Virus record (IMG/VR): IMGVR_UViG_2865859272_000007
Span: 1 to 64,000 of that record
Source: a virus
Lineage: Duplodnaviria; Caudoviricetes
Reading direction: 5' to 3' (one strand)
Length of the DNA stretch: 64,000 bases
In this document: positions 1 through 64,000 of the stretch, one piece after another
How positions within the stretch are numbered: position 1 is the stretch's first letter
How the letters are laid out: each line of letters opens with the position of its first letter
Notes under the pieces: model-generated
Seen by the model: only the letters and a program-made list of their open reading frames with translations
What the model was told of the DNA's origin: nothing
Databases searched by the model: none
Position numbers and translations under genes: made by a program

Positions 1-297
1 GTGAACGGAGCCGAGGGTCTGACGCTGGTCAAGGTCGTGCAGACGTGTGCCGCCTTTCCTTCCCAGTGGGACGCCTGGACGGCGGAAGGGCAGTACCTGT
101 TGCTCTGGTACCGGCACGGCGAGGGGCGCGTCGAGCGGCATCCCGGCCCTGACGTCGACACGCAGGACTCCTGGAACCAGGGCCTCTCGGCGCTCCTGGT
201 CGAGTGGCACGACGGCACGGGCGGCGGGGCCATCAGCCTCGAAGCCTTCCTCGCGGCCGCCGGAGTGGTGCCGGCCCCGGGAGCGTCCGTGAGCTGA
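1..297 (+). CDS. Host-side hypothetical protein
   Basis: 98-aa ORF (TCAAFPSQWDAWT...YRHG) upstream of the prophage junction; may be 5'-truncated by the window edge. Confidence 0.5.
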   Translation: MNGAEGLTLVKVVQTCAAFPSQWDAWTAEGQYLLLWYRHGEGRVERHPGPDVDTQDSWNQGLSALLVEWHDGTGGGAISLEAFLAAAGVVPAPGASVS

Positions 298-579
298 TGC
301 CGGCGTGCCCGGTCGTCGTCGCCACCGGACGAGGCCGCGTCGTCCGCCCGCTGCGCGGCGCTCGACGCGTGGCCGCCCCCGCCCGTGGTCGCGGCTCCTC
401 CGGAAGTCGACGTCCCGGCACCGCCACGTCCCGCGGACCGTGCTCCCGCGCCCGCATGGTGGCCGCCCGCACTTCGGCACCGAGAACTATGGTGTCCCAC
501 CACATACGCCACTGACCTGCGCGTTCCTACGGTGTGGCGACACGTAACCGTCCCCGTCCCACGTCAGGAAGTGGTGCCG

Positions 580-702
580 ATGTCCGCCCCCGCGACCGCT
601 CCGCCAACACCGAACAGCATCCGCCGTATCGTCGCCGCGAGTCTCATCGGCACCACCATCGAGTGGTACGACTTCTTCCTTGTGGGGTCTGACCTGCGAT
701 GA
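580..702 (+). pseudogene. MHS-family MFS transporter, 5' fragment interrupted by prophage
   Basis: ATG 580 after an aggaag RBS; RRIVAASLIGTTIEWYDFFL is the typical TM1 of MHS transporters; homology ends after FFL and a stop follows (VGSDLR*). Confidence 0.85.
661..700. other. Probable attL junction (crossover near 680/681)
   Basis: Host MFS coding sequence ends at ...gacttcttcct| and phage-like DNA follows. Confidence 0.7.
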
Positions 703-746
703 CGCAGGCATCCTAGCAGCCCTTCCGAGAGGCGTCCGGGGGGTCT

Positions 747-767
747 ATCGGGCTTGTCAGGCCCGAT
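747..767. promoter_or_regulatory. Near-perfect 21-bp palindrome, candidate operator
   Basis: atcgggcttgtcaggcccgat; same core as 32505-32521. Confidence 0.5.
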
Positions 768-780
768 TTGTACGCAATAT

Positions 781-855
781 GCCCCTGTGGCCAAATCTGG
801 CAAAGGCGCCCGATTCAAGATCGGGAGACTGGCGGTTCGAGTCCGCTCAGGGGTA
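781..855 (+). tRNA. tRNA-Leu(CAA) with short variable loop
   Basis: Acceptor gcccctg/caggggt, D stem gcc/ggc, anticodon arm cccga-ttCAAga-tcggg, 5-nt variable loop, T arm ggcgg-ttcgagt-ccgct, A73. Confidence 0.9.
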
Positions 856-1027
856 CCGGCGCACGTGGTCCCGACCGGGAGGAGCCCGGAGGGCCGGGAT
901 GCCCGACGGCCTGGAGCCCCAAGCGGGGGCCGGACTACCCGAGACCGTCGCACACCCCGGCAACAGCGAGCGCAAGCACCGCCCCGCACGAGTTCGCGAG
1001 TCGTACGGAGGGTGCGACTCCCCCGAA

Positions 1028-1053
1028 CCCCCGCCCACGACTCCGGGCGGGGG
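1028..1053 (+). terminator. GC-rich hairpin, probable terminator or processing site
   Basis: cccccgccc-acgactcc-gggcggggg followed by ctcttcc. Confidence 0.5.
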
Positions 1054-1092
1054 CTCTTCCATCCCAATCCCCATCCCAAGAAGTGATTCGTC

Positions 1093-2109
1093 ATGTCGAA
1101 GGAAACCCGCAACTGGCTGTCCCGCAACGTCCTCGTCGGCTTCACGGAGAAGCGCGGCAACGCATGGCACTACCGCGAGGGCGACCAGAACCACTACCCC
1201 GGCCCGATCCCGGTCGAGGACGTGCACCACCGCCTCTTCCACTGGACAGCCCAGGAGAAGGAGCTGTACGTCAAGGCCGAGGTCGGTGAAGGCGCGATGC
1301 TCATCCCCGGCCGCAAGGCCATCGTCCGCAGCGACACCGGCGCCGTCCTGGGCATCTTCCGTGCCGGCTACCAGCCCCACCAGTACGGGGAGTGGCTCCT
1401 CGACAATGTCGCCAACATCATCGACGACGATCTTCAGATCGGGTCCGCCGGCCTCCTCCGCGAGGGCGCTGTCGCCTGGGTGTCGGTCGAGGTTCCCGAC
1501 AACATCATCACGCCCGAGGGTGTCGTGTTCCGACCCTTCCTTCTGGCGGCGACGTCGTTCGACGGCACCGTGGCGACGACGTACAAGCGTGTTGTGACGA
1601 ACGTCGTGTGCGACAACACGATGCGGGCCGCGCTGGACCGTGAGCAGGGCCAGGTCTTTCGGGTTCGGCACTCGGCCAAGAGCCTCTCCCGTCTCGGCGA
1701 CGCCCGGGACGCGTTGGGGATCGTGCACGGTATCGCCGAGGAGTTCTCTGCCCAGGTGGCGTCGCTGTCCTCCGTCAAGGTCGACGACCGGACGTTCGAG
1801 CGTGTGGTGAACCTGTCGGTTCCGATGCCGCAGGGCGGCCCGGACGGCGCCGGTAAGAAGCGGGCGGTCGCTCTGGCTGAGAAGAAGCGGGACGCTCTCT
1901 GGCGCATGTGGCGTGAAGATGACCGTGTGGCGCCGTGGAATGGCACGGCTATGGGCGCGTGGCAGGCGTTCAACACCTACGAGCATCACGAAAGGGCTGT
2001 CCGCAAGGGTGCGGCCCGTGCCGAGCGCAACATGATGCGCACCGTCAGCGGCGAGATCGAGACCGCCGACGCTGAGGTGGTGCACCGAATCCTGGCCCTG
2101 GCGGCGTAA
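1093..2109 (+). CDS. DUF932 / phage-plasmid TIGR03299-like protein
   Basis: AWHYR, YQPHQY, FLLAATSFDG, TNVVCDNT, VRHS and AWQAFNTY motifs. Confidence 0.8.
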   Translation: MSKETRNWLSRNVLVGFTEKRGNAWHYREGDQNHYPGPIPVEDVHHRLFHWTAQEKELYVKAEVGEGAMLIPGRKAIVRSDTGAVLGIFRAGYQPHQYGEWLLDNVANIIDDDLQIGSAGLLREGAVAWVSVEVPDNIITPEGVVFRPFLLAATSFDGTVATTYKRVVTNVVCDNTMRAALDREQGQVFRVRHSAKSLSRLGDARDALGIVHGIAEEFSAQVASLSSVKVDDRTFERVVNLSVPMPQGGPDGAGKKRAVALAEKKRDALWRMWREDDRVAPWNGTAMGAWQAFNTYEHHERAVRKGAARAERNMMRTVSGEIETADAEVVHRILALAA

Positions 2110-2181
2110 GAGACACCGGACTGTGGGGCTGCGCTTCTAGCGAGGAGCGCAGCCCTTTCTCTACCCCGATGGCAGACGAAC

Positions 2182-2577
2182 ATGAGAATGAGGAAACCCG
2201 CTATGAGTAACTTCCATCCCTGGCCCAAGAGGACGCCCGAATACAAGGTTCGGCGGGCCCTTGAAGAGCTGGGCGACCATCCCGAAGAGCGACTGAAGGA
2301 GATGGGTGTCACGGGTGTTCCCGGCGACCCGGAACACTGCCTTCTTGCGAACTATCTGAACGCGAAGATCCCCCTGCCCGGCGGTGCAAGGTGGACTGTG
2401 GGGCCGGGCTGGGGCTACGGAATTCCCATCCCTGACGCCAGCGCTGCCCTGGCCCGCGAATTCGACCACGGCGGGCACGCCGACATGGTCGACTGGACGC
2501 AGCCCGCCAAACCTGCCCGCTTCCCCGCCCCCGAAACCACCCCCGCCCGCGAACAGGTCAAGGAAGACGTGTCATGA
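2182..2577 (+). CDS. Hypothetical phage protein
   Basis: ORF in operon; start may be 2203. Confidence 0.6.
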   Translation: MRMRKPAMSNFHPWPKRTPEYKVRRALEELGDHPEERLKEMGVTGVPGDPEHCLLANYLNAKIPLPGGARWTVGPGWGYGIPIPDASAALAREFDHGGHADMVDWTQPAKPARFPAPETTPAREQVKEDVS

Positions 2578-2762
2578 GCCATCCCAGGAATCTCGGTGCT
2601 AGGCATCACGCGTCGAAGATGACGACGGCGAAGGTGCGGCAGGCCCGGAAGTCGTATGCGACCGGCAGGTGGACGATTGCCGGCCTGGCGGTGAAGTACG
2701 GGATCAGTAGCCCGTCGATGTCCGCGATCCTCAAGCACCAGTCGTGGAAGCACGTGACGTGA
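2574..2762 (+). CDS. Small HTH protein resembling the C-terminal DNA-binding domain of HNH homing endonucleases
   Basis: GARHHASKMTTAKVRQAR...LAVKYGISSPSMSAIL...WKHV; ATGA overlap. Confidence 0.6.
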   Translation: MSHPRNLGARHHASKMTTAKVRQARKSYATGRWTIAGLAVKYGISSPSMSAILKHQSWKHVT

Positions 2763-2932
2763 TGGGCCGGTTTGAGGACTGGGACATTGTGGCGATCGTA
2801 CTATTCATCGCGATATTTTTCGGTGGTCTCTTCATCGTGTTCATCCTGTCTGAGCAGGCCACCAACGAGACGGCACGGCAGTGCATCGCCGCCGGTTTCG
2901 AATGGATCGACGGTAACTGCGTCCGCCGCTGA
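2762..2932 (+). CDS. Small membrane protein
   Basis: One hydrophobic helix, then C...GFEWIDGNC. Confidence 0.6.
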   Translation: MGRFEDWDIVAIVLFIAIFFGGLFIVFILSEQATNETARQCIAAGFEWIDGNCVRR

Positions 2933-2963
2933 CTCCGGGGGTCATGCCCCCGGTGCTGGGAAA

Positions 2964-2992
2964 GCCCCCCGTCGCTGAGAACGACGGGGGGC
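2964..2992. terminator. Hairpin terminator
   Basis: gccccccgtcg-ctgagaa-cgacggggggc perfect 11-bp stem. Confidence 0.55.
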
Positions 2993-3174
2993 GCCCCGAC
3001 TGACCCCCCTTCCCCGCGCCCTGTGACGGCGGCGCGTGCGGGAAGGGGCCATGCCGCTCCCCCCGCCCGCTACCTGTGGGGGTCGCAGCGGCAACCCGGC
3101 GCCCGCCTTTTGGGATGGGGCGGGCGCCGGGCCACATCCCCCACCCATTTCCCCATCCCTCCTGGAGACCCGTC

Positions 3175-3918
3175 ATGAAGATCTACTACAAGGCGACTCG
3201 CACTGATGGTTTCGATTTCTTTTCCGGAACCGTCGACTACGCGGGCGCTCTCGCATCCGGTAAGCCCGTGAAGCGCAAGCCCGCCACGGACGAGTATGGG
3301 GCCATACAGTTTGCGTGCTGCTCGGACACTGTCTACCACGCCTCCGACGCCCCTTCGGAAACCCTCATCGGCGGGGAGTGGCCGTGCAGGCTGTTTGAGG
3401 GCACAGGCCGCCCGGTCGCGCAAGAGGGCCACAAGCACGGTTTTCGTTCCCTTCGTGTCCTGGGTGAGGTACCGGCCTGGCAGGCTCTGGGTCCGAACGG
3501 TGAAGCCGTGGCGGCACTGATCGAACGTGCATCCCGCCTCACCCGGGAAGAAGCAGAACAGCTTCAGGCCGCCCGGGATGCCGCCCGGGATGCCGCCTGG
3601 GCGGCATCCCGGGCTGCCGCCTGGGATGCCGCCCGGGATGCCGCCGGGGTTGCCGCCGGGGTTGCCGCCGGGGATGCCGCCAGGGCTGCCGCCTGGGATG
3701 TCGCCTGGGCTGCCGCCGGGGATGCCGCCAGGGCTGCCGCCCGGGATGCCGCCGGGGATGCCGCCCGGGATGTCGCCGGGATTGCCGCCCGGGATGCCGC
3801 CCGGGATGTCGCCGGGATTGCCGCCAGGGCGCTTGTTGCTCGGGACCTCATCTCGGAAGAACACTTCAACGCCCTCTATGGGCCGTGGGCGTCGGTACTG
3901 GGGGAGGTGCCGGCATGA
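3175..3918 (+). CDS. Phage protein with Ala-rich AARD/AAWD tetrapeptide repeats
   Basis: ggag RBS; N-terminal [13 protein letters not shown] domain; repeats in C-terminal half. Confidence 0.75.
3568..3828 (+). repeat. Tandem 12-bp repeats (gccgcccgggat and variants)
   Basis: About 20 degenerate in-frame copies encoding AARD/AAWD/AAGD/AAGV. Confidence 0.85.
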
Positions 3919-4244
3919 CTGCCAGTGCCCCCTGGTCGCCCCAGAACCCCGACGGCGACCTCGTGCCCCTCCTGGCCGAAGCCGTTGAAGAGGCTCGTCG
4001 CCGTCACCCAGCCGGAAAGGGCGCCGCCACGATGGAGAAACTCACGGCTGCCGACCGGTGCGACCAGTGCGGCGTCACCGCCACCTACCGGGTACGCAGA
4101 TGGACCGACATGGGCCACGGCGTCCGCGAGACGAGAACCCTCGACTACTGCGCACACCACTGGCGACAAAACTTCCCAGCCATGACCGACCAAGGGTGGA
4201 TTGTCGTCGCCGGCAACCCCGACCAGATCAGAGGTGTGCCGTGA
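3915..4244 (+). CDS. Small Cys/His protein ([10 protein letters not shown]...YCAHH)
   Basis: Motif typical of small actinobacterial zinc-binding proteins. Confidence 0.6.
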
Positions 4245-4411
4245 TCCCCACGCACGTGTACCGGCAAAAGCCCGTCCGTGGCCGCATCCCCGACCACGCC
4301 AACGCCGCCGACGCCGAACGCCAAGACCGGCAGCGACGCGCCCGGCAACGCCAGCGCCGCGAACAGATTCAGGCGGAACGAACGGCCACCCGCAACGACC
4401 AGGAGGAGTAG
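4241..4411 (+). CDS. Small basic hypothetical protein
   Basis: GTGA overlap with the previous stop. Confidence 0.45.
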   Translation: MIPTHVYRQKPVRGRIPDHANAADAERQDRQRRARQRQRREQIQAERTATRNDQEE

Positions 4412-4417
4412 CGCCGC

Positions 4418-4639
4418 ATGGAACGCTTTCACCGCATCTTCAGCTCGAAGGGCTACCAGTTCTTCCTGCTGGCGGTTGCCCTCGCATTCATGGCCGCCAA
4501 CATCGTCGCAGGCAACACCCTCCTCACGATCTTCTGGGCGGTCCTGCTGGCATGGTCCATATGGAATCTGAACCGCATCTGCACGGGCCGCGATCCCTAC
4601 TACAACGAGCATCACGGGAAGGGGAGCGATCATGGCTGA
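4418..4639 (+). CDS. Small two-TM membrane protein
   Basis: ggag RBS, two hydrophobic segments. Confidence 0.65.
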   Translation: MERFHRIFSSKGYQFFLLAVALAFMAANIVAGNTLLTIFWAVLLAWSIWNLNRICTGRDPYYNEHHGKGSDHG

Positions 4640-4727
4640 CATCGGTGAGGAACAGGAAGAGGTCGAATTCGAGCCCTTCCCCGAAGAGGCCCCGGTCGAG
4701 GCCCCGGCAGAACCGGTGCCCGCATGA
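4632..4727 (+). CDS. 31-aa acidic Pro/Glu microprotein (not in ORF track)
   Basis: ggggag RBS; MADIGEEQEEVEFEPFPEEAPVEAPAEPVPA; stop overlaps the next ATG. Confidence 0.7.
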   Translation: MADIGEEQEEVEFEPFPEEAPVEAPAEPVPA

Positions 4728-4921
4728 ACGGCGACGACGAATTCATCCGACTCTCGCAGCGTCTGGAGAAGGAGATGACCGCCGGACCGGTAGCGGCCTG
4801 GATCAGCCGTACGGCGGCGGCGGTGCTGGCGGTGCTGATCGCCGCACTGCTGCTGCTGGCGGCGGCCACCGCCGGGGCCGGCCTGGCGCTGGCCCTCGTA
4901 ACCATCCTGGAGGTGTTCTGA
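4724..4921 (+). CDS. Small membrane protein
   Basis: Long hydrophobic C-terminal half. Confidence 0.55.
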   Translation: MNGDDEFIRLSQRLEKEMTAGPVAAWISRTAAAVLAVLIAALLLLAAATAGAGLALALVTILEVF

Positions 4922-5055
4922 TGAGGGCCCTGATCGCAAGAGTGCTGGAGGCTCTGCACCGCCGTTACTGCCCGTGCCAAGTCGACGTCGAGACTTTGGA
5001 TGATTGGGGAGACGGCCCCTGCCGCTGCTGCCGTGGCCCCGAGGAGGAGCCGTGA
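4921..5055 (+). CDS. Small Cys-rich hypothetical protein
   Basis: TGATG coupling; YCPC...CRCC. Confidence 0.5.
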   Translation: MRALIARVLEALHRRYCPCQVDVETLDDWGDGPCRCCRGPEEEP

Positions 5056-5252
5056 CCGTTGCGCTGTTTCACGGCCACCCGATACGGGTGGGCCGGTACG
5101 AGGAGATCCGGCGGTGGGCGCTGCTCGTCGCCGCCCGCGGTATAGCCGACCTGCGCCGCTTTGCCTGGACGGACACCGGAAAGCTCACCATCCGCAAGGG
5201 CGACCGCGAGGTCTTCACCGGCTGGGAGGTAGCAGAGGTAGAGGAGCTGTGA
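5052..5252 (+). CDS. Hypothetical protein
   Basis: ggagga RBS, GTGA overlap. Confidence 0.55.
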   Translation: MTVALFHGHPIRVGRYEEIRRWALLVAARGIADLRRFAWTDTGKLTIRKGDREVFTGWEVAEVEEL

Positions 5253-5253
5253 C

Positions 5254-5514
5254 GTGGTCGACGGCTGGAAGCTGTCCACGCATGCCGTGGACCGGGCCCT
5301 CGACATGGCCCTCGACCCCGACGAGATCCGGCGAACCCTTGCCGACCCGGCTGTGACGCAGCCGAGCGGATCTGGATATCCGGACAACTGCGAGGTCTGG
5401 GCGGCTGGGCGGATCGCCCTCGTCGTCGCCCCTGCCGAGCGAATCGTCATCACCTGCCTGTGGCGTGGGGTCGTGTACGAGCGGGGGACGGAGAGTGAGC
5501 CGTTTCGTGACTGA
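5254..5514 (+). CDS. DUF4258-like (RelE-like fold) small protein
   Basis: LSTHAVDRALDM...EI...L...RIALVV...IVIT pattern. Confidence 0.55.
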   Translation: MVDGWKLSTHAVDRALDMALDPDEIRRTLADPAVTQPSGSGYPDNCEVWAAGRIALVVAPAERIVITCLWRGVVYERGTESEPFRD

Positions 5515-6013
5515 TTTCTCCAAGTGCTGCAAGGATTGTTTGGCGGAATTCGACGCCTATCATGCGGGGACGCGAACGGAGGCGCCGCCGCGGCTCACGC
5601 GCCCCGCCCTGAATCCCGGTCCTCGTTGCGCTACGCACTGGCGGGAGGAGCTGAAGCGCCGCCGCCTGGCCGCCCACGAGAAACACGTCCAGGGGGTCTA
5701 CGGGCTGAAGGAGGGCGAGTATGCAGACCTATACCGTTTCCAAGGCGGTTTGTGTGCGCTGTGCCGCAGAGCAACTGGTGCTAGCAGACGTCTATCTGTG
5801 GACCATGATCACGCAACAGGGGCTGTGCGAGGTTTGTGCTGTCGCCCATGCAACTCACTTCTTGGTCACGCCCGAGACGACCCCGCCTTCTTCCAGCGGT
5901 GCATCGCCTACCTGAACGATCCGCCCTACCAACAACTGAACAGACAACAGAACAAGGAACCCGATGCGATGCCACGTCTGCGACAAGCCGACGAAACCGA
6001 CCCAGACGGGTAG
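5498..6013 (+). CDS. Recombination endonuclease VII family
   Basis: QGGLCALC...LSVDHDHATGAVRGLCCRPCNSLLG. Confidence 0.9.
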   Translation, partial: SRFVTDFSKCCKDCLAEFDAYHAGTRTEAPPRLTRPALNPGPRCATHWREELKRRRLAAHEKHVQGVYGLKEGEYADLYRFQGGLCALCRRATGASRRLSVDHDHATGAVRGLCCRPCNSLLGHARDDPAFFQRCIAYLNDPPYQQLNRQQNKEPDAMPRLRQADETDPDG

Positions 6014-6575
6014 GTACCGACAGCACAAGAAGCCCGACCACGGTGGGCACGGTGACAGCCGCGATTACTGCGACGCCTCCGGGACAGTCGTCCCGGACAC
6101 TACCGGCGAAGATACTAACGTCGGCGTTACCTTCTCCCACCCCGCTCCTGTCGCCGTCGACATGTTCTCCCGTCCGGCAGGCCCAGAAGGGCGGCCCGCG
6201 GCCTTGCCGATGACCGACCTCGGCAAGGAAGTAACGGCGCGGCTCAAGGAGATGTTTCATGGGTACGTCAACCGGCAAGAGCGTTCCCAGCAGACCGCAC
6301 TTGGGCCTTCCGAGATCGGGTCACCGTGTGACCGTCGACTGGCGATGTCACTCATGCGGATGCCGAGGGTCAATCCGGGTGGAGACGGATGGGCCTGGTT
6401 TGTCGGGACCTGCATTCACGCTGGACTGGCTGACATGTTCGCATGGGCAGACGCCGGTAGTGGACGCTATGCGGTGGAAACCCCGCTGACCTTCCCGTCA
6501 GCGTACGTGCCGAAAGGGACCGGGGATCTCCTGGACCGCATGCTGTTGATGTTCGGCCCCGCCGAGAGGAGGTAA
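5964..6575 (+). pseudogene. Truncated paralog of the Cas4-like PD-(D/E)XK exonuclease at 6764
   Basis: LGPSEIGSPCDRRLAMSLM...GTCIHAGL matches 6764-7564; ends before DWK and the C-terminal cysteines. Confidence 0.7.
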
Positions 6576-6578
6576 CGC

Positions 6579-6767
6579 GTGGCGAACGAGGACAAGTTCA
6601 TGCGGCCTGCGGAGGCGGCTCGGCTCTTTGGTGTCGACACGAGGACGATTATGCGCTGGTCTGCGGCGGGGAAGCTTCGCAGCGTCCAGACCCTTGGCGG
6701 TCACCGGCGTTACTTCCGGGAAGAAGTGATGCGGCTGTGGGGCGAGATGAACGGAGACGCGACATGA
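6579..6767 (+). CDS. BldC-like MerR/excisionase-family HTH protein
   Basis: RPAEAARLFGVDTRTIMRWSAAGKLRSVQTLGGHRRY. Confidence 0.85.
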   Translation: MANEDKFMRPAEAARLFGVDTRTIMRWSAAGKLRSVQTLGGHRRYFREEVMRLWGEMNGDAT

Positions 6768-7564
6768 CCCCTGACGATCCGGACGACTTCTACCGGGACG
6801 ACACCCCGCCGCCCCGCCGCAAGTCGGAGCCGATGGAGGGCTTCGCCGCCGAGCTCGCGGGGCGGATCCGCGAGTTGTTCTTCCAGTACACCAACCGACT
6901 AGACCGGTCCCAGCAGAAGCATCTGGGGCCTTCTGAGATCGGCACCCCCTGCGACCGGCGGCTCGCGATGTCGCTCATGGGTATGCCGGCCGTCAATCCG
7001 GGCGGCGACAACTGGGCGTCCTGGAAGGGTACCCAGATCCATCGCGGCCTGGCGGAAATGATCGACTGGGCGAACGCCAACTCCGGCCGGTACGCCACGG
7101 AGATGCGAGTCGCGCTACCCTCCGAGCGTGTGCCCGGCGGCACGCTGGACTGGCTCGACCGGACGCTGCTGATGGTCGGGGACTGGAAGCTCCTCGGATC
7201 GTCCAGCCTTTCCAAGCTCCGCCTCGACGGGCCGCCGCCCCGCTACCGGATTCAGGCCCACTGCTACGGGCTCGGGGCGACGCGGGCCGGTGAACGCATC
7301 GAGCACGTGGCGATCATCGGGATGCCCGCCGAAGCTCAGTCGCTGAACTCGCTATACGTCTGGGCGGAGCCGTACTCGGAGCAGGTGGCGCTCGACGCCC
7401 TGGCGCGAGTCGACCGGATCGCGGAGCAGATTGGCACCGTCGGGAACGGGAGGGGCGAAGCCAACAAGCGGCTCCTCGCTCTCGCTTTCCCCACGGCCGA
7501 TGACTGCAAATTCTGTAGCTGGCACACCAAGACGAAGAGCGGCTGCAACGGCCATCAGTCATAA
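6764..7564 (+). CDS. Cas4-like / PD-(D/E)XK exonuclease
   Basis: PSEIGTPCDRR, GTLD, VGDWK, QAHCYG, C-terminal CKFCSW...C. Confidence 0.8.
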   Translation: MTPDDPDDFYRDDTPPPRRKSEPMEGFAAELAGRIRELFFQYTNRLDRSQQKHLGPSEIGTPCDRRLAMSLMGMPAVNPGGDNWASWKGTQIHRGLAEMIDWANANSGRYATEMRVALPSERVPGGTLDWLDRTLLMVGDWKLLGSSSLSKLRLDGPPPRYRIQAHCYGLGATRAGERIEHVAIIGMPAEAQSLNSLYVWAEPYSEQVALDALARVDRIAEQIGTVGNGRGEANKRLLALAFPTADDCKFCSWHTKTKSGCNGHQS

Positions 7565-7595
7565 CCGAACACCCAACAGAACAGAGGAACCCCGC

Positions 7596-8309
7596 ATGGC
7601 AACCCCCAACCAGCCCGGCTACGAAGCCGATTTCATGGAGGAAGGCGGCAAGTCGTTCTCGTTCGACGGGACTCCGCCGATCTCCGTGACCGGCATTGTG
7701 TCGGTGGACAACCCGGTGAAGATGCAGCAGCGCGACTTCGATACCGGCGATCTGCTGACCTGGCCGGACGGCAATCCGAAGTGGCAGTGGCGCGTCGACC
7801 TCCAGACCGAGCTGCGTGAGGCGCCGGACGACGACGGCATGCGCTCGGTGTATCTGAAGTTCCGCTCGAAGGCCGCGGTGGTGAACGCCGTGAAGGCGGC
7901 CGGCGTCAAGCGCATGGAGCGGGGCGGGCGGCTGACCCTGACGTACACCAGCAACGATCACAGCCAGCCGCATCGTACGAAGCCCGAGTACGGCTGCGGG
8001 CCGCAGTGCCAGCAGGGCCGCGGCTACCCGGCGAAGAACTACGAAGCGAAGTACGAGCCGCCGCAGCAGGGCCTGATGGACTCCGGCCCGGATCCGTGGG
8101 CGGGGATGAACGTCAGCCCTCCTCCGGCGGCTGCCCCTCCTGCGCCCCCGTCCGCTGTGACGGCGCCTGCCCCTGCGACGGCTGCGCCTGCTGTTGACCC
8201 AGAGCTCGTCGCCTTCTTGGTGGGCAAGGGCATCGGCAACGCCGCCACGCTCGACGCGGCGACCGCGAAGCAGATAGCGGCCGTCTATCCCGACAACCCG
8301 TTCAAGTAG
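7596..8309 (+). CDS. Putative ssDNA-binding/recombination protein
   Basis: QQRDFDTG...TWPDGNPKWQ; Pro/Ala-rich tail; position after the exonuclease. Confidence 0.55.
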   Translation: MATPNQPGYEADFMEEGGKSFSFDGTPPISVTGIVSVDNPVKMQQRDFDTGDLLTWPDGNPKWQWRVDLQTELREAPDDDGMRSVYLKFRSKAAVVNAVKAAGVKRMERGGRLTLTYTSNDHSQPHRTKPEYGCGPQCQQGRGYPAKNYEAKYEPPQQGLMDSGPDPWAGMNVSPPPAAAPPAPPSAVTAPAPATAAPAVDPELVAFLVGKGIGNAATLDAATAKQIAAVYPDNPFK

Positions 8310-8319
8310 GAGACCCGCG

Positions 8320-8541
8320 ATGACCGACGAGACGACCGCCACCCAGCGCCGGGTCCGCAAGCCGGACCCGCTGAGCCGCTACCGGAAGGCGCGGGCGAAG
8401 GCGGACAAGGCGCGGGCCGCGTACGAGAAGGTGCAGGTGCTGGCCGCGGCCCTGCATGATGCGGAGGCGGAGGAGAGGGCGGCGTACGACGCCCTCTCGG
8501 ACGAGCTCGGTGAGCTCGGCTTCGTGGACGGCGACGAATAG
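8320..8541 (+). CDS. Small coiled-coil hypothetical protein
   Basis: ggag RBS, helical Ala/Arg/Glu composition. Confidence 0.6.
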   Translation: MTDETTATQRRVRKPDPLSRYRKARAKADKARAAYEKVQVLAAALHDAEAEERAAYDALSDELGELGFVDGDE

Positions 8542-8546
8542 CCCCC

Positions 8547-8575
8547 TTGACAGCCCCGACCGAATGGGGCATTCT
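8547..8575 (+). promoter_or_regulatory. Sigma70/HrdB-type promoter for the ncRNA array
   Basis: TTGACA-17 nt-CATTCT; implied start near 8582-8584 coincides with unit 1. Confidence 0.6.
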
Positions 8576-8583
8576 TGGACATC

Positions 8584-8663
8584 GCAACCAGTTGCGAAGG
8601 TGCCGGTTACTTCATTTTGCTGAAGATGAAACCGTACCGTTGCCGATCTTGTTCCCTGGTTGC
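8584..8663 (+). ncRNA. Y-RNA-like unit 1 (short)
   Basis: Closing stem gcaaccag/ctggttgc; gcgaagg...ggttacttc motif; helix with a single bulged C. Confidence 0.65.
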
Positions 8664-8673
8664 GCATGGCTTT

Positions 8674-8813
8674 GATGCCAGTTGCGCAGGAGACGGTTAC
8701 TTCCACTGTTAATGGAGTGGTCGCGGGTTCGAGTCCCGTCGCCAGCCCCTGGTTGGCGTAGCTCAGTTGGTAGAGCACTTACGTTACCGTCGCCGCCCTG
8801 GTTCTCTGGCATC
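8674..8813 (+). ncRNA. YrlA-like Y RNA containing a circularly permuted tRNA-Asn(GUU) module
   Basis: Closing stem gatgccag/ctggcatc; inside, anticodon arm (ctGTTaa), T arm (ttcgagt), acceptor stem closed by a ccctg loop, D arm (gctc-agttggta-gagc). Confidence 0.85.
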
Positions 8814-8826
8814 AACCTCTTCTGGT

Positions 8827-8896
8827 TCGCGCTGCGAAGGCAGCCGGGTACTTCTTTGGGTGAAATATCCCCGGCAAGCCGCACCTGTTCTCGCGA
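8827..8896 (+). ncRNA. Y-RNA-like unit 3 (short)
   Basis: Closing stem tcgcg/cgcga; gcgaagg...gggtacttc motif; gccggg/cccggc helix; ends cctgttctc. Confidence 0.6.
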
Positions 8897-8909
8897 CCCC
8901 CCTCTTCTC

Positions 8910-8936
8910 AAGGGCGCCCCCCGTCGGGCGCCCTTT
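8910..8936 (+). terminator. Intrinsic terminator after the Y RNA array
   Basis: aagggcgccc/gggcgccctt stem with a short T tail. Confidence 0.65.
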
Positions 8937-8969
8937 CTGCTGCGCCCCTGCCCGTAAAGGAACCCCCGC

Positions 8970-10523
8970 ATGTCCCGATTCAACCACCGTGGCGCCAAGG
9001 CCGCCGGACAGTCCCCGATCACAACCACCACCCAGGCCCTCACCCACGAGGGCGGCAGCGGCTACCACCGCGACGAAAAGTCCGAGCTGTTCCTCCTCGC
9101 CGTAGCAAACCTCGTCAGCCAGGACGCCTTCTACGAGACCGGCGGCGAGCGGGACAACCGATACCAGCAGCTCATCCGCCACCTCGCCGTCACCGACCCC
9201 GACTGGACCGTGTCGCTGCTGACCTGGCTCCGTAGCAGCGCCGGCATGCGCACCGCCTCCCTGATCGGAGCGGCCGAGTACGTCAAGGCGCGTCTCGACA
9301 AGGGCATCCACGGCGACAACCGGCAGATCATCGACATGGTGTGCAAGCGGCCTGACGAGCCCGGCGAACTCCTCGCCTACTGGCACTCCCGGTACGGGCG
9401 GGCCCTGCCGATGCCGGTGAAGCGCGGCCTCGCCGACGCCGTCCAGCGTCTGTACGGAGAACGATCGCTGCTGAAGTACGACACCGCGTCCCACGCCTAC
9501 CGCTTCGCCGACGTCATCGAGCTCGTCCACCCGACACCGAAGGCGCCGTGGCAGAGCGATCTGTTCCGGTACGCCATCGACCGCCGCCACAAGCGGGAGG
9601 ATCCGCCGCCCGAGTCGCTGGAGATGATCCGGCACAACGCCTGGCTCCGCGACAAGGCCGGCGAGGAGCCGGAGATCGCCCTCAATGCCACTCACCTCGC
9701 CCAGGCGGGTATGACGTGGGAGGACGCCCTGTCCGCGGTCGGCTCGAAGGTCGACAAGGCCGCCCTGTGGGAGGCCATGATCCCGTCGATGGGGTACATG
9801 GCGCTGCTGCGGAACCTGCGGAACTTCGACGAGGCCGGCGTCAGTGACACGGTCGCCGCCGGGGTCGCTGCGCGCATCGGTGACCCGGGCGAGGTGGAGC
9901 GGTCGCAGCAGTTTCCGATGCGGTTCTTGTCGGCGTACCGTGCGGCGCCTTCGCTGCGCTGGTCGTGGGCGTTGGAGAAGGCGTTGAACCTGTCGCTGGC
10001 GAATGTGCCCCGGCTTCGCGGCCGGACTCTCGTCCTGGTCGACCGGTCGGCTTCGATGTTCTGGGCGCAGTCGAAGCAGTCGCAGCTCACCTTCGCTGAC
10101 ACGGCCGCGGTGTTCGGTACTGCGGTGGCGGTGCGGGCCGAGAACGCGACGCTCGTCCAGTACGGCAGCCTCAGCGAGGAGATCACCCTGCCGCGCGGGA
10201 TATCGGTGCTGAAGGCGATCGAGCGATACAGGAACATGGGCGGCACGAACACCGTCGAGGCGGTGCGGCAGCACTTCCAGGGCCATGACCGTGTCGTCAT
10301 CGTCACCGACGAGCAGGCGTACCCCTCCTACTACGGCAGTGTCGATGACGTTCTGCCGGACAGCGTGCCGCTGTACACCTGGAACCTCGCCGGCTACCGG
10401 GTGGGGCACGGCCGTTCGGGCAGCGGGAACCGGTACACGTTCGGTGGGCTGTCGGATGCGGCGTTCCGCATGATTCCGCTGTTGGAGGCCGGGCGTAACG
10501 CCGACTGGCCGTGGGTGGGGTGA
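8970..10523 (+). CDS. rsr: Ro60-related TROVE-domain protein with C-terminal vWA (Rsr)
   Basis: HEGGSGY...ELFLL, MGYMALLRNLRN, vWA LVLVDRSASM, GGT, VIVTDEQ, WNLAGY. Confidence 0.92.
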   Translation: MSRFNHRGAKAAGQSPITTTTQALTHEGGSGYHRDEKSELFLLAVANLVSQDAFYETGGERDNRYQQLIRHLAVTDPDWTVSLLTWLRSSAGMRTASLIGAAEYVKARLDKGIHGDNRQIIDMVCKRPDEPGELLAYWHSRYGRALPMPVKRGLADAVQRLYGERSLLKYDTASHAYRFADVIELVHPTPKAPWQSDLFRYAIDRRHKREDPPPESLEMIRHNAWLRDKAGEEPEIALNATHLAQAGMTWEDALSAVGSKVDKAALWEAMIPSMGYMALLRNLRNFDEAGVSDTVAAGVAARIGDPGEVERSQQFPMRFLSAYRAAPSLRWSWALEKALNLSLANVPRLRGRTLVLVDRSASMFWAQSKQSQLTFADTAAVFGTAVAVRAENATLVQYGSLSEEITLPRGISVLKAIERYRNMGGTNTVEAVRQHFQGHDRVVIVTDEQAYPSYYGSVDDVLPDSVPLYTWNLAGYRVGHGRSGSGNRYTFGGLSDAAFRMIPLLEAGRNADWPWVG

Positions 10524-10535
10524 CACCAAAAGACC

Positions 10536-10569
10536 GGGGTGGGGCGCTAGTGGCTGGGCGCCCCACCCC
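10536..10569 (+). terminator. Hairpin after rsr
   Basis: ggggtggggcgc/gcgccccacccc 12-bp stem. Confidence 0.6.
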
Positions 10570-10595
10570 CTCTCATAACCGAATAGGGGTCGCGG

Positions 10596-10823
10596 ATGCC
10601 TCACGAATACGAGAAGACGCATCACGAGTGCCACTGCCGTGACTGCGATCCGATGGTGGCGGCGGCCGAGCGACTGGACATCTGGAAGACGGCTCACAAG
10701 GCGCTCACCGAGCGGTCCTGGCCGTCGTCATACGACGTAGACCCGCGCGACGTCCTCATCCTCGCCCACTGGCTGCTTCATCAGGAGGACGCGAGCGACA
10801 GCGGCGATGGGGGGTCGTCGTGA
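10596..10823 (+). CDS. Hypothetical protein
   Basis: HECHCRDC motif; preceded by an ataaccgaatagg box. Confidence 0.6.
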   Translation: MPHEYEKTHHECHCRDCDPMVAAAERLDIWKTAHKALTERSWPSSYDVDPRDVLILAHWLLHQEDASDSGDGGSS

Positions 10824-10849
10824 CCACCACAACAGAATAGAGGCCACCC

Positions 10850-11461
10850 ATGGGAACCGACATCCACGGCGTGCTCCAGTCGCGGTACCGCGACGGACAG
10901 AGCTGGTATACCGAATGCCGGATGGAGGACGGCCGCAACTACCGGCTGTTCGCCGCCCTGGCCGACGTCCGGAATGGCTTCGGCTTCGCCAGAGTCCCAA
11001 CCCACACGCCGATCACGCCCATCGCCGAACCGCGAGGGTGGCCCGACGACTTCAGTCTCAAGCAAGTGCGGTGGATCCTCGGCTACGGCGACGACGAGGA
11101 TGAAGCGTGGCTCGGCGATCACTCGTTCTCCTGGCTCGGCCTCGACGAGGTTGCGGACTGGAAGGGCTGGGACCAGGAGCTCAAGGAGTGCGGTTACATC
11201 AGCCGCGAGGAGTACGAGTCCTGGGATCCCGTGTTCCCGCCGGCCGGCGGCTGGTGCGGTGGGATCTACGGCCGCGACGTGGTTGCGATCGACCAGCGGA
11301 GCGACGCCGATCTGCTGGCAACGAAGGATTGGACCCACGTCCGGGTCTACTGGTCACGTCCGCTCCGGGAGAGCTGCACGGCGTTCCTCGCCTGGGTGGA
11401 GTACGCCAGGGCCAAGACCGCAGGGCAGGAAGCCCGCATCGTCTTCGGGTTCGACTCGTGA
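10850..11461 (+). CDS. Conserved phage hypothetical protein
   Basis: MGTDIH...RNYRLFAALADVRNG...DHSFSWL...RIVFGFDS. Confidence 0.75.
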   Translation: MGTDIHGVLQSRYRDGQSWYTECRMEDGRNYRLFAALADVRNGFGFARVPTHTPITPIAEPRGWPDDFSLKQVRWILGYGDDEDEAWLGDHSFSWLGLDEVADWKGWDQELKECGYISREEYESWDPVFPPAGGWCGGIYGRDVVAIDQRSDADLLATKDWTHVRVYWSRPLRESCTAFLAWVEYARAKTAGQEARIVFGFDS

Positions 11462-11595
11462 CCCGCCGACTCGATACGGCCGTCAAGGCTGCGATGACCG
11501 GTGCCGGAAGTATCGGTTTCCTCCTGCACGCCGCTCTGACGGCCGCCGTGATCTGGGGCGTCATCGAGCTGGTCGCCTGGCTGACGAGCATCTGA
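11458..11595 (+). CDS. Small membrane protein
   Basis: GTGA overlap; hydrophobic C-terminus. Confidence 0.45.
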   Translation: MTRRLDTAVKAAMTGAGSIGFLLHAALTAAVIWGVIELVAWLTSI

Positions 11596-11790
11596 TGACC
11601 AGGGCGAAACGCGTCACCGCCGGCGAGCTGGAGCCGGATGTCGTGGAGCGGATCCGCGCCGACATCGCCCGGTGGCGCCCCGGCCTGTGGGCTCAGGCGG
11701 TGTCGCCGGGGCCGACCTGCCGCTGCGGAGTGAGGCGGAAGCCGGGGCGGTGGACTCGGTACGCGATCGACGAGGGGCGGTGCTGGCGCC

Positions 11791-12003
11791 ATGCGCAAGG
11801 TCCTGAACGGCCGGAGGATCAGGGACCTCGCGTTGCCGGGTGACGACGACGGCGTACTCGACTACCTGATCCGGCAGGCCGTCCGCCGCGACGGACGGTT
11901 CAGCGCGCTGGAGCGCATCGTCTACGGCTGCACCGCTTTCCAGCTTCAGCACGGACTCGATTTCTGCATGATGATCGACTGTCCGAACTGCGGGGGGCTG
12001 TGA
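11791..12003 (+). CDS. Small Cys-containing hypothetical protein
   Basis: C-terminal CPNC. Confidence 0.4.
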   Translation: MRKVLNGRRIRDLALPGDDDGVLDYLIRQAVRRDGRFSALERIVYGCTAFQLQHGLDFCMMIDCPNCGGL

Positions 12004-12030
12004 GGACGGCAGCAGAACGGATAACTGAAT

Positions 12031-12789
12031 ATGGATAACACCGGCCCTCGGATCCTGTCGCTCGACATCGAAACCAGTCCGGTCGTCGCCCACGCCTGGG
12101 CCCTCTTCAAGCAGAACGTCGCGATCAACCAGATTATCGAGCACCCCCGGACGATCTGCTTCGCGGCGAAGTTCATGGATGAACGCAAGGTCCATTTCTA
12201 CAGCGAGTTCGAGCACACCCACAACGGTATGGTTCGGGCCGCTCACGCCCTGTTGGACGAGGCCGACGTCGTCATGCACTTCAACGGCGACCGCTTCGAC
12301 CTGCCTAGGCTCAACACCGAGTTCATTCTCGCCGGGCTCACCCCGCCGGCCCCGTACAAAAGCATCGACCTGTACAAGGTCATCAAGGGGAACTTCAACT
12401 TCACGTCCAACAAGCTGGCCTATGTGTCGGAGCGCCTCGGCCTAGCCGGGAAAGTGAAGCACGACGGGCACGAGCTGTGGATCAAATGCCTTGCCGGCGA
12501 CCCCAAGGCGTGGGCGCAGATGCGCCGATACAACGTCCGTGACGTACGGCTCCTGGAAGAGATCTACGACAAGGTGCGGCCTTGGATCGACAACCATCCG
12601 CACCACGGCCTGTACACCGGCCAAGGCGACGTGTGCCCCAACTGTGGTGGCGTCGACCTGGAGCGCCGCGGTTTCGCCCTTACCGGCGTAGGCCGGTTCC
12701 AACGCTACCGGTGCAGAGCCTGTGGCACGTGGTCCCGCAGCAACCGCCGGGACCACGGAGTTACCACCACACAAGCGAAAGGAAGGTGA
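12031..12789 (+). CDS. RNase H-like (DnaQ/DEDD) 3'-5' exonuclease with C-terminal zinc ribbon
   Basis: LSLDIET, FNGDRFD, SNKL, YNVRDV, CPNC...CRAC. Confidence 0.85.
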   Translation: MDNTGPRILSLDIETSPVVAHAWALFKQNVAINQIIEHPRTICFAAKFMDERKVHFYSEFEHTHNGMVRAAHALLDEADVVMHFNGDRFDLPRLNTEFILAGLTPPAPYKSIDLYKVIKGNFNFTSNKLAYVSERLGLAGKVKHDGHELWIKCLAGDPKAWAQMRRYNVRDVRLLEEIYDKVRPWIDNHPHHGLYTGQGDVCPNCGGVDLERRGFALTGVGRFQRYRCRACGTWSRSNRRDHGVTTTQAKGR

Positions 12790-12793
12790 GGCG

Positions 12794-12913
12794 GTGAGTG
12801 ACCTGACCGCTTCGTTCATCCTCGGTCTCTTCCTCGGTACCGTCCTGGCCCGAGTCCATAACCGGCGTACGGCGCTGGCCCGCATCGAAGCCTACGCCAA
12901 CGGAACCCGATAA
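12794..12913 (+). CDS. Small membrane peptide
   Basis: gaggcg RBS, one TM helix. Confidence 0.45.
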   Translation: MSDLTASFILGLFLGTVLARVHNRRTALARIEAYANGTR

Positions 12914-12936
12914 CACCCCCCGTAAAGGAGCACTGA

Positions 12937-13188
12937 ATGAACCCCGAACTGGACTACCACGAGGAAACCCTGACAGTCGAGCTCGTCAGGGACGGCACCA
13001 CCACCCGCGTCGAGATCATCGACGAGACAGGTGCGGTCATCGGCATGGGCGTCGCCCGCCGCCGCAAGGGCGACAAGCGCAACGCCGCGGTCGGCACGGC
13101 TATCGCGATGCAACGTGCAATGCGCAGCAGCGCCGACGCCTTCAGTCGAGTCGTTGTCAACCACTTCACCGGTAGGCAAGTCCTGTGA
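12937..13188 (+). CDS. Small phage protein, paralog of 25994-26227
   Basis: GMGVARRRKGD...VGTAIAMQRA vs GLGVAKRHPDD...TGAYLAIARA. Confidence 0.65.
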   Translation: MNPELDYHEETLTVELVRDGTTTRVEIIDETGAVIGMGVARRRKGDKRNAAVGTAIAMQRAMRSSADAFSRVVVNHFTGRQVL

Positions 13189-13328
13189 CTCCGCCGAAGC
13201 CGAAGAAGCCGGCGGAGGGCGAGGGCCGGAAGAAAAAGAAGAAGGGTCCGACTCAGGTATCCCCGATGCAGCGGGTGAAGGTCATCGGTGCCGACGGGAA
13301 GGTGAGGTTCGTGTGGCGGCCCTGGTGA
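13185..13328 (+). CDS. Small Lys-rich protein (not in track)
   Basis: GTGA overlaps at both ends; MTPPKPKKPAEGEGRKKKKKG... Confidence 0.45.
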   Translation: MTPPKPKKPAEGEGRKKKKKGPTQVSPMQRVKVIGADGKVRFVWRPW

Positions 13329-13480
13329 GCGAGTGCGCGAAGAGGTCGTACCCGACGCGGCTCGAAGCGCGGGCGACGCTGTTGAAGCTCTGGAAGATGG
13401 GGCGCTCCGAGTCGTCGACGTACTACTGCTCGGCGTGTGATGCGTGGCATCTGACCAGGAAGAAGCGGAGGTGGCCGTGA
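13325..13480 (+). CDS. Small zinc-binding phage protein
   Basis: CAKRSY...YYCSACDAWHLT. Confidence 0.6.
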   Translation: MSECAKRSYPTRLEARATLLKLWKMGRSESSTYYCSACDAWHLTRKKRRWP

Positions 13481-13920
13481 AAGAACCGAAGGGGCACTTT
13501 GAGCACGAGGATGATGAGCATGGCCTGACCGGCGAGTGCTACGGCTGCGGTCACGAGTGGCCGTGCCCGAAGTGGCGGGCTTGGACGTCGTCGAAGGACT
13601 ACCGAATCCAGGAGCTGGAGAGGAAGGTCGAGCGCCTCGGCCTCGACTCCGCCGGGAACCGCAGGGAGCTGTCGAACCTCCGCGAGGCGCACCGCCGTCT
13701 TCAGCTTCTGGTCCGGGGCGGCATCATGCTCGCCCTGCGCGACGCCGGGGCCGGGAGCATCACCGAAGAGGTGACCCGTGAGGCGATCGACGTGACGCCC
13801 CCGTTCAGCGCCTTCAAGGAGTTCACCCCCGGCCTGACGGAGTACACGGTCACCTACACCGGCCCCAACTCGACGTACGTCAACGGCCAGCTCGAATCGC
13901 AGGTCTGGAGCAGCGGATGA
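13477..13920 (+). CDS. Hypothetical protein
   Basis: CYGCGHEWPCP motif and a coiled coil. Confidence 0.6.
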   Translation: MKEPKGHFEHEDDEHGLTGECYGCGHEWPCPKWRAWTSSKDYRIQELERKVERLGLDSAGNRRELSNLREAHRRLQLLVRGGIMLALRDAGAGSITEEVTREAIDVTPPFSAFKEFTPGLTEYTVTYTGPNSTYVNGQLESQVWSSG

Positions 13921-14291
13921 GCCGCTGCCCCTTCAAGCTGCCCGCGATGGGCCGCTGCGACAAGCCAGAAGGGCATGACGGCCCGCACGCCAACGGCGCC
14001 TTCAAGGACTGGGCGCACGAGCTCTCCCCCTCCCCCTACACCGAGCCGTTCGCCGCCCTGGACAACGGCGCCGCCGCATCGAGCCCCGAGACCGCCCCCG
14101 AGCACTACCGCGGCAAGGGCATGGAGCCGTGGGATGTGGTCGACGCGTTCGGGCTGGACTACTACCGGGGCTCGGCTCTGAAGTACATCTTGCGAGCCGG
14201 ACGCAAGGGCCCCGCCGCTGAAGACCTGCGCAAGGCGATCCACTTCCTGCGTAAGGCGCTGGAGCTGGAAGAGAACAGAACGGACAACTGA
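13917..14291 (+). CDS. DUF3310-domain protein
   Basis: PEHY...EPWDVVDAFGLDYYRGSALKYILRAGRKG...DLRKA. Confidence 0.85.
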   Translation: MSRCPFKLPAMGRCDKPEGHDGPHANGAFKDWAHELSPSPYTEPFAALDNGAAASSPETAPEHYRGKGMEPWDVVDAFGLDYYRGSALKYILRAGRKGPAAEDLRKAIHFLRKALELEENRTDN

Positions 14292-14293
14292 AT

Positions 14294-14734
14294 ATGGCTA
14301 AGTGCGCGGTAAACAATTCGCAAATCGCAATCAAGGCGACAGGTTCGACAGAGTGGACCGACATCTCGGATCACTGCACTCGGTGGAGCATCGACGCCCG
14401 GGTTGGGGAGATTTATGAGTGCCGGCTGACGCTGTTTGACGGCAGCATCATCCAGATAGACAAGCGCCATAACGGGCTCAACGACCAGCCGATCAGGGTT
14501 GATGCAGGCGGCGAATCGGTGACAAGGGTGACGCGGAAGCACAATCCGCACTCGCTGAGGCTGGCGACCAACGATGTGATCTCGGTAGCCGGCCACGATC
14601 TTTCCGACCATATCAGCGGATACAGCCAGCACGTACGCGCGGGAGAACTCGACACGGTCGAGCTGGTCATTCAGTGCGACGACGATGTCCTCCGGATCAA
14701 CGGTGTGCACCCATGGAACGAGAAGGACAACTGA
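14294..14734 (+). CDS. Hypothetical protein with internal duplication
   Basis: DISDHCTRWSIDARVGEI vs DLSDHISGYSQHVRAGEL. Confidence 0.6.
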   Translation: MAKCAVNNSQIAIKATGSTEWTDISDHCTRWSIDARVGEIYECRLTLFDGSIIQIDKRHNGLNDQPIRVDAGGESVTRVTRKHNPHSLRLATNDVISVAGHDLSDHISGYSQHVRAGELDTVELVIQCDDDVLRINGVHPWNEKDN

Positions 14735-14736
14735 AT

Positions 14737-15033
14737 ATGTACGAATACCCCAGCAACTCCCGGTCTCACGAAGAACAGCGACGCGCGTGGGCCCTCGAAC
14801 TGGCCGCCAGCACCTTCGGCAGCCGAGCGGTGTCCAGCGACGTCGTCGCGTCCGCCCGGCGGTTCGAGGAGTACCTGAAGACCGGCGGGGAGCTCAGTAA
14901 CGGGCCGCTGATCGGCGTCCAGATACAGTCCAAGCCCCAGAGCGACGCGGCCTGCGACAGCGGGCGCGCGTTCGAGAGGGCCATCGAGGAAACCATGAAG
15001 GTGATGAAGCGCAAGGGCAGCCTCCCCCGATGA
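14737..15033 (+). CDS. Hypothetical protein
   Basis: Starts inside an ACAACTGAATATG motif. Confidence 0.6.
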   Translation: MYEYPSNSRSHEEQRRAWALELAASTFGSRAVSSDVVASARRFEEYLKTGGELSNGPLIGVQIQSKPQSDAACDSGRAFERAIEETMKVMKRKGSLPR

Positions 15034-15296
15034 GCTACGCACGCCTCGGCCAGAGCGGCTCCGACGTCTACGTCTTCATGGACATCAGCGGGCACCTCGA
15101 ATGCTGCCTATGTGCGCTGATGCCGGTCGGCCGCATCCTGCCCGGGAGCTTCAGGGCGCACTGCACACAGGGCATGGTCGACCATCTGGCCGAGCACGAG
15201 GCGGCAGGCCACCACGTCCCCGATTACGTCGTGCCCGAACTGCCGGCCGACGACGCCGAGAACTTCCCCCGCGCGAAGGGAGGTGAACCCGAATGA
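15030..15296 (+). CDS. Hypothetical Cys/His protein
   Basis: SDVYVF...ECCLC...HLAEH...GHHVP. Confidence 0.6.
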   Translation: MSYARLGQSGSDVYVFMDISGHLECCLCALMPVGRILPGSFRAHCTQGMVDHLAEHEAAGHHVPDYVVPELPADDAENFPRAKGGEPE

Positions 15297-15460
15297 CGGG
15301 GCCGATTGACCCGATAACCGACCTGGCTATGGCCGCCGCGCAGGCACACGAGCTGTACCAGGCATATGTCGAAGCTGGATTCACCGAGGAGCAGGCTTTC
15401 GAAATCCTCAAAATCCAAGTCACTGCTGCTGCCATGCCCCCGCTTTTCGGACGGAGGTGA
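15293..15460 (+). CDS. Small hypothetical protein (not in track)
   Basis: HELYQAYVEAGFTEEQAF motif; ATGA overlap. Confidence 0.6.
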   Translation: MTGPIDPITDLAMAAAQAHELYQAYVEAGFTEEQAFEILKIQVTAAAMPPLFGRR

Positions 15461-15465
15461 ATTCG

Positions 15466-15645
15466 ATGACAAGACTCCTTGAGATGAGTGACGAGGAACT
15501 CGCCGCCCGTTTGCGGGCCGCGCGCACCCTCTCACAGGATGACGTGTACGGTAAACGCTGCTGCAATAATCTGCCGATCCCCGCCCAGGCCAGGTACGAA
15601 TCTGCCGCGCATCATCACGGCGTCGACGCCGCATCGGAGCACTGA
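15466..15645 (+). CDS. Hypothetical protein
   Basis: ggagg RBS. Confidence 0.45.
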   Translation: MTRLLEMSDEELAARLRAARTLSQDDVYGKRCCNNLPIPAQARYESAAHHHGVDAASEH

Positions 15646-15869
15646 TGCACCGCGGCGACGCCGTGTGGGGCGGCCTCTTCGCTGCTGGTATCGGCTACGA
15701 GCTGTGGGCGATCCGCAAGGCCCGCCTGGACTACACGCTGTCGCGAACTACCCGCCGTGCGATGTTCCTGCACACCCGTGGCGGGCGGCTCGTGTTCACG
15801 GCCGGGTGGATGTGGTTCGCGGGGTGGTTTCTTCGTCACGTCATGGAGTTCGGAGAGGAAGGATTGTGA
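15645..15869 (+). CDS. Small membrane protein
   Basis: Two hydrophobic segments; TGATG coupling. Confidence 0.55.
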   Translation: MHRGDAVWGGLFAAGIGYELWAIRKARLDYTLSRTTRRAMFLHTRGGRLVFTAGWMWFAGWFLRHVMEFGEEGL

Positions 15870-16674
15870 TGGAGGAGGAACGCAAATGCCCGCCGTTTCG
15901 GCATTACTGGTATTCCGAAGCGGCGCGGGCACCGCGGGTGATCGCGATGGACTGGTGCTGCGTTTGCGGCCATCCGCGCCCGGTAGAGGACATTCCCGGG
16001 AACCGAAGGGCGGTGAAGCGGTGACCACCCCCAAGACGCATGTGCACGTCTGGTTCCAGCTCTACGTGTGCTACGACCCGAAGGCGCGGCTCGGCTCCCC
16101 CCTGGTCGAAGTACGGGCTTGCGGATGCAAGAAGCAGCATGCCCGACCCTGGCGGCCCGTCCCCGAACCATCGTGAGCCAGCCCGACGAACCAGCCCGGC
16201 CCGAACCCACCGTCGAACCCCAGCCACCAGCCGATGTCGGAACCGAATGGCGCTACTGCTCTTCCTGCGCCCGCCTCGAACCCGCAGACGAAGCGGGTGT
16301 CCTGCTGCCGCACCTGGCCTCCAAGTCGACGTCGTCGACGCTGATGTGCCAGGGCGGCGGCGAGAAGGGGCCGCTACTGCCGCCCAAGCCTGACATGGCC
16401 GCGGTGCACAAGTGCCCGTACATGAACGGCTGCAACATCTGCAAGCCCAAGGACGACGATGACGACTACGACGACTGAAACCGCGAGCAAGGGCGTGGAC
16501 TCCGCCCTTCCGCCGGGGCACTGGGTGTGCCCCGGATGCTCCCACGACGGCACGATCGCGCTGTGCGGTGCCTGGCTGCTGGGCATTCCGGCGCCGCCGT
16601 CGGCGCCCCGCTGCGAGAGGTGCGACGACGCCCTCGCCGACCACATGGCTAGCCATCGAGGAGGTCACCGATGA
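15869..16674 (+). other. Run of four small Cys-rich ORFs (15869-16024, 16021-16176, 16173-16478, 16459-16674)
   Basis: Coupled starts/stops and CxxC motifs. Confidence 0.45.
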
Positions 16675-17021
16675 CCGACGACACCGTACGACAGATCCTG
16701 CGTGACGCGGCCGACTACATCGCCGAGCACGGGCACTGCAAGGGCCGGCTCGAATCCTGGTCGCCCGATGCCGATCTGCCGGCGGTGTGTGCGCTGGGGG
16801 CGCTGCGCCGCACCGGCCTGAGGCATGGGATCGCTGCGTACGGCGCCGCCGTGGGGCAGCTGGCCGACCACCTGCGCTCGCGGGACGACGACCCGCGCAT
16901 TCCCTACGCCTGGAAGCGCTGGGTGGACAGCGCCCAGCTCATACCCATTTACAACGACCACGAGGCTACGACGGCTGAGGACGTGATCCTCGCTATGAAG
17001 CGGGCCGCGGAGGACCGGTGA
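16671..17021 (+). CDS. DUF6197-like protein, paralog 1 of 3
   Basis: LRDAADYI...CALGAL...YND...TAEDVILAMKRAA. Confidence 0.7.
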   Translation: MTDDTVRQILRDAADYIAEHGHCKGRLESWSPDADLPAVCALGALRRTGLRHGIAAYGAAVGQLADHLRSRDDDPRIPYAWKRWVDSAQLIPIYNDHEATTAEDVILAMKRAAEDR

Positions 17022-17049
17022 CAGGCCCTGGAGGAAGGAGGCGATCCGA

Positions 17050-17928
17050 ATGCGGAAGGAGGGGTGGGCGCGTCGGCGTAAGGAACTCGACCTGATGCGC
17101 GCCAGGGGTATCGATCAGTACGTGCCCAACGACCAGCTCGTGGAACACCTGCGGTTCCTGGAGCGGTGGTGGCCTCGTACCGTGATCGCGGAGCGTATCG
17201 GGATGAGCCCCACGTTCGTACACGACCACCTGGAGGGGCGTTGTGTGCGGGTGCACCGGGACCATCTGGCGAAGGTGCTGGCGGTCACCGTCCCCGAGGA
17301 CGAGCGGGTTACTGACGAGGACCGGTTCCTCGGTGCTCAGCGCATGGCCCGCGGCCTGATCGCGAAGGGGTTCACGTCGCGGGTCATAGCCGAGCATGCC
17401 GGGATGTCCGAGGAGTCGATGCGTTCGCTGACGTCGGGCACGAACCGGAACTGGCAGGGCATGAAGCCGTGGACGTACGAGCGTTTTCTGCGTGCGGCGG
17501 AGAAGCTGGACGCGGCCAGCCCGGGGGACTACGGCGTCTGCACAACGGCACAAAAGACCAACAAGACGCGGTCGGTGCAGAAGCATTGGGCGCCGCTCGG
17601 CTGCTGGGAACTGGCCGAGATCCACAAGCCCGATGCCATCCCAGAGTGGACGGGGGCATGCGGCACCGAGCAGGGCTACCAGATCCACTACCGGGAGAAA
17701 CACGAGTTTCCCGACCCCGAACTGGGCACGGTCAGGGCCTGCGGGCCATGCCGCGAAGCCCACCGGGAGTACCGGCGCCGAAACCCGCAGGCGCCCCCGT
17801 GGGAACCGCACGCCGCCGCCGTACGCGAACTCATCGCCGACGGCCTGGGCGACACGGACATCGCCGCCGAGCTCGGCATCAACCCGCGAACCGTCGAACG
17901 CATCCGCAAACCGAGGAGGAAACAATGA
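17050..17928 (+). CDS. Putative DNA-binding regulator (HTH repeats, CxxC, C-terminal HTH)
   Basis: CGTEQGY...H...CGPC; DIAAELGINPRTVERIR. Confidence 0.65.
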   Translation: MRKEGWARRRKELDLMRARGIDQYVPNDQLVEHLRFLERWWPRTVIAERIGMSPTFVHDHLEGRCVRVHRDHLAKVLAVTVPEDERVTDEDRFLGAQRMARGLIAKGFTSRVIAEHAGMSEESMRSLTSGTNRNWQGMKPWTYERFLRAAEKLDAASPGDYGVCTTAQKTNKTRSVQKHWAPLGCWELAEIHKPDAIPEWTGACGTEQGYQIHYREKHEFPDPELGTVRACGPCREAHREYRRRNPQAPPWEPHAAAVRELIADGLGDTDIAAELGINPRTVERIRKPRRKQ

Positions 17929-18293
17929 CTAAACCCGAAATCAACCAGGAACTCTTCCAGAAGATCCGCGACCAGTTTGTGCTACATCCCGAAACACACG
18001 CCCAACGGGACTGGGAAAGCTATGCCACCTGCGGCACTCAACGGTGCGTCGCAGGCTGGGCGCTCCACTTCCACAAGCCGCACCAGGACATTGACACGAC
18101 CCGCAAGGAAGTGCTCTACACCCACGACAAGTACCATTTCAACCTCAACGGCGGCTACGAGGAGAGCGCCCGGATAATCCTCGGCCTCACCCCGGACGAG
18201 GCCACCCGCCTCTTCTACGAGATGGATGACAGCGCGGCCCGACGCATGGTCGAACTGTACGCGCTGAAGGGCCGCAACCGGGATCTTGCATGA
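17925..18293 (+). CDS. Conserved phage hypothetical protein
   Basis: CGTQRCVAGWA...LGLTPDEATRLF. Confidence 0.65.
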   Translation: MTKPEINQELFQKIRDQFVLHPETHAQRDWESYATCGTQRCVAGWALHFHKPHQDIDTTRKEVLYTHDKYHFNLNGGYEESARIILGLTPDEATRLFYEMDDSAARRMVELYALKGRNRDLA

Positions 18294-18442
18294 GTGACAC
18301 CGAGCGCGACGCCCGCATCCTCGCCGGCCAACACATCCACAGCCGCTACCCAGAAGGCGACGAACACTGCCACGGCGGCACCTCCGCCCACCTGTGCTCA
18401 CAGTGGGAGCGGCAGCTCGAAGAATGGCGAGAAGGACTATGA
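18290..18442 (+). CDS. Small hypothetical protein
   Basis: ATGA overlaps at both ends. Confidence 0.45.
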   Translation: MSDTERDARILAGQHIHSRYPEGDEHCHGGTSAHLCSQWERQLEEWREGL

Positions 18443-18756
18443 GCATCACCGCTATCAAGCCGGAACTGGTGCCCGCTCCCTGCGACTGTTACGGGCACCC
18501 CGAACCTCTCAGAACCACCTTTGCTCCACCCTGGCTATCAACCTGCGGCTACGCCCACTGGAAGTACGGAACGACATACCACGATGGCGTCAAGATCTCT
18601 GCGGAGGCCGCGAACAACAACAAGATGAACACCCGCTGGTTCATCGACGACATCGAAGTCACCCATGCGGAAGCGCATGACGCCCTATTCCCCAACGGGC
18701 ACCGGACAGCAGGCAACTGTGACGTCGGATCCTGCGCCAAGGCAGCAAAACCATGA
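18439..18756 (+). CDS. Hypothetical protein
   Basis: Coupled ORF. Confidence 0.55.
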   Translation: MSITAIKPELVPAPCDCYGHPEPLRTTFAPPWLSTCGYAHWKYGTTYHDGVKISAEAANNNKMNTRWFIDDIEVTHAEAHDALFPNGHRTAGNCDVGSCAKAAKP

Positions 18757-19040
18757 TCTTCCTTAGAGCCGCCCTCACCGCCACGCAGCTCGCCGTCGCC
18801 GGCCTCGTCATCGCCACCGCCCCACCACCCGGACCCGGCGACGACCACGCCCCCGACCCACGGCCCGCCGCCGAAACCCTCCGCGACAGCATCGCCGACA
18901 CCGACACGGGCGGCGTCGAGGTCACTGTCGACGGCGCCGCCGTCGTCGTCCACACCGGGGCCGGGCAACGCTTCGACGCCGTGTGGATCACCCAAGACAC
19001 CGACGGAAGTTGGACCATCGTAGAGAGGGCTCCGGAATGA
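18753..19040 (+). CDS. Putative secreted/membrane protein
   Basis: N-terminal hydrophobic segment followed by a Pro-rich linker. Confidence 0.55.
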   Translation: MIFLRAALTATQLAVAGLVIATAPPPGPGDDHAPDPRPAAETLRDSIADTDTGGVEVTVDGAAVVVHTGAGQRFDAVWITQDTDGSWTIVERAPE

Positions 19041-19357
19041 GCAACCAGGAAGAAATCAGGAATATCCTGCGGGAAGCGGCCCGCATCATCGAGCGTGACG
19101 GCTGGCACCAGGGCGACTTTTTCCGGGACGATCCGAAGACGGGGCCGGTGTGTGCGCTTGGCGCTCTTCGGCGGGCCATCGCCAGCAGCGCCTCAGGCGA
19201 AGCCGTCAGTGGCAAACTGTACTGCGAGGCCGCCGGCCTGGTCGAGAAGGCCGCCAGCGAGGTCATTCCTCGTGTCGTCCTTCCGGCGTGGAATGACGCT
19301 CCTGAGCGGACCGCCGAGGACGTTATTCTCGCGTTGAAGCGGGCCGCCGATGGGTGA
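19037..19357 (+). CDS. DUF6197-like protein, paralog 2 of 3
   Basis: LREAARII...GWHQG...CALGAL...WND...TAEDVILALKRAA. Confidence 0.7.
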   Translation: MSNQEEIRNILREAARIIERDGWHQGDFFRDDPKTGPVCALGALRRAIASSASGEAVSGKLYCEAAGLVEKAASEVIPRVVLPAWNDAPERTAEDVILALKRAADG

Positions 19358-19790
19358 CCACACGCCCCTGGACGGGTTCATGGCCGAGGCGGACCGGTGG
19401 CGGTCGGAGCACCCGTGGCGGTGCCGTTGGGGGCGGGTCTGGCGGCGTGCCGGCGATGTGTGGCGTGCCGTGCGCTTGGAGCCGGTGTGGGCGTGGCAGC
19501 GGGCCCGGCGCGGCTACTCCGAACGCGACCTGTGGTCGCTGGACACCTACATTGCCGGCGTCGTCGGGGCCGGCGTCCAGCATCTCAAGGAGGTCAAGCA
19601 CAGCCATCCTGTTGAGGTCACCGAGCAGGAGTGGGACGACATCCTCGACCGCATTGCGGGGCCGCTACTCGCGTACGCGGAAGGCAAGTTCGATCCCGGG
19701 CTCAGCTTTGAGGACGAGCTGGTGCAGTACGAGGCTGCGCGTGAGGCGATGCGGTTGTTCGCTGAGCACCTGGGCTCGATGTGGGACTGA
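19350..19790 (+). CDS. Conserved phage hypothetical protein
   Basis: WQRARRGYSERDLWSLD...EWDDILDRI...LFAEHLGSMWD. Confidence 0.7.
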   Translation: MGDHTPLDGFMAEADRWRSEHPWRCRWGRVWRRAGDVWRAVRLEPVWAWQRARRGYSERDLWSLDTYIAGVVGAGVQHLKEVKHSHPVEVTEQEWDDILDRIAGPLLAYAEGKFDPGLSFEDELVQYEAAREAMRLFAEHLGSMWD

Positions 19791-19795
19791 CCCTC

Positions 19796-20056
19796 TCAGC
19801 GAGACAGCGGCTCGAAGGACACGGTCGGGGCGATGAGCCGACCGCGTCCGTCGGCCACGGCACGCCCGTAGTCGATCAACGTGTTGTTGACCTCGGCCTC
19901 GACGTGGTCCTCGGGCGACTGGCAGCCAGGGCAGCGGTACCCGGCCAGCCTGCCGTTCGCCATGACGGCGTTCCATTCCTGAAAGTCGCTGCCGTCCTTC
20001 CAGCATGCCCGGCCGCACGTGTCACAGTATCCGACCGGCCCAATCCTGCGCCCCAC
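19796..20056 (-). CDS. Small zinc-ribbon protein (leftward cassette)
   Basis: CDTC...CPGC...EAEVN. Confidence 0.55.
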   Translation of the reverse strand: MGRRIGPVGYCDTCGRACWKDGSDFQEWNAVMANGRLAGYRCPGCQSPEDHVEAEVNNTLIDYGRAVADGRGRLIAPTVSFEPLSR

Positions 20057-20105
20057 ACCAACCGCCCAGTGTCCGTATCCCGGTAGCCCCCGTACAGCGT
20101 AGCGG

Positions 20106-20435
20106 CTACTGGCGCTGCCGGTTCTGGGCTTTGATCTGGCCGAGTAGTTGCGGCGCCAGCTCCCACGGGAACTCGTCGTGCGGCGGCATGGCGAGGATCT
20201 GCCACAGCCACACCGCCCAGTCTCGGGGCATGGTCAGCGTGAACCGCTGGTGGTGGCTGATGGCGGCCCCGTCGTACATGGCCCGCGCCCAGGCAGCGAC
20301 CGCCAGGCGGCCAGCGTCGTGCGCCTCCGGCCACGGGTGGCACATCGACCAGTCCTCCATGCGTTCGGCAACGCACAGCCAGTCCAGGGCCTCGAAGGTG
20401 ACCTGGTACGACGCCTTCCGCAGTTCGATCCTCAC
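20106..20435 (-). CDS. Hypothetical protein (leftward cassette)
   Basis: GTG start overlapping the upstream minus-strand stop. Confidence 0.45.
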   Translation of the reverse strand: MRIELRKASYQVTFEALDWLCVAERMEDWSMCHPWPEAHDAGRLAVAAWARAMYDGAAISHHQRFTLTMPRDWAVWLWQILAMPPHDEFPWELAPQLLGQIKAQNRQRQ

Positions 20436-20752
20436 CGGGCGGCCTCGATGCCGAGAGCAGCCAGCAGCCTGGAGGCTTCGGCCCTGATCTCGTCCGCGGT
20501 GTCCCAGAAGGTGTCGAAATACTCGACGACCTTCTTGTCCATGAGCGTCGGGTCGTCCTCGTGCCCGTCCTCGTCGCGGTGGGCGTCGCGGACCTCGGAC
20601 CACTCCGCGTTCAGCACCTCCCACGCCCTGATCGCATCAAGCAGCGGTGAGGGATCAAATGTCAGCCATGCGTCTGATCGTACACAGGCCGGCCCCAACC
20701 GAAAGAGAAACGAGTACATGACCATATTCGCTTGGGTGCTCATTGCGCTCAT
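20432..20752 (-). CDS. Hypothetical protein (leftward cassette; start uncertain)
   Basis: Protein-like acidic helical sequence. Confidence 0.45.
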   Translation of the reverse strand: MSAMSTQANMVMYSFLFRLGPACVRSDAWLTFDPSPLLDAIRAWEVLNAEWSEVRDAHRDEDGHEDDPTLMDKKVVEYFDTFWDTADEIRAEASRLLAALGIEAAR

Positions 20753-20876
20753 CGGGATACCCGGGGTTATTGCCCTGCTGTACGCGGCCTTTGTGGAGCC
20801 AGCCGTTGCCTTCGCCCTCGGCGTCGTATCCCTGGCCCTCGTATTCGGCTGGGCGCTTTCGGTGGTGGTGCAATGA
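20718..20876 (+). CDS. Small two-TM membrane protein
   Basis: Almost entirely hydrophobic. Confidence 0.55.
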   Translation: MTIFAWVLIALIGIPGVIALLYAAFVEPAVAFALGVVSLALVFGWALSVVVQ

Positions 20877-20919
20877 CCCCGTCAACCGCGAAAGTCGCCT
20901 CAGAGGGGAAGGTGCTGCT

Positions 20920-21078
20920 GTGAACACCGTCAACTTCACCGACGAGGAACTCCTCGCCCTCGCCGAATTCTTCAAGCCCGAAGGCGGCAGCATGGATGAC
21001 GCCATCTTCGACCGCATCGGCCGACGGCTGCTCGTCGTCGCTGCCAAGGCCGACCTCATCGACCCGGAGGTGGCGTGA
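20920..21078 (+). CDS. ADLIDPEV-family small protein
   Basis: C-terminal ADLIDPEVA. Confidence 0.6.
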   Translation: MNTVNFTDEELLALAEFFKPEGGSMDDAIFDRIGRRLLVVAAKADLIDPEVA

Positions 21079-21353
21079 TGGGCGCCCCTGAGATGTATCC
21101 CGAGGTGTACGCCGAGCACCTGACCGGCGACCCCGTATACGACAAGGCATTCATCGCCCTGGCCGATTGCCCCAGCTTCGCCCAGGTTGAGGCGGCACTG
21201 AAAACCTACGCTCGCGGACTGGCCGAGAAAATCCGGGAGGAGTCCCGCTTCTATGTATTGGAGTCCCCTACCGGGCACCGCTTTGACCCATACATGAGGG
21301 CGGCAGGCGTCATGGCCGCAGCCGCCGACCTCATCGACCCGGAGGTGACGTAA
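21078..21353 (+). CDS. ADLIDPEV-family small protein
   Basis: YARGLAEKIRE...AADLIDPEVT. Confidence 0.65.
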   Translation: MGAPEMYPEVYAEHLTGDPVYDKAFIALADCPSFAQVEAALKTYARGLAEKIREESRFYVLESPTGHRFDPYMRAAGVMAAAADLIDPEVT

Positions 21354-21580
21354 TGAGCGCACGAGACAAGCTGGCGACCGTCGTAGCCGCATCGGTTAAC
21401 GATGTGCAGGACGAGTCGGTGTTCTACAGCGCCCGGCAAGCTGGCGCCGACATCATGAAGGCGGTAGACGTCTACGCCCACGAGCTGGCGGAGATGATCC
21501 GGGACAACTGCAACTGCCCTTCTAAGGGCTACTGCGATTGTGACGGCGCCGCCGACCTCATCGACCCGGAGGCGTCGTGA
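21353..21580 (+). CDS. ADLIDPEV-family small protein
   Basis: YAHELAEMIRD...AADLIDPEAS. Confidence 0.65.
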   Translation: MSARDKLATVVAASVNDVQDESVFYSARQAGADIMKAVDVYAHELAEMIRDNCNCPSKGYCDCDGAADLIDPEAS

Positions 21581-21750
21581 GATGGAAGTTCTGCCTTCAC
21601 AAGGGCGCGGCCTGGTGCTGGATGTGCCACGCGTTCCACTGCGACCCGTTCGTTGACATCACCACCCTCAGCGACCCGAAGCGCGTCTACTTCTGCCAGT
21701 TGTGCAGCGGGTTCAAGTACGAGGACTACGACGAGGAGGAGTTCGAATGA
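21577..21750 (+). CDS. Small Cys-rich protein (not in track)
   Basis: MRWKFCLHKGAAWCWMC...FCQLC; GTGA/ATGA overlaps. Confidence 0.45.
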   Translation: MRWKFCLHKGAAWCWMCHAFHCDPFVDITTLSDPKRVYFCQLCSGFKYEDYDEEEFE

Positions 21751-22046
21751 CCGCCCGCGACCGCTTCTTCACCGCCTACAACGACCCCGGTGAATGCTAT
21801 TGCGGCGGAACGTACTGCCTATCGCTTGAGCATCTCGTCGACACCCTTCTCCGCGAACACGCCCACGAGCTGGCGGAGAGGCTCCGGGAGGAGTTGGGCA
21901 ACTGTACATCCTCCTACTCCTGGGATAGCCACAGTCGAAGGTGTCGCGAATACCACTACCGCGAAGGCGACGACGCGCCGCGAGTCCCCTGCGATGACTA
22001 CACATCCGAGGACGCCGCCGACCTCATCGACCCGGAGGTGTCATGA
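21747..22046 (+). CDS. ADLIDPEV-family small protein
   Basis: MTARDRFFTAYND...HAHELAERLRE...AADLIDPEVS. Confidence 0.65.
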   Translation: MTARDRFFTAYNDPGECYCGGTYCLSLEHLVDTLLREHAHELAERLREELGNCTSSYSWDSHSRRCREYHYREGDDAPRVPCDDYTSEDAADLIDPEVS

Positions 22047-22357
22047 CCGACAACCCCATCAAGACCTACACCTACGTATTCGACATCGAAGAAGCGCGGC
22101 GTTCGCTGTTCAGGCGGCCGAGATATGACCTCAAGGTGTTCCTGAACGTTGGGGATCCGTATCCGTACGAACATGTTGGCCAGCAATACGGCTTCAGGAC
22201 CTACGACCAGGCTTACGAGGCGGGCAGGCGTGCAGCTCAAGAGGACTACGAGCGCCGACTCTTCGAGTACTGGAAAGACGGGCAGCACGGTCTGGTACCC
22301 AAGATCCCGCCATCGCGTAAGCGGGTCACCTACCACCCGGAGGGCACCGATGACTGA
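22043..22357 (+). CDS. Hypothetical protein
   Basis: Uses the repeat's GGAGG as RBS. Confidence 0.55.
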   Translation: MTDNPIKTYTYVFDIEEARRSLFRRPRYDLKVFLNVGDPYPYEHVGQQYGFRTYDQAYEAGRRAAQEDYERRLFEYWKDGQHGLVPKIPPSRKRVTYHPEGTDD

Positions 22358-22880
22358 CACCCTCATCGACGCCCGAGGCGTCCCCATCACCCCCGGCGAC
22401 ACCGCCATCTACGGCTTCACCGTGGGCCGCAGTGTCGCGATGGCCGAGGCCGTCGTCCTCGGGGAGCTGGTCGGCCCCGACCTGCCTCCCGGCGTCACTG
22501 CTGCCATCGTACTGGAGGAGAAGGTGTCGCTGACGCCGTCGGGGCGGGTCCGCCTCCGCGTCGTCCGCAGGTCGTACGGCGGCGGCGAGAAGCCCGTCGT
22601 GGACGTCGCCCCTGACCGGCTGGTGGTTTTGAAGCGCGAGTCCGTCATTGTCGGCGACGTCGTTTGCTCCGGCTTCCCCTACCTCCCGCCGTTGCCGACG
22701 CAGGACGAGGAGGCGAGGGCGAAGATCGAGAGGGCGATCGAGTCCTACAAGCGCGGCCTCCGGGCGACGGAGGTGCCGCCCTTCTGGGCCGGGGAGGATG
22801 GCGACCTCCTCGGTTACCACGTCTGGTGCGCAGAACGCCTGGCCGACTGCCACGAGGAGTTGGAGAAACTCGATGAGTGA
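22350..22880 (+). CDS. Hypothetical protein (SH3-like N-terminus)
   Basis: DARGVPITPGDTAIY...; ggagg RBS. Confidence 0.6.
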   Translation: MTDTLIDARGVPITPGDTAIYGFTVGRSVAMAEAVVLGELVGPDLPPGVTAAIVLEEKVSLTPSGRVRLRVVRRSYGGGEKPVVDVAPDRLVVLKRESVIVGDVVCSGFPYLPPLPTQDEEARAKIERAIESYKRGLRATEVPPFWAGEDGDLLGYHVWCAERLADCHEELEKLDE

Positions 22881-23082
22881 GAGGTCCGACCGCGACAAGG
22901 TGTACGACGCCCTCAGCGAGCTGTACGTCTCGCATCAGCGCGGAGCTGCCCCGTTCTGGGCCAAGTCGCCACACAACTGCACCAGTTGCGAGGCACGCAT
23001 GGCGAAGGTCATGGCCGTCGTGGACGAGTACGCCGAGGAGGTCGCCTATCAGGCGGTCCGGGAGTACAGGGGGTTCGCCTGA
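22873..23082 (+). CDS. Hypothetical protein (distant ADLIDPEV-family relative)
   Basis: RDKVYDAL...VDEYAEEVA. Confidence 0.5.
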   Translation: MSERSDRDKVYDALSELYVSHQRGAAPFWAKSPHNCTSCEARMAKVMAVVDEYAEEVAYQAVREYRGFA

Positions 23083-23223
23083 TGGGATACGGACCCTCGA
23101 AGAGGCCGATCAGGATTGCCGGGCGAGTGGACTGGTGGTGGGCCTGGCGGGCGTGCACCTGGCGCGGGCGCGCCCGGCTTGTCGCCACCGATCTGGCCTG
23201 GTACGCGTGGAGGACTGACCGTG

Positions 23224-23460
23224 ATGAGTGAGAGCGCTGAGCTGCCGAGGTTCGTCCGGCGTCACCTGCCGGGCGAGATCGTGGACGAGATCTTCGCTTA
23301 CGAGGCGAAGATCGACGGCGAATGGGGCTGCTGCTGCTCCCGCGGCCAGATCGAGCGCGGGGGGTGTCCGAACACCGACGTGGACCAGATCCAGATCCTC
23401 CGCCTCCTCGCCCGGCAGTGGCGGTGGGGCCCCGGCTTCCAGAGCAGGTGGGATTTCTGA
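23224..23460 (+). CDS. Hypothetical protein
   Basis: LRLLARQW...PGFQSRW motif. Confidence 0.5.
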   Translation: MSESAELPRFVRRHLPGEIVDEIFAYEAKIDGEWGCCCSRGQIERGGCPNTDVDQIQILRLLARQWRWGPGFQSRWDF

Positions 23461-23846
23461 TGGAGCTGGAGGAGCGCTTCTGGTCGAAGGTCGACTGGGA
23501 TATCCACGATGAAGATCGTTGCTGGGCATGGGAGGCCACAAAGATCTGGAACGGATACGGGCGCTTCAAGGTGACCCGCACCTGTCTGGGTCTAGCGCAC
23601 CGTATCGCCTATGAGTTGGAGGTAGGCGAGATTCCAGAGGGTATGGTCATTGACCACCAATGCGGCGTCCGGCATTGCGTAAACCCCTCCCACCTTCGCG
23701 CGGTTACCCCAAGGCAGAACACCCTAATGGGCAACGGGCCGACCGCCGTCAACGCCCGTAAGGTCAACTGCCGCTGCGGTGGTCCCTATCGACAGATCAA
23801 GCTGCAACGCATATGTGAGAGGTGTGATTATGGCAGGGCGTCCTGA
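23460..23846 (+). CDS. HNH endonuclease
   Basis: RFWSKV...CWAW...GYGRF...AHRIAY...IDHQC...CVNPSHL...RQN. Confidence 0.9.
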   Translation: MELEERFWSKVDWDIHDEDRCWAWEATKIWNGYGRFKVTRTCLGLAHRIAYELEVGEIPEGMVIDHQCGVRHCVNPSHLRAVTPRQNTLMGNGPTAVNARKVNCRCGGPYRQIKLQRICERCDYGRAS

Positions 23847-24357
23847 CCGTGATGAATGGCATCTCCGTGGTGCGCAGTGGCTTTCCGAACAAGGTGACTG
23901 CACCCGCCGCAAGGTCGGCGCCCTCATCGTCGGCCCCGACAAGCGGTTCCTCGGCATGGGCTACAACGGCGGCCGACCCGGCGGCCCGAGCTGCCTCGAA
24001 GGGGATTGTCCAAGAGGACGGCACTACGAGCGGCCCCCGAAGCACCCCTGGCGACGGAACTGCCAATGCGTGGACTGCGATCCCGACCGCTGCGCCTGCG
24101 GCAACGCCTGGCCCTGCCAGCAGGCCGCCCAGCCGGGTGAGGGCTACGACGGCGTCGGCCTGGCGTCCTGGAAGTGCATCGCCACCCACGCCGAAGCCAA
24201 CGCCGTCGCCGACGCCATGCAGCGCGGCGCCGGGCGCCTCGCCGGAGCCGTCATGTACATCTCCTGCGAACCCTGCGATGGCTGCGTGCGGCACATCCGC
24301 AACACGACCGACATCAAGGCCATCGTCTGGCCGAACGGAAAGATAGGACTGCCATGA
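23830..24357 (+). CDS. dCMP deaminase
   Basis: CTRRKVGALIV, GYNG, HAEANA, EPCDGC. Confidence 0.9.
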   Translation: MAGRPDRDEWHLRGAQWLSEQGDCTRRKVGALIVGPDKRFLGMGYNGGRPGGPSCLEGDCPRGRHYERPPKHPWRRNCQCVDCDPDRCACGNAWPCQQAAQPGEGYDGVGLASWKCIATHAEANAVADAMQRGAGRLAGAVMYISCEPCDGCVRHIRNTTDIKAIVWPNGKIGLP

Positions 24358-24707
24358 ACTACAGGCGCCTCGCCCTCCTGGTCGGCACCCCCGCCGGCGT
24401 CGCGGCCTGGTACGGACTGTGGGTGGTGCTGTTCTCGACGGTCATCTCCCCAATGGCAGACACGAACGCCTGGGGCTCGGCAGTCCTGGTGGCGCTCTTG
24501 TTCACCGGCATGGCCGTTTTCGTCGGAGCCGCCATATGGACAACTGGACTCCTCGAAGAAGTCTGGGACTGGCTTCACGAATGCGGCTGCAAGAAACAGT
24601 ACGCCTACGGAGAAGGCCGGTACGCGGTCACCCGCCCCTGCAAACGCCACCGACACCGTGCCGCTGAGGACCGAATCCGCGAACTCGAAAAGGAACTGGG
24701 CCTGTGA
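24354..24707 (+). CDS. Membrane protein
   Basis: Two TM helices; C-terminal CGC...PC.RH. Confidence 0.6.
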   Translation: MNYRRLALLVGTPAGVAAWYGLWVVLFSTVISPMADTNAWGSAVLVALLFTGMAVFVGAAIWTTGLLEEVWDWLHECGCKKQYAYGEGRYAVTRPCKRHRHRAAEDRIRELEKELGL

Positions 24708-24967
24708 CCATCATCAACCTCGGCGACCTCGTCCACCGCATCTGCCAGCGCATCGACGCAGACCCCTCCACCGTCTTCCGCCTCAACATCACCCCAACCG
24801 AACTCACCGTCCACACCCACGTCCGCAACGACAACGGCAACTACATGTGGGACACCATCACCGACGCACCCGCCGAAACCATCACAAGATTCCCGATCAG
24901 CACCCAGCTCTCCCACGCCGAAACCAACGCGCTGATCGAAGAACGACTCAAGGAACTCCGATCATGA
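24704..24967 (+). CDS. Hypothetical protein
   Basis: Coupled ORF. Confidence 0.55.
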   Translation: MTIINLGDLVHRICQRIDADPSTVFRLNITPTELTVHTHVRNDNGNYMWDTITDAPAETITRFPISTQLSHAETNALIEERLKELRS

Positions 24968-25716
24968 CCGACCTCTACCCCGGCAGCCTCACCGGATACC
25001 GCCACTTCCACGCCGCCCCCGACAGCGAAACCATCACCTCGGTTTCATTCCGCAACCACCACTGGCACGCCGGCGACAACACCGCCACCTGCCACCGCCA
25101 CCACGACCCGAACCTCTCCACCCCAGACAGCATCGAACAGCAAGCCGCCGCCACCGAAACCGAACTCGCCCACATCTACGACCTGCTACTCAACCGGGCA
25201 GCGCTCGCCAACTCCCCCCTCGCCTACGACCAGTGGCTGTTCCGGCAAGCCGAGCACGGCAGGTTCGAGACGGAAAACCGGCTGGGCCAGCTCTACCGCG
25301 CCCTGGAATCCGTTTCACCGCACCACCGCCTCGCCGGCTGCCGGTGCGGCTTCTACGCCAGCTACGACCCCGCCACCGACTTCTACAACTACCGCGGCGG
25401 CTCCATCACACGCCAGCTCCACGGCGTCGTCGAAGCCTGGGGCACCATCATCCTCGGCACCAAGGGGTTCCGTGCCAGCACCATGCGCATCAAGGCCCTC
25501 GCTCCCGCCTCCGGCTGGGACGACACCCCGGACAAGATCCGGCTCCTTGCCGGCCGCGTCAGCAAGGTTCTGCCGTCCGTGCACTGGTACGACACCACCA
25601 ACGACATGATCGCAGACTGGCCGGAGCCCGACCGCAGCGGCCTCCCCGTCACCATCGACCGCACAGAAACGGGCCTCGGCCAGAATCATTACGGCGGCGA
25701 AGAGTGGGCGCCGTGA
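24964..25716 (+). CDS. Conserved actinophage hypothetical protein
   Basis: LTGYRHF...W..G.N.A.C...CRCGFYA...GVVEAWG.IILGTKGFRA. Confidence 0.7.
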   Translation: MTDLYPGSLTGYRHFHAAPDSETITSVSFRNHHWHAGDNTATCHRHHDPNLSTPDSIEQQAAATETELAHIYDLLLNRAALANSPLAYDQWLFRQAEHGRFETENRLGQLYRALESVSPHHRLAGCRCGFYASYDPATDFYNYRGGSITRQLHGVVEAWGTIILGTKGFRASTMRIKALAPASGWDDTPDKIRLLAGRVSKVLPSVHWYDTTNDMIADWPEPDRSGLPVTIDRTETGLGQNHYGGEEWAP

Positions 25717-25982
25717 GAACCATCATCATCGCCAACACGGGATGGCGACGTCGCCCGCGGCCCGAAGCGCGCAGCGAACACGGTGACCGATACCTGTTCC
25801 TGGAACTCCGCACCCAACAGGACGCCCTGAAAGTCCGCGGCCTGAGCGTGTACGACATCGTCTGGGTGGAACCGGCACCACCCGAAGTCGTCGACGCCGT
25901 CATGCCCTGCCTGGCGTTCGGAACCAGGGCCCCGAGACGCACCTTCGCACGCCCCCCTGACACGAACCGCCCAGCACCCTAA
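25713..25982 (+). CDS. Hypothetical protein
   Basis: GTGA overlap. Confidence 0.4.
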   Translation: MRTIIIANTGWRRRPRPEARSEHGDRYLFLELRTQQDALKVRGLSVYDIVWVEPAPPEVVDAVMPCLAFGTRAPRRTFARPPDTNRPAP

Positions 25983-25993
25983 AAGGACCCGCC

Positions 25994-26227
25994 ATGTACG
26001 AATACATCAACCCCGACAACGACAACATCACCATCGGCGTCGACGTCATCACGAACGGCACCTACACCGTCGTCAACGCCAATACCGCCGACCGCGTCGG
26101 CCTGGGCGTCGCCAAGCGGCACCCCGACGACCAGCACGACACGGACACCGGCGCCTACCTCGCCATCGCCCGCGCCCTCATCGACCTCGGCCAAACCATC
26201 GAAGCCGACATCCGGGCGGCACTGTGA
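25994..26227 (+). CDS. Small phage protein, paralog of 12937-13188
   Basis: aagga RBS; GLGVAKRHPDD. Confidence 0.65.
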   Translation: MYEYINPDNDNITIGVDVITNGTYTVVNANTADRVGLGVAKRHPDDQHDTDTGAYLAIARALIDLGQTIEADIRAAL

Positions 26228-26424
26228 CAACCCGACCCTGCTACTGCCAGGAAAACGACGGCTACCTCGCCGTCCCCGACACCGGCGCCTACCTGATCAT
26301 CGACGGCGCCGTACGCCAAGTCACCTCCAGGTGGGGGGAACTGGGCCCGACCACCGACGGGCGCATCCGGTGGGGACTGGTCACCCAAGACGAGCACGAC
26401 GCCCAGGGAGGCGAATTCAGGTGA
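26224..26424 (+). CDS. Hypothetical protein
   Basis: Coupled ORF. Confidence 0.5.
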   Translation: MTTRPCYCQENDGYLAVPDTGAYLIIDGAVRQVTSRWGELGPTTDGRIRWGLVTQDEHDAQGGEFR

Positions 26425-26852
26425 ATGCCCGCAGGAAGAAGTACATCGCCGGATCCCTCGCTGCTGCCGCCCTCCTCGGCGGAGGACTGGCCGCCTGCTC
26501 CACCGACGCCAGCATGGTATCCGAGAACCTGTCCAAGGCCGCCGACAACTTCGAAGTCAACCGGCGCATCGTCATGTTCAACGGCATCACCGACCAGTAC
26601 CTGCTGACCATCGAAGGCCCCTGCTCGATCACCGACGAAGGCCACCAGCTCGAAGTCGTCTGCAAGACCGGATCCGGCGCCTACAAGAAGCACTTCCTCG
26701 GCCTGTCCGACAACGTGTCCTACTTCGTGGAACAAGGCGAGCCGGTCACCGCGAGCGCCAACCACTACCGAGTCACCTTCAAGCCCCAGCAGATCATCCC
26801 CGATGTCGACTTCCGCGGCAGCACGGAAGACCTGCCGAAGAACCAGCCGTAA
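26421..26852 (+). CDS. Widespread phage lipoprotein
   Basis: Lipobox LAAC; NLSKAADNFEVNRRIV.FNGITD...YKKHFLGLSDNV. Confidence 0.75.
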   Translation: MNARRKKYIAGSLAAAALLGGGLAACSTDASMVSENLSKAADNFEVNRRIVMFNGITDQYLLTIEGPCSITDEGHQLEVVCKTGSGAYKKHFLGLSDNVSYFVEQGEPVTASANHYRVTFKPQQIIPDVDFRGSTEDLPKNQP

Positions 26853-26862
26853 GGACCCCACA

Positions 26863-27099
26863 ATGAAGATCAAGTACAAGAAAGACGGCACCGTCAAGAT
26901 CACAATGTCGAAGGAAGAAGCCATCAACATAGGCGGCCTGCCGCGTCCGCAGGACGAAACCATGCGTGCGCTGTGGCTAAACCTTCCCACATCCACGCCC
27001 GGGAGCATGCAGGTGCGTTTCGAAACCGAAATGACCATCGAACTCGAACGCCAGCGCATCCCTGAAAGCTTCATCTACCGGCAGATACACAACCCGTGA
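26863..27099 (+). CDS. Hypothetical protein
   Basis: aagga RBS. Confidence 0.5.
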   Translation: MKIKYKKDGTVKITMSKEEAINIGGLPRPQDETMRALWLNLPTSTPGSMQVRFETEMTIELERQRIPESFIYRQIHNP

Positions 27100-27130
27100 A
27101 CCGCGACTGCAACACAGAAAGAGAACCGCT

Positions 27131-27508
27131 ATGACACCCGAAGAACACCTCATAAAAGCCGCCGACGACCTCGCCCAACACGGCCACGCCAAATACGCCT
27201 TCTTCACCAACCAGGCCGCGGAGTCCTGGACCACAGCCCGCGCCTGCGCCCTCGGCGCCCTCGCCCGAACCGACACCGAAACCCACATCGCCCAGCAGAG
27301 CTGGGGCGTCCTGGTCAAGGACGTGCAGAACTGCCCGGCCGCCCACAAGCTCGCCCATCACCTCCGGGCCAAACACCCCGCACTCTTCGCCGAACCCCCT
27401 GCCGACGACTACGACACCATCACACAGTACAACGACCACCCCGACACCACCGGCGAAGACGTCATCCTCGCCATGAAACAGGCGGCACACGACACGGAAC
27501 CGACATGA
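27131..27508 (+). CDS. DUF6197-like protein, paralog 3 of 3
   Basis: LIKAADDL...CALGAL...YND...TGEDVILAMKQAA. Confidence 0.7.
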   Translation: MTPEEHLIKAADDLAQHGHAKYAFFTNQAAESWTTARACALGALARTDTETHIAQQSWGVLVKDVQNCPAAHKLAHHLRAKHPALFAEPPADDYDTITQYNDHPDTTGEDVILAMKQAAHDTEPT

Positions 27509-27641
27509 CCACCCACACCCACACATGGCGCCGGCTGACCGTCCTCCTGGAGGACGGCGGCCCGGCCCTCACCTACAAACGCTGCACCGGCTGCGGAAAG
27601 CTGCTGCTATGAACCCGCATCCCCCTACCCGCGGAAACACC

Positions 27642-27884
27642 ATGACCGACGACCTGAACGACCGCCTCTGCAAAGGCATCCACCTGTCCTGGCTCGTCGG
27701 CCACCACCACGGCACCTACAACGTCCACGACGGCCCCGCCGACCAATGCACCCGATGCTGCCCCTGCCCCAACCACGGCGGCCCCCACATGCACCCCTCA
27801 CAGTGGCAACACCGCTGCCCAGAATGCCGCCAAGCAACCGGCCACAAAATGGACTGCACCACCGGACGGAAACAAACACCATGA
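27642..27884 (+). CDS. Small Cys/His-rich protein
   Basis: CPEC...GHKMDC. Confidence 0.5.
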   Translation: MTDDLNDRLCKGIHLSWLVGHHHGTYNVHDGPADQCTRCCPCPNHGGPHMHPSQWQHRCPECRQATGHKMDCTTGRKQTP

Positions 27885-28114
27885 CCGCCCGCGACAACTT
27901 CCTCACCGCCTACAACGACAGCGCCGCCTGCTACTGCGGCGACGACACCTGCCCCAGCATCGGAACCCTCATCGACACCCTCCTCCACGACCACGCCCAC
28001 GAGCTCGCGGAGAAGCAGCGGAACCAGTGTCGATGCTTTCGCTCCTGCGGCTGCTGCTCTTGCCGTATTACCCCCGGAGAGGCTGCCGACCTAATAGACC
28101 CGGAGGTGGCGTGA
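27881..28114 (+). CDS. ADLIDPEV-family small protein
   Basis: MTARDNFLTAYND...HAHELAEKQRN...AADLIDPEVA. Confidence 0.65.
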   Translation: MTARDNFLTAYNDSAACYCGDDTCPSIGTLIDTLLHDHAHELAEKQRNQCRCFRSCGCCSCRITPGEAADLIDPEVA

Positions 28115-28239
28115 TGAGCGCATGGCGACCCTGATTCGCTCGTTCGCCGTCATGTGCACCCACAAAGGAAGCCATGCATGGACGCGGTCCGCCAGTTCGA
28201 GAATGAGAACAGACCGTACAACTGAACACAGGAGAACGG

Positions 28240-30339
28240 ATGCCCGACACGCTCACCGCCGCCCTCTGCTGGTACGCCGCCGGAGCATCCGTCGTCCGCA
28301 CCGCAACCGACGGCACCAAGCGGCCGGCCGGCGAGTGGAAGCAGTACCAGCACACCCGAGCCACCCCCGCCCAGATCCACGCCTGGTTCGCCGGCGGGCA
28401 CCCCGGCCTCGGCATCATCTGCGGAGCGGTATCCGGCGGCATCGAACTCCTGGAATTCGAAGGCCGCGCCGTCGACGACGGGCTCGTCCAGGAATTCCAG
28501 GAGATCGCGGAGAACTCCGGGCTCGGCGGCATCTGGCACCGCCTCATGCAAGGGTACGTCGAAGAGACCCCGTCGGGCGGGCTGCACCTGCTGTACCGCG
28601 TCACCGAAGGCCAGGTCCACGGCAACACCAAGCTCGCCCGCCGGCCCGCCACCCAAGCAGAGCTGGCGGACAATCCCGCCGACAAGATCAAGGTGCTGGT
28701 CGAGACCCGCGGCGAAGGCGGCTTCGTGATCACCGCCCCCTCCCACGGCCCCGTCCACCCCACCGGCAAGCCGTGGATCGCCTGCGTCGGCAGCCCCGCC
28801 ACCCTCCCCGAGCTCACCGCCGACGAACGCGACGCGCTGTGGACCGTCGCCCGCACCCTCGACCGGATCCCCGCGCCCCCCAGCCCGGCCGCCATGCCAG
28901 CCGCACGGACACCGGGCAGCGGGCAGCGGGACGACGGGCCCTCCCCCGGCGACGACTACGAGCAGCGCACCGACTGGGCGGAGATCCTGGCCGGCTGGAC
29001 CCTCGTCTACCAGCAGGGCGGCACCCGCTACTGGCGGCGCCCCGGCAAGACGACCGGCATCTCCGCCACCACCGGCCGCAACGACGACCGCGACCGGCTG
29101 TACGTCTTCACCACCAGCACCGCATTCCAGCCCGAAACGCCGTACACGAAGTTCGCCGCCTACTGCCTGCTGCACCACGGCGGCGACTACCGGCAGGCCG
29201 CCGGGGCGCTCGCAGGGCAGGGGTACGGGGCGCGCCGGGACACGCCGGCGGTGCAGCAGGGCGAGACGGTTCCACCGCCGGCGGAGGTGGGGGGCGGCGA
29301 GGGGGCCGAACCCCTCCGACGGCTGCATGTCGCCCCTATGTCGTCGGTCATGCCGAAGCGGGTGCGCTGGCTCTGGCGTGACCGGATTCCGCTCGGGGAA
29401 CTGTCGCTCATAGTAGGACGAGGCGGCATTGGGAAATCCACACTACTCGCAGAATTCGGTGCGTGGATAACGCGCGGCACCATGAAAGGCGAATATCTCG
29501 GCGAACCGAGAGATGTCCTTTATGTCGTCAACGAAGATTCGCTGGAATACACAGTCGTCCCCCGACTTATAGCGGCAGGGGCGGACCTGTCACGCATTCA
29601 CCGGGTACGGGTGCAAATAGGTGACGACTGGAGCCGCCTTATGCTCCCGCGCGACTGCGAACTCGTCAAGACAGAAGTGCAACAGCGCGACGCAGCCGCC
29701 ATATTCTTCGACCCGCTCTCCTCGAATCTCACCGCTAAGAAAAACGACCAGGACGAAATGCGTTCTGCGCTGGAACGCGTACGCCTCATGGCCGAAGAGG
29801 CGGGCATCGCCGCCGTGGGTCTGGCCCACACCCGCAAGGCTCTGTCCACGAATCTCCTCGACGCCATCATGGGCTCCGTCGAGCTGGGAAACGTGACCCG
29901 CTCCGTCATGGGCGCCATGCGCGACCAGGACGACGAGGAGATCGTCGTGCTCTCCCAGGAGAAGAACAACCTGGGACGCATGGATCTGGAGCCGTATCGC
30001 TACCGCATCGTCGGCCACGCGCTCGACAACCCAGACGACCCGTTGCAGCCGATCACCACGTCACGCATCGAGTGGGACGGCAAGGGCGGCCCTACGGTGT
30101 CCGACATGCTCGCCGAGGGGATCCAGACAGTCAGCCGCAGCGACGTGAACGAGGCGGCCCAGTGGCTCAAGCAGTACCTGATGATGAACCCGGGGACGCA
30201 GCGCCAGCGGGTCGAGATCGAAGCGATGAAGGTCGGGTACAAGCCGTACACGCTGAAGCGGGCCGCGAAGAAGATCCACGTGGTTTCCGAGCTGTCCGGC
30301 TTCCCGTGCGTAGCTCACTGGAGCCTCCCGGCTCCGTAG
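28240..30339 (+). CDS. Bifunctional primase-polymerase fused to a RepA/AAA_25 helicase
   Basis: Prim-pol motifs (LLEFEG, TPSGGLHL, ETRGEGGFVITAPS); Walker A GRGGIGKS; FFDPLS; AHTRK. Confidence 0.9.
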   Translation: MPDTLTAALCWYAAGASVVRTATDGTKRPAGEWKQYQHTRATPAQIHAWFAGGHPGLGIICGAVSGGIELLEFEGRAVDDGLVQEFQEIAENSGLGGIWHRLMQGYVEETPSGGLHLLYRVTEGQVHGNTKLARRPATQAELADNPADKIKVLVETRGEGGFVITAPSHGPVHPTGKPWIACVGSPATLPELTADERDALWTVARTLDRIPAPPSPAAMPAARTPGSGQRDDGPSPGDDYEQRTDWAEILAGWTLVYQQGGTRYWRRPGKTTGISATTGRNDDRDRLYVFTTSTAFQPETPYTKFAAYCLLHHGGDYRQAAGALAGQGYGARRDTPAVQQGETVPPPAEVGGGEGAEPLRRLHVAPMSSVMPKRVRWLWRDRIPLGELSLIVGRGGIGKSTLLAEFGAWITRGTMKGEYLGEPRDVLYVVNEDSLEYTVVPRLIAAGADLSRIHRVRVQIGDDWSRLMLPRDCELVKTEVQQRDAAAIFFDPLSSNLTAKKNDQDEMRSALERVRLMAEEAGIAAVGLAHTRKALSTNLLDAIMGSVELGNVTRSVMGAMRDQDDEEIVVLSQEKNNLGRMDLEPYRYRIVGHALDNPDDPLQPITTSRIEWDGKGGPTVSDMLAEGIQTVSRSDVNEAAQWLKQYLMMNPGTQRQRVEIEAMKVGYKPYTLKRAAKKIHVVSELSGFPCVAHWSLPAP

Positions 30340-30562
30340 AGTGCATAGCTGGCGCAATTCCCCGCCAGTGAGGGGCGTGCTCTGACTTGCTCCAGCTTGC
30401 GCCAACCTGCTCCAACTGTAGCGTCACGGAGAGTGAGCAGTTAGGGCCGGTTGGAGCAAGTTAGAACAAGTTAGTACATATATTCTCTCTCAGAGACACC
30501 GCGCCAACCACAGCGCCCCCGGCACGCAACGTAACCACAACTGAATACGGAGATCCCGGCCC

Positions 30563-31228
30563 ATGACCCAAGGCCCTGTCGACACCGAGATCAAACTCGC
30601 CCGATGCCCCCGATGCGGCGGATACGTCTTCGCGTGCACCAGCTCCGGACTGAAAACCGCAGCGGACCCGGCGCCCGTCACCCGCGACGGCTACGTCACC
30701 GCCCTGGCCGCAGGACGCCGCCTCTTCGACCTCGTCACACAGGCTGGACGCCCCCACAAGCTCCTCACGCGCCCCCGAACAGCCCCAGCGCCCACCTTCG
30801 ACCCCACAGGCGCCCAGACGCCCGTACACAGGCCCCTCGGGGGCGCCCTGCACGAACAGCGTCCCGTCCTGGCCGAGCACGGATGCGGCGCCCACGGCAT
30901 GGACGCCACCCGGGTGGAGGAGATACCCGTGGGCCCTCCCCAAGCCCCTGTGACGCCTGGCGCGCACAGGGGTGGACCCCACCAGCCACCTGCCCACGCC
31001 TCCACGCCGACCTGGCCGCACCCGGCGGCATCATCGACCACCTCCCCGCCTCCTGCGGCACCTGCGAGCCGCCGCCGTTCTAGGGCGGTGGTCGACCTGG
31101 AGCTGCCCGCCGATCCGCTGCCGGTGTGCGGCGCCTGCCAGGCGGTGATCGGGCCGGGCGAGGCATTCACCGGCGTCCATCACGAAATATGGCAATGGGC
31201 TTTTCATGAGGAATGCAATGACAACTGA
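30563..31228 (+). CDS. Zinc-finger hypothetical protein
   Basis: CPRC, EHGC, CGAC motifs. Confidence 0.5.
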   Translation: MTQGPVDTEIKLARCPRCGGYVFACTSSGLKTAADPAPVTRDGYVTALAAGRRLFDLVTQAGRPHKLLTRPRTAPAPTFDPTGAQTPVHRPLGGALHEQRPVLAEHGCGAHGMDATRVEEIPVGPPQAPVTPGAHRGGPHQPPAHASTPTWPHPAASSTTSPPPAAPASRRRSRAVVDLELPADPLPVCGACQAVIGPGEAFTGVHHEIWQWAFHEECNDN

Positions 31229-31409
31229 AGAAAGTACCCCCCTGGCTGTTCAGGTAACCAGCGAAGAGAACGGTGTATGTCTGGCACTGCTCACAGCTGC
31301 CGATATGGAACTCGTTCTGTCGGTGACCATAGCGCCCGAGCACGCTTACAGCATCGCCCAAAAACTGACGATGGCGGCTATTCGTGTCGAGGAGAGGGGA
31401 AAGCGTTGA
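31218..31409 (+). CDS. Hypothetical protein
   Basis: gagga RBS. Confidence 0.5.
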   Translation: MTTEESTPLAVQVTSEENGVCLALLTAADMELVLSVTIAPEHAYSIAQKLTMAAIRVEERGKR

Positions 31410-31675
31410 TTTGTGATGAGTGTCGTCACGAGGCGGACTCTGATTCCAGTACCCTGCCGTCGAATGCGTGCCCGGTGTGCCGATACGAATTCGGTGTGAC
31501 GAAAACGGGGCGGGTGATCCAGCACGTAGATCCGCGAGACCCCGAGTATCGGAAATGCGCCGGTTCCGGCAAGGCGCCGCGTGGAAGGGGCCACGCCGCT
31601 TGCAAGGGGCACTGCCCCTGCCAGCACAAGCCGCGCCAATCGTGGAGAGGAGAGGGTCCTGGTGTCGATGCGTGA
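31406..31675 (+). CDS. Small Cys/His-rich protein
   Basis: CDECR...CPVC...CAGSG...CKG.CPCQH. Confidence 0.5.
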   Translation: MICDECRHEADSDSSTLPSNACPVCRYEFGVTKTGRVIQHVDPRDPEYRKCAGSGKAPRGRGHAACKGHCPCQHKPRQSWRGEGPGVDA

Positions 31676-32309
31676 AATCGAGCGTAACGTCGCCGCCCTC
31701 AAAGACGGCTACGACGAGCGCATCGAATACAGAATCCGGGTCAACGGCGACTTTGAAGAGCGCGCCAATACCGTGCGCATGGCGGGGTTGCTGGAGCAGC
31801 TCCGGAAGGTCGCCATAGAGGGCGGCAGGTCGCCGGCGGGCCGTGCCGCGCGCCGGCCCCCGAACAAGCCGGGCAGCCAGCCGCCGGGACGCACAGACGG
31901 GCTCACCCTCCTGGACGAGATCACCGGGGAGGTCTACTACTGGGTCGACCGCGTCCTCATGGAGTCCGGCCGTGACCGCACCCTCGGCCTCAGTCCCATG
32001 CCCGCCCTGCTGGACGCCCTCGTCGCCGAAACCCGGCTCCTGGAAGACACACACCCCGCCCTGGTCGCCGACATCGCCGACGCCACCCGCACGTGGGTGC
32101 GGCGGGCGCGGCGCCTCCTCGGCCACGACGAGTCGTACGTGATGTTGGAGGAGAGGGTGTGTGGGGAGTGTGGTGGCGCTTTGGCGGTGGCCCGGGATGC
32201 TTCGACGGCGGTGCGGTGCGTCGGTAGCCCGGACGGCGGCGGTTGCGGTGCGCGGTATGAGCGGGATACGTGGCTGGGGCTTCTTGTTGGGGGTGGGGAG
32301 GCCGCGTGA
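31668..32309 (+). CDS. Conserved actinophage protein (possible late regulator) with C-terminal zinc ribbon
   Basis: GLLEQLR...CGECGG.L...VRC...CG. Confidence 0.6.
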   Translation: MREIERNVAALKDGYDERIEYRIRVNGDFEERANTVRMAGLLEQLRKVAIEGGRSPAGRAARRPPNKPGSQPPGRTDGLTLLDEITGEVYYWVDRVLMESGRDRTLGLSPMPALLDALVAETRLLEDTHPALVADIADATRTWVRRARRLLGHDESYVMLEERVCGECGGALAVARDASTAVRCVGSPDGGGCGARYERDTWLGLLVGGGEAA

Positions 32310-32506
32310 AGTTGCTGACGACTGATGCGGCGGTTGCCGGCCTGACGCCGCCGGGGGCATCTCGGGCGGTTATGGCCTATTGGAGGCGGGCTATCTACAA
32401 CGCGGCCGGACGTGGAGAGATCAGGAATTATGGGGGGTCTGGAAAGGGTGAGGCTCTCTGGGCGCCTGAGGAGATACTGGCCCTGCGGGAAAAACTTTCC
32501 CGTTAG
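32306..32506 (+). CDS. Small putative DNA-binding protein
   Basis: LLTTDAAVA...RRAIYNAAGRG.I...W..EEI. Confidence 0.5.
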   Translation: MKLLTTDAAVAGLTPPGASRAVMAYWRRAIYNAAGRGEIRNYGGSGKGEALWAPEEILALREKLSR

Positions 32507-32521
32507 GGCTTGACAAGCCCT
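32505..32521. promoter_or_regulatory. Perfect 17-bp palindrome containing TTGACA, candidate operator/promoter
   Basis: agggcttg-a-caagccct. Confidence 0.55.
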
Positions 32522-32625
32522 GGTATGGATGTCCGATAATGTGGATCGTGCGGCACCCCCTACCCTGAAACAGGGTGCGAAAGGTCCGTCGCCAACAGAA
32601 GACCCCCCTCGCACGCACGAACAAG

Positions 32626-32665
32626 GCCCCCGGTCCTCATCGAGGTGAGGAAGCGGGGGCTTTTT
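32626..32665 (+). terminator. Intrinsic terminator
   Basis: gcccccg/cgggggc plus tcctcat/gtgagga stems, then ttttt. Confidence 0.65.
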
Positions 32666-32861
32666 GTGTTTGGTGTGGGGGGAGATGCCGCGTGGAGCGC
32701 AGGACTGCGACCGGGATGGGCCGCCGGTGCGAGTAGGCCCCCGTCCGCTGCGCTCCACGCAGGGTTACCCCGGCTTGAAGCGTGTCATTCCCACGGGGCG
32801 GGGAGACATTTGGGCCCGCCGTCCACGAGAATCTGATCCCGTGGAGCAAAGGTGCGTGATC

Positions 32862-33158
32862 ATGACCGCCGCCAGCGCCGGACGCTCCACCAGGCGGTGG
32901 AAACGACTCTGCGTCGAACTACGCGCCACCTTGCCCCCGCTCTGCGGCATCTGCGGACAGATCATCGACCTCGACCTACCGCCGAGACACCCCCAGTCGT
33001 GGACGCTCGACCACATCATCCCCCGCTCCGTGCGGCCAGACCTCGCGGAGGACCCGGACAATCTTCGGCCAGCGCACTACGGGTGCAACAGCGCCCGGGG
33101 CGCCGCCGGGCATGAAAAAAGGCCGGGACACCTTCGGGTGTCCCGGCGATGGGGATGA
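32862..33158 (+). CDS. HNH endonuclease (packaging-associated type)
   Basis: RWKRL...CGICG...LDHIIPRS...DPDNLRPAHYGCNSARG. Confidence 0.9.
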   Translation: MTAASAGRSTRRWKRLCVELRATLPPLCGICGQIIDLDLPPRHPQSWTLDHIIPRSVRPDLAEDPDNLRPAHYGCNSARGAAGHEKRPGHLRVSRRWG

Positions 33159-33159
33159 A

Positions 33160-34137
33160 TCACAGCCTTCCCTGGCGGTGCAGCGCCATGCGGCCCTCCA
33201 GCGTCCGCCTGAACGCCTCCTGCCGCGCCTGCCGCCTGTCCCTGCGGGCCGGTTCTGCTGCATCGGCTCCGTTGCGGGCACGGTGCGCCTCGCGCACCAG
33301 GGTGGCGGCCTCCTCCTCGGACAGGTACAGGAACTGCGTCTCCCTGGCTTTGCCGGCGCGGCACACCATGCCCCGGCCCGGCTCCTCCGGGGACGGCTGC
33401 GGCGGCCACACGTCGGTGAGCATCTTCCATGCCCGGTCGCTGTAGCGGATCAGGATGCGGGTCGAGAAGTTCTCCCGGATGTCGCCGCCTCCGAGGGCCG
33501 CTGCGGTCGCGTACTGCGCCACGGCCACGACATGCATCTTGGCGGCCCGGCCCATGAACATGATGTCCCCGAGCGCGTCGATGGCGTCGTACTTGTCGCG
33601 TGGCAGCTTTCGGCCGAGGGCCTGAAGCTGGCCCATCGTCGCGTTCATCTCTTCGAACACGACGATGATCCGCTCCCCTACCGGGGCTTCTTCGACGGGC
33701 CCGGGGAAGCTGTCGACGATCTCGTTGCGGCGGTGCACCTCCATGCCGAGCGCCACCAGGGCGTCCCCGATTTCAGGCAGGGTGGAGGCGTAGTCGGCGC
33801 CGGGCAGGTTCTTGGCCCATCGGTGGCTGTGCCGCTTCACGTCGAGGAAGGCGACCTTGTTGCCGGCGGCGAGGGCCTGGGCGGCGATGCTGCGGAGGAT
33901 GACGGACTTGCCGCCTCCGCTGGCGGCGGAGATCAGTACGTGTGGGCTGTCGCTGTCCAGGTCGATGGCGACGGGTTCGCCTTCTCCGTCGATGCCGAGG
34001 AGGGGCGCGGATTCCAGGGCGTCGGCGATGAGCGGGCGGGCCTGGTGGTAGCCGAACAGTTCGGGGAAGCTGTTGGGGGCGGCGGGTGTGGCGAGGCCGG
34101 TGTAGGTGCTGGTGGTGGGTAGGTTGAGCATCGTCAT
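33160..34137 (-). CDS. FtsK/SpoIIIE-family P-loop ATPase
   Basis: SPHVLISAASGGGKS, FLDVK, VVFEE, MGRAAKMHV..VAQ. Confidence 0.8.
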   Translation of the reverse strand: MTMLNLPTTSTYTGLATPAAPNSFPELFGYHQARPLIADALESAPLLGIDGEGEPVAIDLDSDSPHVLISAASGGGKSVILRSIAAQALAAGNKVAFLDVKRHSHRWAKNLPGADYASTLPEIGDALVALGMEVHRRNEIVDSFPGPVEEAPVGERIIVVFEEMNATMGQLQALGRKLPRDKYDAIDALGDIMFMGRAAKMHVVAVAQYATAAALGGGDIRENFSTRILIRYSDRAWKMLTDVWPPQPSPEEPGRGMVCRAGKARETQFLYLSEEEAATLVREAHRARNGADAAEPARRDRRQARQEAFRRTLEGRMALHRQGRL

Positions 34138-34352
34138 TCCTCGGTGGGGTAGATCATGACCCCGTGATCGCTGGCGCGGCGCTTGCAGCGGGGGTCGTTG
34201 AAGACGGACAGGTCTTTCACGCACCTCGCCAGGTGGGCGGAGCATGAGGCTGATTGGGCTTCTCGGTAGCGGGCGTTGACCAGCCACCGGGCGCGGTTCT
34301 TGCAGTTGTGCGCGAAGCATGTGGGCGTGGTCAGCTCCAGTTGTCCCACCAT
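34134..34352 (-). CDS. Small Cys/His protein
   Basis: CFAHNC...CSAHL. Confidence 0.5.
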   Translation of the reverse strand: MVGQLELTTPTCFAHNCKNRARWLVNARYREAQSASCSAHLARCVKDLSVFNDPRCKRRASDHGVMIYPTEE

Positions 34353-34573
34353 GAGCGGATCTCTTCGGGGGACTCGTCGTACATGTCGGCCACCATCTCT
34401 TCGAACGTGGCGGTAGGCTTGACCAGCCGTGTGGCGACCATGCGGCGCATCAGCAGCAGCAAGTCCTGGTCCCGCTCAGGTGGGTCGCCCTCCTGGTGAA
34501 GCGCGTACAGCAGGTCGTCCTCCACCTCCGACATGAGCAGCTGGATTTCGCCGGGCGTGAACGTCTTCTTCAT
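34331..34573 (-). CDS. Hypothetical acidic protein
   Basis: gggga RBS; protein-like composition. Confidence 0.5.
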   Translation of the reverse strand: MKKTFTPGEIQLLMSEVEDDLLYALHQEGDPPERDQDLLLLMRRMVATRLVKPTATFEEMVADMYDESPEEIRSWWDNWS

Positions 34574-34818
34574 GATGATTCCCCTGTCTCGTCGATGATT
34601 CGGGTGCCTTCGTCCTTGACGTACGTTTCGTACGCCTCGCGGACGGCTTCTTCGTACGTGTCGGTGAGAAACGTGGATGCCCACGCCATGCCGTCCTCGT
34701 TGTCTTGGGCGTCCACGATGGAATCGATCGCCTCTTGGTCGTCTATGTCGACTTCCAGGGCATCTTCGAGCACGAGGTTGCCCCCGTGGTCCCAGCGTCC
34801 GAGCAGCAGAAAGGACAT
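34570..34818 (-). CDS. Highly acidic hypothetical protein
   Basis: aaggag RBS. Confidence 0.6.
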   Translation of the reverse strand: MSFLLLGRWDHGGNLVLEDALEVDIDDQEAIDSIVDAQDNEDGMAWASTFLTDTYEEAVREAYETYVKDEGTRIIDETGESS

Positions 34819-35117
34819 GGCCGTAGCTCCTTTCAGAATAGGATGACCGTCGCGGTGACTTCACCGCGACGGTCGGATGAGGACGGCGTAGTGTTTATGG
34901 CCGGGCGTGTTGTCGCCGCATTTCCATCCGCATTCTGTGCCAGGCATGAGCTTCTTTCCTTTTCTGAAGGGTGTTTGCGGGCATGGGGACGCCCGGCGAG
35001 GGAAGCGAGTCGAATGTGAGGGCGGGAGGCCATCACGGGTCGCGTGTCCCTGCCGGGCGTCAGTGCCCCGGTGCCGCTGTGACGCGGCTACGGCTCAACC
35101 GGGCCGGGGCTGTGGCT

Positions 35118-35339
35118 TCAGCCGGGGTATCGGGTACCGATGGTGCGGAGGACCGCTTCCCAGTCATCGCCATCGGGCCAGTGGCCGACTACTACGGACC
35201 CGTCTGAATACAGGTCCACGCCGACCAGTTGCATCCCGGGGTCGTCGTAGCGCTCGACCGCAAGGGTGGCGATGTCGTCTTCGGGGACCTCGATCACCGC
35301 CAGGGTCTGGTTAGCGTCCGTCTTGATCAAGAACTTCAT
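35118..35339 (-). CDS. Hypothetical protein
   Basis: Protein-like ORF in the leftward block. Confidence 0.5.
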   Translation of the reverse strand: MKFLIKTDANQTLAVIEVPEDDIATLAVERYDDPGMQLVGVDLYSDGSVVVGHWPDGDDWEAVLRTIGTRYPG

Positions 35340-35366
35340 GACTCTTGTCCGTTCATCTAGTCGACG

Positions 35367-35981
35367 TCACTCATGCTGCTCACGCCCGTTCATCGGTCGG
35401 GTCCCAGTGCCGGCGAGATCTTCCACGCGGACAACCCACGTGACAGCCTGGACGGTTGAGGGGAGTTCTTCGAGCCGCATGGCGGCTTCCCGGTAGCAGT
35501 GCGCGATGAGTGCGTAGCGGCTCTTCGCCGAGAGGCCGCGTTCACGGTTGCCGTAGGTTTCGCCTACGGCAATGTCGTGCGCGTGCCGGTCAACGCACAC
35601 GGCCTCGGCATCCTCGGGGTCCAGGATGCAGCGGTAGAAGTTGCCGGTTTTGGCGTCCATCGGCAGAACTTCGGCGGGGTCGGTTCCGGCGAGGATTTTG
35701 GCGGCTTTGGCGAGCGCGTCGTGGACGTGCCCGTTGGGTTCGCCGTTCTCGAAGGTGGCGGCGGCGAGACGCTGGTTTTCGGGCCATGACTTGTTGGCGG
35801 ACAGGGCGGCGATCACTCCGGCACCGGCCATCACGTTGCCTTCGCTGATCATGTCTGCGAGCTGGTGTGCGGTGCGGTACCAGGCGCGGCCCCGGGCGAG
35901 TTGGTCCGGGGTGGCCTTGCGCCATTCGTTGATGATGTTCTGGACGAACTGTTCCCGCTCTTCGGCGGTGAGCGTCTTCAT
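35367..35981 (-). CDS. Conserved phage protein with possible HhH/glycosylase-like fold
   Basis: GRAWY...IAALS...W..N...KTGNFY...VCVDRHA...YREAA...VQAVTWV; ggagg RBS. Confidence 0.65.
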   Translation of the reverse strand: MKTLTAEEREQFVQNIINEWRKATPDQLARGRAWYRTAHQLADMISEGNVMAGAGVIAALSANKSWPENQRLAAATFENGEPNGHVHDALAKAAKILAGTDPAEVLPMDAKTGNFYRCILDPEDAEAVCVDRHAHDIAVGETYGNRERGLSAKSRYALIAHCYREAAMRLEELPSTVQAVTWVVRVEDLAGTGTRPMNGREQHE

Positions 35982-36088
35982 ATTGATCACGATACTCACC
36001 TCCGGGGGTGAAAGTCGGGCGGGTTGGTTGTTTGAGTGCCCGGTCACGCTGCGACGCGTGTACGGCTTGACCGCCGGGCCGGGATGTC

Positions 36089-36442
36089 TCACGGGTAGTT
36101 GTCGTAATGAGGATCGTCGGGTCCGTCGTGCTCTGCGTGAGCGGAGAGGATCTCGTCCGCAATCGCACCCTTCCCGAAGGCGCGGAAGAGTTCAGCGAGA
36201 GCATCGGCCTCGGCGCATTGCATGGTGCAGTCGTAGTCGTTGGGCAGAAACTGCGCGAGTTCCGCCCACGTGTCAACAAAGTTACGGGCGGCGGCGACGC
36301 GTGCGGCTGTTTCCTCCGCGTCGCGCCCCATGCCCTGGTCGTGGCAGTGCGCGCAGTACCCGTCTCCGGTGTAGTCGTCGCGTTCCTCGGGGGGTACGAA
36401 ATCGTCGCTGCACCCCTTGCAGCGAAGCCAGCCATCAAACAC
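36089..36442 (-). CDS. Hypothetical protein
   Basis: CKGC...CAHC and a helical C-terminus. Confidence 0.55.
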   Translation of the reverse strand: MFDGWLRCKGCSDDFVPPEERDDYTGDGYCAHCHDQGMGRDAEETAARVAAARNFVDTWAELAQFLPNDYDCTMQCAEADALAELFRAFGKGAIADEILSAHAEHDGPDDPHYDNYP

Positions 36443-36448
36443 GGCGGG

Positions 36449-36766
36449 TCACTCCCAGTCTCGTGCGTCAAGGATTATTTCTTCGGCGGTCACGATGAAG
36501 GCCCGGTCCGTGCCGACGAACCGGGCCTCGTAGATGCCGTCAACTACCTCGCTCCCCAAATCCACGGGTTCCCCGTTGTAGAGGAGTTCCGGCGGCGGGA
36601 ACTCTGGCTCAGCCAACAGAAGATCGTCCTGGCAGTACGGGCAGTTCTCGTAATCCGGATGATCCTCGTGGTAGGCATCGTGCCAGCGATCAATCATGCA
36701 TGTCATGTGCAGGGTGCTCCATCTCGTCATAAGCGGTTTCATCGTCCGCGTCCATCTCGGCTTCAC
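36449..36766 (-). CDS. Hypothetical protein (start uncertain)
   Basis: Acidic ORF, CPYC. Confidence 0.45.
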   Translation of the reverse strand: MKPRWTRTMKPLMTRWSTLHMTCMIDRWHDAYHEDHPDYENCPYCQDDLLLAEPEFPPPELLYNGEPVDLGSEVVDGIYEARFVGTDRAFIVTAEEIILDARDWE

Positions 36767-36829
36767 AGGCAGGGCACCCGTAGAGCGTTCCGGGCCAGTG
36801 CGGATAGTCGACGTGTTCCGAATCGGTCA

Positions 36830-37195
36830 TCACAGCCACTCGCTTTCACCGGTAGCGATGTTGAACACCGCCATTTCGCTCCGGGCGGTCGCCAGCGCAT
36901 ACGCGCTGCGTTCCGCCGGAACGTGGTCAACGACGTCCAGGTATGCGCGCCCGTTCTCAACCCACACTCCGAAGTAGCGCGCATTCGGGTGGGTACTCAC
37001 GAAACCGGCCACGTCATCCGGGGTGATCCGGGAAACAGCCTTGACGAGCGTCCAGGACTGCCCACCGACCCAATATCCAGTTTCAGGGAGGGGTTGGCGG
37101 TAGCTGTCCACAGTGGCCCCGTCGCTACCGGTCCGAATGGCTCGGTACAGGGCGGCTGTGGTGGCAGGGGCATCGGTGAGGGTGTTAGTGGCCAT
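36830..37195 (-). CDS. Conserved phage hypothetical protein
   Basis: GATVD...GYWVG...YFGVW...YLDVV...A...A....E.AVF. Confidence 0.65.
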   Translation of the reverse strand: MATNTLTDAPATTAALYRAIRTGSDGATVDSYRQPLPETGYWVGGQSWTLVKAVSRITPDDVAGFVSTHPNARYFGVWVENGRAYLDVVDHVPAERSAYALATARSEMAVFNIATGESEWL

Positions 37196-37234
37196 GACGG
37201 ATCGGGTCTTTCCGAGTGGGATGGATTGACGTGT

Positions 37235-37450
37235 TCAGCGGTCGAAAACGACGCGTGCGCCGTAGTCGTATGAGGTGAAGCTGCGACCCTCGCCGTTGCC
37301 TCGCGTAGGCGCGTCCCAACGGCACACTTCCTGCCCGCTGCCGTCCTCATGGAGGCACGCGGGAATGGGCGCCGGAGAGAAGTCGTGCACGCTGGCAACA
37401 CCGAACAGCGCAACGGCGCTTGCTGCTGCGGCGACAAGGATTCTGCGCAT
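37235..37450 (-). CDS. Small secreted protein
   Basis: Signal-like N-terminus; PAC..EDG....CRWDA...GNG.G.SF. Confidence 0.6.
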   Translation of the reverse strand: MRRILVAAAASAVALFGVASVHDFSPAPIPACLHEDGSGQEVCRWDAPTRGNGEGRSFTSYDYGARVVFDR

Positions 37451-37663
37451 GACGGACCACGCTTTCCGGGTGGGATGACTCTGTGAGGGTGGGAATGTGT
37501 TGCAGAGTCCGCTACGTAGCTCCGTTGGCCGGAGTCTGCGGATTGGTTACCGCCGGGTTATCCGAGTAGTCCCGAACGCGCTAGGCGCCTTGCTCAAGCG
37601 CCGTTATATGGCTTCCCTGCAACCCCCGGTGCTCCACACCTAGGGGACGCTCACACCATCAGT

Positions 37664-37727
37664 CCCCACGGTCCGAATCGAACGGACACCCCGTTTCCGA
37701 GAAACCGGGCGGGATCCTTTCGTGGGG
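37664..37727 (-). ncRNA. tRNA-like element (acceptor stem plus T arm, no canonical D/anticodon arms)
   Basis: Minus strand: ccccacg...gtccg-ttcgatt-cggac-cgtgggg-a. Confidence 0.5.
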
Positions 37728-38019
37728 GCGCTTTACACAAGGTGCGCGTCCTTTTCCCCTTCACCGGCCAGCTTTCCTAGTTCATGGAACGTCTGGGGCG
37801 ACTGCCAGGGTCGCCGCTTGCCTCACCGGGTGGGGAAACTCTATAGAGGTGTCAAGCTAGGTGGGGTCCCTATAAGCGACGCGCCCGGTATGTCGGGGTC
37901 CTTCTACAGGGATTCTCATGTGGTAGGTACTCTGCCCCTCTGGGGTTTTCCCTTATGCTTCTATTGTACCCACCACACCCCTTATCACAACCCTTTCCCG
38001 AAGAAATCCACTGAACATT

Positions 38020-38222
38020 CCTAGATTCTTCTACTCATTAGTAAGAACTCAATCACAACAACATCAACTCTCATTCATTCAACTTCAATGATCACATTCA
38101 CTACTGAATGATCAATTCATTCCCAACACCTCATCCATCCCAACATCACTAACCATCCTCACCACCATTACCCCTCCATACCCCACCCTCATCCATCCCT
38201 TGCCCACCCACCCCTATCCCAT
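38020..38222. repeat. Low-GC, almost G-free low-complexity tract
   Basis: A/C/T-rich, with tcatccatccc twice and multiple CCC runs. Confidence 0.7.
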
Positions 38223-38744
38223 AGGATGCAAGCCCTACGATGCACCGCATCGCCACTAAGAGCATTCAGCACAGCAACAGCTTTCCGCTTTCGAATCAAC
38301 TTTCACATTGAACACTTTCAACTCTTCGAAAGTCGCAAAGCTGATCAAGTCAACCGACGCTATGCATCCCACCTTCACATGAGCGCATCAACCCCCTCGC
38401 TTGGCCACCACTCAGGTAGTCCCTGCTGTACCCCAGTGGCCGTACCCCGCACTGCGGTACGCCCGGCATACACGGTGATAAGGCGTGCTACACGGTCCCC
38501 CATATCGGAGATATCCGCTCCGACGTAGCCCGACCCCCACGAACAAGGGACCAATCCGCACAACCGAGTTCGGATCGCCTCGCATCCGCCCCCACCACAA
38601 GTCAGGTAGCCACGACTCAGGTTGCCTTATCGCTGCGTGCGGATAGGCGCGTTCGCAGGTAGACCGGTTAGTTCCTTGCCCCCTAGGCCGGTGAGCGCAT
38701 ATCCATGCACCCGGTCGCTTCACAGGTATGCACGCGATATGCAG

Positions 38745-38830
38745 GCGAGCCCCCCGGGGGGTGGGGGTCCCGCCTTATTCACGCGCGCGCGGCTGACCCC
38801 GCCGTCGGCCGTTTTCTCTCTCTAGTGGAG
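38745..38830. other. Candidate packaging (cos/pac) region upstream of terminase
   Basis: gggggtgggggtccc...gacccc...ttttctctctc pattern typical of siphovirus DNA just upstream of terS; inference only. Confidence 0.35.
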
Positions 38831-39066
38831 ATTTCCGTTTGCTACCAGCAAGTAGCAATGGCTTGACCTGCGGCTTTGCCGTGCGCTCGGGCAGCCGGGG
38901 CAAGGGTGTCCTATGTGCCCATTAGGGGCGCCCAAAGTCGGCGTTCCGCCAGCCGGCTCGGGGTGGCGGCCGTTCGGTCGTCATGCATAAAGCTCTGCAT
39001 ACCTTTCCAGATTCGAGTGGGCAGGTATGTGCAGTTCTGGAAACTCATGCGTTCGGGGTGCTGCTC

Positions 39067-39345
39067 ATGAATTCTCGAACCGTCGAGGCGCATAAGCGTG
39101 TGAAGGTCAGGAAGAGGCAGAAGGCGTCTGGAAGACTCAGGATTCTCGTTCAGAATTCTCGAACCGGCGAGCGGCATGAACTCCAGGTGCCTCTGGCGTC
39201 TTCGAATAGCTGGCGCATCTCGGATTACGGACTTGAAAGCATCCTGGCCGCCGGCGCACGTTACTGGTCGCACGGGTGGGATATCGGGGAGATGCAAATC
39301 GTGTCGGTCGAGCGCGTCATAGAGGGCGCTGTTCCCGACGAGTAA
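39067..39345 (+). CDS. Hypothetical protein
   Basis: ORF immediately upstream of the tRNA and terS. Confidence 0.4.
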   Translation: MNSRTVEAHKRVKVRKRQKASGRLRILVQNSRTGERHELQVPLASSNSWRISDYGLESILAAGARYWSHGWDIGEMQIVSVERVIEGAVPDE

Positions 39346-39348
39346 GGC

Positions 39349-39422
39349 CGCGGGGTAGTTCAGCTCGGTAGAACGCCAGGGTCATGACCTGGATGCCGCC
39401 GGTTCAAATCCGGCCCCCGCTA
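39349..39422 (+). tRNA. tRNA-Met(CAT), initiator-like, atypical anticodon arm
   Basis: 5' CGCGGGG with C1:U72 mismatch; D gttc/gaac; ccagg-gtCATga-cctgg; T gccgg-ttcaaat-ccggc; CCA not encoded. Confidence 0.85.
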
Positions 39423-39446
39423 GACCTCAAGGAGGGGAGTGCGCCG

Positions 39447-39824
39447 ATGGCCGAATCGAATTTCCGTGAGGCCGTTCAGTCCGGTGATCGGCGCACAGAG
39501 CTCGAAGCGATCCGGGACTTCCTGGTCAACGAGCTGGAGGGCAACCGCTGCAAGACGTGCCTGGCTTCGAAGCTCCGGACGGGTGACACCGCGGCCCTGG
39601 TGCTGCGGCTGATGAAGGTGCTCGAAGAGCTGGCAGGTCTCCCGGCAGGTGATGCGGAGGTGTCGATCCTCGATGAGCTCCGAGCCCGCCGCGATAGGCA
39701 AGCAGACGCCCCGGATTCTCCACGTCCCCTCGGTTCCAAGAACGCGCAGCGCCGGCAAGGAGGCCGTCGAGCTGGCGGCCAGCGCCGGCCTGATTCTGGA
39801 TCCGTGGCAGGCGCTGGTTCTTGA
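39447..39824 (+). CDS. terS: Terminase small subunit (putative)
   Basis: GDRRTELEAIRD.L...AAL..RL..VL.EL...LDELRARR; overlaps terL. Confidence 0.7.
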   Translation: MAESNFREAVQSGDRRTELEAIRDFLVNELEGNRCKTCLASKLRTGDTAALVLRLMKVLEELAGLPAGDAEVSILDELRARRDRQADAPDSPRPLGSKNAQRRQGGRRAGGQRRPDSGSVAGAGS

Positions 39825-41178
39825 GCACGCCCTCGCGTTCCGCCCGGACGGCAGATGGGTCGCCAGGGAGGTCGGCGTCTGCGTAAGCCGACAGAACGGC
39901 AAGGGGTCGATCATCGAGGCCCTGGAGCTGTGGGGTCTCTTCGTCAACGAAGAGACGATCATGCACACGGCTCACGTGTTCAAGACCGCTGCCGAGGGCT
40001 TTCGCCGCGTCGAGGGCTTGATCCTCGGCACTCCCGAGCTCAAGGCGGAAGTCACCCGCATCGTGCGCGGCCACGGTGAGGAGTGCATCGAGCTGCGGTC
40101 CGGAGCGCGACTCCTCTTCGGTACCAGGAACGCCGGCAGCGCCCGCGGTCTCACCCTGGACCGGATCATCTGCGACGAGGCCATGTACCTCACCGAGGAC
40201 CAGACCGCTGCGCTGGCGCCGACGGTCATGGCGGTCCCCAATCCGCAGATCTGGTACCTCGGCAGCGCCGGCACCAAGGTGTCCACGCAGTTTGGCCGCG
40301 TTCGCCGCCGGGCCCTGAAGGGCGACGACCCGAGTCTGGTCTATGCGGAGTGGTCGATCGACGGCTGCGACGACTTCTGCCTACCCGATTGCGAGGAACA
40401 TGATCCGCACGACGCCGTGGAGTCGTATGCCAAGGCCAACCCCGGACTGGGTGTGCGTATATCGGTGGAGCAGGTTGAGTCGCTGCGGCGCTCGATGGGC
40501 CCGACGGTATTCGCGCGGGAGATTCTGAGCGTCGGCGATTGGCCGACCGACGCCGATGACGAGTGGCGCATCATCGGTCGCGAGCACTGGATGGCGCGGA
40601 CGGACGAGAACTCCGTTCTAGAAGACCCCTTCGTCCTTGGCGTAGACACCGCCCCCGACGGCTCGTACTCGTGCATCGTCGCGGCTGGCCGGAACGAAGA
40701 GGGCCAGCCGCATGTCGAGATCACCGGCGCTTCTTTGACGGATCCCCAGGCCGTGGACCACAGGCCCGATATTCGTTGGGTCGTCCCACGTGTCTTGGCG
40801 ATCTGGAAGGCGAACAAGCCGAAGGCCGTGGTCATCGACAAGGCCGGTCAGGCGGGGGCGTTTATCGAGCCCCTGGAGGCCGCTGGCGTCAAGGTGATTT
40901 CTCCGTTGACGCGCGAGTACGCGCAGGCATGCGGCGAGTTCTATTCGGCTGTCGTCCCGCGAGCGGGTAAGGAGCCGGACCTCGCGCACCTGGATCAGCC
41001 GCCCCTGACGAACGCGGTCGCTGGCGCCGAGAAGCGGGATCTCCACGACTCCTGGGCGTGGTCGAAGCGCAACTCCGCCACTGACATCACCCCCCTGGTC
41101 GCCGCGACGCTCGCGCTCTGGGGCGTCAAGAAATGCGGCTTGAAGAAGCGGGCACGAGCGAAGGCCATCTGGAGGTGA
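39673..41178 (+). CDS. terL: Terminase large subunit
   Basis: LDPWQ, VSRQNGKGS, HTAH, IICDEA, ANPGLG, LGVD, VVID, DITPLVAATLA. Confidence 0.95.
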   Translation: MSSEPAAIGKQTPRILHVPSVPRTRSAGKEAVELAASAGLILDPWQALVLEHALAFRPDGRWVAREVGVCVSRQNGKGSIIEALELWGLFVNEETIMHTAHVFKTAAEGFRRVEGLILGTPELKAEVTRIVRGHGEECIELRSGARLLFGTRNAGSARGLTLDRIICDEAMYLTEDQTAALAPTVMAVPNPQIWYLGSAGTKVSTQFGRVRRRALKGDDPSLVYAEWSIDGCDDFCLPDCEEHDPHDAVESYAKANPGLGVRISVEQVESLRRSMGPTVFAREILSVGDWPTDADDEWRIIGREHWMARTDENSVLEDPFVLGVDTAPDGSYSCIVAAGRNEEGQPHVEITGASLTDPQAVDHRPDIRWVVPRVLAIWKANKPKAVVIDKAGQAGAFIEPLEAAGVKVISPLTREYAQACGEFYSAVVPRAGKEPDLAHLDQPPLTNAVAGAEKRDLHDSWAWSKRNSATDITPLVAATLALWGVKKCGLKKRARAKAIWR

Positions 41179-41321
41179 GCGCCGTGGGAAAGATCGCGCG
41201 AGCTCTGCTCACCGGCCTCGCAGCCGTTCTGTACGCCGTCGGCTACGCCTCCCGGAAGGTGCGCAACGCACCCGCCTGGATCGCTGCCGCGTTCCGTCTC
41301 GGTTGGGAGGACGCGGCATGA
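41175..41321 (+). CDS. Small membrane-like protein between terL and portal
   Basis: ggagg RBS, coupled to both neighbours. Confidence 0.55.
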   Translation: MSAVGKIARALLTGLAAVLYAVGYASRKVRNAPAWIAAAFRLGWEDAA

Positions 41322-42901
41322 GTCTTCTCGACAGGGTCAAGGGCATACAGTCTCAGGGGCGGAAGGCGTGGTCCGAGCCCCCGTTCTGGTCGCTGGATCG
41401 GCTGCACTTCGTTGACGCCAATTTTGGCAACAAGGAAGTCATTGAGAACGACTTCGTCGGCTACATTCAGGGTGCTTTCAAGCGGAACGGCGCGGTCTTC
41501 GCCTGCATGTCTGCCCGGCAGATGGTGTTCGCTGAGGCCCGCTTCCTGTGGAGGCGGTTCAGCAACGGCCGGCCGGGCGATCTGTTCTTCTCGCAGGAGC
41601 TCACGCTGCTGGAGAACCCCTGGCCGGGCGGCACGACCAGCGACCTGCTGGCCAGGATGCTCCAGGACGCGGATCTCGCCGGCAACGCCTTCCTCACTAC
41701 GGTCGACGACCGCGGTCGGTACGGCCTGGCCTCCGAGGGCGGCCCCGGCCGGCGCATCGTGCGGATGCGCCCGGACTACGTCGAGCTCATCCTCGGCTCC
41801 CGCAGTGGTGATCTTCGAGCGCTCGACACGAAGGTCATCCTCTACCGCTACAAGCCGCCGGGCCAGGACAGCACGGCCGTGGATCTGCTGCCTGAAGAGG
41901 TAGCCCACTTCTCCCCGATACCCGACCCCGAAGTCCGCTTCCGCGGCATGAGCTGGCTCACGCCAGTGATTCGTGAGATCCAGGCGGACTCTGCTGCGAC
42001 GACGCACAAGAAGAACTTCTTCGAGAACGCCGCGGTGCCGAACCTGGCGGTCAAGTTCGATCGGGAGACCGAAGAGGACGAGGCCGAGGAGTTCATAGAG
42101 ACCTTCAATCAGGAGCACCGGGGCGCGCTCAACGCGTACAAGACCCTGTTCCTGATGGGCGGTGCCGATGTTACGCCGCTGACGGCGGACTTTCGGCAGT
42201 TGGAGTTCAGCCGCACGGTGGGTAAGGGCGAGTCGCGGATCGCTGCCGCGGCCGGCGTGCCGCCATCGTGGGTCGGGTTCTCGGAGGGCATGCAGGGTTC
42301 GGCTCTCAACGCGGGCAACTTCGCTGCGGCCAGGCGACGCTACGCGGATGCCACGATCCGGCCGCTGTGGGAGATGGTGGCGCCGGTTCTTCAGCGGCTG
42401 CTCAAGGCGCCGGCTGGCGCGTCGTTGTGGTACGACGACCGGGACATCTCCTTCCTGCGCGAGGACAGCAAGGACCGCGCAGAGATCTTCCGTACTGACG
42501 TGGCCTCGATCGCGTCCGGGATTATGGCGGGTTTTCAGACCGATGCGATGGTCAAGGCGGCGCGTGATCACGACGTGTCGGAGCTGCTGGGTCAGCACAC
42601 CGGTCTGGTGTCCGTGCAGATGCAGTCGACGGGCGTCCCGGACGAAGAGGTGGACAAGGCTCGCGTTGCCGCGGAGCTCATGGCGGCCCAGGCCGATGTC
42701 ATCGTCACGCTCGCCTGGCCGAAGGGGCCGTTCACCGAGGAGTCGGCTATCGCCGCCGTTCAGGCCGGCGATCTGAGTCTTCTCGTGGTGTCCGACAGGC
42801 CGCATCCGTCTGCGGCTCCGCCTGGTCCGCCGCCGTCCGACGACGGCGACGAGGTCGAGGCCGAGGACGACGAAGAAGAGCAAGAAGATCAACGTGAGTG
42901 A
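41318..42901 (+). CDS. Portal protein (HK97 family)
   Basis: NGAVFAC, LLENP, LAGNAF, GMSWL, FFENAAVP, IAAAAGVPP. Confidence 0.92.
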   Translation: MSLLDRVKGIQSQGRKAWSEPPFWSLDRLHFVDANFGNKEVIENDFVGYIQGAFKRNGAVFACMSARQMVFAEARFLWRRFSNGRPGDLFFSQELTLLENPWPGGTTSDLLARMLQDADLAGNAFLTTVDDRGRYGLASEGGPGRRIVRMRPDYVELILGSRSGDLRALDTKVILYRYKPPGQDSTAVDLLPEEVAHFSPIPDPEVRFRGMSWLTPVIREIQADSAATTHKKNFFENAAVPNLAVKFDRETEEDEAEEFIETFNQEHRGALNAYKTLFLMGGADVTPLTADFRQLEFSRTVGKGESRIAAAAGVPPSWVGFSEGMQGSALNAGNFAAARRRYADATIRPLWEMVAPVLQRLLKAPAGASLWYDDRDISFLREDSKDRAEIFRTDVASIASGIMAGFQTDAMVKAARDHDVSELLGQHTGLVSVQMQSTGVPDEEVDKARVAAELMAAQADVIVTLAWPKGPFTEESAIAAVQAGDLSLLVVSDRPHPSAAPPGPPPSDDGDEVEAEDDEEEQEDQRE

Positions 42902-42948
42902 CCCGCGCTCCAGCCTGACACCAACGACGAGCCGGGAGGCGGTCAGTC

Positions 42949-44094
42949 ATGCACAAGAAGGCGCTCCGGCGCGTTGAGATCAAGAATGCCGACAGGGGTG
43001 AGATCGCGGCCGTGTTCTCGACGTTCGACGTCGTCGACCACGACGGGGACGTGACACGGCGGTCGGCATTCCAGGATGGGGCTCCGGTCCTCATCTCGGC
43101 GTTCAATCACGCCAGTTGGGAAGGCGCGCTCCCGGTCGGCAAGGGCGTGATCCGAGTCACCGAGAAGGAAGCCGTCCTGGATGGTCAGTTCTTCATGAAC
43201 ACCACCCACGGGCGGGACACCTTCGAGACGGTCAAGGAGGCCGGGGAGCTTCAGGAGTTCTCCTACGGCTTCACGATCACGGATTCGGAGCCTGGCGAGG
43301 TCGAGGGCAAGAGCGTCCGCGTCATCAAGGGCGTCAAGGTGACCGAGGTGTCGCCGGTCCTCATGGGCGCTGGTATCGGGACCCGCACTCTGGCCCTGAA
43401 GGGCCACAAGCAGGACGGAAGCCTGATGGACGACGACGAGAAGAGCGCCGTGATCCCCGCCATCAGGCGCGCGATCCCGGCACACGAGACCGAGACCGTA
43501 ACCCGCTCCTGGAACTCGGCGGCCACGACGAAGGCCCTGCCGGAGCAGGCCCGCCCGTCGGAGCTGCGGACGGTGTACGCCTGGGTCGACCCGGACGGGG
43601 ACCCGGAGATGAAGTCCAGCTACCAGTTTCCGCACCACCACGGCGTGGGCGGGCCGGCCAACCTGCGCGCGTGCCTCCAGGGCATCGCGACGCTCAACGG
43701 CGCCAGCGGCGACCTCGGCATTCCCGAGGAAGACCGCGAAGCCGTGTACAAGCATCTGTCGGCGCATCTGCTCGACGCCGACAGGGAACCGCCCAAGCTG
43801 CGTACAGCTGAGGGCGCCAAGGGCAGGAAGAGGTTCAACGACGAGGCCATCGAGGTGATGGCCGGCGTCGCACACCTCATTGATCGCGCAACGGAAGTCG
43901 TGGCTCTCCGGGCGCAGAAGGGCCGGGGCATGTCTCCCGCCACCGCCGACCTCTTGTCGTGGCTTGAGGGCGATCTGGTGCGGCTGAAGTCCCTGCTGGA
44001 AACCCCCGTGGACGAGGACAAGCCGGATGAGCCGAGCGATGACGATATCGCTTCGACGGTCCTGGCGGCCCTCGCGCGGGTGAACGGACTGTAG
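42949..44094 (+). CDS. Prohead protease (HK97 family) with C-terminal extension
   Basis: FDVVDHDGD, H...PVG, EFSYGF, EVSPV..GA; extra FPHH...HLSAHL domain. Confidence 0.88.
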   Translation: MHKKALRRVEIKNADRGEIAAVFSTFDVVDHDGDVTRRSAFQDGAPVLISAFNHASWEGALPVGKGVIRVTEKEAVLDGQFFMNTTHGRDTFETVKEAGELQEFSYGFTITDSEPGEVEGKSVRVIKGVKVTEVSPVLMGAGIGTRTLALKGHKQDGSLMDDDEKSAVIPAIRRAIPAHETETVTRSWNSAATTKALPEQARPSELRTVYAWVDPDGDPEMKSSYQFPHHHGVGGPANLRACLQGIATLNGASGDLGIPEEDREAVYKHLSAHLLDADREPPKLRTAEGAKGRKRFNDEAIEVMAGVAHLIDRATEVVALRAQKGRGMSPATADLLSWLEGDLVRLKSLLETPVDEDKPDEPSDDDIASTVLAALARVNGL

Positions 44095-44140
44095 GCGAAT
44101 CGTTCCGCCTTCTCACAACTGAATATGGAGTGCCACGACG

Positions 44141-45397
44141 ATGTACAACGACGATCGGGTTGCCGAGTTTCCTGCGCTGAAGGACGCGCAGTCCAAGCTC
44201 GACGCCAAGCGGAAGTCGCTGGCCGACGTCCTCTCCGAGGCCGGCCCCGAATACGATATGTCGAAGGTCAAGTCTCTGGCCGGCGACACCCACGCCAAGG
44301 TCGCCGAGATCGGCAAGATGAACGCCGAGATCGACGAGTGCAAGAAGAAGGTCGACGAGCTGCTGGTCGTCGCGCGCGCCGCTGCGGCAGCGAAGAAGGA
44401 CGAGGTCGGCTCCGAGTCCGGAGACGGCGCCCGCGAGGAGGGCAGCCGCGAGCGCAAGGACGGTAGCCCGTTCAACCTGGGCGACACCTTCACGAAGTCG
44501 AAGGCGTTCAAGGAGTACCACCGTGGCACCAGCCCGGTCGCCAGCCTGGACGTCACCCTCAAGACGCTCTTCCAGACGACCGCCGGTTGGGACTCGGAAG
44601 ACCTGCGCACCGGCCGTGTCGAGCTGACGCCGACCCGACCCGCCCCGCATGTCGTCCAGTTCCTCCCCCAGACCACGACCTCGATGTCGAACGTCGTGTA
44701 CATGGAGGAGACGACCTTCACGAATGCCGCGGCGGAGATCGCTGAGGGTGGCACGTACCCCGAGGCGGCACTCGCCCTCACCGAGCGGCAGGAGCCGGTC
44801 CGCAAGGTCGCCGTCTTCCTCCCGGTCACGGACGAGCAGTTCGAGGACGAGCCGCGTGCCCGCGACTACGTCAACAACCGCCTGCCCTTCATGATCCGCC
44901 AGCGCCTGGACTCCCAGGTCCTGGTCGGCAACGGCACCGCCCCGAACCTCCGGGGCACCGAGAACGTCACCGGTATCCAGACGCAGGCCCTCGGCGCGGA
45001 CTCGATCCCGGACGCCATCTACAAGGCGGCCCGGAAGATCCGCGACGACGGCTTCGCGGAGCCGAGCGTGGTGTTCATCCGGCCGTCGAAGTGGGAGTCG
45101 GTGCGGCTCCTGAAGACCGCGGACGGCGTCTACATCTGGGGTCACCCGTCGATGCCGGGCCCGTTCACGATCTGGGGCATCCCGGTCGTGGAGACGACCG
45201 CGGTCACGGAGACCAAGGCAGTTCTCGGCGACTACGCCAACTTCTCCGAGCTGGCGATGCGCCGCGGCATGGACGTCCAGGTGTCCAACTCGCACAGCAC
45301 CTTCTTCGCTGAGGGCAAGCTCGCGATCCGTGCCGACATCCGGGCGGCCATGATCCATTACCGCCCGAAGGCTTTTGCCGAGGTGACCGGGCTCTAG
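44141..45397 (+). CDS. Major capsid protein (HK97 fold)
   Basis: N-terminal coiled-coil delta domain; IAEGGTYPE, VRKVAVF, GNGTAPNLRG, LLKTADGVYIW, GDYAN. Confidence 0.93.
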   Translation: MYNDDRVAEFPALKDAQSKLDAKRKSLADVLSEAGPEYDMSKVKSLAGDTHAKVAEIGKMNAEIDECKKKVDELLVVARAAAAAKKDEVGSESGDGAREEGSRERKDGSPFNLGDTFTKSKAFKEYHRGTSPVASLDVTLKTLFQTTAGWDSEDLRTGRVELTPTRPAPHVVQFLPQTTTSMSNVVYMEETTFTNAAAEIAEGGTYPEAALALTERQEPVRKVAVFLPVTDEQFEDEPRARDYVNNRLPFMIRQRLDSQVLVGNGTAPNLRGTENVTGIQTQALGADSIPDAIYKAARKIRDDGFAEPSVVFIRPSKWESVRLLKTADGVYIWGHPSMPGPFTIWGIPVVETTAVTETKAVLGDYANFSELAMRRGMDVQVSNSHSTFFAEGKLAIRADIRAAMIHYRPKAFAEVTGL

Positions 45398-45518
45398 ATC
45401 ATCTTCCAGCTGGGGGTTCGCCAAGCGAGGCGACGTAAGGGCGACAGGTCGTCCCTGTACCGCCCCCTCCCTCTCGGGCCAAGTACGCGGCTCGTGAAGC
45501 CTTTTGAGAGGACACTCC

Positions 45519-46094
45519 ATGTCTTTCAACCAGTTCGTTAACGGGCGTCAGCCCGGCTCGCGGTCGCGGGTGATGAGCTACAGCGTCGGGTCGCCCGCGC
45601 TGGGCACAACGACCGCGGTTCATGCTGCGGTCACCGATGACGGCACCGAGCAGACGATCACCACTGCCATCACCAATCCCGACGTTCCTCGCGTCGTTAC
45701 CGCCACTGCTGGAGGCACAGCTGGTGACATCGGTGCGATTCAGGTCACCGTCAACGGCACGGACATCCACGGCAACACGATCTCCGAGGTGCTGCCGGCG
45801 TTCACCGTCGACACCGCGGGGACGGTCACCGGCACCAAGGCGTTCAAGACCGTGACCAGCATCGTGATCCCGGCGCACGACGGCACCGGGGCGACGACCG
45901 CGGTCGGCGTCGGTGCCGCGCTCGGCCTTCCGGTGAAGCTGGACCGCGACACGGTCGTGGCGGCCTTCCTGGATGGGGTCCGCGAGTCGACCAGGCCGAC
46001 GGTGACGTTCTCGTCTTCGGCGGTCGAGTCGAACAAGGTGACGCTGTCCAGCGCCCTGGACGGCAACGCGGTGATCGTCGACTACTACACGTAA
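45519..46094 (+). CDS. Virion structural protein (possible head decoration)
   Basis: Thr/Val-rich; NPDVPRVVTAT...VTGTKAFKTVTSI. Confidence 0.6.
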   Translation: MSFNQFVNGRQPGSRSRVMSYSVGSPALGTTTAVHAAVTDDGTEQTITTAITNPDVPRVVTATAGGTAGDIGAIQVTVNGTDIHGNTISEVLPAFTVDTAGTVTGTKAFKTVTSIVIPAHDGTGATTAVGVGAALGLPVKLDRDTVVAAFLDGVRESTRPTVTFSSSAVESNKVTLSSALDGNAVIVDYYT

Positions 46095-46108
46095 GCAGGG
46101 GTGACGAG

Positions 46109-46387
46109 ATGAGTGACACCATGAAGATCGACGCCCGCTGGTACCTCACCGAGGACCAGTCCCGCGTCGTGCCTGAGGCGCACCCGGAGGCCCGCTGGCT
46201 GCACTGGATCCCCGGCGATGTGGTGTCGCTCGAAGAGGCGGAGCGCCTCGGCGCGGTCAAGGCCGAAGCCGAGGCGCCCGCCGCTCCGCCGCGACGTAAG
46301 CCCGGCCGGCCTCCGGCAACCAAGGCGCGAGTCCCGGCGGAGAACAAGGGTCGCAGCGGTTTCCGCAGCGCGAACGTCGAAGGGTGA
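46109..46387 (+). CDS. Small head-region protein
   Basis: YLTED.SRVVPE.HPEAR.L. Confidence 0.6.
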   Translation: MSDTMKIDARWYLTEDQSRVVPEAHPEARWLHWIPGDVVSLEEAERLGAVKAEAEAPAAPPRRKPGRPPATKARVPAENKGRSGFRSANVEG

Positions 46388-46394
46388 GTGACCG

Positions 46395-46781
46395 ATGGCC
46401 AACAACATCAGGCAGGCCGTCGGCCGCTCGCACACGGTGCTTGCGTCGGCCGCGCGCACAGCGACTCCCGACACGGAGGAGCTGGAGGTCCCGGCCGGCG
46501 CGAAGTTCGGCGTCTTCGTCCTGGACGCCACCGCGGCGGCGGATACGCCGTCGGTCACGATGAAGATCGAGGGCGTGGACCGCACATCGGGCAAGGTGTG
46601 GCTGCTCCTGGAGGACGCTGCCGTGACTGGTGTGGCGACGAGCACGCTGAAGATCGGCCCTGGGCTTACCGCGGCGGCCAACGAGGTCGCCAATGACTTC
46701 CTTCCCCCGGTAATCCGGATCACCTGCACGCACGCTGATGCGGACAGCATCACCTACTCGGTAGGAGCGCACTTCTCATGA
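46395..46781 (+). CDS. Beta-rich virion protein
   Basis: LASAARTAT...LDATAAADTPSVT..IEG.D..SG. Confidence 0.6.
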   Translation: MANNIRQAVGRSHTVLASAARTATPDTEELEVPAGAKFGVFVLDATAAADTPSVTMKIEGVDRTSGKVWLLLEDAAVTGVATSTLKIGPGLTAAANEVANDFLPPVIRITCTHADADSITYSVGAHFS

Positions 46782-47140
46782 GTGCGGCAGGTGCTGGCGT
46801 TGGCGCTTTCAACGCGATGGTGAAGACCGGCGTGCCGATCCTGCGCCCTGAGCAGCGGTGGGAGTGCCCGAACTGCGAGCTGAAGCAGGTGACGCACGAG
46901 GCGAAGCCGCATACGCGGTTTCATCCGTGCCGCGGCTTGAAGGGTCTTGCGGCTCCCATGGTCCCGGCCGGCACGAAGTGCAAGGTCGAGGCTGTGGAGC
47001 GCGAGGACTACGTCGGCAAGGAGCTCGTCACGGTTGATGGCGAGAGCCGGCCGATTATGCGGGTTGAGACGACCCGGGACGATGGAAATGACGTGGCGGT
47101 GTTCGCACCCTGTGCAACCGCTGGAGGAGGTGCGAACTAA
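46778..47140 (+). CDS. Cys-containing hypothetical protein
   Basis: WECPNC...H..FHPC. Confidence 0.6.
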   Translation: MSAAGAGVGAFNAMVKTGVPILRPEQRWECPNCELKQVTHEAKPHTRFHPCRGLKGLAAPMVPAGTKCKVEAVEREDYVGKELVTVDGESRPIMRVETTRDDGNDVAVFAPCATAGGGAN

Positions 47141-47638
47141 ATGGCCTGGACTGACAGTCGGATGTTCCTTGAGTTCATCCGCATCAACTCTCTGAAGGAT
47201 CCCGACGCAACGGCGCCGACGGGCTACGGAAACCTTCAGGCAGACAACCTGAAGGCGGCACTCTTCAACAATTCTGTAACCCCGGATAGGGATGCGGCGG
47301 TTGGAGATACGGGCTATAACACCGGTACCTGGCTGGTGGCGAACGAAGTCGATGATGGTACGAACTGGGACGCGGGCGGTGAGCCGGTGACCGGCGGAGC
47401 CATTACCGATCAGGGGTCTGGTGTGGTGCAGTTCGACGCTACCGATACGCCGCAAGGCGGCGCTTCGACCACGCTGTCGGATGTGCATGGCTGCCTGGTG
47501 TACGACGACGACATCACTGGCGGCACAGTAGCTGATCAGGGTATTTCGTACCATTATTTTGGCGGGGCACAATCCGTTACCTCAGGGACATTCACAGTTG
47601 TCTGGCATAGTAACGGATTGTTCCGGATCACCGTGTAA
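47141..47638 (+). CDS. Conserved virion-associated protein
   Basis: LKAALF...NEV...GG...FDA.D...G.LVYDD...FGGAQSVTSGTFTVVW. Confidence 0.7.
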   Translation: MAWTDSRMFLEFIRINSLKDPDATAPTGYGNLQADNLKAALFNNSVTPDRDAAVGDTGYNTGTWLVANEVDDGTNWDAGGEPVTGGAITDQGSGVVQFDATDTPQGGASTTLSDVHGCLVYDDDITGGTVADQGISYHYFGGAQSVTSGTFTVVWHSNGLFRITV

Positions 47639-47640
47639 TC

Positions 47641-47691
47641 GTCGACCCTGCCCGTCTCCGTGCCGCCGCCGAGTACCTGGAGGGCGGCTAG
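47641..47691 (+). pseudogene. C-terminal remnant of an Endo VII-type endonuclease
   Basis: Translates VDPARLRAAAEYLEGG*, with no upstream start. Confidence 0.5.
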
Positions 47692-47714
47692 GCCGGTAGC
47701 GCGGAGGGGTGGGC

Positions 47715-50495
47715 ATGGCGATCACGTTCTCGGATGCGGGTAGTGGGGCCAGCGCCACCGCTGGAAGCAGTTTCGGTATCAGCCCGTCGTTCGCGAGCGG
47801 GGACCTGCTGGTCGTCCACATCGTCCTGGGCGACTCCGGCCGTACGATATCGGCGCCCTCGGGGTGGACGGCCCAGTACAACACCGGCGGCCCCGAGGCC
47901 GGCCAGCAGCACGCCATCTTCACGAAGATCATGACCGGGGGTGAAAGTACCCCGCTCACGTTCTCGTGGACTGGCGGTAACTCGACGCATGCGCGTACCG
48001 CGATGAAGGTCGTGTCCAGCGTCAGCGATATCACGCTGCACAACTTCACCGTCAGCTCAACCGCGACGGACAACGCCAGCCCCTACACAACGTCTTCCAT
48101 CACTTTCGCTGGCGGCTACGCCATCTACGGTGCGGCGGGCGAAGGATCGGCTTCTTCCTCGTCCTGGTCTCAGTCGCACGGTGACACAGAGGTCGCCGAC
48201 GTCACTTCCGGTACCGGAACTGGCGAGGCGGCAGCCGTTTACCGTTCGGCGAGTACGCATTCTGGCTCGGTCAGTAAGACGATCTCGTCGTCGCCGAATG
48301 ACCGGTTCGCTGCTACGTGGTGGATCGCTGAGGTGCGCGAGTCTGCTGCGACGGAGGCTGCTGCGGGGCATTCGGCAGCCACGGGTACGGCGAACGCCCC
48401 CAGGCCGGCTGTCGGTACGGCCGCGGGTGCTTCGTCGGCGGTCGCCGTGGCGAACAGCGCGACGACGGCGTTGGCCGCGAGCCCGCCGGCCGGACACGCG
48501 CCTGCCAACGCGAGCGCGTTCCCTGCTGTGGGTGCGCTTGGCGCTTCGTGTGGCGCGGCCACGGTTTCGGTTGCTGTAAACGACGCGTCGGTGTCGGTGA
48601 GCGATTCCGGGCCTGCTGGCGTTGCGGCGGTGGCGGCGGTTGCCGCCGGTCCTGGTGTCGCGGTTGCGGCGTCGGCTGGTCATGCTGCTGTTGCCGGTTC
48701 TGCGCTTGGCGCTCTGGTGGACGCGGACGACACGATCGGCGAGGCGCCGGCCGTGCAGGCGGCCGTTGTCGCTGGCGACGGGGTTTTGTCGCTTGGGGCG
48801 TTGCCGGGTGTCGCTTCGGTGGGTGCCGCGGCCGGCGATGGCTCGGTAGCGGTCGGTTCAGGGGTTGGGGCTGCGGCGGCTGCCGCTGCGGTGGCCGATG
48901 GCGTGGCGGGGCTCGGGGCAGCGCCTGGGCCGGCTGCGGGCGCGGTGGCGGTCAATGATGCTGCGGTTGCCGTGGAGTCCAGTGCTTCCGCTGGGGCGGT
49001 TGCGGGTACTGCGGCAGCCAACGATGCTTCGGTGTCGTTGGGGGTCGCGGCGGGGGCGGCATCCGCGGTTGCTTCGGTCGTCGATGCTGCGGTTGATGCG
49101 GACGACACGTTGGGCGAGGCCGGCGCGGTGGCGGTGTCGGCGTCGGCTTCCGAGGCTGTCGTGGCGGTGGCGCCGCAGGCTGGTCATGCTGCCGTGTCCG
49201 GGTCGGTGTCCGATGCTGTGGTTGATGCGGATGACACGCTGGGCGAGGCCGGTATCGCTGCGGTGTCGGCGGTTGTGGGTGACGTCCGGGCGGCGGTAGC
49301 TGCTGGGGCTGATGCTGCCGCGGGTTCGGTTACGGCGAACGATGCGACCCCGTCGTTGGCCTCGTTGCCCTCGGCCGGCCATGTTTCCGCGGCGGTCGCT
49401 GTGAACGACGGCCTGGCGGCGGTTTCTGTCGCCGCTGGGGGCGCGGCGGCGCAGGGCGTTGCGAACGATGCGACGGTGTCGTCCGAGTCGGCTACGAGCG
49501 CCCCTGCGGGTCTTGGGGCGGGTTCGGTTACGGCGAACGATGCTGCGGTGGCGGTTGCTGCTTCAGCCGGTTTGGCTGCGGTGCCGGTTGCGGCGAACGA
49601 CGCGACAGCCGATCTTGCCGCGTCGCCACCTGCTGGGCACGCTTCGGTGGCGGTGTCGGCTGAGGGGTCTGTCTCTGGGGCTGGATCCTTGGCCGGCGGG
49701 GTGCCGGTTTCTGCTTCTGCTGGTGATGCGGCGGTGTCTGCTGCTGCGGGTGCAGGTCTGGCCGCGGGTGCGGGTGCCGCGGGCGATGCCGTGGCTGGTG
49801 TGGCGACGGTGTCCGGGGGAGTCGGGGTCGCTGCTGGTGCCGGGGATCCGTCGACTGCCTTGACGGCTTCTGCGGGGGTTGGGTCGGTTTCCGTTGTCGC
49901 GAATGATGCGACGGCGTCGACGGTTGCGGAGACTGATGCTCCCGCGGGTCTTGCCGCGGCAGGGGCGTCGGCCGAGGGCCCGTCGACTGCGCTCACGGTT
50001 CCGGCGGGTCATGCCGCGGCTGTGTCGGCGGCGTTCGATGCTTCGGTGTCGGTCGGTACGGAGGCGCCGGCTGGGGCTGCCGTGGTGTCGTCGCTTGTCG
50101 AGGGCGCTGTTGTGGGCCAGGGCGCCGGGGCGGGGGAGGTTTCGGCTGCGGTCGGGGCCGCTTCCGTGGCGGCGTCGATGGCGGTGGCTGTTGGTTCTGT
50201 TTCGGTGTTGGCCGGGGCGAATGATGCGACGGTGCTCATCGGTGCGGTTCCGCCGGCGGGGCATGTGGTGTCGGTGGCCGCGGCGTTTGACGCCTTGGTT
50301 GAGGTCGGTGCGCGTCCTGGTGCTGGGTTGGTGTCTGTCGGTGCCGCTGGGGTTGTTGGCGAGTCGAGTACGGCGCGTCGTGTCAATGCTGGCGCGGTCT
50401 TGGTCCAGGCCGTGACGGCGCATGTGTCGACGCCTCGCCGAGGTTTGAAGATCAGCAAGCTCAGTCGCTCCCCGTACTGGAACCGGGAGACGTAG
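47715..50495 (+). CDS. Large Ala/Val/Gly-rich repeat virion protein (fibre/spike-like)
   Basis: N-terminal GDLLVV...SAPSGWT domain; ~640 aa of AG.A.V...ANDA.V repeats. Confidence 0.75.
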   Translation: MAITFSDAGSGASATAGSSFGISPSFASGDLLVVHIVLGDSGRTISAPSGWTAQYNTGGPEAGQQHAIFTKIMTGGESTPLTFSWTGGNSTHARTAMKVVSSVSDITLHNFTVSSTATDNASPYTTSSITFAGGYAIYGAAGEGSASSSSWSQSHGDTEVADVTSGTGTGEAAAVYRSASTHSGSVSKTISSSPNDRFAATWWIAEVRESAATEAAAGHSAATGTANAPRPAVGTAAGASSAVAVANSATTALAASPPAGHAPANASAFPAVGALGASCGAATVSVAVNDASVSVSDSGPAGVAAVAAVAAGPGVAVAASAGHAAVAGSALGALVDADDTIGEAPAVQAAVVAGDGVLSLGALPGVASVGAAAGDGSVAVGSGVGAAAAAAAVADGVAGLGAAPGPAAGAVAVNDAAVAVESSASAGAVAGTAAANDASVSLGVAAGAASAVASVVDAAVDADDTLGEAGAVAVSASASEAVVAVAPQAGHAAVSGSVSDAVVDADDTLGEAGIAAVSAVVGDVRAAVAAGADAAAGSVTANDATPSLASLPSAGHVSAAVAVNDGLAAVSVAAGGAAAQGVANDATVSSESATSAPAGLGAGSVTANDAAVAVAASAGLAAVPVAANDATADLAASPPAGHASVAVSAEGSVSGAGSLAGGVPVSASAGDAAVSAAAGAGLAAGAGAAGDAVAGVATVSGGVGVAAGAGDPSTALTASAGVGSVSVVANDATASTVAETDAPAGLAAAGASAEGPSTALTVPAGHAAAVSAAFDASVSVGTEAPAGAAVVSSLVEGAVVGQGAGAGEVSAAVGAASVAASMAVAVGSVSVLAGANDATVLIGAVPPAGHVVSVAAAFDALVEVGARPGAGLVSVGAAGVVGESSTARRVNAGAVLVQAVTAHVSTPRRGLKISKLSRSPYWNRET

Positions 50496-50513
50496 CGAAG
50501 GAGGTGCGTTCGT

Positions 50514-51119
50514 TTGGCCCTCGGTGATCCCTACGCGACCCGTGCCCAGCTCAAGAGCTACCTCAAGATCACCAATAGTGATCATGACGAGCAGCTCGAC
50601 GACGCTCTCAGCAGCTCGACGCGCGAGATCGAGAAGCATTGCGGCAGGCAGTTCAACGACGCCGTAACGACGTCGGCGCGGGTCTTCCGCCCACTGAACA
50701 GCCGAACGGCGATCGTCGACGACTTCCACACGACCACCGGCCTCGTCATCAAGACCGACACCGATGACGACGGGGTCTATGAGACCACCTGGGCCTCTAC
50801 CGACTACGAGCTGGAGCCCTTGAACGGGATCCGGGACGGCGTACCCGGCTGGCCCTACTGGCGCATCAAGGCCGTGGAAAGCGAGCTCTTCCCCGACGGC
50901 CATCGCGCCACCCTCCAAGTGGAGGCCCGCTGGGGCTGGGCCGCGGTGCCGGCGCCTGTGAAGCAGTCCTGCCTCATCCTGGCCGCAGAAACGTTCAAGC
51001 TGGCCGGCGCCCCTCTCGGCGTGGCGGGTTTCGGGGAGTTCGGGGGCGTCCGGGTCCGGCACAACGCCATGGTGCAGCGGAAACTCCGACCGTTCTGCCG
51101 CGGCGCGAGGGTGGCGTAA
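50514..51119 (+). CDS. Head-tail adaptor
   Basis: YATRAQLKSYL...L.S.TREIEKHCGR.F...WGW.AVPAPVKQ.CL. Confidence 0.8.
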   Translation: MALGDPYATRAQLKSYLKITNSDHDEQLDDALSSSTREIEKHCGRQFNDAVTTSARVFRPLNSRTAIVDDFHTTTGLVIKTDTDDDGVYETTWASTDYELEPLNGIRDGVPGWPYWRIKAVESELFPDGHRATLQVEARWGWAAVPAPVKQSCLILAAETFKLAGAPLGVAGFGEFGGVRVRHNAMVQRKLRPFCRGARVA

Positions 51120-51541
51120 TGGCGTCGCTCTCGCAGATCCGTAGTGGGATCAAGACCACGATCGAGGCCAATGTCAGCGCTCTCACGGTCTATCACAAGA
51201 TGCCGGAGCAGGTGAACGGGGATTCGGTGCTCTGCGAACCCTCTGGGACTGATTTCGCCAAGTCTTTCGGTCGCGGCTTGGATGAGTACGAGTTCAATCT
51301 CTTTGTGTTCGTGCCCATGGTCGAGTGGGACAGCGCTCAGGACCGCGTGGACGGATACATCACCGGTGCTGGAGCCAGCAGCATTCGGCAGGTCGTGTTC
51401 CAGAATCGGACTTTGGGGCTCACGTCCACGGATGCCCATATCTCGAAGATGATGGGCTACGGCGCTCAGTACAAGGTCGCCAATCTGCAATTCATCGGCG
51501 CGGCCCTGAAGCTCATCGTAGTGACGGACGGCAGCGCGTAA
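51119..51541 (+). CDS. Tail terminator-like protein
   Basis: SQIRSGIK.TI...; position in the neck module. Confidence 0.6.
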   Translation: MASLSQIRSGIKTTIEANVSALTVYHKMPEQVNGDSVLCEPSGTDFAKSFGRGLDEYEFNLFVFVPMVEWDSAQDRVDGYITGAGASSIRQVVFQNRTLGLTSTDAHISKMMGYGAQYKVANLQFIGAALKLIVVTDGSA

Positions 51542-51556
51542 CCAAAGAACTCCCCC

Positions 51557-51583
51557 AGCCCTCGCTGACGCGGGGGCTTTTTT
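51557..51583 (+). terminator. Intrinsic terminator
   Basis: agccctcgc-tgac-gcgggggct followed by T6. Confidence 0.75.
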
Positions 51584-51616
51584 CATGCCCGAAAGCAGAC
51601 CAAGAAGGGGACGGTA

Positions 51617-51955
51617 ATGGCCGCTCTCACAACTAACAACATTGTGTATGCCGGGACCGCTCCTACTTTCGAGTCGGCTGCGCTCTCCGACACGGCGGAA
51701 GTCGGGAAGAACAAGTTCGCCGTATACAAGAACACCGACGCCTCCACGCGGACCGTCACCATCGATGTGCCCACGGGGAATACCCCGTACACCGAAAAGG
51801 ACCCGGACGTCGAGTACACGCTTGCCGCGAATACGGGAGAGCTGTGGATTCCGCTGCATTCGGATTATGACGACGGAACCGGTCGCTGCACCATCACCGT
51901 CAGCGCTATTGCTGGCGTGACGGTCGCCATCGTTCATGCCGGGTGGGTTGAGTAA
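51617..51955 (+). CDS. Small virion structural protein
   Basis: Beta-rich Thr/Ala composition. Confidence 0.6.
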   Translation: MAALTTNNIVYAGTAPTFESAALSDTAEVGKNKFAVYKNTDASTRTVTIDVPTGNTPYTEKDPDVEYTLAANTGELWIPLHSDYDDGTGRCTITVSAIAGVTVAIVHAGWVE

Positions 51956-52275
51956 TGGGGCGGCGTAAGCAGCCGCGTGTTGTCTCGCCTGAAGTCCAGG
52001 CCGCCCGCGAGGAACAGCGCCGCAAGAACCGCGAGGCCAACAAGGCCCCGAGTCGTACCCCTGAAGAACTGGCCGCCCTGGAAGAGCAACGGCGCAGGAA
52101 CCGCCTTGCCAATAAGTCTCCCGCCTATCTGGCTGAGCTTGCCGAGAAGGCCAAGGAAGAGGCGGAGGCCGAAGCGCCGAAGCCGGTCGATCCAGAACCC
52201 CCGAAGGCCGAATCCGCAAAGCCTGCATTCATATCGGCCAATGAAAGGGCCGCTTTTAGGAAGAAGGGGGCCTAA
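51955..52275 (+). CDS. Basic coiled-coil protein with internal duplication
   Basis: EEQRRKNREANKAP / EEQRRRNRLANKSP. Confidence 0.5.
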   Translation: MGRRKQPRVVSPEVQAAREEQRRKNREANKAPSRTPEELAALEEQRRRNRLANKSPAYLAELAEKAKEEAEAEAPKPVDPEPPKAESAKPAFISANERAAFRKKGA

Positions 52276-52278
52276 CCA

Positions 52279-52698
52279 ATGGCCGGAAAGCAGATTCTGA
52301 CGAACTGCAAGATTGTTGTGGACGGTGTGGACTTCACCAACCACGCCTCCTCGGTGGAGATCACTGCGTCGAAGGACGAAGTGGACACCACGTCCTTCGA
52401 CGGCGCTGGCCGGGAGCGTAAGGCCGGTCTCCAGGACAACTCGTTCACCATCAACTTCCAGCAGGACTTCGACGCCAACGAGGTCGACGCCACGCTGTTC
52501 CCGCTGTGGAACAACGCCACCGAGTTCACCGTCGCCGTCCGACCCGTCGACGCAGCGATATCCGCGACCAACCCCGAGTACAGCGGTACGTGCATCCTCC
52601 TGGAGTACACGCCGCTCGCCGGGTCTGTGGGCGACCTGTCGGAGACCGAGGTGACCTTCCCGGTTCAGCGAGGAACGTTCACCCGCGCTACGTCGTAA
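52279..52698 (+). CDS. Major tail (tube) protein
   Basis: VDGVDFTNHASSVEI...DTTSF...GL.D...F.QDF...NPEYSG...GSVGDL. Confidence 0.8.
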   Translation: MAGKQILTNCKIVVDGVDFTNHASSVEITASKDEVDTTSFDGAGRERKAGLQDNSFTINFQQDFDANEVDATLFPLWNNATEFTVAVRPVDAAISATNPEYSGTCILLEYTPLAGSVGDLSETEVTFPVQRGTFTRATS

Positions 52699-53216
52699 TG
52701 CCTGCGATCATCCGCCGCCGTGGCCGGGACATGACGTTCCTTGTCGTTCCCGGTCCGGAGGTCCAGCGCGTCAGTGCAGCGCTCGGTCAAGAGGACGTTG
52801 CGATTCCCCGCCAGTCCCGCCAGGTCGTACGGCGAGAAGCTCGCCGTTTGGCGCGGGTCGCTCAGAACAAGGTCCGGAGCCTGCCGATCGCCGGCTCTTC
52901 CGGAAGGCACACGGGCCTGCGCAGGCGTGTCGCCGCCGGAGTGCGTGTCGTCGACGTCCCCGAAGGCGCCCACGTGCAAACCACGATGGCTGAAAGAGAC
53001 GAGGCCATTATCCCGTGGGGTCTTGACAGTCCGAAGGGCTGGCGCCATCCGGTATTCGGGAATCGCGAAGTCTGGGTGCAGCAGCGACCTCATGTGCATG
53101 GCTGGTTCAGGGGCACGTTCGAAGACGGCGAGCATCTGATCGAGCAGTCCCTTGAGGACGTGCTTGAGCGTTCCGCTCGTCGAATCGCTGCCGAGGGCCG
53201 CATAAGGCCCCTGTGA
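52698..53216 (+). CDS. Neck/tail-completion protein (putative)
   Basis: WRHPVFGNREVWVQQ...WF motif. Confidence 0.6.
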   Translation: MPAIIRRRGRDMTFLVVPGPEVQRVSAALGQEDVAIPRQSRQVVRREARRLARVAQNKVRSLPIAGSSGRHTGLRRRVAAGVRVVDVPEGAHVQTTMAERDEAIIPWGLDSPKGWRHPVFGNREVWVQQRPHVHGWFRGTFEDGEHLIEQSLEDVLERSARRIAAEGRIRPL

Positions 53217-53311
53217 CTGGGGCGGCCGGAGGGTTTCGCGGGTTCCTCTCCGGCCGTCCCTCTTTTCAACCCGTGTGGACCCGTGACAACTCAATACAGG
53301 AGTACGAACCC

Positions 53312-53716
53312 ATGGCGCTTCTCAGCAAGGAAGAACTTCTCAAAAACGGGAAGACTCTTCCCACCAAGGTCATCGAGGTCCCCGAGTGGGGTGGCGAGGT
53401 GACGATCCGGTGCCTTACCGGAGCCGAGCGCGACAGGTACGAGGCTTCCCTCGCCCGCCTGGACCGGAAAACTGGTGCGATGGTCCCGAACCTCGTCAAT
53501 TCTCGGGCCCGGCTCGTGGCGATGAGCATCGTCGACGAGACCGGTAAGCGGATGTTCTCCGACGATGACATTCTGGAGCTGGGCGGTACCTCCTCGATCG
53601 CTTTGACGCGTGTATGGGTGGCCGCATGCCAGCTGTCCGGTATCAGCGAAGCTGAGGTTGAGGCCGCCGCGGAGGATTTCGACGAAATCCAGAGCGAGGA
53701 TTCCAGCGAAGGCTAG
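53312..53716 (+). CDS. Tail assembly chaperone (G)
   Basis: VPEWGGEVTIR.LTG.ERD.YE...D..G.RMF. Confidence 0.85.
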   Translation: MALLSKEELLKNGKTLPTKVIEVPEWGGEVTIRCLTGAERDRYEASLARLDRKTGAMVPNLVNSRARLVAMSIVDETGKRMFSDDDILELGGTSSIALTRVWVAACQLSGISEAEVEAAAEDFDEIQSEDSSEG

Positions 53717-53985
53717 CGCTCGCTCTGGGATACCCCAGCGTTGAAGACATGCTGGACGCGATGTCCTCGGCTGAATACACGCAGTGGCGCGGTTTCGAAA
53801 GAGCCTACGGTCCGATCGATCGGCGCTACAGCGACGAAGCTCTCGCCAATATTCATGAGCAGCTACAGGCCATCACCTACCTCATCGGTGCTCAGCTGAC
53901 CAGCCAGAAAAAGGGCGCCAAGAACCCGGTTCCCCAGCCCAAGCACTTCCCTCGACCCCATGAGGTCGGCAAGCACCACGACTGA
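53674..53985 (+). CDS. Tail assembly chaperone T portion via probable -1 frameshift
   Basis: G GAT TTC at 53674-53680; the -1 frame is open through LALALGYPSVEDMLDAMSSAEY..W. Confidence 0.65.
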   Translation, partial: GFRRNPERGFQRRLALALGYPSVEDMLDAMSSAEYTQWRGFERAYGPIDRRYSDEALANIHEQLQAITYLIGAQLTSQKKGAKNPVPQPKHFPRPHEVGKHHD

Positions 53986-54002
53986 GGAAGGGGGCGGCTG
54001 GG

Positions 54003-57000
54003 GTGCCGGTTACGAATCTCGGCTTCAATATCGTCAGTGCCTACAATGGCCGCGGCGTCCGGCAGGCGCAGCGCGACATCCGGTCGCTCAACTCTCAGAT
54101 CATCCGCGTCTCCAACATCACTCAGGGCGTCTCCACGATCGGAATCGGCGCTCTCCGCGGAGTCGCGGTGGCCACCGCCCCGGCGCTGCTGACTCTTACT
54201 CGCGCTGCGACGTCTTCGGTGGCCTCGATCACCGCGATGGGCGTAGCGGCGGGTTCGGTTGGTGGCATTTTCGCCGGCGCCATGACTGGCGCGATCAAGC
54301 GCACTATCGAGATGCGGGATTCTACCGGAGCCCTGCGCGGCGAGGTCGATAAGGCAAAGGCAGCCCTGGACAAGGAGAAGGCGGCACTCGCCGGCCTCAA
54401 GCCCGGTAGCCAGGCGTACAAGAACCAGCTTGATCGGATCAAGGAAGCGCAGGCTGCTGTCACCGAGGCGCAGAACGAGTACAACGCGTCCTTGAAGAGG
54501 ATGACTCCCTCTCAGAACGCGTTTCTGAAGAGCCTTGACCTGACAACTACTGCTTGGAACAAGTTCATTGTTGCCACGCAGGACAAAACGTTGACGGTGG
54601 CCAGCCAGACCCTGACCGGTGTGGCTGGGGCGATCGGCAAGATGAAGCCGGTTGTGGACGCGATTTTCCCAGCGGTTCAGCGGGTGAGTCAGGCATTTCA
54701 GAAGTGGGCCACCGGCTCCGGTATGGACCGGTTCATTCAGGTGCTCCTCGATAGAGGGGTTCCCGCGCTGGACGCTCTTCTTCGTGCAGGCCGGTCGGTG
54801 ATGACCGTGCTCGGCGCGGGTTTCCGCGCATTCGCTCCTCTTGGCGCGAGCATGGCGAACAGCATCATGCGTGGCGCTGCGGCCATGGCGGCCTGGGCTC
54901 AGGACGGCGGGTTCCTTCGCTTCATCGAGCGGGTGCGGCAGGACGCGCCTCAGGTCCGCGAGTTCCTGCGGGCCTTGAGGGACGGGCTCTCGCAGCTCCT
55001 CCAGGCGATCAGGGAGCTCGGACCGCTGGCGCTCGGGCTGTCGACGGCGCTCTTGCGGATCATCGCGTCCACGCCGATCCCCGTCCTTCAGGCGATCATC
55101 CTGTCCTATACGGCATGGAAGACCGCCCTGCTGGGACTGATCGTCGTCAAGGGTCTGTTCATCGGCGTGATGGGCTTGGCGCGGGCCGCGGTCTTCGCCT
55201 ACAGCCTCGCGCAGATCCTCCTGACCGGAAGCACAAGGCTGCTCGGCGCCTCGACAATGGCGCTGAGCGTGCAGCTCCTCGTCATGCAGGCCCGCATGCT
55301 GATCATCGCGGCAGCGACCAAGGTGTGGGCAGCAGCGCAGTGGCTCCTGAACATCGCCATGCGCGCGAATCCCATCATCTTGATCGTCTCCCTGATTGCC
55401 ACACTGGTCGCGGGCATCATCTGGGTCGCCACCCAGACACGCTTCTTCCAGACCGTGTGGAGCGCGGTATGGAACACCGTGAAGGCCGTAGCGGACTTCA
55501 TCTGGAGCGCCCTTCAGTTCGGATTCCGCGCGATGGTGACGTTCTTCGTCATCGTTTGGCAGACCGTCTCAGGCGCCCTGGTCGCTGCATGGAACGTGGT
55601 CTGGAACCTCATGCGGGTGGCCGCCCAGGTCGTCTGGACCGTCCTCCAGGCGGCGTGGAACGTCTTCATCAACACGCTCCTCACGATCTGGAACGCGGTT
55701 TCAACCGCTCTTGCGGCGGCCTGGAACGCGGTTTGGAACGGCATCCGAGTAGCTGCACAAGCGATCTGGACCGTCCTCCAGGCGGCCTGGAACATCTTCA
55801 TCAACACGCTCCTCACGATCTGGAATGTGGTTTCCACGGCCCTTGTCACGGCCTGGAACTTCGTCTGGAACGTCATAAGTACGGCCGCACAGGGGATCTG
55901 GACCATCCTTCAGGCGGCGTGGAACGTCTTCATCAACACGCTGCTGACCATTTGGAACACGGTCTCCGCTGCCCTTCGAGCGGCATGGGACCTCGTCTGG
56001 ACCGGGATCCAGACCGCAGCAGAGACGGTGTGGAACTTCCTCACCGCGGCGTGGGAAACCTTCACCAACACGCTGCAATCGATCTGGGACGGCTTCAAAG
56101 ACGGGTTCATGTCCGCCATCGAAGCTGTCTGGAAAAGCATCCGGTCCACGGCCGAGTCGGTCTGGCGCAGCATCGGTGAGGTCATCGAGGGCGCCATCAA
56201 CGGCATCATCGGGATCATCAACCGGATCATCGGTGCTTGGAACAGGATCACGGGCGCTGTCGGGCTCGATTCGCTCAACATTCCGACGATCCCCACCGTC
56301 AGCATCAACTTCGCGTACGGCGGAATCGTTGGGGAGGCCCCCGGGTTCGCCAAGGGCGGCACCGTCGCAATGCACCGCAGGGGCGGTGTCCTCCCTGGGT
56401 ATTCGCCCGGTCGGGACACCGTTCCGGCCATGCTCAGCCGCGGCGAGGGCGTCCTCGTGCCGGAAGCGGTCCGCGGCCTGGGGCCGAACTTCGTCCACTG
56501 GGCGAACCGGCACTTCTCCAGGGGCCGGGCCGGTAAGAACGTGGCCTACCCGGGCTACGCCGTCGGCGGGATCGCCGGCATCGAGGCGTGGCAGCGGGTC
56601 GGCGGCGACGTCGGCTGGGCCTTCCTTCAGGGCGGCGGTGTCGTCACGGGCGACGACGACACCCCGCGGCCGAACATCGGCCAGGGGGCGTTCTTCAGCA
56701 GCGACCCCAACCGCAGGGAGCGCAGCCCCAGCTTCGGTGGCGTTGCCGGTATCGGCAGTCCCGAAGCGCCGGAAGGGCCGATCAGCGGGTTCGTCACGAA
56801 CGTGTTGGGATTCCTTGGGGAAGCGGCGATTCGTGCCGCGTTCAGCTTTGCGACCCGTCTGCTCGACGGCTTCAGCATGGCCGGCAACTTCGGGAAGATC
56901 CTCGTCGCGGGCACCAAGAAGATCCTCAACGCCATGATCGACGATCTGATTCGGCGGGACTCCGAGGCCAAGGCCGAGTTCGAGTCGATGGCGGTCGCGG

Positions 57001-59213
57001 GGAATCCCGGCTCCGTCTCGGCGTGGTCTGGCCTCGCGGCCCAGGCCCTCGCTAGGGCCGGCCTCGCCCCTGGCCAGCTTCCCCGGTTCCTCGCCCTGAT
57101 GGCTGCGGAGTCCGGCGGTAACCCGAACGCGATCAACAACTGGGACATCAACGCCCGCAACGGCGTCCCGTCCCAGGGCTTGATGCAGGTGATTCCGCCG
57201 ACGTTCGCCGCCTATCGGGACCCTTCCCTGTCTAATAACATCTTGGATCCCCTCGCCAACATGACCGCGGCTGCCCGCTACATCAGGTCGCGGTACGGCG
57301 GCCAGGTGCCCGGTTCTCCGTACGCCAACGGGACTCCGGGTGCGACCAGGGGGCCGCATCTCGTGGGTGAGAACGGTCCCGAGATGGTGAACTTCCGGGG
57401 CGGGGAGACGGTGATGTCCGCCGTCGATACCCGAAGGGCTCTTGGCAGCACGCGCGTCGGGGGAGGTGCGGCGGCTGGGGGTTCGGGCAGTATCGAGGAT
57501 CTCCTCGCGATGTTCCCGGAGATCCAGAAGCACGTCGAAGACCTTGTGCCGCAGTGGCACGAGGCGATGCGTGCACGCACGGCCGAGACCTGGGCCGCGA
57601 TGTCGGCGCAGCAGATCACGTCCTGGGAGGGGATGAAGGCATCCGTCTTCTTCCCGTTCCGCGATGAGATGACCGTGCAGATGCCTCTCCACCTGGAGGC
57701 CATGCGTCTGGCCAACTTCACCAAGTGGACCCAGATGGGCGCCGACAGCCTGGCCCAGTGGGAGCTGATGCGCACCGGGGTGTTCGTGCCGGCCATGGAT
57801 CACATGACGGTGCAGATGCCGACGTGGGCTGCGCAGATGCAGGCGGCTGTCTCGGCGGCCTTCGCCGGCATGCTGGAGTCCGTCCAGGGCTCTTGGGCCG
57901 GCATGCAGGAGGCCACCCGCGGGCCGGTCAACTGGATCATCAGCAACAGCTACGGCAACGGCATCCGCCGGCTGTGGAACGAGGTCGCCGCGGTCATCTT
58001 CGACGGCGGTGGGCGCACGCTCCCGGCCGTGTCCACCCTCGCCACGGGTGGCCGGGTCGCCGGGCGCGGCACACGCACCTCTGACTCCAACCTCGCTCTT
58101 CTCTCCCGAGGGGAGCATGTGTGGAGCGCCAGGGAGGTTGCCGCGGCGGGTGGCCACCATGCAGTCGAGGCGCTTCGTGCCCGTGCTCGTGGCGGGCATC
58201 TGCCGGGCCTCGCGCTCGGCGGCTGGCTCACGAACGCCGGCGCGGTCTCGGGCAGCAGTCCGGCCGGCGTCCCGGTCAGCACCCCGCTGGTCCGGGGCTG
58301 GCTCGGCGACGACGTCATTCCGGTCCTGGAGAACATCGACGCCGCGGCCCGGAACGCCTTGGGCGGCTCCGCCTTCCGGCGCCTGGCCGCTCTCGGAGAC
58401 GTCCTTCGACCGGTCGACTGGATGAAGCAGTACATCGAGCTCGACGACGAGCTGAACCGGGTGTTCATCGGCACGGGCCCTCCGTGGGTTCCGGGCGTCT
58501 CCGATGTCCGGACCAGCTGGGGCGGCGTGGCGGTGAACCAGCGTACGGCGCAGATGCTGAACATGGCTCTCGCGCTCGGCGCCAGTTTCAGCGCGACGCA
58601 GGGCTCGTGGAGCACCAGCGTTGCGGCGTCGGCCGGCACGCATGCCGGCGGCGGTGTCGTGGACCTGGTCCCGGCGAACAACACCAACGTCGCCGCGCTG
58701 CGGGCGGTCGGGTTCGCTGCATGGAACCGCGGTGCGGCGTGGGGCTCCCCCTCGTTCGCCCCGCACATCCATGCGGTCGCGATCGGCGACCCGACGGCAT
58801 CCCCTGCGGCCCAGGCCCAGGTGGCGTCGTTCTTCGCCGGCGGCAACGGCTTGGCCAACGGCGGCCCGGACAACTTCGCCGGCGGGCTCTCGTTCGCTGG
58901 TCTGGCCAGCGGCGAGAAGCCGACCGGCCAGTTGCTGGCGCTGATCGAGCAGATGCGCGGGCCTGGCACGCCGGTCGATCCGGCGGACATCGACCAGTTC
59001 CGTCCGATCTCGTTCGACAGCGGGGGCATGCTGGAGCCGGGCTACACCCTGGCCTACAACGGCACCGGCAAGCCGGAACCCGTTGGTGAAACGGGCAAGG
59101 AGGTGCACATCCACATCCACGGAAATGTGTACACGAAATCGGCTGCCGAGTTCGAGGACATGCTCGCTGGTGCGATGCAGAACCTCAAGCGTAAGAACCG
59201 CTTGCCGCGATGA
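54003..59213 (+). CDS. Tape measure protein with SLT transglycosylase and a putative Zn-peptidase domain
   Basis: Trp-periodic repeats; ESGGNPNAINNWD.N...SQGLMQV; GTHAGGGVVD...HIH; D.GG.L.PG C-terminus. Confidence 0.92.
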   Translation: MPVTNLGFNIVSAYNGRGVRQAQRDIRSLNSQIIRVSNITQGVSTIGIGALRGVAVATAPALLTLTRAATSSVASITAMGVAAGSVGGIFAGAMTGAIKRTIEMRDSTGALRGEVDKAKAALDKEKAALAGLKPGSQAYKNQLDRIKEAQAAVTEAQNEYNASLKRMTPSQNAFLKSLDLTTTAWNKFIVATQDKTLTVASQTLTGVAGAIGKMKPVVDAIFPAVQRVSQAFQKWATGSGMDRFIQVLLDRGVPALDALLRAGRSVMTVLGAGFRAFAPLGASMANSIMRGAAAMAAWAQDGGFLRFIERVRQDAPQVREFLRALRDGLSQLLQAIRELGPLALGLSTALLRIIASTPIPVLQAIILSYTAWKTALLGLIVVKGLFIGVMGLARAAVFAYSLAQILLTGSTRLLGASTMALSVQLLVMQARMLIIAAATKVWAAAQWLLNIAMRANPIILIVSLIATLVAGIIWVATQTRFFQTVWSAVWNTVKAVADFIWSALQFGFRAMVTFFVIVWQTVSGALVAAWNVVWNLMRVAAQVVWTVLQAAWNVFINTLLTIWNAVSTALAAAWNAVWNGIRVAAQAIWTVLQAAWNIFINTLLTIWNVVSTALVTAWNFVWNVISTAAQGIWTILQAAWNVFINTLLTIWNTVSAALRAAWDLVWTGIQTAAETVWNFLTAAWETFTNTLQSIWDGFKDGFMSAIEAVWKSIRSTAESVWRSIGEVIEGAINGIIGIINRIIGAWNRITGAVGLDSLNIPTIPTVSINFAYGGIVGEAPGFAKGGTVAMHRRGGVLPGYSPGRDTVPAMLSRGEGVLVPEAVRGLGPNFVHWANRHFSRGRAGKNVAYPGYAVGGIAGIEAWQRVGGDVGWAFLQGGGVVTGDDDTPRPNIGQGAFFSSDPNRRERSPSFGGVAGIGSPEAPEGPISGFVTNVLGFLGEAAIRAAFSFATRLLDGFSMAGNFGKILVAGTKKILNAMIDDLIRRDSEAKAEFESMAVAGNPGSVSAWSGLAAQALARAGLAPGQLPRFLALMAAESGGNPNAINNWDINARNGVPSQGLMQVIPPTFAAYRDPSLSNNILDPLANMTAAARYIRSRYGGQVPGSPYANGTPGATRGPHLVGENGPEMVNFRGGETVMSAVDTRRALGSTRVGGGAAAGGSGSIEDLLAMFPEIQKHVEDLVPQWHEAMRARTAETWAAMSAQQITSWEGMKASVFFPFRDEMTVQMPLHLEAMRLANFTKWTQMGADSLAQWELMRTGVFVPAMDHMTVQMPTWAAQMQAAVSAAFAGMLESVQGSWAGMQEATRGPVNWIISNSYGNGIRRLWNEVAAVIFDGGGRTLPAVSTLATGGRVAGRGTRTSDSNLALLSRGEHVWSAREVAAAGGHHAVEALRARARGGHLPGLALGGWLTNAGAVSGSSPAGVPVSTPLVRGWLGDDVIPVLENIDAAARNALGGSAFRRLAALGDVLRPVDWMKQYIELDDELNRVFIGTGPPWVPGVSDVRTSWGGVAVNQRTAQMLNMALALGASFSATQGSWSTSVAASAGTHAGGGVVDLVPANNTNVAALRAVGFAAWNRGAAWGSPSFAPHIHAVAIGDPTASPAAQAQVASFFAGGNGLANGGPDNFAGGLSFAGLASGEKPTGQLLALIEQMRGPGTPVDPADIDQFRPISFDSGGMLEPGYTLAYNGTGKPEPVGETGKEVHIHIHGNVYTKSAAEFEDMLAGAMQNLKRKNRLPR

Positions 59214-59231
59214 GGCGAAGGGAGCTTCCTG

Positions 59232-62200
59232 ATGAGCATCACCCAGGTAGGAAGCTCCACCAGCGGGGTTGAGCCGGCTAGTACATCGGTTAGCGCTGAC
59301 AGGCCGACCGGAGTACAGGAAGGTAACATCCTGATCGCGACCTTCCAGGCTAATGATCAGGATGCTACCTTCCCGTCCGGGTTTACAGAGTTTGTAGACG
59401 AGCTGACCGGGGTTTTCAGGCTCCAGATGGCCTGGAAGAAGGCGACATCTTCGGAGCCGTCGAGTTACTCGGTTTCGGTGGGCGCTTCAGCGCCCCTGGT
59501 TTTGAGTATTCAGGCGTGGGCCGGGGCCGATGCGGTAAGCCCCACCTATGCGGCGAGCCGGGCCGTTGCCTCGGATGCCACAGACCAGTCTGAGCCGTTC
59601 AGTACTCCGACGATCACCAACAACAACGTCGGCCGTGGCCGGAAGCTGTACCTTCGGGCCTGCCGGTCGACGAGCTCTATCATCACGTACACCACGGCTG
59701 TGTCCGGTGTCACAGAGGTCGAAGACGTCGGTGTCTTCTCCGGCGGCACCGTTCGCTACTCCCACGGGCTGTACAAGGACAACAACGACCTGGACCACGA
59801 TGCCCGCGGCAGCCAGTCCGGGATCGGTATCACCGCGAGTGATACCGAAACCAACAACATCGTTGTCACCTACATCCTGACGTCGCAGATCAACGCCGGG
59901 CACGCCGCGGTCACAGCGACGGGCAACGCGCCCCGTGCAGGCGTCGGGGCAAAGGCCACCGCCGCTACGGCTACCGCCACGGCGAACGACGCCCTGGTCG
60001 TCACGGAGACCGTCGAGGCGCCCGCTGAGCCTGGGGCTGTCGCCGCTACCGCCAACGATGCGACCGCGGGGCTGGTCGAGTTCCCCCGGACCGCCTCCTA
60101 CCAGATCTTCATCGACTGGGACAACGACGGAGGGCTCCAGCTCGGGGAGTTCGAGGCGACAACCGAAGGGTGGATCGGCTTCGGGAGCATCGCGCCGACG
60201 CTGACGGTCTCCGACACCCGGGCGAAGTCCGGGAACAAGTCGCTGCGCATCGACTTCCGAACCTTCAACCCGTTCCAGTTCGGTGTGGCCGGCTCCGGCT
60301 TCGACCAGGGCGGCTTCGGCGGGGACCAGTTCGACCCCCCGGAACTGCCGATCAAGTTCGACCAGGCCGGGCAGGGCTTCGACGACGGGCGGTTCGCCGC
60401 GTTCAAGGACCAGACGGCCCCCGACCCGGCCGAGCCCGCCTTCCAGTCACCCGGCATCGAGCGGCCCTTCACCGGTTTGTTCGTGGGGCGCGTCTACGAA
60501 CTGGTGGCGTGGGTGTTCGTGCCCACCGGCAGCCCCGCGGTCCGCGTGGGCGTTCGCGGCATCGGCACGTCCGCCGCCTCCTCAACGAATGACGCCTGGG
60601 AGCGGCTGTCGTTCAGCTTCGCCGCCACCTCCACGGACCACGTCCTGGAGCTGACGACCGACGAGGACAACCCCGCCTCCGCCCCTGTCTGGGCGGACCT
60701 GTTCCAGGTTCTCGGCCCCGGAGAGGACGTATCGCACCGCGTGCTCGGTCTGCGGCAGGCGCTCGCCTTCTCGGCAGGCCGGGACACCGCGCGCTCCCTC
60801 GCGGCCATCAAGCCCGGGGAAACCCGCATGGTCTTGGACAACGAGTCGGGCGACTACTCTCCGGACAATCCCGGGTCGCTGCTGGCGAGCTTCCTTGGCC
60901 CCGGCCGGCCGGTACTGATCCGCGCGGAGCACGGGAACCGGATCTACAACCTGTTCCGCGGCTACCTGGACAGCTACGACCTGTCCCCGAACCCGGACAG
61001 CCGCAGCGTCGAGCTCGGTGCCCTGGACCTCCTGGGTGTCCTCGCGGACGCCGAGATGTCCACCCAGCTCTACTCCTCGCTGCGCACGGGAGCCGCGGTC
61101 AATGCCCTCCTGGACGAGATCGGCTGGCCCTCGTCGCTACGCGACATCGACCCGGGAGCCACGACCATCCAGTGGTGGTGGGAAGAGGGCACGACCGGGC
61201 TGGAGGCCCTCGCGAAGATCGTGGACTCCGAAGGCCCGCCGGCTATCGCGTACGTGGACACGTCCGGGAACCTCGTGTTTCGGGACCGGCACCACAGGAT
61301 GACGCGGGCCGAGTCCACGGCCATCCAGGCGACGATCAGGGACGGCCACGAAGAGCCGATGTTCTCGCCGCCGCTGAACTACGACATCGGATGGCGCGAC
61401 CTGATCAACGACGTGGTCATCGACGTGACGGAACGCCGCCCGGATGTGGAGCAGCGGGTCTGGTCGACGCAGGACCGCTTCGTGATCGAGCCGGGAGGGA
61501 CTCGGGAGTTCATCGTCAAGCCATCGGATCCCTTCCTCAACGCGCAGGTTCCGGTGGGGCAGGCGTTCAACGTGGACGGTTACGAGGTCGAGCCTGATTT
61601 CGTGATCGAATCTGGTTCTGTCGGTGAGGTCACTCTGTCCCGTACATCGGGCCAGTCCACGAAGATCATCGTCAAGTCTGACTCGGGTGTACCGACGGTT
61701 ATCCAGGGGATGGCTCTCCGGGCTTCTCCGGTGACGGTCCACCTGGAGCAGCAGGTGCGCAGGGCCGACACCGACTCTCAGGCGCAGCACGGCGTGAAGT
61801 CGCTCCAGGAGGAGGCGCCGTGGGTGACGGTGAACGACGCTGAGGCGATCTCCGAACTGATCATTGGGAACCGCTCACAGCGGCTTCCGGTCGTCCAGAT
61901 CAGGATCACCAACGGAAACGCCCAGCGGATGGCGCACATCCTTCAAAGGCGCCTGTCTGACCGCATCCACATTGTGGAGATGCTCCAGTCGTTCATGGAC
62001 CACGACTTCTTCATTGAGCAGATCTCTCACGAGATCGCCCAAGTCGGCTATGACCACAGCGTGGTTCTCGGTTGTGAGCGGGCCCGCGAGCAGGTGTTCA
62101 AGGCAACGGAGGATGAGACGGAGCCGCCGCCGGCCTTCATGTTCGATGTCGACGGCCAGGGGTTCGACGATGGCTATTTCGAGCCCGGCGACGGCTTCCA

Positions 62201-62264
62201 GCTCGCGGAGACCGTGTTCAAGCTGGGCTCCTCGCAGCTGGACGTAGACGGACTGGGCTACTAG
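59232..62264 (+). CDS. Large minor tail/baseplate protein
   Basis: Follows TMP; G.A...L.N..G.YSP; FD..G.GFD.G.F repeats. Confidence 0.75.
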   Translation: MSITQVGSSTSGVEPASTSVSADRPTGVQEGNILIATFQANDQDATFPSGFTEFVDELTGVFRLQMAWKKATSSEPSSYSVSVGASAPLVLSIQAWAGADAVSPTYAASRAVASDATDQSEPFSTPTITNNNVGRGRKLYLRACRSTSSIITYTTAVSGVTEVEDVGVFSGGTVRYSHGLYKDNNDLDHDARGSQSGIGITASDTETNNIVVTYILTSQINAGHAAVTATGNAPRAGVGAKATAATATATANDALVVTETVEAPAEPGAVAATANDATAGLVEFPRTASYQIFIDWDNDGGLQLGEFEATTEGWIGFGSIAPTLTVSDTRAKSGNKSLRIDFRTFNPFQFGVAGSGFDQGGFGGDQFDPPELPIKFDQAGQGFDDGRFAAFKDQTAPDPAEPAFQSPGIERPFTGLFVGRVYELVAWVFVPTGSPAVRVGVRGIGTSAASSTNDAWERLSFSFAATSTDHVLELTTDEDNPASAPVWADLFQVLGPGEDVSHRVLGLRQALAFSAGRDTARSLAAIKPGETRMVLDNESGDYSPDNPGSLLASFLGPGRPVLIRAEHGNRIYNLFRGYLDSYDLSPNPDSRSVELGALDLLGVLADAEMSTQLYSSLRTGAAVNALLDEIGWPSSLRDIDPGATTIQWWWEEGTTGLEALAKIVDSEGPPAIAYVDTSGNLVFRDRHHRMTRAESTAIQATIRDGHEEPMFSPPLNYDIGWRDLINDVVIDVTERRPDVEQRVWSTQDRFVIEPGGTREFIVKPSDPFLNAQVPVGQAFNVDGYEVEPDFVIESGSVGEVTLSRTSGQSTKIIVKSDSGVPTVIQGMALRASPVTVHLEQQVRRADTDSQAQHGVKSLQEEAPWVTVNDAEAISELIIGNRSQRLPVVQIRITNGNAQRMAHILQRRLSDRIHIVEMLQSFMDHDFFIEQISHEIAQVGYDHSVVLGCERAREQVFKATEDETEPPPAFMFDVDGQGFDDGYFEPGDGFQLAETVFKLGSSQLDVDGLGY

Positions 62265-62354
62265 AGGGCCTCGGCCCAAGGATCCCGGCGCCCCTGCCTG
62301 ATCAGAAGGCGGGGGCCGGGGTCTTTCCATGTCCTCAATCAGGGAGGAACCCGC

Positions 62355-62672
62355 ATGCATTTGATCACAGGCAGGGCTCGGGCACGTATGTACTGGGGCA
62401 ACTGGATCGCCGATTGTCCCGGCAACTGCGGGTGCGCCCTGCGGCTCAAGCCGGCTCAGGCGTCGTTCCCTTGCCCGGAGTGCAAGCTCATCAGCGAGGT
62501 GGAGTGGCCGAGTAACGCCGACGAGATCTACCAGGTTCTGCTGAAGCGGCCGGCGCCGAGGAATCGGAACTGGTTCCCGGCCGGGCACGAGCTGGCCCTG
62601 CGTGCGGGCTGCCCGCACGGGCAGTCCGTAGCCGACCTGGAGGCGGAGACCGCAGAGCACATGGAGGGGTGA
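62355..62672 (+). CDS. Small Cys-rich tail-region protein
   Basis: WIADCP..CGCA...CPEC. Confidence 0.55.
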   Translation: MHLITGRARARMYWGNWIADCPGNCGCALRLKPAQASFPCPECKLISEVEWPSNADEIYQVLLKRPAPRNRNWFPAGHELALRAGCPHGQSVADLEAETAEHMEG

Positions 62673-62676
62673 CCCG

Positions 62677-63213
62677 ATGGCTTGGACGTCCCCCATGACG
62701 GCGGTCGCAAACGACGTCTTCACTGCCGCCCAGTTCAATACGCACGTTCGCGACAATCTGCTGGAGACCGCGCCGGCGAAGGCGACGACCGACGGCGGGA
62801 TGTTCTTCGCTACCGGGGCGAACGCCATCGCGGAGCGGGTGCCCACGACGGCGACGGTGGCGACGAGCGAGTCCACGACCAGCACCAGCTACACGGACCT
62901 GTCGACGGCCGGCCCGGCGGTGACCGTGACCACCGGCACCAGGGCGCTTGTGTTTATCAGTGCGGACGCACAGAACGACGCGGCAGGCAGCGATGCCCTG
63001 TATTCGTACGCGGTGTCCGGTAGTACTACGGTCGCCGCCGCCGACTCCTTCGGATCGTTCCTTGAGTCGTCCGGGAGCAGGCGCCACCGCTGGACGGTGG
63101 CCAGCATGCAGACCGGTCTTACGGCAGGTTCCAATACGTTCACGATGAAGTACCGGGTGTCTGCGAACACCGGCACGTTCCAGAATCGGAACATCGTCGT
63201 CGTGCCCATGTGA
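62677..63213 (+). CDS. Minor tail protein, paralog 1
   Basis: MAWTSPMTAV...QFNTHVRDNLLET. Confidence 0.75.
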   Translation: MAWTSPMTAVANDVFTAAQFNTHVRDNLLETAPAKATTDGGMFFATGANAIAERVPTTATVATSESTTSTSYTDLSTAGPAVTVTTGTRALVFISADAQNDAAGSDALYSYAVSGSTTVAAADSFGSFLESSGSRRHRWTVASMQTGLTAGSNTFTMKYRVSANTGTFQNRNIVVVPM

Positions 63214-63226
63214 GGGGTGAGTCCTC

Positions 63227-63763
63227 ATGGCATGGACCGCCCCCATGACGGCTGTGATCGGGCAACCCTGGACGGCGGCCCAATTCAACCAGCACGTCCG
63301 GGACAACCTGCTGGAGACGATGCCCGGCAAGGCCACCGCCGCAAACCGGTTGTATGTCACGAGTACGACGAAGGCCATCGCGGAGCGCGCACCCGATTCC
63401 GCGTTCCTGGCGACGGCGGCAACAACCACGTCGACGTCGTACGTCACCCTGGGAACCGGGCCGGCCGTGACGGTGACCACCGGCTCCACCGCGGTGGTGT
63501 GGTTCGGCTGCCAGCTCAAGAACAGCTTGACCAACGCGCAGGCGATGGCAGCTGTGGCGATCTCCGGTGCGACGACCCGGGACGCGGCGGACGCAGACCG
63601 GCTTCTGATGTCGGGTGTGACCGCGGACAAGGACAACCGGTTCGGGGTGTGCCGGCGCTTCACCGGGCTCAGCCCCGGCAGCCAGACGTTCACCATGCAG
63701 TACCGGGTGTCCGCAGGCACAGGCACCTTCTCCCGGCGGGAAATCGTCGTTCTGCCTTTGTGA
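63227..63763 (+). CDS. Minor tail protein, paralog 2
   Basis: MAWTAPMTAV...QFNQHVRDNLLET. Confidence 0.75.
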   Translation: MAWTAPMTAVIGQPWTAAQFNQHVRDNLLETMPGKATAANRLYVTSTTKAIAERAPDSAFLATAATTTSTSYVTLGTGPAVTVTTGSTAVVWFGCQLKNSLTNAQAMAAVAISGATTRDAADADRLLMSGVTADKDNRFGVCRRFTGLSPGSQTFTMQYRVSAGTGTFSRREIVVLPL

Positions 63764-63771
63764 GGTGACAC

Positions 63772-64000
63772 GTGGCCTGGACGACCCCCATGACCGCCGT
63801 CGCTAACGCGACCATCACGGCGGCCGAGTGGAACACCCACGTTCGCGACAACCTGCTGGAGACCGAGCCTGCGAAGGCGGACGCTACGGATGTCTATCTG
63901 GTGTCGACAGGCGCGAACGTCCTGGCGAAGCGTGCGAGCGCCGGCGACCACATCGAGGCGCAGCAGGCCACGACCAGCACCAGCTACACGGACCTGTCGA
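63772..64000 (+). CDS. Minor tail protein, paralog 3 (cut by window end)
   Basis: GTG 63772: MAWTTPMTAV...EWNTHVRDNLLET...TTSTSYTDLS. Confidence 0.7.
   Translation, partial: MAWTTPMTAVANATITAAEWNTHVRDNLLETEPAKADATDVYLVSTGANVLAKRASAGDHIEAQQATTSTSYTDLS

What the first reader, a model, noticed from the sequence alone, without database searches (positions are those of the whole stretch)
8547..10569. Prophage-encoded Ro60 ribonucleoprotein system: three tandem Y-RNA-like units plus rsr
Seen in sequence: a TTGACA-17-CATTCT promoter, then three related units, each closed by its own stem (gcaaccag/ctggttgc 8584-8663; gatgccag/ctggcatc 8674-8813; tcgcg/cgcga 8827-8896). All three share 5' GCG(A/C)AGG...GG(T/G)TACTTC and 3' TG(G)TTC(C/T)C, and unit 1 has a helix with a single bulged C. 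A terminator, the TROVE-vWA gene and a second hairpin follow. Established: bacterial Ro60 (Rsr) binds Y RNAs encoded next to it, and some (YrlA) are tRNA mimics. Inference: a polycistronic precursor is cut into three Y RNAs that share a Ro-binding helix but carry different effector loops, giving a phage-borne multi-guide Ro60 system. Possible roles are RNA repair, decay, or decoying of tRNA-targeting defences. No RtcB is seen in this window.
Basis: partly seen in the sequence, partly recalled or inferred. Interest (0 to 1): 0.9.

Follow-up and report, generated by a model that had tools for sequence, protein, structure and literature searches.

The report
Prophage Ro60 with three Y RNAs
A prophage in an actinobacterial genome, probably Streptomyces, carries a gene for the ring-shaped RNA-binding protein Ro60 preceded by three small partner RNAs; this is a real, well-conserved locus, but it belongs to a kind already described in bacteria and phages.

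Summary
Window 8547-10569 holds a promoter-like site, three tandem structured RNA units, a terminator hairpin, a TROVE+vWA (Ro60/Rsr) gene and a second hairpin.

- **Middle unit:** it is a YrlA-type Y RNA with a permuted tRNA-like domain.
- **Outer units:** they are short hairpin Y RNAs carrying the same "handle".
- **Handle model:** I built it from 29 short units (27 from other loci plus window units 1 and 3). It hits only these three sites in the window and in the 7-Mb genome. It gives 136 same-strand hits in 63 of 64 actinobacterial and phage rsr loci, 1-5 per locus.
- **Covariation:** it supports the fold strongly (12 of 17 pairs compensatory in short units, 28 of 40 in YrlA-type units).
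- **Closest relatives:** two Streptomyces loci keep the same order, promoter hexamers and terminator.
- **Prophage:** the element is about 79 kb, inserted in an MFS transporter gene, and carries the host's only rsr.

The class is already known. Chen et al. 2014 found YrlA in 254 bacteria and 22 phages, and showed M. smegmatis YrlA and YrlB coming from one precursor. Thermus phage phiLo Ro60 with two upstream Y-like RNAs was described in 2025. This scan has also noted many tandem Y-RNA/Ro60 loci on other DNA. Verdict: a new member of a known kind, of modest interest. The decoy and "multi-guide" ideas remain speculation.

The parts
667..680 (.). attL core (TACGACTTCTTCCT) of the roughly 79-kb prophage. 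The same 14 bases recur at contig C189:118610-118623, about 79.5 kb in window terms, beyond the window end.
   Evidence: The repeat splits an MFS-type ORF..IEWYDFFL lies on the left and YDFFLYGSAAALVF.. on the right. A tyrosine integrase ORF (L070 14379-15437, minus strand) lies next to attR.
8547..8575 (+). Promoter-like site: TTGACA (8547-8552), 17-nt spacer, CATTCT (8570-8575). The expected start is 1-3 nt before the unit 1 stem.
   Evidence: Read. L028 and L029 keep TTGACG, a 17-nt spacer and CATTCT, while the spacer sequences differ. The generic scan did not report it because only 3 of 6 bases match the -10 consensus.
8583..8664 (+). Y RNA unit 1: a short hairpin Y RNA. It has a closing stem, an internal loop with UGCGAA, an upper stem, UACUUC, and an 8-bp apical hairpin with a GCUG loop.
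   Evidence: CM R1 64.8 bits, E 4e-13. It folds alone at -29.6 kcal/mol, z -4.35. Positional orthologs are L028 2127-2198 and L029 2146-2218, whose closing-stem sequences differ but still pair.
8672..8815 (+). Y RNA unit 2: a YrlA-type Y RNA. The handle carries a permuted tRNA-like domain: V/anticodon-like arm 8701-8717, T arm 8723-8739, 7-bp acceptor-like stem-loop 8740-8758, D arm 8761-8776.
   Evidence: Rfam YrlA RF02553 at 8693-8799, 45.4 bits, E 7.4e-9, below the gathering score of 69. CM R1 50.9 bits although it was not in the seed. RNAalifold on 24 homologs recovers every arm, with 28 of 40 pairs compensatory.
8825..8898 (+). Y RNA unit 3: a short hairpin Y RNA with the same handle.
   Evidence: CM R1 50.6 bits, E 9e-10. 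Orthologs are L028 2365-2434 and L029 2375-2447. Its fold alone is not better than shuffles (z -0.04), so the support is comparative.
8910..8940 (+). Intrinsic-terminator-like hairpin (10-bp GC stem) followed by UUUCU, lying between the RNA array and rsr.
   Evidence: -21.2 kcal/mol, z -3.84. L028 and L029 have hairpins at the same place with different, compensating stem sequences and U tracts.
8970..10523 (+). rsr: a Ro60 homolog of 517 aa (TROVE + vWA, with a DRSAS...GGT...TDEQ MIDAS-like motif).
   Evidence: Pfam TROVE 2.8e-18 and VWA_2 0.0021. PHROG 850 RNA-binding protein 3.2e-53 over residues 17-514. The best solved relative is Thermus phage phiLo Ro60 (9KOP/9L5Y), E 1e-31 over residues 21-509. 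Translation.
10536..10569 (+). Strong GC hairpin after the rsr stop codon. It is probably the end of the transcription unit; no U tract follows.
   Evidence: -32.2 kcal/mol, z -3.84.

Best explanation
This is a Ro60 (Rsr)-Y RNA ribonucleoprotein locus carried in the early, DNA-metabolism region of an integrated prophage of about 79 kb.

A dedicated promoter drives a transcript of about 350 nt that contains three Y RNAs and ends at an intrinsic terminator. Read-through of that terminator most likely supplies the rsr mRNA, because only about 30 nt separate the terminator from the rsr start codon.

The precursor is inferred to be cut in its 9-12-nt spacers and trimmed back to the closing stems. 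This would yield two short hairpin Y RNAs and one YrlA-type Y RNA.

All three present the same handle to Rsr:
- a closing stem;
- an asymmetric internal loop, with 5' UGCG(A/C)A opposite 3' GA..G(A/U)UC;
- an upper stem;
- the motif UACUUC.

Their different apical modules are inferred to tether Rsr to different partners. By analogy with D. radiodurans, Salmonella and Thermus phage phiLo, the main partner would be the host exoribonuclease PNPase, and the effect would be a change in how structured RNAs are degraded.

Unit 2 has a 7-bp acceptor-like stem followed by CCC. Like M. smegmatis YrlA, it may therefore be cut by RNase P and receive a CCA tail.

Shown here: the sequence features, their conservation and covariation, the homology of the protein, and the prophage context. 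Inferred: transcription, processing, Rsr binding and the PNPase partnership.
For: **Protein.** TROVE 2.8e-18. PHROG 850 matches along the full length. The best solved relative is phiLo Ro60, E 1e-31, with the MIDAS residues aligned.

**RNAs.**
- Unit 2 matches Rfam YrlA at E 7.4e-9.
- The handle CM hits only the three units in the window and in the genome.
- It gives 136 hits, all on the rsr strand, in 63 of 64 rsr loci.

**Structure.**
- In short units, 88.5% of cells pair, against 30-54% when partners are slid. The covariation score is 0.415 against less than 0.1, and 12 of 17 pairs carry compensatory changes.
- In YrlA-type units, RNAalifold recovers the closing, upper, V, T, acceptor-like and D helices, with 28 of 40 pairs compensatory.

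**Single transcription unit.**
- The promoter hexamers and their spacing are conserved in L028 and L029 over divergent spacers.
- The terminator hairpin is conserved with compensating changes.

**Host partners.** The host has PNPase and RtcB elsewhere and no other TROVE gene.

**Precedent.**
- M. smegmatis YrlA and YrlB lie upstream of rsr and come from one precursor. That YrlA is cut by RNase P and gains a CCA tail (PMC4201824).
- phiLo Ro60 binds two upstream Y-like RNAs and host PNPase (PMC12135203).
Against: - There are no expression, processing or binding data for this locus.
- Unit 2 scores below Rfam's gathering threshold (45.4 against 69). A comparable score (40.7 bits) arose elsewhere in this genome from two adjacent tRNA-Asn genes, so the Rfam score alone is weak evidence.
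- The generic scan called neither the promoter nor the terminator.
- Unit 3 alone folds no better than shuffled sequence.
- The window's handle is a divergent variant (UUGCG and GUUC where most loci have GUGCG and GAUC).
- The pairing inside the internal loop could not be resolved.
- A terminator between the RNAs and rsr could mean that the two are expressed separately.
Confidence: 0.8

Rival explanations
1. Lysogenic-conversion cassette (moron). The locus has its own promoter and terminators and is expressed from the resident prophage. It gives a host that lacks rsr the Ro60/Y RNA stress functions (survival after UV or oxidative stress, rRNA decay in starvation), rather than serving lytic growth.
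For: A self-contained unit with a sigma-70-like promoter and hairpins after the RNAs and after rsr. The prophage carries the genome's only TROVE gene. rsr is a patchy accessory gene in the genus, found in 39 of 80 sampled genomes, and chromosomal Streptomyces loci have similar three-RNA arrays (L030-L034).
Against: It sits on the same strand among early replication and recombination genes: exonuclease, endonuclease VII, polymerase exonuclease subunit and primase. Lytic phages (BRock, VanLee, phiLo, mycobacteriophages) carry the same kind of locus. There are no expression data.
Confidence: 0.3
2. One long multi-domain RNA, not three separate Y RNAs. The transcript of about 315 nt stays intact and scaffolds up to three Rsr rings into a higher-order particle.
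For: One promoter, one terminator and spacers of only 9-12 nt. phiLo Ro60 forms 2:2 and higher-order complexes with its Y-like RNAs.
Against: In M. smegmatis and D. radiodurans, Y RNAs made as polycistronic precursors accumulate as separate species. Each unit has its own closing stem with independent covariation. The number and order of units vary freely between loci, from 1 to 5.
Confidence: 0.12
3. Decoy against tRNA-targeting defences. The tRNA-like domain of unit 2, with its anticodon-like loop CUGUUAA, soaks up host anticodon nucleases or other tRNA-directed effectors during infection.
For: Unit 2 has a 5-7-5 anticodon-like arm plus T, acceptor-like and D arms. In larger phages the same RNAs sit inside tRNA gene arrays.
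Against: Positions 34-35 of the loop vary freely among homologs (GU, GG, AU, CA, CU, GC, GA and others), whereas U36-A37-A38 are mostly kept (23 of 36 arms). No tRNA identity is therefore conserved. Chromosomal, non-phage rsr loci carry the same RNAs. The two short units have no tRNA-like part. I found no published evidence for this role.
Confidence: 0.08
4. Chance hairpins or decayed tRNA fragments with no function.
For: Unit 3 alone folds no better than shuffles. The Rfam YrlA model can be fooled by tandem tRNAs.
Against: There are only three hits in 7 Mb, all beside rsr. The strand bias is 136 to 0 across 64 loci. Compensatory changes are extensive.
Confidence: 0.01

Closest known systems
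Mycobacterium smegmatis rsr locus with YrlA and YrlB (Chen et al. 2014, PMC4201824)
   Same: An actinobacterial Ro60 gene is preceded on the same strand by a tRNA-like YrlA and a short Y RNA made from one precursor. That YrlA has a 7-bp acceptor-like stem, is cut by RNase P and gains CCA. Unit 2 here has the same 7-bp stem followed by CCC.
   Different: This locus has three RNAs (short, YrlA, short) rather than two. It lies on a prophage rather than in the chromosome, and a conserved terminator separates the RNAs from rsr. I did not have the M. smegmatis sequences, so direct homology of the short units to YrlB is untested.
Thermus phage phiLo Ro60 with Yrl1 and Yrl2 (NAR 2025, PMC12135203; PDB 9KOP, 9L5Y)
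   Same: A phage-encoded Ro60 with Y-like RNAs just upstream. A CGAA-containing internal loop lies between a terminal stem and an upper stem. The host lacks its own Ro60 but has PNPase. It is the closest solved relative of this protein (E 1e-31).
   Different: phiLo is a lytic thermophilic phage with two RNAs and no reported tRNA-like domain. This element is a temperate actinobacterial phage with three RNAs, one of them YrlA-type. Binding and PNPase effects were shown for phiLo only.
Salmonella rsr-yrlBA-rtcBA operon (Chen et al. 2013/2014; Hughes et al. 2020, PMC7790460)
   Same: Ro60 with one tRNA-like Y RNA (YrlA) and one short Y RNA (YrlB), both carrying a shared 5' motif.
   Different: In Salmonella the locus is linked to the RtcB/RtcA RNA repair genes and controlled by RtcR and sigma-54. 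Here there is no linked RtcB (the host copy is on another contig) and the promoter is sigma-70-like.
Deinococcus radiodurans Rsr with Yrn1 and Yrn2 (the RYPER complex with PNPase)
   Same: Several Y RNAs lie upstream of rsr and are made as a polycistronic precursor. The Y RNA tethers Rsr to PNPase.
   Different: Chen et al. regard the Yrn1 tRNA-like module as having a different orientation and an independent origin. There was no phmmer match between this protein and D. radiodurans Rsr at E 0.01 or better.

Membership tests
Ro60 / Rsr (TROVE + vWA ring protein) | TROVE domain above Pfam's curated cut-off | tested here: met
   PF05731, 66.8 bits against a cut-off of 23, E 2.8e-18. The match covers only profile positions 277-351.
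Ro60 / Rsr (TROVE + vWA ring protein) | Full-length similarity to a Ro60 whose ring structure has been solved | tested here: met
   phiLo Ro60 9KOP/9L5Y, E 1e-31, aligned over residues 21-211 and 240-509. PHROG 850 matches residues 17-514.
Ro60 / Rsr (TROVE + vWA ring protein) | C-terminal vWA domain with a MIDAS motif (DxSxS ... T ... D) | tested here: met
   DRSAS, GGT and TDEQ align with DVSGS, GGT and TDEQ of phiLo Ro60. Pfam VWA_2 reaches only 19.1 bits, below its cut-off of 27.
Ro60 / Rsr (TROVE + vWA ring protein) | Closed HEAT-repeat ring fold; binds Y RNA on its outer surface | not tested
   No structure prediction was run. Binding needs experiments.
YrlA (tRNA-like bacterial Y RNA; Chen et al. 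2014; Rfam RF02553), for unit 2 | Encoded within 4 kb of rsr on the same strand | tested here: met
   Unit 2 ends 155 nt upstream of the rsr start codon, on the same strand.
YrlA (tRNA-like bacterial Y RNA; Chen et al. 2014; Rfam RF02553), for unit 2 | V, T, acceptor-like (AS) and D stem-loops in that order, with tRNA-like T and D loops | tested here: met
   The Rfam alignment shows T, AS and D. RNAalifold on 24 homologs recovers V, T (5 bp plus a 7-nt UUCGAGU loop), AS (7-8 bp) and D (GCUC/GAGC). G15 and C48 are present, read.
YrlA (tRNA-like bacterial Y RNA; Chen et al. 2014; Rfam RF02553), for unit 2 | Score at or above Rfam's gathering threshold (a curators' cut-off, not a biological property) | tested here: not met
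   45.4 bits against 69, E 7.4e-9. All related phage loci also score 36-49 bits, so this lineage sits below the cut-off as a group. A 40.7-bit false hit on tandem tRNAs shows that the score alone is not enough.
YrlA (tRNA-like bacterial Y RNA; Chen et al. 2014; Rfam RF02553), for unit 2 | 5' motif GNCGAAN0-1G, the proposed Rsr contact | tested here: inconclusive
   Unit 2 has UGCGCAGG. Units 1 and 3 have UGCGAAGG, which keeps the CGAA core. The family consensus here is GGUGCG(C/A)AGG. This is close to the published motif but not a literal match.
YrlA (tRNA-like bacterial Y RNA; Chen et al. 2014; Rfam RF02553), for unit 2 | Bound by Rsr; modified by TruB and DusA; cut by RNase P | not testable with these tools
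   These need experiments.
Short hairpin Y RNAs (YrlB / Yrn2 / Yrl2 type), for units 1 and 3 | 5' and 3' ends pair in a long stem that holds the Ro motif in an internal loop; encoded beside rsr | tested here: met
   The closing stem pairs in 97.7% of cells with 6 of 8 pairs compensatory. The upper stem pairs in 80.5% with 6 of 9 compensatory.
Short hairpin Y RNAs (YrlB / Yrn2 / Yrl2 type), for units 1 and 3 | Small pyrimidine-rich apical loop | tested here: inconclusive
   The unit 1 loop is GCUG on an 8-bp U/A-rich stem. The unit 3 apex is UUUGGGU. Family consensus is UUC-uuu...aaa-GAA.
Short hairpin Y RNAs (YrlB / Yrn2 / Yrl2 type), for units 1 and 3 | Sequence homology to an experimentally defined YrlB | not tested
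   No reference sequence of M. smegmatis or Salmonella YrlB was available through the tools.
Metazoan Y RNA (Rfam Y_RNA) | Match to the family covariance model | tested here: not met
   No Y_RNA match at E 10 or better in 8400-9100. My impression that the handle resembles the vertebrate Ro-binding helix is from memory only.

The most novel reading that the evidence does not exclude
The short handle-bearing RNAs (units 1 and 3 and their roughly 60 relatives found here) may form a widespread actinobacterial and actinophage Y RNA family that neither Rfam nor the papers I could read describe. They would be built as YrlA minus its T, acceptor-like and D arms. On that reading, arrays of 1-5 interchangeable "handle plus cargo" RNAs programme one Ro60 ring for different partners. 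On this prophage the array would act during infection to redirect or blunt host PNPase or other RNA-processing enzymes, as a counter-defence or takeover device rather than for housekeeping RNA quality control.
Probability: 0.15. Interest if true: 0.6.

Novelty: new member of a known kind. Interest (0 to 1): 0.3.

Why it matters
The result adds a temperate actinobacterial (probably Streptomyces) prophage to the known range of Ro60-Y RNA systems. It also shows that a tandem array of Y RNAs with a common, covarying handle is the usual layout in actinobacterial and actinophage rsr loci.

Two practical gains follow:
- The handle covariance model finds short Y RNAs that Rfam misses. It also picks up unannotated ones in cultured phages such as BRock and VanLee.
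- This lysogen's only rsr is prophage-borne. Deleting one locus would therefore show cleanly whether a phage Ro60 particle serves the lysogen (stress survival) or the phage (infection). That question remains open for phage Ro60 proteins.

Tried and rejected
1. **Rfam at gathering thresholds.** Over the whole window it found only two tRNAs. The YrlA match appears only in E-value mode.
2. **A second "YrlA" hit in the genome** (C161, 40.7 bits). It is two adjacent tRNA-Asn genes, so I rejected it as a false positive.
3. **Generic promoter and terminator scan.** It returned nothing. I relied on conservation instead.
4. **The GCCCC...GGGGC hairpin inside the promoter spacer as a terminator of the upstream ORF** (z -2.6). 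I rejected this because L029 has no such hairpin, while the two hexamers and the 17-nt spacing are kept.
5. **A vertebrate-like pairing of the internal loop** (GGU[G]CG with UUG-AUC). I rejected it because the 3' positions vary (GAUC, GAAC, GACC, UUUC, GUUC) while the 5' partners stay fixed. The loop's internal pairing remains unresolved.
6. **tRNA-Leu (781-857) as the attachment site.** No repeat of it occurs at the other end. The att core lies instead inside an MFS gene.
7. **tRNA-Asn identity of the unit 2 anticodon-like loop.** It is not conserved among homologs.
8. **Literature gaps.** The supplements of Chen et al. 2014 and the 2020 Annual Review (PMC10870794) were not available. I therefore could not check whether Streptomyces loci or short Y RNAs are listed there.
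Full report
**What is in the sequence**

- TTGACA (8547-8552), a 17-nt spacer, then CATTCT (8570-8575).
- Three units, each closed by its own terminal stem: 8584-8663, 8674-8813 and 8827-8896.
- A GC hairpin at 8910-8935 followed by UUUCU.
- A 517-codon ORF at 8970-10523.
- A strong hairpin at 10536-10569.

The three units share a 5' block, (U/C)UGCG(A/C)AGG-N-CGG-N-UACUUC, and a 3' block, CCG-N-CUKGUUCYC. Units 1 and 2 fold better than shuffled sequence on their own (z -4.35 and -3.22). Unit 3 does not (z -0.04). The two hairpins are very stable (-21.2 and -32.2 kcal/mol). A generic sigma-70 and terminator scan reported nothing here.

**The protein**

The ORF matches Pfam TROVE (2.8e-18) and, weakly, VWA_2. 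It matches the PHROG "RNA-binding protein" family 850 along its whole length (3.2e-53).

Its closest solved relative is the Ro60 of Thermus phage phiLo (9KOP/9L5Y), at E 1e-31 over residues 21-509. The vWA MIDAS residues (DRSAS, GGT, TDEQ) align. Annotated actinophages call their homologs "Ro-like RNA binding protein". I take it to be a Ro60/Rsr ortholog of the actinobacterial and phage branch.

**The middle RNA**

In E-value mode, Rfam's YrlA model matches 8693-8799 at 45.4 bits, E 7.4e-9. That is below the gathering score of 69, which is why the whole-window scan missed it.

The score alone is not decisive. A 40.7-bit "YrlA" hit elsewhere in this genome proved to be two adjacent tRNA-Asn genes.

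The architecture is decisive. Within one stem-closed unit the order is:
- anticodon-like/V arm, 8701-8717;
- T arm with loop UUCGAGU, 8723-8739;
- a 7-bp acceptor-like stem closed by CCCUG, 8740-8758;
- a canonical D arm, 8761-8776.

I aligned 24 homologous units from phage and actinobacterial loci and gave RNAalifold no prior structure. It recovered the closing stem, upper stem, V, T, acceptor-like and D helices. Of the 40 predicted pairs, 28 show compensatory changes. This is the published YrlA design (PMC4201824).

**The outer RNAs and the shared handle**

I fetched 24 viral contigs and 41 actinobacterial genome loci that encode relatives of the protein, at 45-71% identity.

A simple 5'-motif pattern occurs 110 times on the rsr strand and 9 times on the other strand in 493 kb. 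The same-strand hits cluster in the few hundred bases upstream of rsr.

I aligned 29 short units. They support a two-helix handle around an asymmetric internal loop:
- Closing stem: 97.7% of cells paired, 6 of 8 pairs with compensatory changes.
- Upper stem: 80.5% paired, 6 of 9 pairs compensatory.
- Overall: 88.5% paired against 30-54% when partners are slid by 1-3 columns.
- Covariation score: 0.415 against less than 0.1; no shuffle out of 500 reached it.
- A third, apical helix (UUC.../...GAA) has moderate support.

I built a covariance model from this alignment.
- In the window it finds exactly three sites: 8585-8662, 8675-8812 and 8825-8898. The middle one was not in the seed and is matched across a 69-nt insertion. 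The next best match scores 11.9 bits.
- It finds nothing else in the 7-Mb genome.
- Across 64 loci it gives 136 hits, all on the rsr strand, in 63 loci, 1-5 per locus.
- Cultured phages BRock (Streptomyces) and VanLee (Gordonia) each have two unannotated hits just upstream of their Ro genes.

The pairing inside the internal loop could not be settled. A vertebrate-like bulged-helix register is not supported, because the 3' positions vary while their proposed partners do not. The single bulged C in unit 1 belongs to one minimum-energy fold only.

**One transcription unit, conserved in related elements**

Two Streptomyces loci with 71%-identical Rsr are L028 (Streptomyces sp. NPDC015131) and L029 (S. 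roseolus). Both have the same order: short, YrlA-type, short.

Both keep TTGACG, a 17-nt spacer and CATTCT upstream, with unrelated spacer sequence. Both have a 9- or 10-bp terminator hairpin with compensating stem changes and a U tract between unit 3 and rsr. L028 also shares flanking phage genes with the window.

Other Streptomyces loci (L030-L034), where only rsr itself matches the window in L030 and L031, carry three units in a different order: YrlA-type, short, YrlA-type.

The expected transcription start lies 1-3 nt before the unit 1 stem. Only about 30 nt separate the terminator from the rsr start codon. rsr is therefore probably expressed by terminator read-through. This is inference.

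**Context**

The window lies in a prophage.
- Terminase, portal, major capsid and tape-measure genes lie at 39.6-59.2 kb.
- Exonuclease, endonuclease VII, polymerase-exonuclease and primase genes flank the locus.
- A 14-base core (TACGACTTCTTCCT) at 667-680 recurs 78.8 kb to the right, beside a tyrosine-integrase ORF.
- The two copies split an MFS-type ORF, which reads ..IEWYDFFL on the left and YDFFLYGSAAALVF.. on the right.

The host has no other TROVE gene. It does have PNPase, and RtcB on another contig. TROVE genes occur in 39 of 80 sampled genomes of the same genus, so rsr is a patchy accessory gene there.

**How it most likely works**

By homology with characterised systems, the three RNAs bind Rsr through the common handle and use their different apical parts to recruit partners.
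- In D. radiodurans and Salmonella, the Y RNA tethers Rsr to PNPase.
- In M. smegmatis, YrlA and YrlB lie upstream of rsr and come from one precursor. That YrlA has a 7-bp acceptor stem, is cut by RNase P and gains CCA.
- In Thermus phage phiLo, the phage Ro60 binds two upstream Y-like RNAs and host PNPase, and attenuates PNPase activity.

Unit 2 here has the same 7-bp stem followed by CCC, so the M. smegmatis processing is plausible. None of this is shown for this locus.

Whether the locus serves the phage during infection or the lysogen is open. Its self-contained promoter and terminators, and the host's lack of rsr, fit a moron. Its place among early genes, and its presence in lytic phages, fit an infection role.

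The decoy idea is weak. Across homologs the anticodon-like loop reads CUNNUAA with free NN, so no tRNA identity is conserved.

**Comparison with what is known, and novelty**

Chen et al. 2014 reported YrlA-like RNAs next to Ro60 in 254 bacteria and 22 phages. They found at least two Y RNAs in each species studied and polycistronic precursors. The phiLo paper (2025) describes a phage Ro60 with two upstream Y-like RNAs. Earlier notes of this scan also record many tandem Y-RNA/Ro60 loci on other DNA; I treat those as leads only.

What this locus adds is incremental:
- a temperate actinobacterial (probably Streptomyces) prophage;
- three RNAs in a conserved order;
- a terminator between the RNAs and rsr;
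- a handle model that captures short Y RNAs absent from Rfam.

I file it as a new member of a known kind, with interest about 0.3.

**Limits**

- There are no transcript or binding data.
- The supplements of Chen et al. and the 2020 Annual Review were not available. I could not check whether these loci or short Y RNAs were already listed.
- I had no reference sequence for M. smegmatis YrlB.
- I did not predict the protein structure.

Noticed in passing
window 667-680, and contig C189:118610-118623 (L070 15497-15510): The prophage is inserted inside an MFS-type transporter gene with a 14-bp att core. The adjacent recombinase (L070 14379-15437, minus strand) matches the tyrosine-integrase family PF00589, not a serine recombinase.
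   Followed up: partly
G000 contig C161:14032-14144 (L027 1501-1613): The Rfam YrlA model gives a 40.7-bit match spanning the T arm of one tRNA-Asn(GTT) gene and the D arm of the next. Tandem tRNA genes can therefore mimic YrlA at sub-threshold scores.
   Followed up: yes
window 8701-8717: The V arm of unit 2 is a 5-bp stem with a 7-nt loop, CUGUUAA, shaped like a tRNA-Asn anticodon arm. In 36 homologs with such an arm, U36-A37-A38 are mostly kept (23 of 36) while positions 34-35 vary, so the Asn-like triplet appears incidental.
   Followed up: yes
window 781-857 and 39349-39422: Two phage-borne tRNA genes: Leu-CAA about 100 nt inside attL, and Met-CAT just upstream of the large terminase gene.
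   Followed up: no
L073 894-1084 (Streptomyces phage BRock) and L072 1127-1658 (Gordonia phage VanLee): Each of these cultured phages has two handle-model hits in unannotated DNA just upstream of its Ro-like gene, next to annotated tRNA genes.
   Followed up: partly
L019 4925-5355, L020 4843-4914, L022 6063-6148: In a few viral contigs the handle-bearing RNAs lie downstream of rsr rather than upstream, still on the same strand.
   Followed up: no
window 6579-6767: A small ORF upstream of the exonuclease gene is conserved in L028 and L029 by tblastx (about 59-61% identity).
   Followed up: no
same-genus genomes G001-G080: TROVE genes are found in 39 of 80 sampled genomes of the genus, and seven of those have two copies.
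   Followed up: no

What the first reader, a model, noticed from the sequence alone, without database searches (positions are those of the whole stretch)
8701..8777. Complete circularly permuted tRNA-Asn(GUU) inside the middle Y RNA, with an intact anticodon loop
Seen in sequence: the order is anticodon arm (ttcca-ctGTTaa-tggag), variable tggtc, T arm (gcggg-ttcgagt-cccgt), 3' acceptor strand cgccagc, 5-nt linker ccctg, 5' acceptor strand gttggcg, TA, D arm (gctc-agttggta-gagc). The break lies between the D and anticodon arms. All four arms are kept, including a canonical Asn anticodon loop. Inference: it is either a decoy for Asn-anticodon-specific nucleases or modifying enzymes, or a precursor that could be excised, ligated and re-opened into a working tRNA, as with permuted tRNA genes in some algae and archaea.
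Basis: partly seen in the sequence, partly recalled or inferred. Interest (0 to 1): 0.8.

Follow-up and report, generated by a model that had tools for sequence, protein, structure and literature searches.

The report
Y RNA with complete permuted tRNA
A prophage-encoded Y RNA, the RNA partner of a Ro60-like protein, holds every arm of a tRNA in rearranged order, including an anticodon-like hairpin that the papers I could read do not describe in such RNAs; relatives keep the hairpin's shape but not its 'Asn' triplet, so it is a tRNA look-alike, not a hidden tRNA-Asn gene.

Summary
Every arm sits at the stated coordinates, and the re-ordered sequence is called tRNA-Asn(GTT). The element is the tRNA-like module of a YrlA-class Y RNA (about 8672-8815). 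Rfam YrlA scores 45.4 bits, E 6e-9, below its cut-off. It lies 150 nt upstream of the genome's only rsr/TROVE gene, inside a prophage.

The new point is the anticodon-like arm. Forty-nine distinct relatives from actinomycete genomes and phage contigs keep a 7-nt loop with the frame C32-U33-N-N-U36-A37-A38. The triplet takes 18 forms, GUU being only 8 of 49.

Covariation moves the break. Positions 42-43 pair with the two bases after the D arm, and only three base pairs are local. The Ro60-binding helix therefore leaves the anticodon stem between positions 28 and 29, not 26 and 27.

The two YrlA papers I read called this hairpin a 'variable arm' or state that YrlA lacks an anticodon loop.

Most likely it is a full tRNA mimic that is handled by tRNA enzymes. 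It is not an Asn-specific decoy and not a tRNA precursor. I class it as a new variant of a known kind, of moderate interest.

The parts
8547..8575 (+). Possible promoter of the Y RNA cluster (TTGACA, 17 nt, CATTCT)
   Evidence: Read by eye. The consensus scan found no site, because the second hexamer matches only 3 of 6. Weak.
8580..8668 (+). Y-RNA-like unit 1 (no tRNA module; shares the GGUUACUUC motif)
   Evidence: Folds to a closed stem, -35.4 kcal/mol, z -4.17.
8672..8815 (+). YrlA-class Y RNA, whole unit. The closing stem is 8672-8681 with 8806-8815, and an inner helix is about 8692-8700 with 8783-8791.
   Evidence: Rfam RF02553 at 8693-8799, 45.4 bits, E 6.3e-9. MFE -63.1 kcal/mol, z -4.39. 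The outer stem shows compensatory changes in 28 homologs. My model R1 scores 137 bits.
8698..8702 (+). Near-invariant UACUU junction motif between the Y helix and the anticodon-like hairpin
   Evidence: Invariant or nearly so in 28 of 28 rows. Its two U's are not the covarying partners of positions 42-43.
8703..8715 (+). Local part of the anticodon-like arm: CCA (29-31), 7-nt loop CUGUUAA (32-38; 'anticodon' GUU at 8708-8710), UGG (39-41)
   Evidence: Pairs 31:39 (AU 22, UA 3, CG 2, GC 1) and 30:40 (CG 17, GC 8) covary. Loop frame C32 40/49, U33 46/49, U36 35/49, A37 33/49, A38 49/49.
8716..8717 (+). Positions 42-43 (AG), paired with 8779-8778
   Evidence: On the MAFFT alignment, 28:42 reads GC 19, AU 6, GU 2, CG 1, and 27:43 reads GC 18, CG 5, AU 1, UA 1. 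On 49 homologs, 47 of 47 are Watson-Crick at both pairs.
8718..8722 (+). Class-I type variable loop (44-48), with G46 and C48
   Evidence: G46 is invariant in 28 of 28. The 15:48 Levitt pair covaries: GC 18, AU 9, UA 1.
8723..8739 (+). T arm (GCGGG, UUCGAGU, CCCGU)
   Evidence: T54, T55, C56, A58 and C61 are invariant. The stem covaries.
8740..8758 (+). Closed acceptor stem: 3' strand 8740-8746, linker CCCUG 8747-8751, 5' strand 8752-8758
   Evidence: 7 bp here. Among 45 YrlA homologs analysed, most keep all 7 pairs (whose table also holds 3 tandem-tRNA rows with 1-3 pairs). The stem covaries heavily. The linker starts C-C-C, so it encodes a base 73 plus CC.
8759..8777 (+). U8-A9, D arm (GCUC, AGUUGGUA, GAGC) and purine 26
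   Evidence: U8, A9, A14, A21 and the D stem are invariant. N26 is A 17, G 11.
8778..8779 (+). Positions 27-28 (CU), which complete the anticodon stem by long-range pairing
8822..8900 (+). Y-RNA-like unit 3 (short; shares GGGUACUUC)
   Evidence: Sequence motif. The fold is not better than shuffles, z -0.14. Weak.
8910..8935 (+). G+C-rich 10-bp hairpin followed by UUUCUG; probable terminator or processing hairpin before rsr
   Evidence: -21.2 kcal/mol, z -3.42. The consensus scan does not call it, for lack of a T run.
8970..10523 (+). rsr (Ro60-like TROVE + vWA protein, 517 aa)
   Evidence: Pfam TROVE 2.8e-18. PHROG 850 'RNA-binding protein' 3.2e-53. It is the only TROVE gene in the genome.

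Best explanation
The element is the tRNA-like effector module of a YrlA-class bacterial Y RNA. It is carried, with its Rsr (Ro60) partner, by a Streptomyces-type prophage. The 5' and 3' ends of the RNA form the Rsr-binding helix. The middle folds into a full tRNA L-shape in permuted order: T arm, closed 7-bp acceptor stem, D arm, class-I variable loop and an anticodon-like arm. The anticodon-like arm is not described for the characterised Salmonella YrlA. It is composite. Three base pairs and the 7-nt loop are local, and the top two base pairs (27:43, 28:42) use the two bases that follow the D arm. The Rsr-binding helix therefore branches from the 5' strand of the anticodon stem between positions 28 and 29. 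Selection keeps the frame of the loop (C32, U33, U36-A37-A38) but not positions 34-35, so GUU is incidental. Inferred mechanism: the RNA is handled as a tRNA by host enzymes that read shape and loop frame. These would include TruB and Dus enzymes, as shown for Salmonella YrlA, and RNase P plus the CCA-adding enzyme, as shown for M. smegmatis YrlA. The 36-UAA-38 motif suggests the t6A37 synthase TsaBD as well. In this way the RNA would tether or present a tRNA-binding partner to phage Rsr. It does not decode and is not a tRNA-Asn precursor. Shown here: anatomy, conservation, covariation and genomic context. Inferred: transcription, Rsr binding, processing, modification and the effector.
For: Identity: Rfam YrlA is the best hit, and the element lies 150 nt upstream of the only TROVE gene. 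The prophage context rests on terminase, portal, head, tape-measure and primase genes in the window. Relatives sit upstream of rsr in 41 actinomycete genome loci and 24 IMG/VR phage contigs.

Anticodon-like arm: RNAalifold predicts it without guidance. The composite 5-bp stem is 96.4% paired, 4 of 5 pairs have compensatory changes, and the covariation score is 0.616 against at most 0.097 for slid controls. Positions 42-43 pair by Watson-Crick rules with the post-D bases in 47 of 47 homologs. With the invariant UU they would be mostly G-U, and unpaired whenever 42 or 43 is C.

Loop: 49 distinct YrlAs have a 7-nt loop. A38 is 49/49, U33 46/49, C32 40/49, and 36-38 reads UAA in 30 of 49, against 19 of 78 host tRNAs. 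Positions 34-35 differ between close relatives at 0.27-0.54, similar to the acceptor linker at 0.37. Positions 32, 33, 36 and 38 differ at 0-0.07.

The five bases after position 43 form a canonical variable loop, with invariant G46 and a covarying 15:48 Levitt pair.

Literature: YrlA T and D arms are modified by TruB and DusA, and M. smegmatis YrlA with a 7-bp acceptor stem is cut by RNase P and receives CCA (PMC4201824). Bacterial t6A synthase strictly requires 36-UAA-38 and tolerates any base at 34-35 (PMC13276492).
Against: There are no expression, Rsr-binding, cleavage or modification data for this RNA or for any Streptomyces phage YrlA. The Rfam score is below the family cut-off (45.4 against 69). 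The promoter and terminator are not called by the consensus scans. Coaxial stacking of the hairpin under the 2-bp long-range helix is inferred only from the unbroken 39-43 strand; no 3D or probing data exist. The single-sequence MFE fold of this copy prefers a shifted hairpin, CCACU with AGUGG. Homologs are phylogenetically related, so shuffle-based significance is overstated. The t6A idea rests on a motif match alone, and 19 of 49 loops lack UAA (9 have GGA, 5 have UCA).
Confidence: 0.75

Rival explanations
1. The hairpin is a variable-arm-like or accessory branch, the 'V' stem-loop of Chen et al. 2014. On this reading the Rsr-binding helix itself plays the anticodon stem, as in the Salmonella YrlA crystal structure, and the resemblance to an anticodon loop is superficial.
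For: [quoted passage not shown] In the Salmonella structure the anticodon stem continues into the Rsr-binding stem with a UA kink (10.1101/312249). The UA of the conserved UACUU motif is present here. No 3D data exist for the actinomycete form.
Against: Topology argues against it. The hairpin lies 5' of the two bases (42-43) that pair with 27-28, whereas a variable arm must lie 3' of them. A normal 5-nt variable loop with G46 and Y48 follows position 43. The stem plus the two long-range pairs gives exactly 5 bp with an unbroken 3' strand. The loop is 7 nt with U33 and A38 nearly invariant, which a variable-arm loop does not need.
Confidence: 0.12
2. It is a decoy or sensor for nucleases that cut tRNA anticodon loops in phage-host conflict. 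Either it is specific for tRNA-Asn, or each phage's triplet is tuned to the nucleases of its host.
For: The RNA is phage-borne. Phage contigs carry arrays of several YrlA-like units with different triplets. Ro-like genes in cultured Streptomyces and Gordonia phages lie beside or inside tRNA arrays. The loop frame is conserved while the triplet varies.
Against: Positions 34-35 vary at about the rate of the presumably neutral acceptor linker, not faster, so there is no sign of diversifying selection. GUU is only 8 of 49. No anticodon nuclease or tRNA repair gene was seen next to rsr here, and the host RtcB is unlinked. No experiment exists.
Confidence: 0.1
3. It is a true circularly permuted tRNA-Asn gene whose transcript is circularised and re-opened at the acceptor stem to give a decoding tRNA.
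For: All arms are present and the re-ordered sequence is called tRNA-Asn. The acceptor stem is 7 bp and is followed by C-C-C. RNase P opening and CCA addition are documented for M. smegmatis YrlA (PMC4201824).
Against: The triplet is not conserved among orthologous RNAs. The break lies inside the anticodon stem, with a long helix attached. Base 73 is C, against G in both host tRNA-Asn genes, which already exist. No bacterial tRNA splicing endonuclease is known (10.1101/312249). The family is linked to rsr, not to translation genes.
Confidence: 0.02
4. The anticodon-like hairpin is an unselected relic of the tandem-tRNA ancestor of YrlA.
For: The host's own tandem tRNA-Asn genes (4-nt spacer) match Rfam YrlA at 40.7 bits and the core of my model at 59.7 bits. 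This fits the dimeric-tRNA origin model of Sim and Wolin cited in 10.1101/312249.
Against: The hairpin is kept across several actinomycete orders and their phages with compensatory changes. Positions 32, 33, 36 and 38 are far more conserved than 34-35. A relic would decay uniformly.
Confidence: 0.05

Closest known systems
YrlA (Y RNA-like A; Rfam RF02553) of Salmonella Typhimurium and Mycobacterium smegmatis
   Same: It is encoded next to rsr, and its ends form the Rsr-binding helix. The T arm lies 5' of the D arm with a closed acceptor stem between them. The same invariant D- and T-arm bases and the covarying Levitt pair are present. It has the 7-bp acceptor stem of M. smegmatis YrlA, which RNase P cleaves.
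   Different: Salmonella YrlA is stated to lack an anticodon loop. Its anticodon stem is formed by the two strands leading to the Rsr site (10.1101/312249). Here a 3-bp hairpin with a tRNA-type 7-nt loop is inserted, and only two long-range pairs remain. The Rfam model scores it below its cut-off. Chen et al. saw a 'V' stem-loop in many YrlAs but assigned it to the variable arm.
Circularly permuted tRNA genes of Cyanidioschyzon merolae and other algae, and of one archaeon
   Same: The 3' half precedes the 5' half and the acceptor stem is first a closed loop. The resemblance to YrlA is already noted in 10.1101/312249.
   Different: Those are matured by the splicing endonuclease and a ligase into decoding tRNAs with conserved anticodons. 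Here there is no such enzyme, the triplet varies, the break is inside the anticodon stem, and the ends are used to bind Rsr.
Tandem (dimeric) tRNA transcripts
   Same: The stretch from the anticodon arm of tRNA 1 to the D arm of tRNA 2 is colinear with the YrlA core. The host tandem tRNA-Asn pair scores 59.7 bits on the core of my model.
   Different: In dimers the spacer is cut and both tRNAs are released. Here the two acceptor strands pair with each other, and the flanks form a Y RNA helix.
Split tRNAs of Nanoarchaeum equitans (from my own knowledge)
   Same: If RNase P opens the acceptor loop, as in M. smegmatis, the product would be two RNA pieces held together by an extra helix next to the anticodon arm.
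   Different: In the Nanoarchaeum split tRNAs that I recall, the two transcripts are joined by splicing after position 37. No joining is expected here, and the extra helix binds a protein.
Other tRNA mimics (tmRNA, TYMV tRNA-like structure)
   Same: An L-shaped mimic recognised by tRNA enzymes.
   Different: Those have a free CCA end and act in translation or replication. This one is tethered to Ro60 and has no encoded free 3' end.

Membership tests
YrlA-class bacterial Y RNA | Encoded next to an rsr (Ro60/TROVE) gene | tested here: met
   It ends about 155 nt upstream of the TROVE+vWA gene at 8970-10523. This is the only TROVE gene in the genome.
YrlA-class bacterial Y RNA | 5' and 3' ends pair into a helix that carries the conserved 5'-strand motif for Rsr | tested here: met
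   The closing stem has compensatory changes in 28 homologs, and the 5' GGUGCG(C/A)AGG block is conserved. Rsr binding itself was not tested.
YrlA-class bacterial Y RNA | T arm, then closed acceptor stem-loop, then D arm, with tRNA tertiary-contact bases | tested here: met
   U8, A9, A14, A21, G46, T54, T55, C56 and A58 are invariant, and 15:48 covaries.
YrlA-class bacterial Y RNA | Reaches the Rfam RF02553 gathering score | tested here: not met
   45.4 bits against 69 (E 6.3e-9). The mismatch lies in the second stem of the model, where this RNA has the hairpin. This is a curated cut-off, not a biological feature.
YrlA-class bacterial Y RNA | Bound by Rsr and modified or processed by tRNA enzymes in vivo | not testable with these tools
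   Needs co-immunoprecipitation, end mapping and modification mapping.
Genuine tRNA gene | Contiguous cloverleaf detected in native order | tested here: not met
   ARAGORN and Rfam at the gathering score find only the tRNAs at 781 and 39349. The Rfam tRNA model gives 23.1 bits against 29 for a partial match.
Genuine tRNA gene | Anticodon conserved among orthologs | tested here: not met
   18 triplets in 49 homologs.
Circularly permuted tRNA gene (matured to a tRNA) | 3' half upstream of 5' half, joined through a closed acceptor stem | tested here: met
Circularly permuted tRNA gene (matured to a tRNA) | Ends form a splicing-endonuclease substrate and are ligated to a contiguous tRNA | not tested
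   I made no search for a bulge-helix-bulge motif. No bacterial splicing endonuclease is reported (10.1101/312249). Detecting a ligated product needs RT-PCR.
Class II tRNA variable arm (reading of the hairpin as 'V') | Hairpin lies between the 3' strand of the anticodon stem and the T stem | tested here: not met
   The hairpin lies 5' of the covarying 42-43 bases. A 5-nt class-I variable loop follows them.
Substrate of bacterial t6A37 synthase (TsaBD) | 36-UAA-38 in a 7-nt anticodon loop, any base at 34-35 | tested here: met
   The window loop is C-U-G-U-U-A-A. UAA is present in 30 of 49 homologs. The requirement is taken from PMC13276492. Actual modification was not tested.

The most novel reading that the evidence does not exclude
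In actinomycetes and their phages this YrlA subclass may be opened by RNase P and completed to CCA. It would then be a two-piece but complete tRNA, with a t6A-type anticodon loop and a free acceptor end, held together by the helix that carries Ro60. In that form it could act as a phage-supplied decoy, sensor or delivery vehicle for machinery that reads anticodon loops: defence anticodon nucleases, repair ligases, modification enzymes or even the ribosome. The freely drifting triplet would set which partners it meets.
Probability: 0.12. Interest if true: 0.85.

Novelty: new variant of a known kind. Interest (0 to 1): 0.5.

Why it matters
[quoted passage not shown] The two primary papers treat the module as a tRNA without an anticodon loop. 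A widespread actinomycete and phage subclass that keeps a complete anticodon-like arm changes the candidate list. Its frame matches the t6A37 determinant, and the Ro60-binding helix is grafted into the anticodon stem at 28/29. Partners could then include enzymes that read the anticodon loop, not only the elbow. The mimicry becomes testable in tractable systems such as Streptomyces lividans phages and M. smegmatis. It also explains a recurring annotation error: tRNA finders call the 5' part of these RNAs tRNA-Thr, tRNA-Asp or tRNA-Ser in phage records. Finally, it gives concrete support to the tandem-tRNA origin model.

Tried and rejected
- Native-order tRNA detection by ARAGORN and by Rfam at the gathering score found nothing at the site.
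- I meant the re-ordering test with ARAGORN to be decisive. A shuffle control showed it is not: 36 of 44 sequences are still called tRNA with the anticodon arm shuffled, and 13 of 42 YrlA-like units without the hairpin are also called. I therefore relied on covariation.
It is 93.5% paired, but its top two pairs are invariant U against a purine and fail whenever 42 or 43 is C. I replaced it with the composite stem.
- The 4-bp long-range stem of the Rfam alignment was tested. Only its two middle pairs hold; the outer two are unpaired in 11 and 21 of 28 rows.
- Recent derivation from the host tRNA-Asn was rejected. The stems differ throughout, and only universally conserved bases match.
- Faster-than-neutral change at positions 34-35 was not seen.
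- Consensus scans for promoter and terminator found nothing.
- A nucleotide search of cultured phages found only tRNA-like 80-nt matches, and no close relative of the whole cluster.
- Literature searches for an anticodon arm in YrlA found none in the held library. The Sim and Wolin 2018 review and the supplements of Chen 2014 are not held, so prior mention there cannot be excluded.
- I looked for an RNA ligase beside rsr. The host RtcB is on another contig.

Full report
WHAT IS THERE. In order it holds a 5-bp/7-nt hairpin with loop CTGTTAA, five bases TGGTC, a T arm, the acceptor 3' strand, a 5-nt linker CCCTG, the acceptor 5' strand, TA, a D arm and an A. Re-ordered in silico, ARAGORN calls it a 73-nt tRNA-Asn(gtt). 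In native order no tRNA is called here.

WHAT IT BELONGS TO. The best Rfam match over 8693-8799 is YrlA (RF02553), the tRNA-like bacterial Y RNA, at 45.4 bits and E 6.3e-9. That is below the family's gathering score of 69.
- The unit (about 8672-8815) folds with a 10-bp closing stem, MFE -63.1 kcal/mol, z -4.39.
- It is the middle of three Y-RNA-like units and is followed by a G+C-rich hairpin.
- Next comes a 517-aa TROVE+vWA gene at 8970-10523.
- That gene is the only TROVE gene in the 7-Mb, 240-contig genome.
- The window is a prophage, with large terminase, portal, major head, tape-measure, primase and polymerase-exonuclease genes.
- The closest Rsr relatives are in Streptomyces, at 71% identity.

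KNOWN BACKGROUND.
- Chen et al. 2014 (PMC4201824) showed that YrlA RNAs have T and D arms and a closed acceptor stem.
- They showed that TruB and DusA modify Salmonella YrlA.
- They showed that M. smegmatis YrlA, with a 7-bp acceptor stem, is cut by RNase P and gains CCA.
- Wang et al. 2018 (10.1101/312249) solved the Salmonella module and stated that YrlA lacks the anticodon loop.
- They also noted the likeness to circularly permuted tRNAs and cited a tandem-tRNA origin model.
So a permuted tRNA inside a Y RNA is known. A complete anticodon arm is not described in the papers I could read.

THE ANTICODON-LIKE ARM IS CONSERVED. I fetched 41 genome loci and 24 IMG/VR phage contigs through the Rsr protein. 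A MAFFT alignment of 28 upstream RNAs (A1) gave an RNAalifold consensus that contains the hairpin without any guidance. A covariance model built from it (R1) found 154 matches. Among these, 49 distinct YrlAs (27 from genomes, 21 viral, plus the window) have a fully paired 3-bp local stem and a 7-nt loop behind the UACUU motif.
- Loop composition: C32 40/49, U33 46/49, position 34 mixed, position 35 mixed, U36 35/49 (G36 10), A37 33/49 (G37 10, C37 6), A38 49/49.
- The triplet takes 18 forms: GUU 8, GCU 6, UCG 5, CUU 4, CAU 4, AUU 4 and others.
- Positions 36-38 read UAA in 30 and GGA in 9. In the host's own tRNAs UAA is 19 of 78, and the common 36-37 classes are CA, UA, GG and AA.
- Between close relatives (80% to under 100% identity, 41 non-independent pairs), positions 34, 35 and 37 differ at 0.27, 0.54 and 0.34. 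That is close to the acceptor linker at 0.37. Positions 32, 33, 36 and 38 differ at 0-0.07.
The frame of the loop is therefore under constraint and the 'anticodon' is not.

WHERE THE BREAK IS. I tested three readings on the MAFFT alignment, which was made without reference to any structure.
Its two top pairs are an invariant U against a purine and fail when the partner is C.
- The two bases before the variable loop (tRNA positions 42-43) covary with the two bases that follow purine 26 after the D arm. One pair reads GC 19, AU 6, GU 2, CG 1 (28 of 28 paired). The other reads GC 18, CG 5, AU 1, UA 1.
- On the 49-sequence set both pairs are Watson-Crick in 47 of 47. That alignment is fitted to the model, so it leans towards this structure.
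- The composite arm, three local plus two long-range pairs, is 96.4% paired. Four of its five pairs show compensatory changes. Its covariation score is 0.616, with 0 of 500 shuffles and no slid control above 0.097.
The chain therefore leaves the anticodon stem after position 28, forms the Rsr-binding helix with the 5' end, and re-enters through UACUU at position 29. The 3' strand, positions 39-43, is unbroken. From this I infer that the hairpin stacks under the two long-range pairs as a real anticodon arm.

The five bases after position 43 behave as a class-I variable loop. G46 is invariant, and the 15:48 Levitt pair covaries (GC 18, AU 9, UA 1). This topology excludes the variable-arm reading, because a variable arm must lie 3' of positions 42-43.

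OTHER tRNA FEATURES.
- The acceptor stem is 7 bp here and in most of the 45 YrlA homologs analysed. The table also holds 3 partial tandem-tRNA rows, which account for the counts of 1-3 pairs.
- Linkers are mostly 4-7 nt. Some are closed tetraloops (for example G-GAAA-C), while others encode N-CCA (5 cases).
- The window encodes C-C-C-U-G, so only an A would have to be added after trimming.
- The base in the discriminator position is C. The host's two true tRNA-Asn genes have G.

ORIGIN. Those two host genes are tandem, with a 4-nt spacer. Their junction matches Rfam YrlA at 40.7 bits and the core of R1 (positions 28-105) at 59.7 bits. This illustrates the tandem-tRNA origin model, but the stems differ, so this YrlA does not derive recently from them. 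In 151 sampled Actinomycetota genomes, about nine (including G000) have full-length R1 matches. This tally includes one unpublished genome, G048; none of its sequence is used here.

HOW IT MOST LIKELY WORKS. This paragraph is inference. The RNA is a complete tRNA mimic tethered to phage Rsr. Enzymes that read tRNA shape and loop frame should accept it. [quoted passage not shown] The window loop and 30 of 49 homologs carry 36-UAA-38. Bacterial TsaBD strictly requires this motif while ignoring positions 34-35 (PMC13276492), which is the same pattern of constraint seen here. So t6A37 at A8711 is a specific, testable prediction. The GGA class fits the G36-G37 determinant of TrmD (from my own knowledge). 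What the mimic recruits to Rsr is not known. An Asn-specific decoy and a tRNA-Asn precursor are both disfavoured. A general decoy or sensor role for anticodon-loop nucleases in phage-host conflict is not excluded.

LIMITS.
- There is no expression or biochemical evidence.
- Homologs are related, so the statistics are descriptive.
- ARAGORN is a lenient judge.
- The single-sequence MFE shifts the hairpin by two bases.
- The Sim and Wolin 2018 review and the supplements of Chen 2014 were not available, so a prior mention of anticodon-like hairpins cannot be ruled out.

VERDICT. This is a new structural variant of the known YrlA family rather than a new kind of element.

Noticed in passing
L099:2475-2553 (Mycobacterium prophage prophiGD43A-5); L098:2483-2554 (Mycobacterium phage Myrna); L120:2774-2847 (Streptomyces phage Alone3): Public phage records annotate 'tRNA-Thr(tgt)', 'tRNA-Asp' and 'tRNA-Ser(gct)' where my YrlA model finds full-length Y RNAs (73, 82 and 55 bits). 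The anticodon-like hairpin plus T arm seems to mislead tRNA finders. In two of the three records a Ro-like gene follows.
   Followed up: partly
G000:C161:14008-14159 (outside the window): The host's two tRNA-Asn(GTT) genes are tandem with a 4-nt spacer. Their junction scores 40.7 bits on Rfam YrlA and 59.7 bits on the core of my model, a living example of the proposed tandem-tRNA ancestor.
   Followed up: partly
L074, L076, L079, L084, L086 (IMG/VR phage contigs), upstream of rsr: Phage contigs carry arrays of three to six YrlA-like units. Several units have tRNA-type 7-nt loops with different triplets within one phage.
   Followed up: no
L041:2287-2432, L038:2326-2464 and similar second YrlA units in Streptomyces loci: A second YrlA type lacks the 7-nt loop. 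It has two identical 4-nt copies, one local and one after the D arm, both complementary to the strand before the variable loop. This looks like an alternative pairing or a relic of two anticodon-stem 5' strands.
   Followed up: no
window 8698-8702, 8608-8612, 8849-8853: All three Y-RNA-like units of the window share (G)GUUACUUC or GGGUACUUC. UACUU is invariant in 28 homologs and sits at the junction with the tRNA module. It may correspond to the kink-forming UA of Salmonella YrlA.
   Followed up: partly
L046:2232-2463; L121:2689-2891 (Gordonia phage Rabbitrun): Two YrlAs carry large insertions (about 90 and 68 nt) in the acceptor-stem loop. In Rabbitrun the RNA overlaps two small annotated 'hypothetical protein' CDSs.
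   Followed up: no
window 12031-12789: An RNase_H_2 / DNA polymerase exonuclease-subunit gene (PHROG 403, 8.7e-91) lies 1.5 kb downstream of rsr. A PHROG 1911 gene of unknown function lies just upstream (7431-8309).
   Followed up: no
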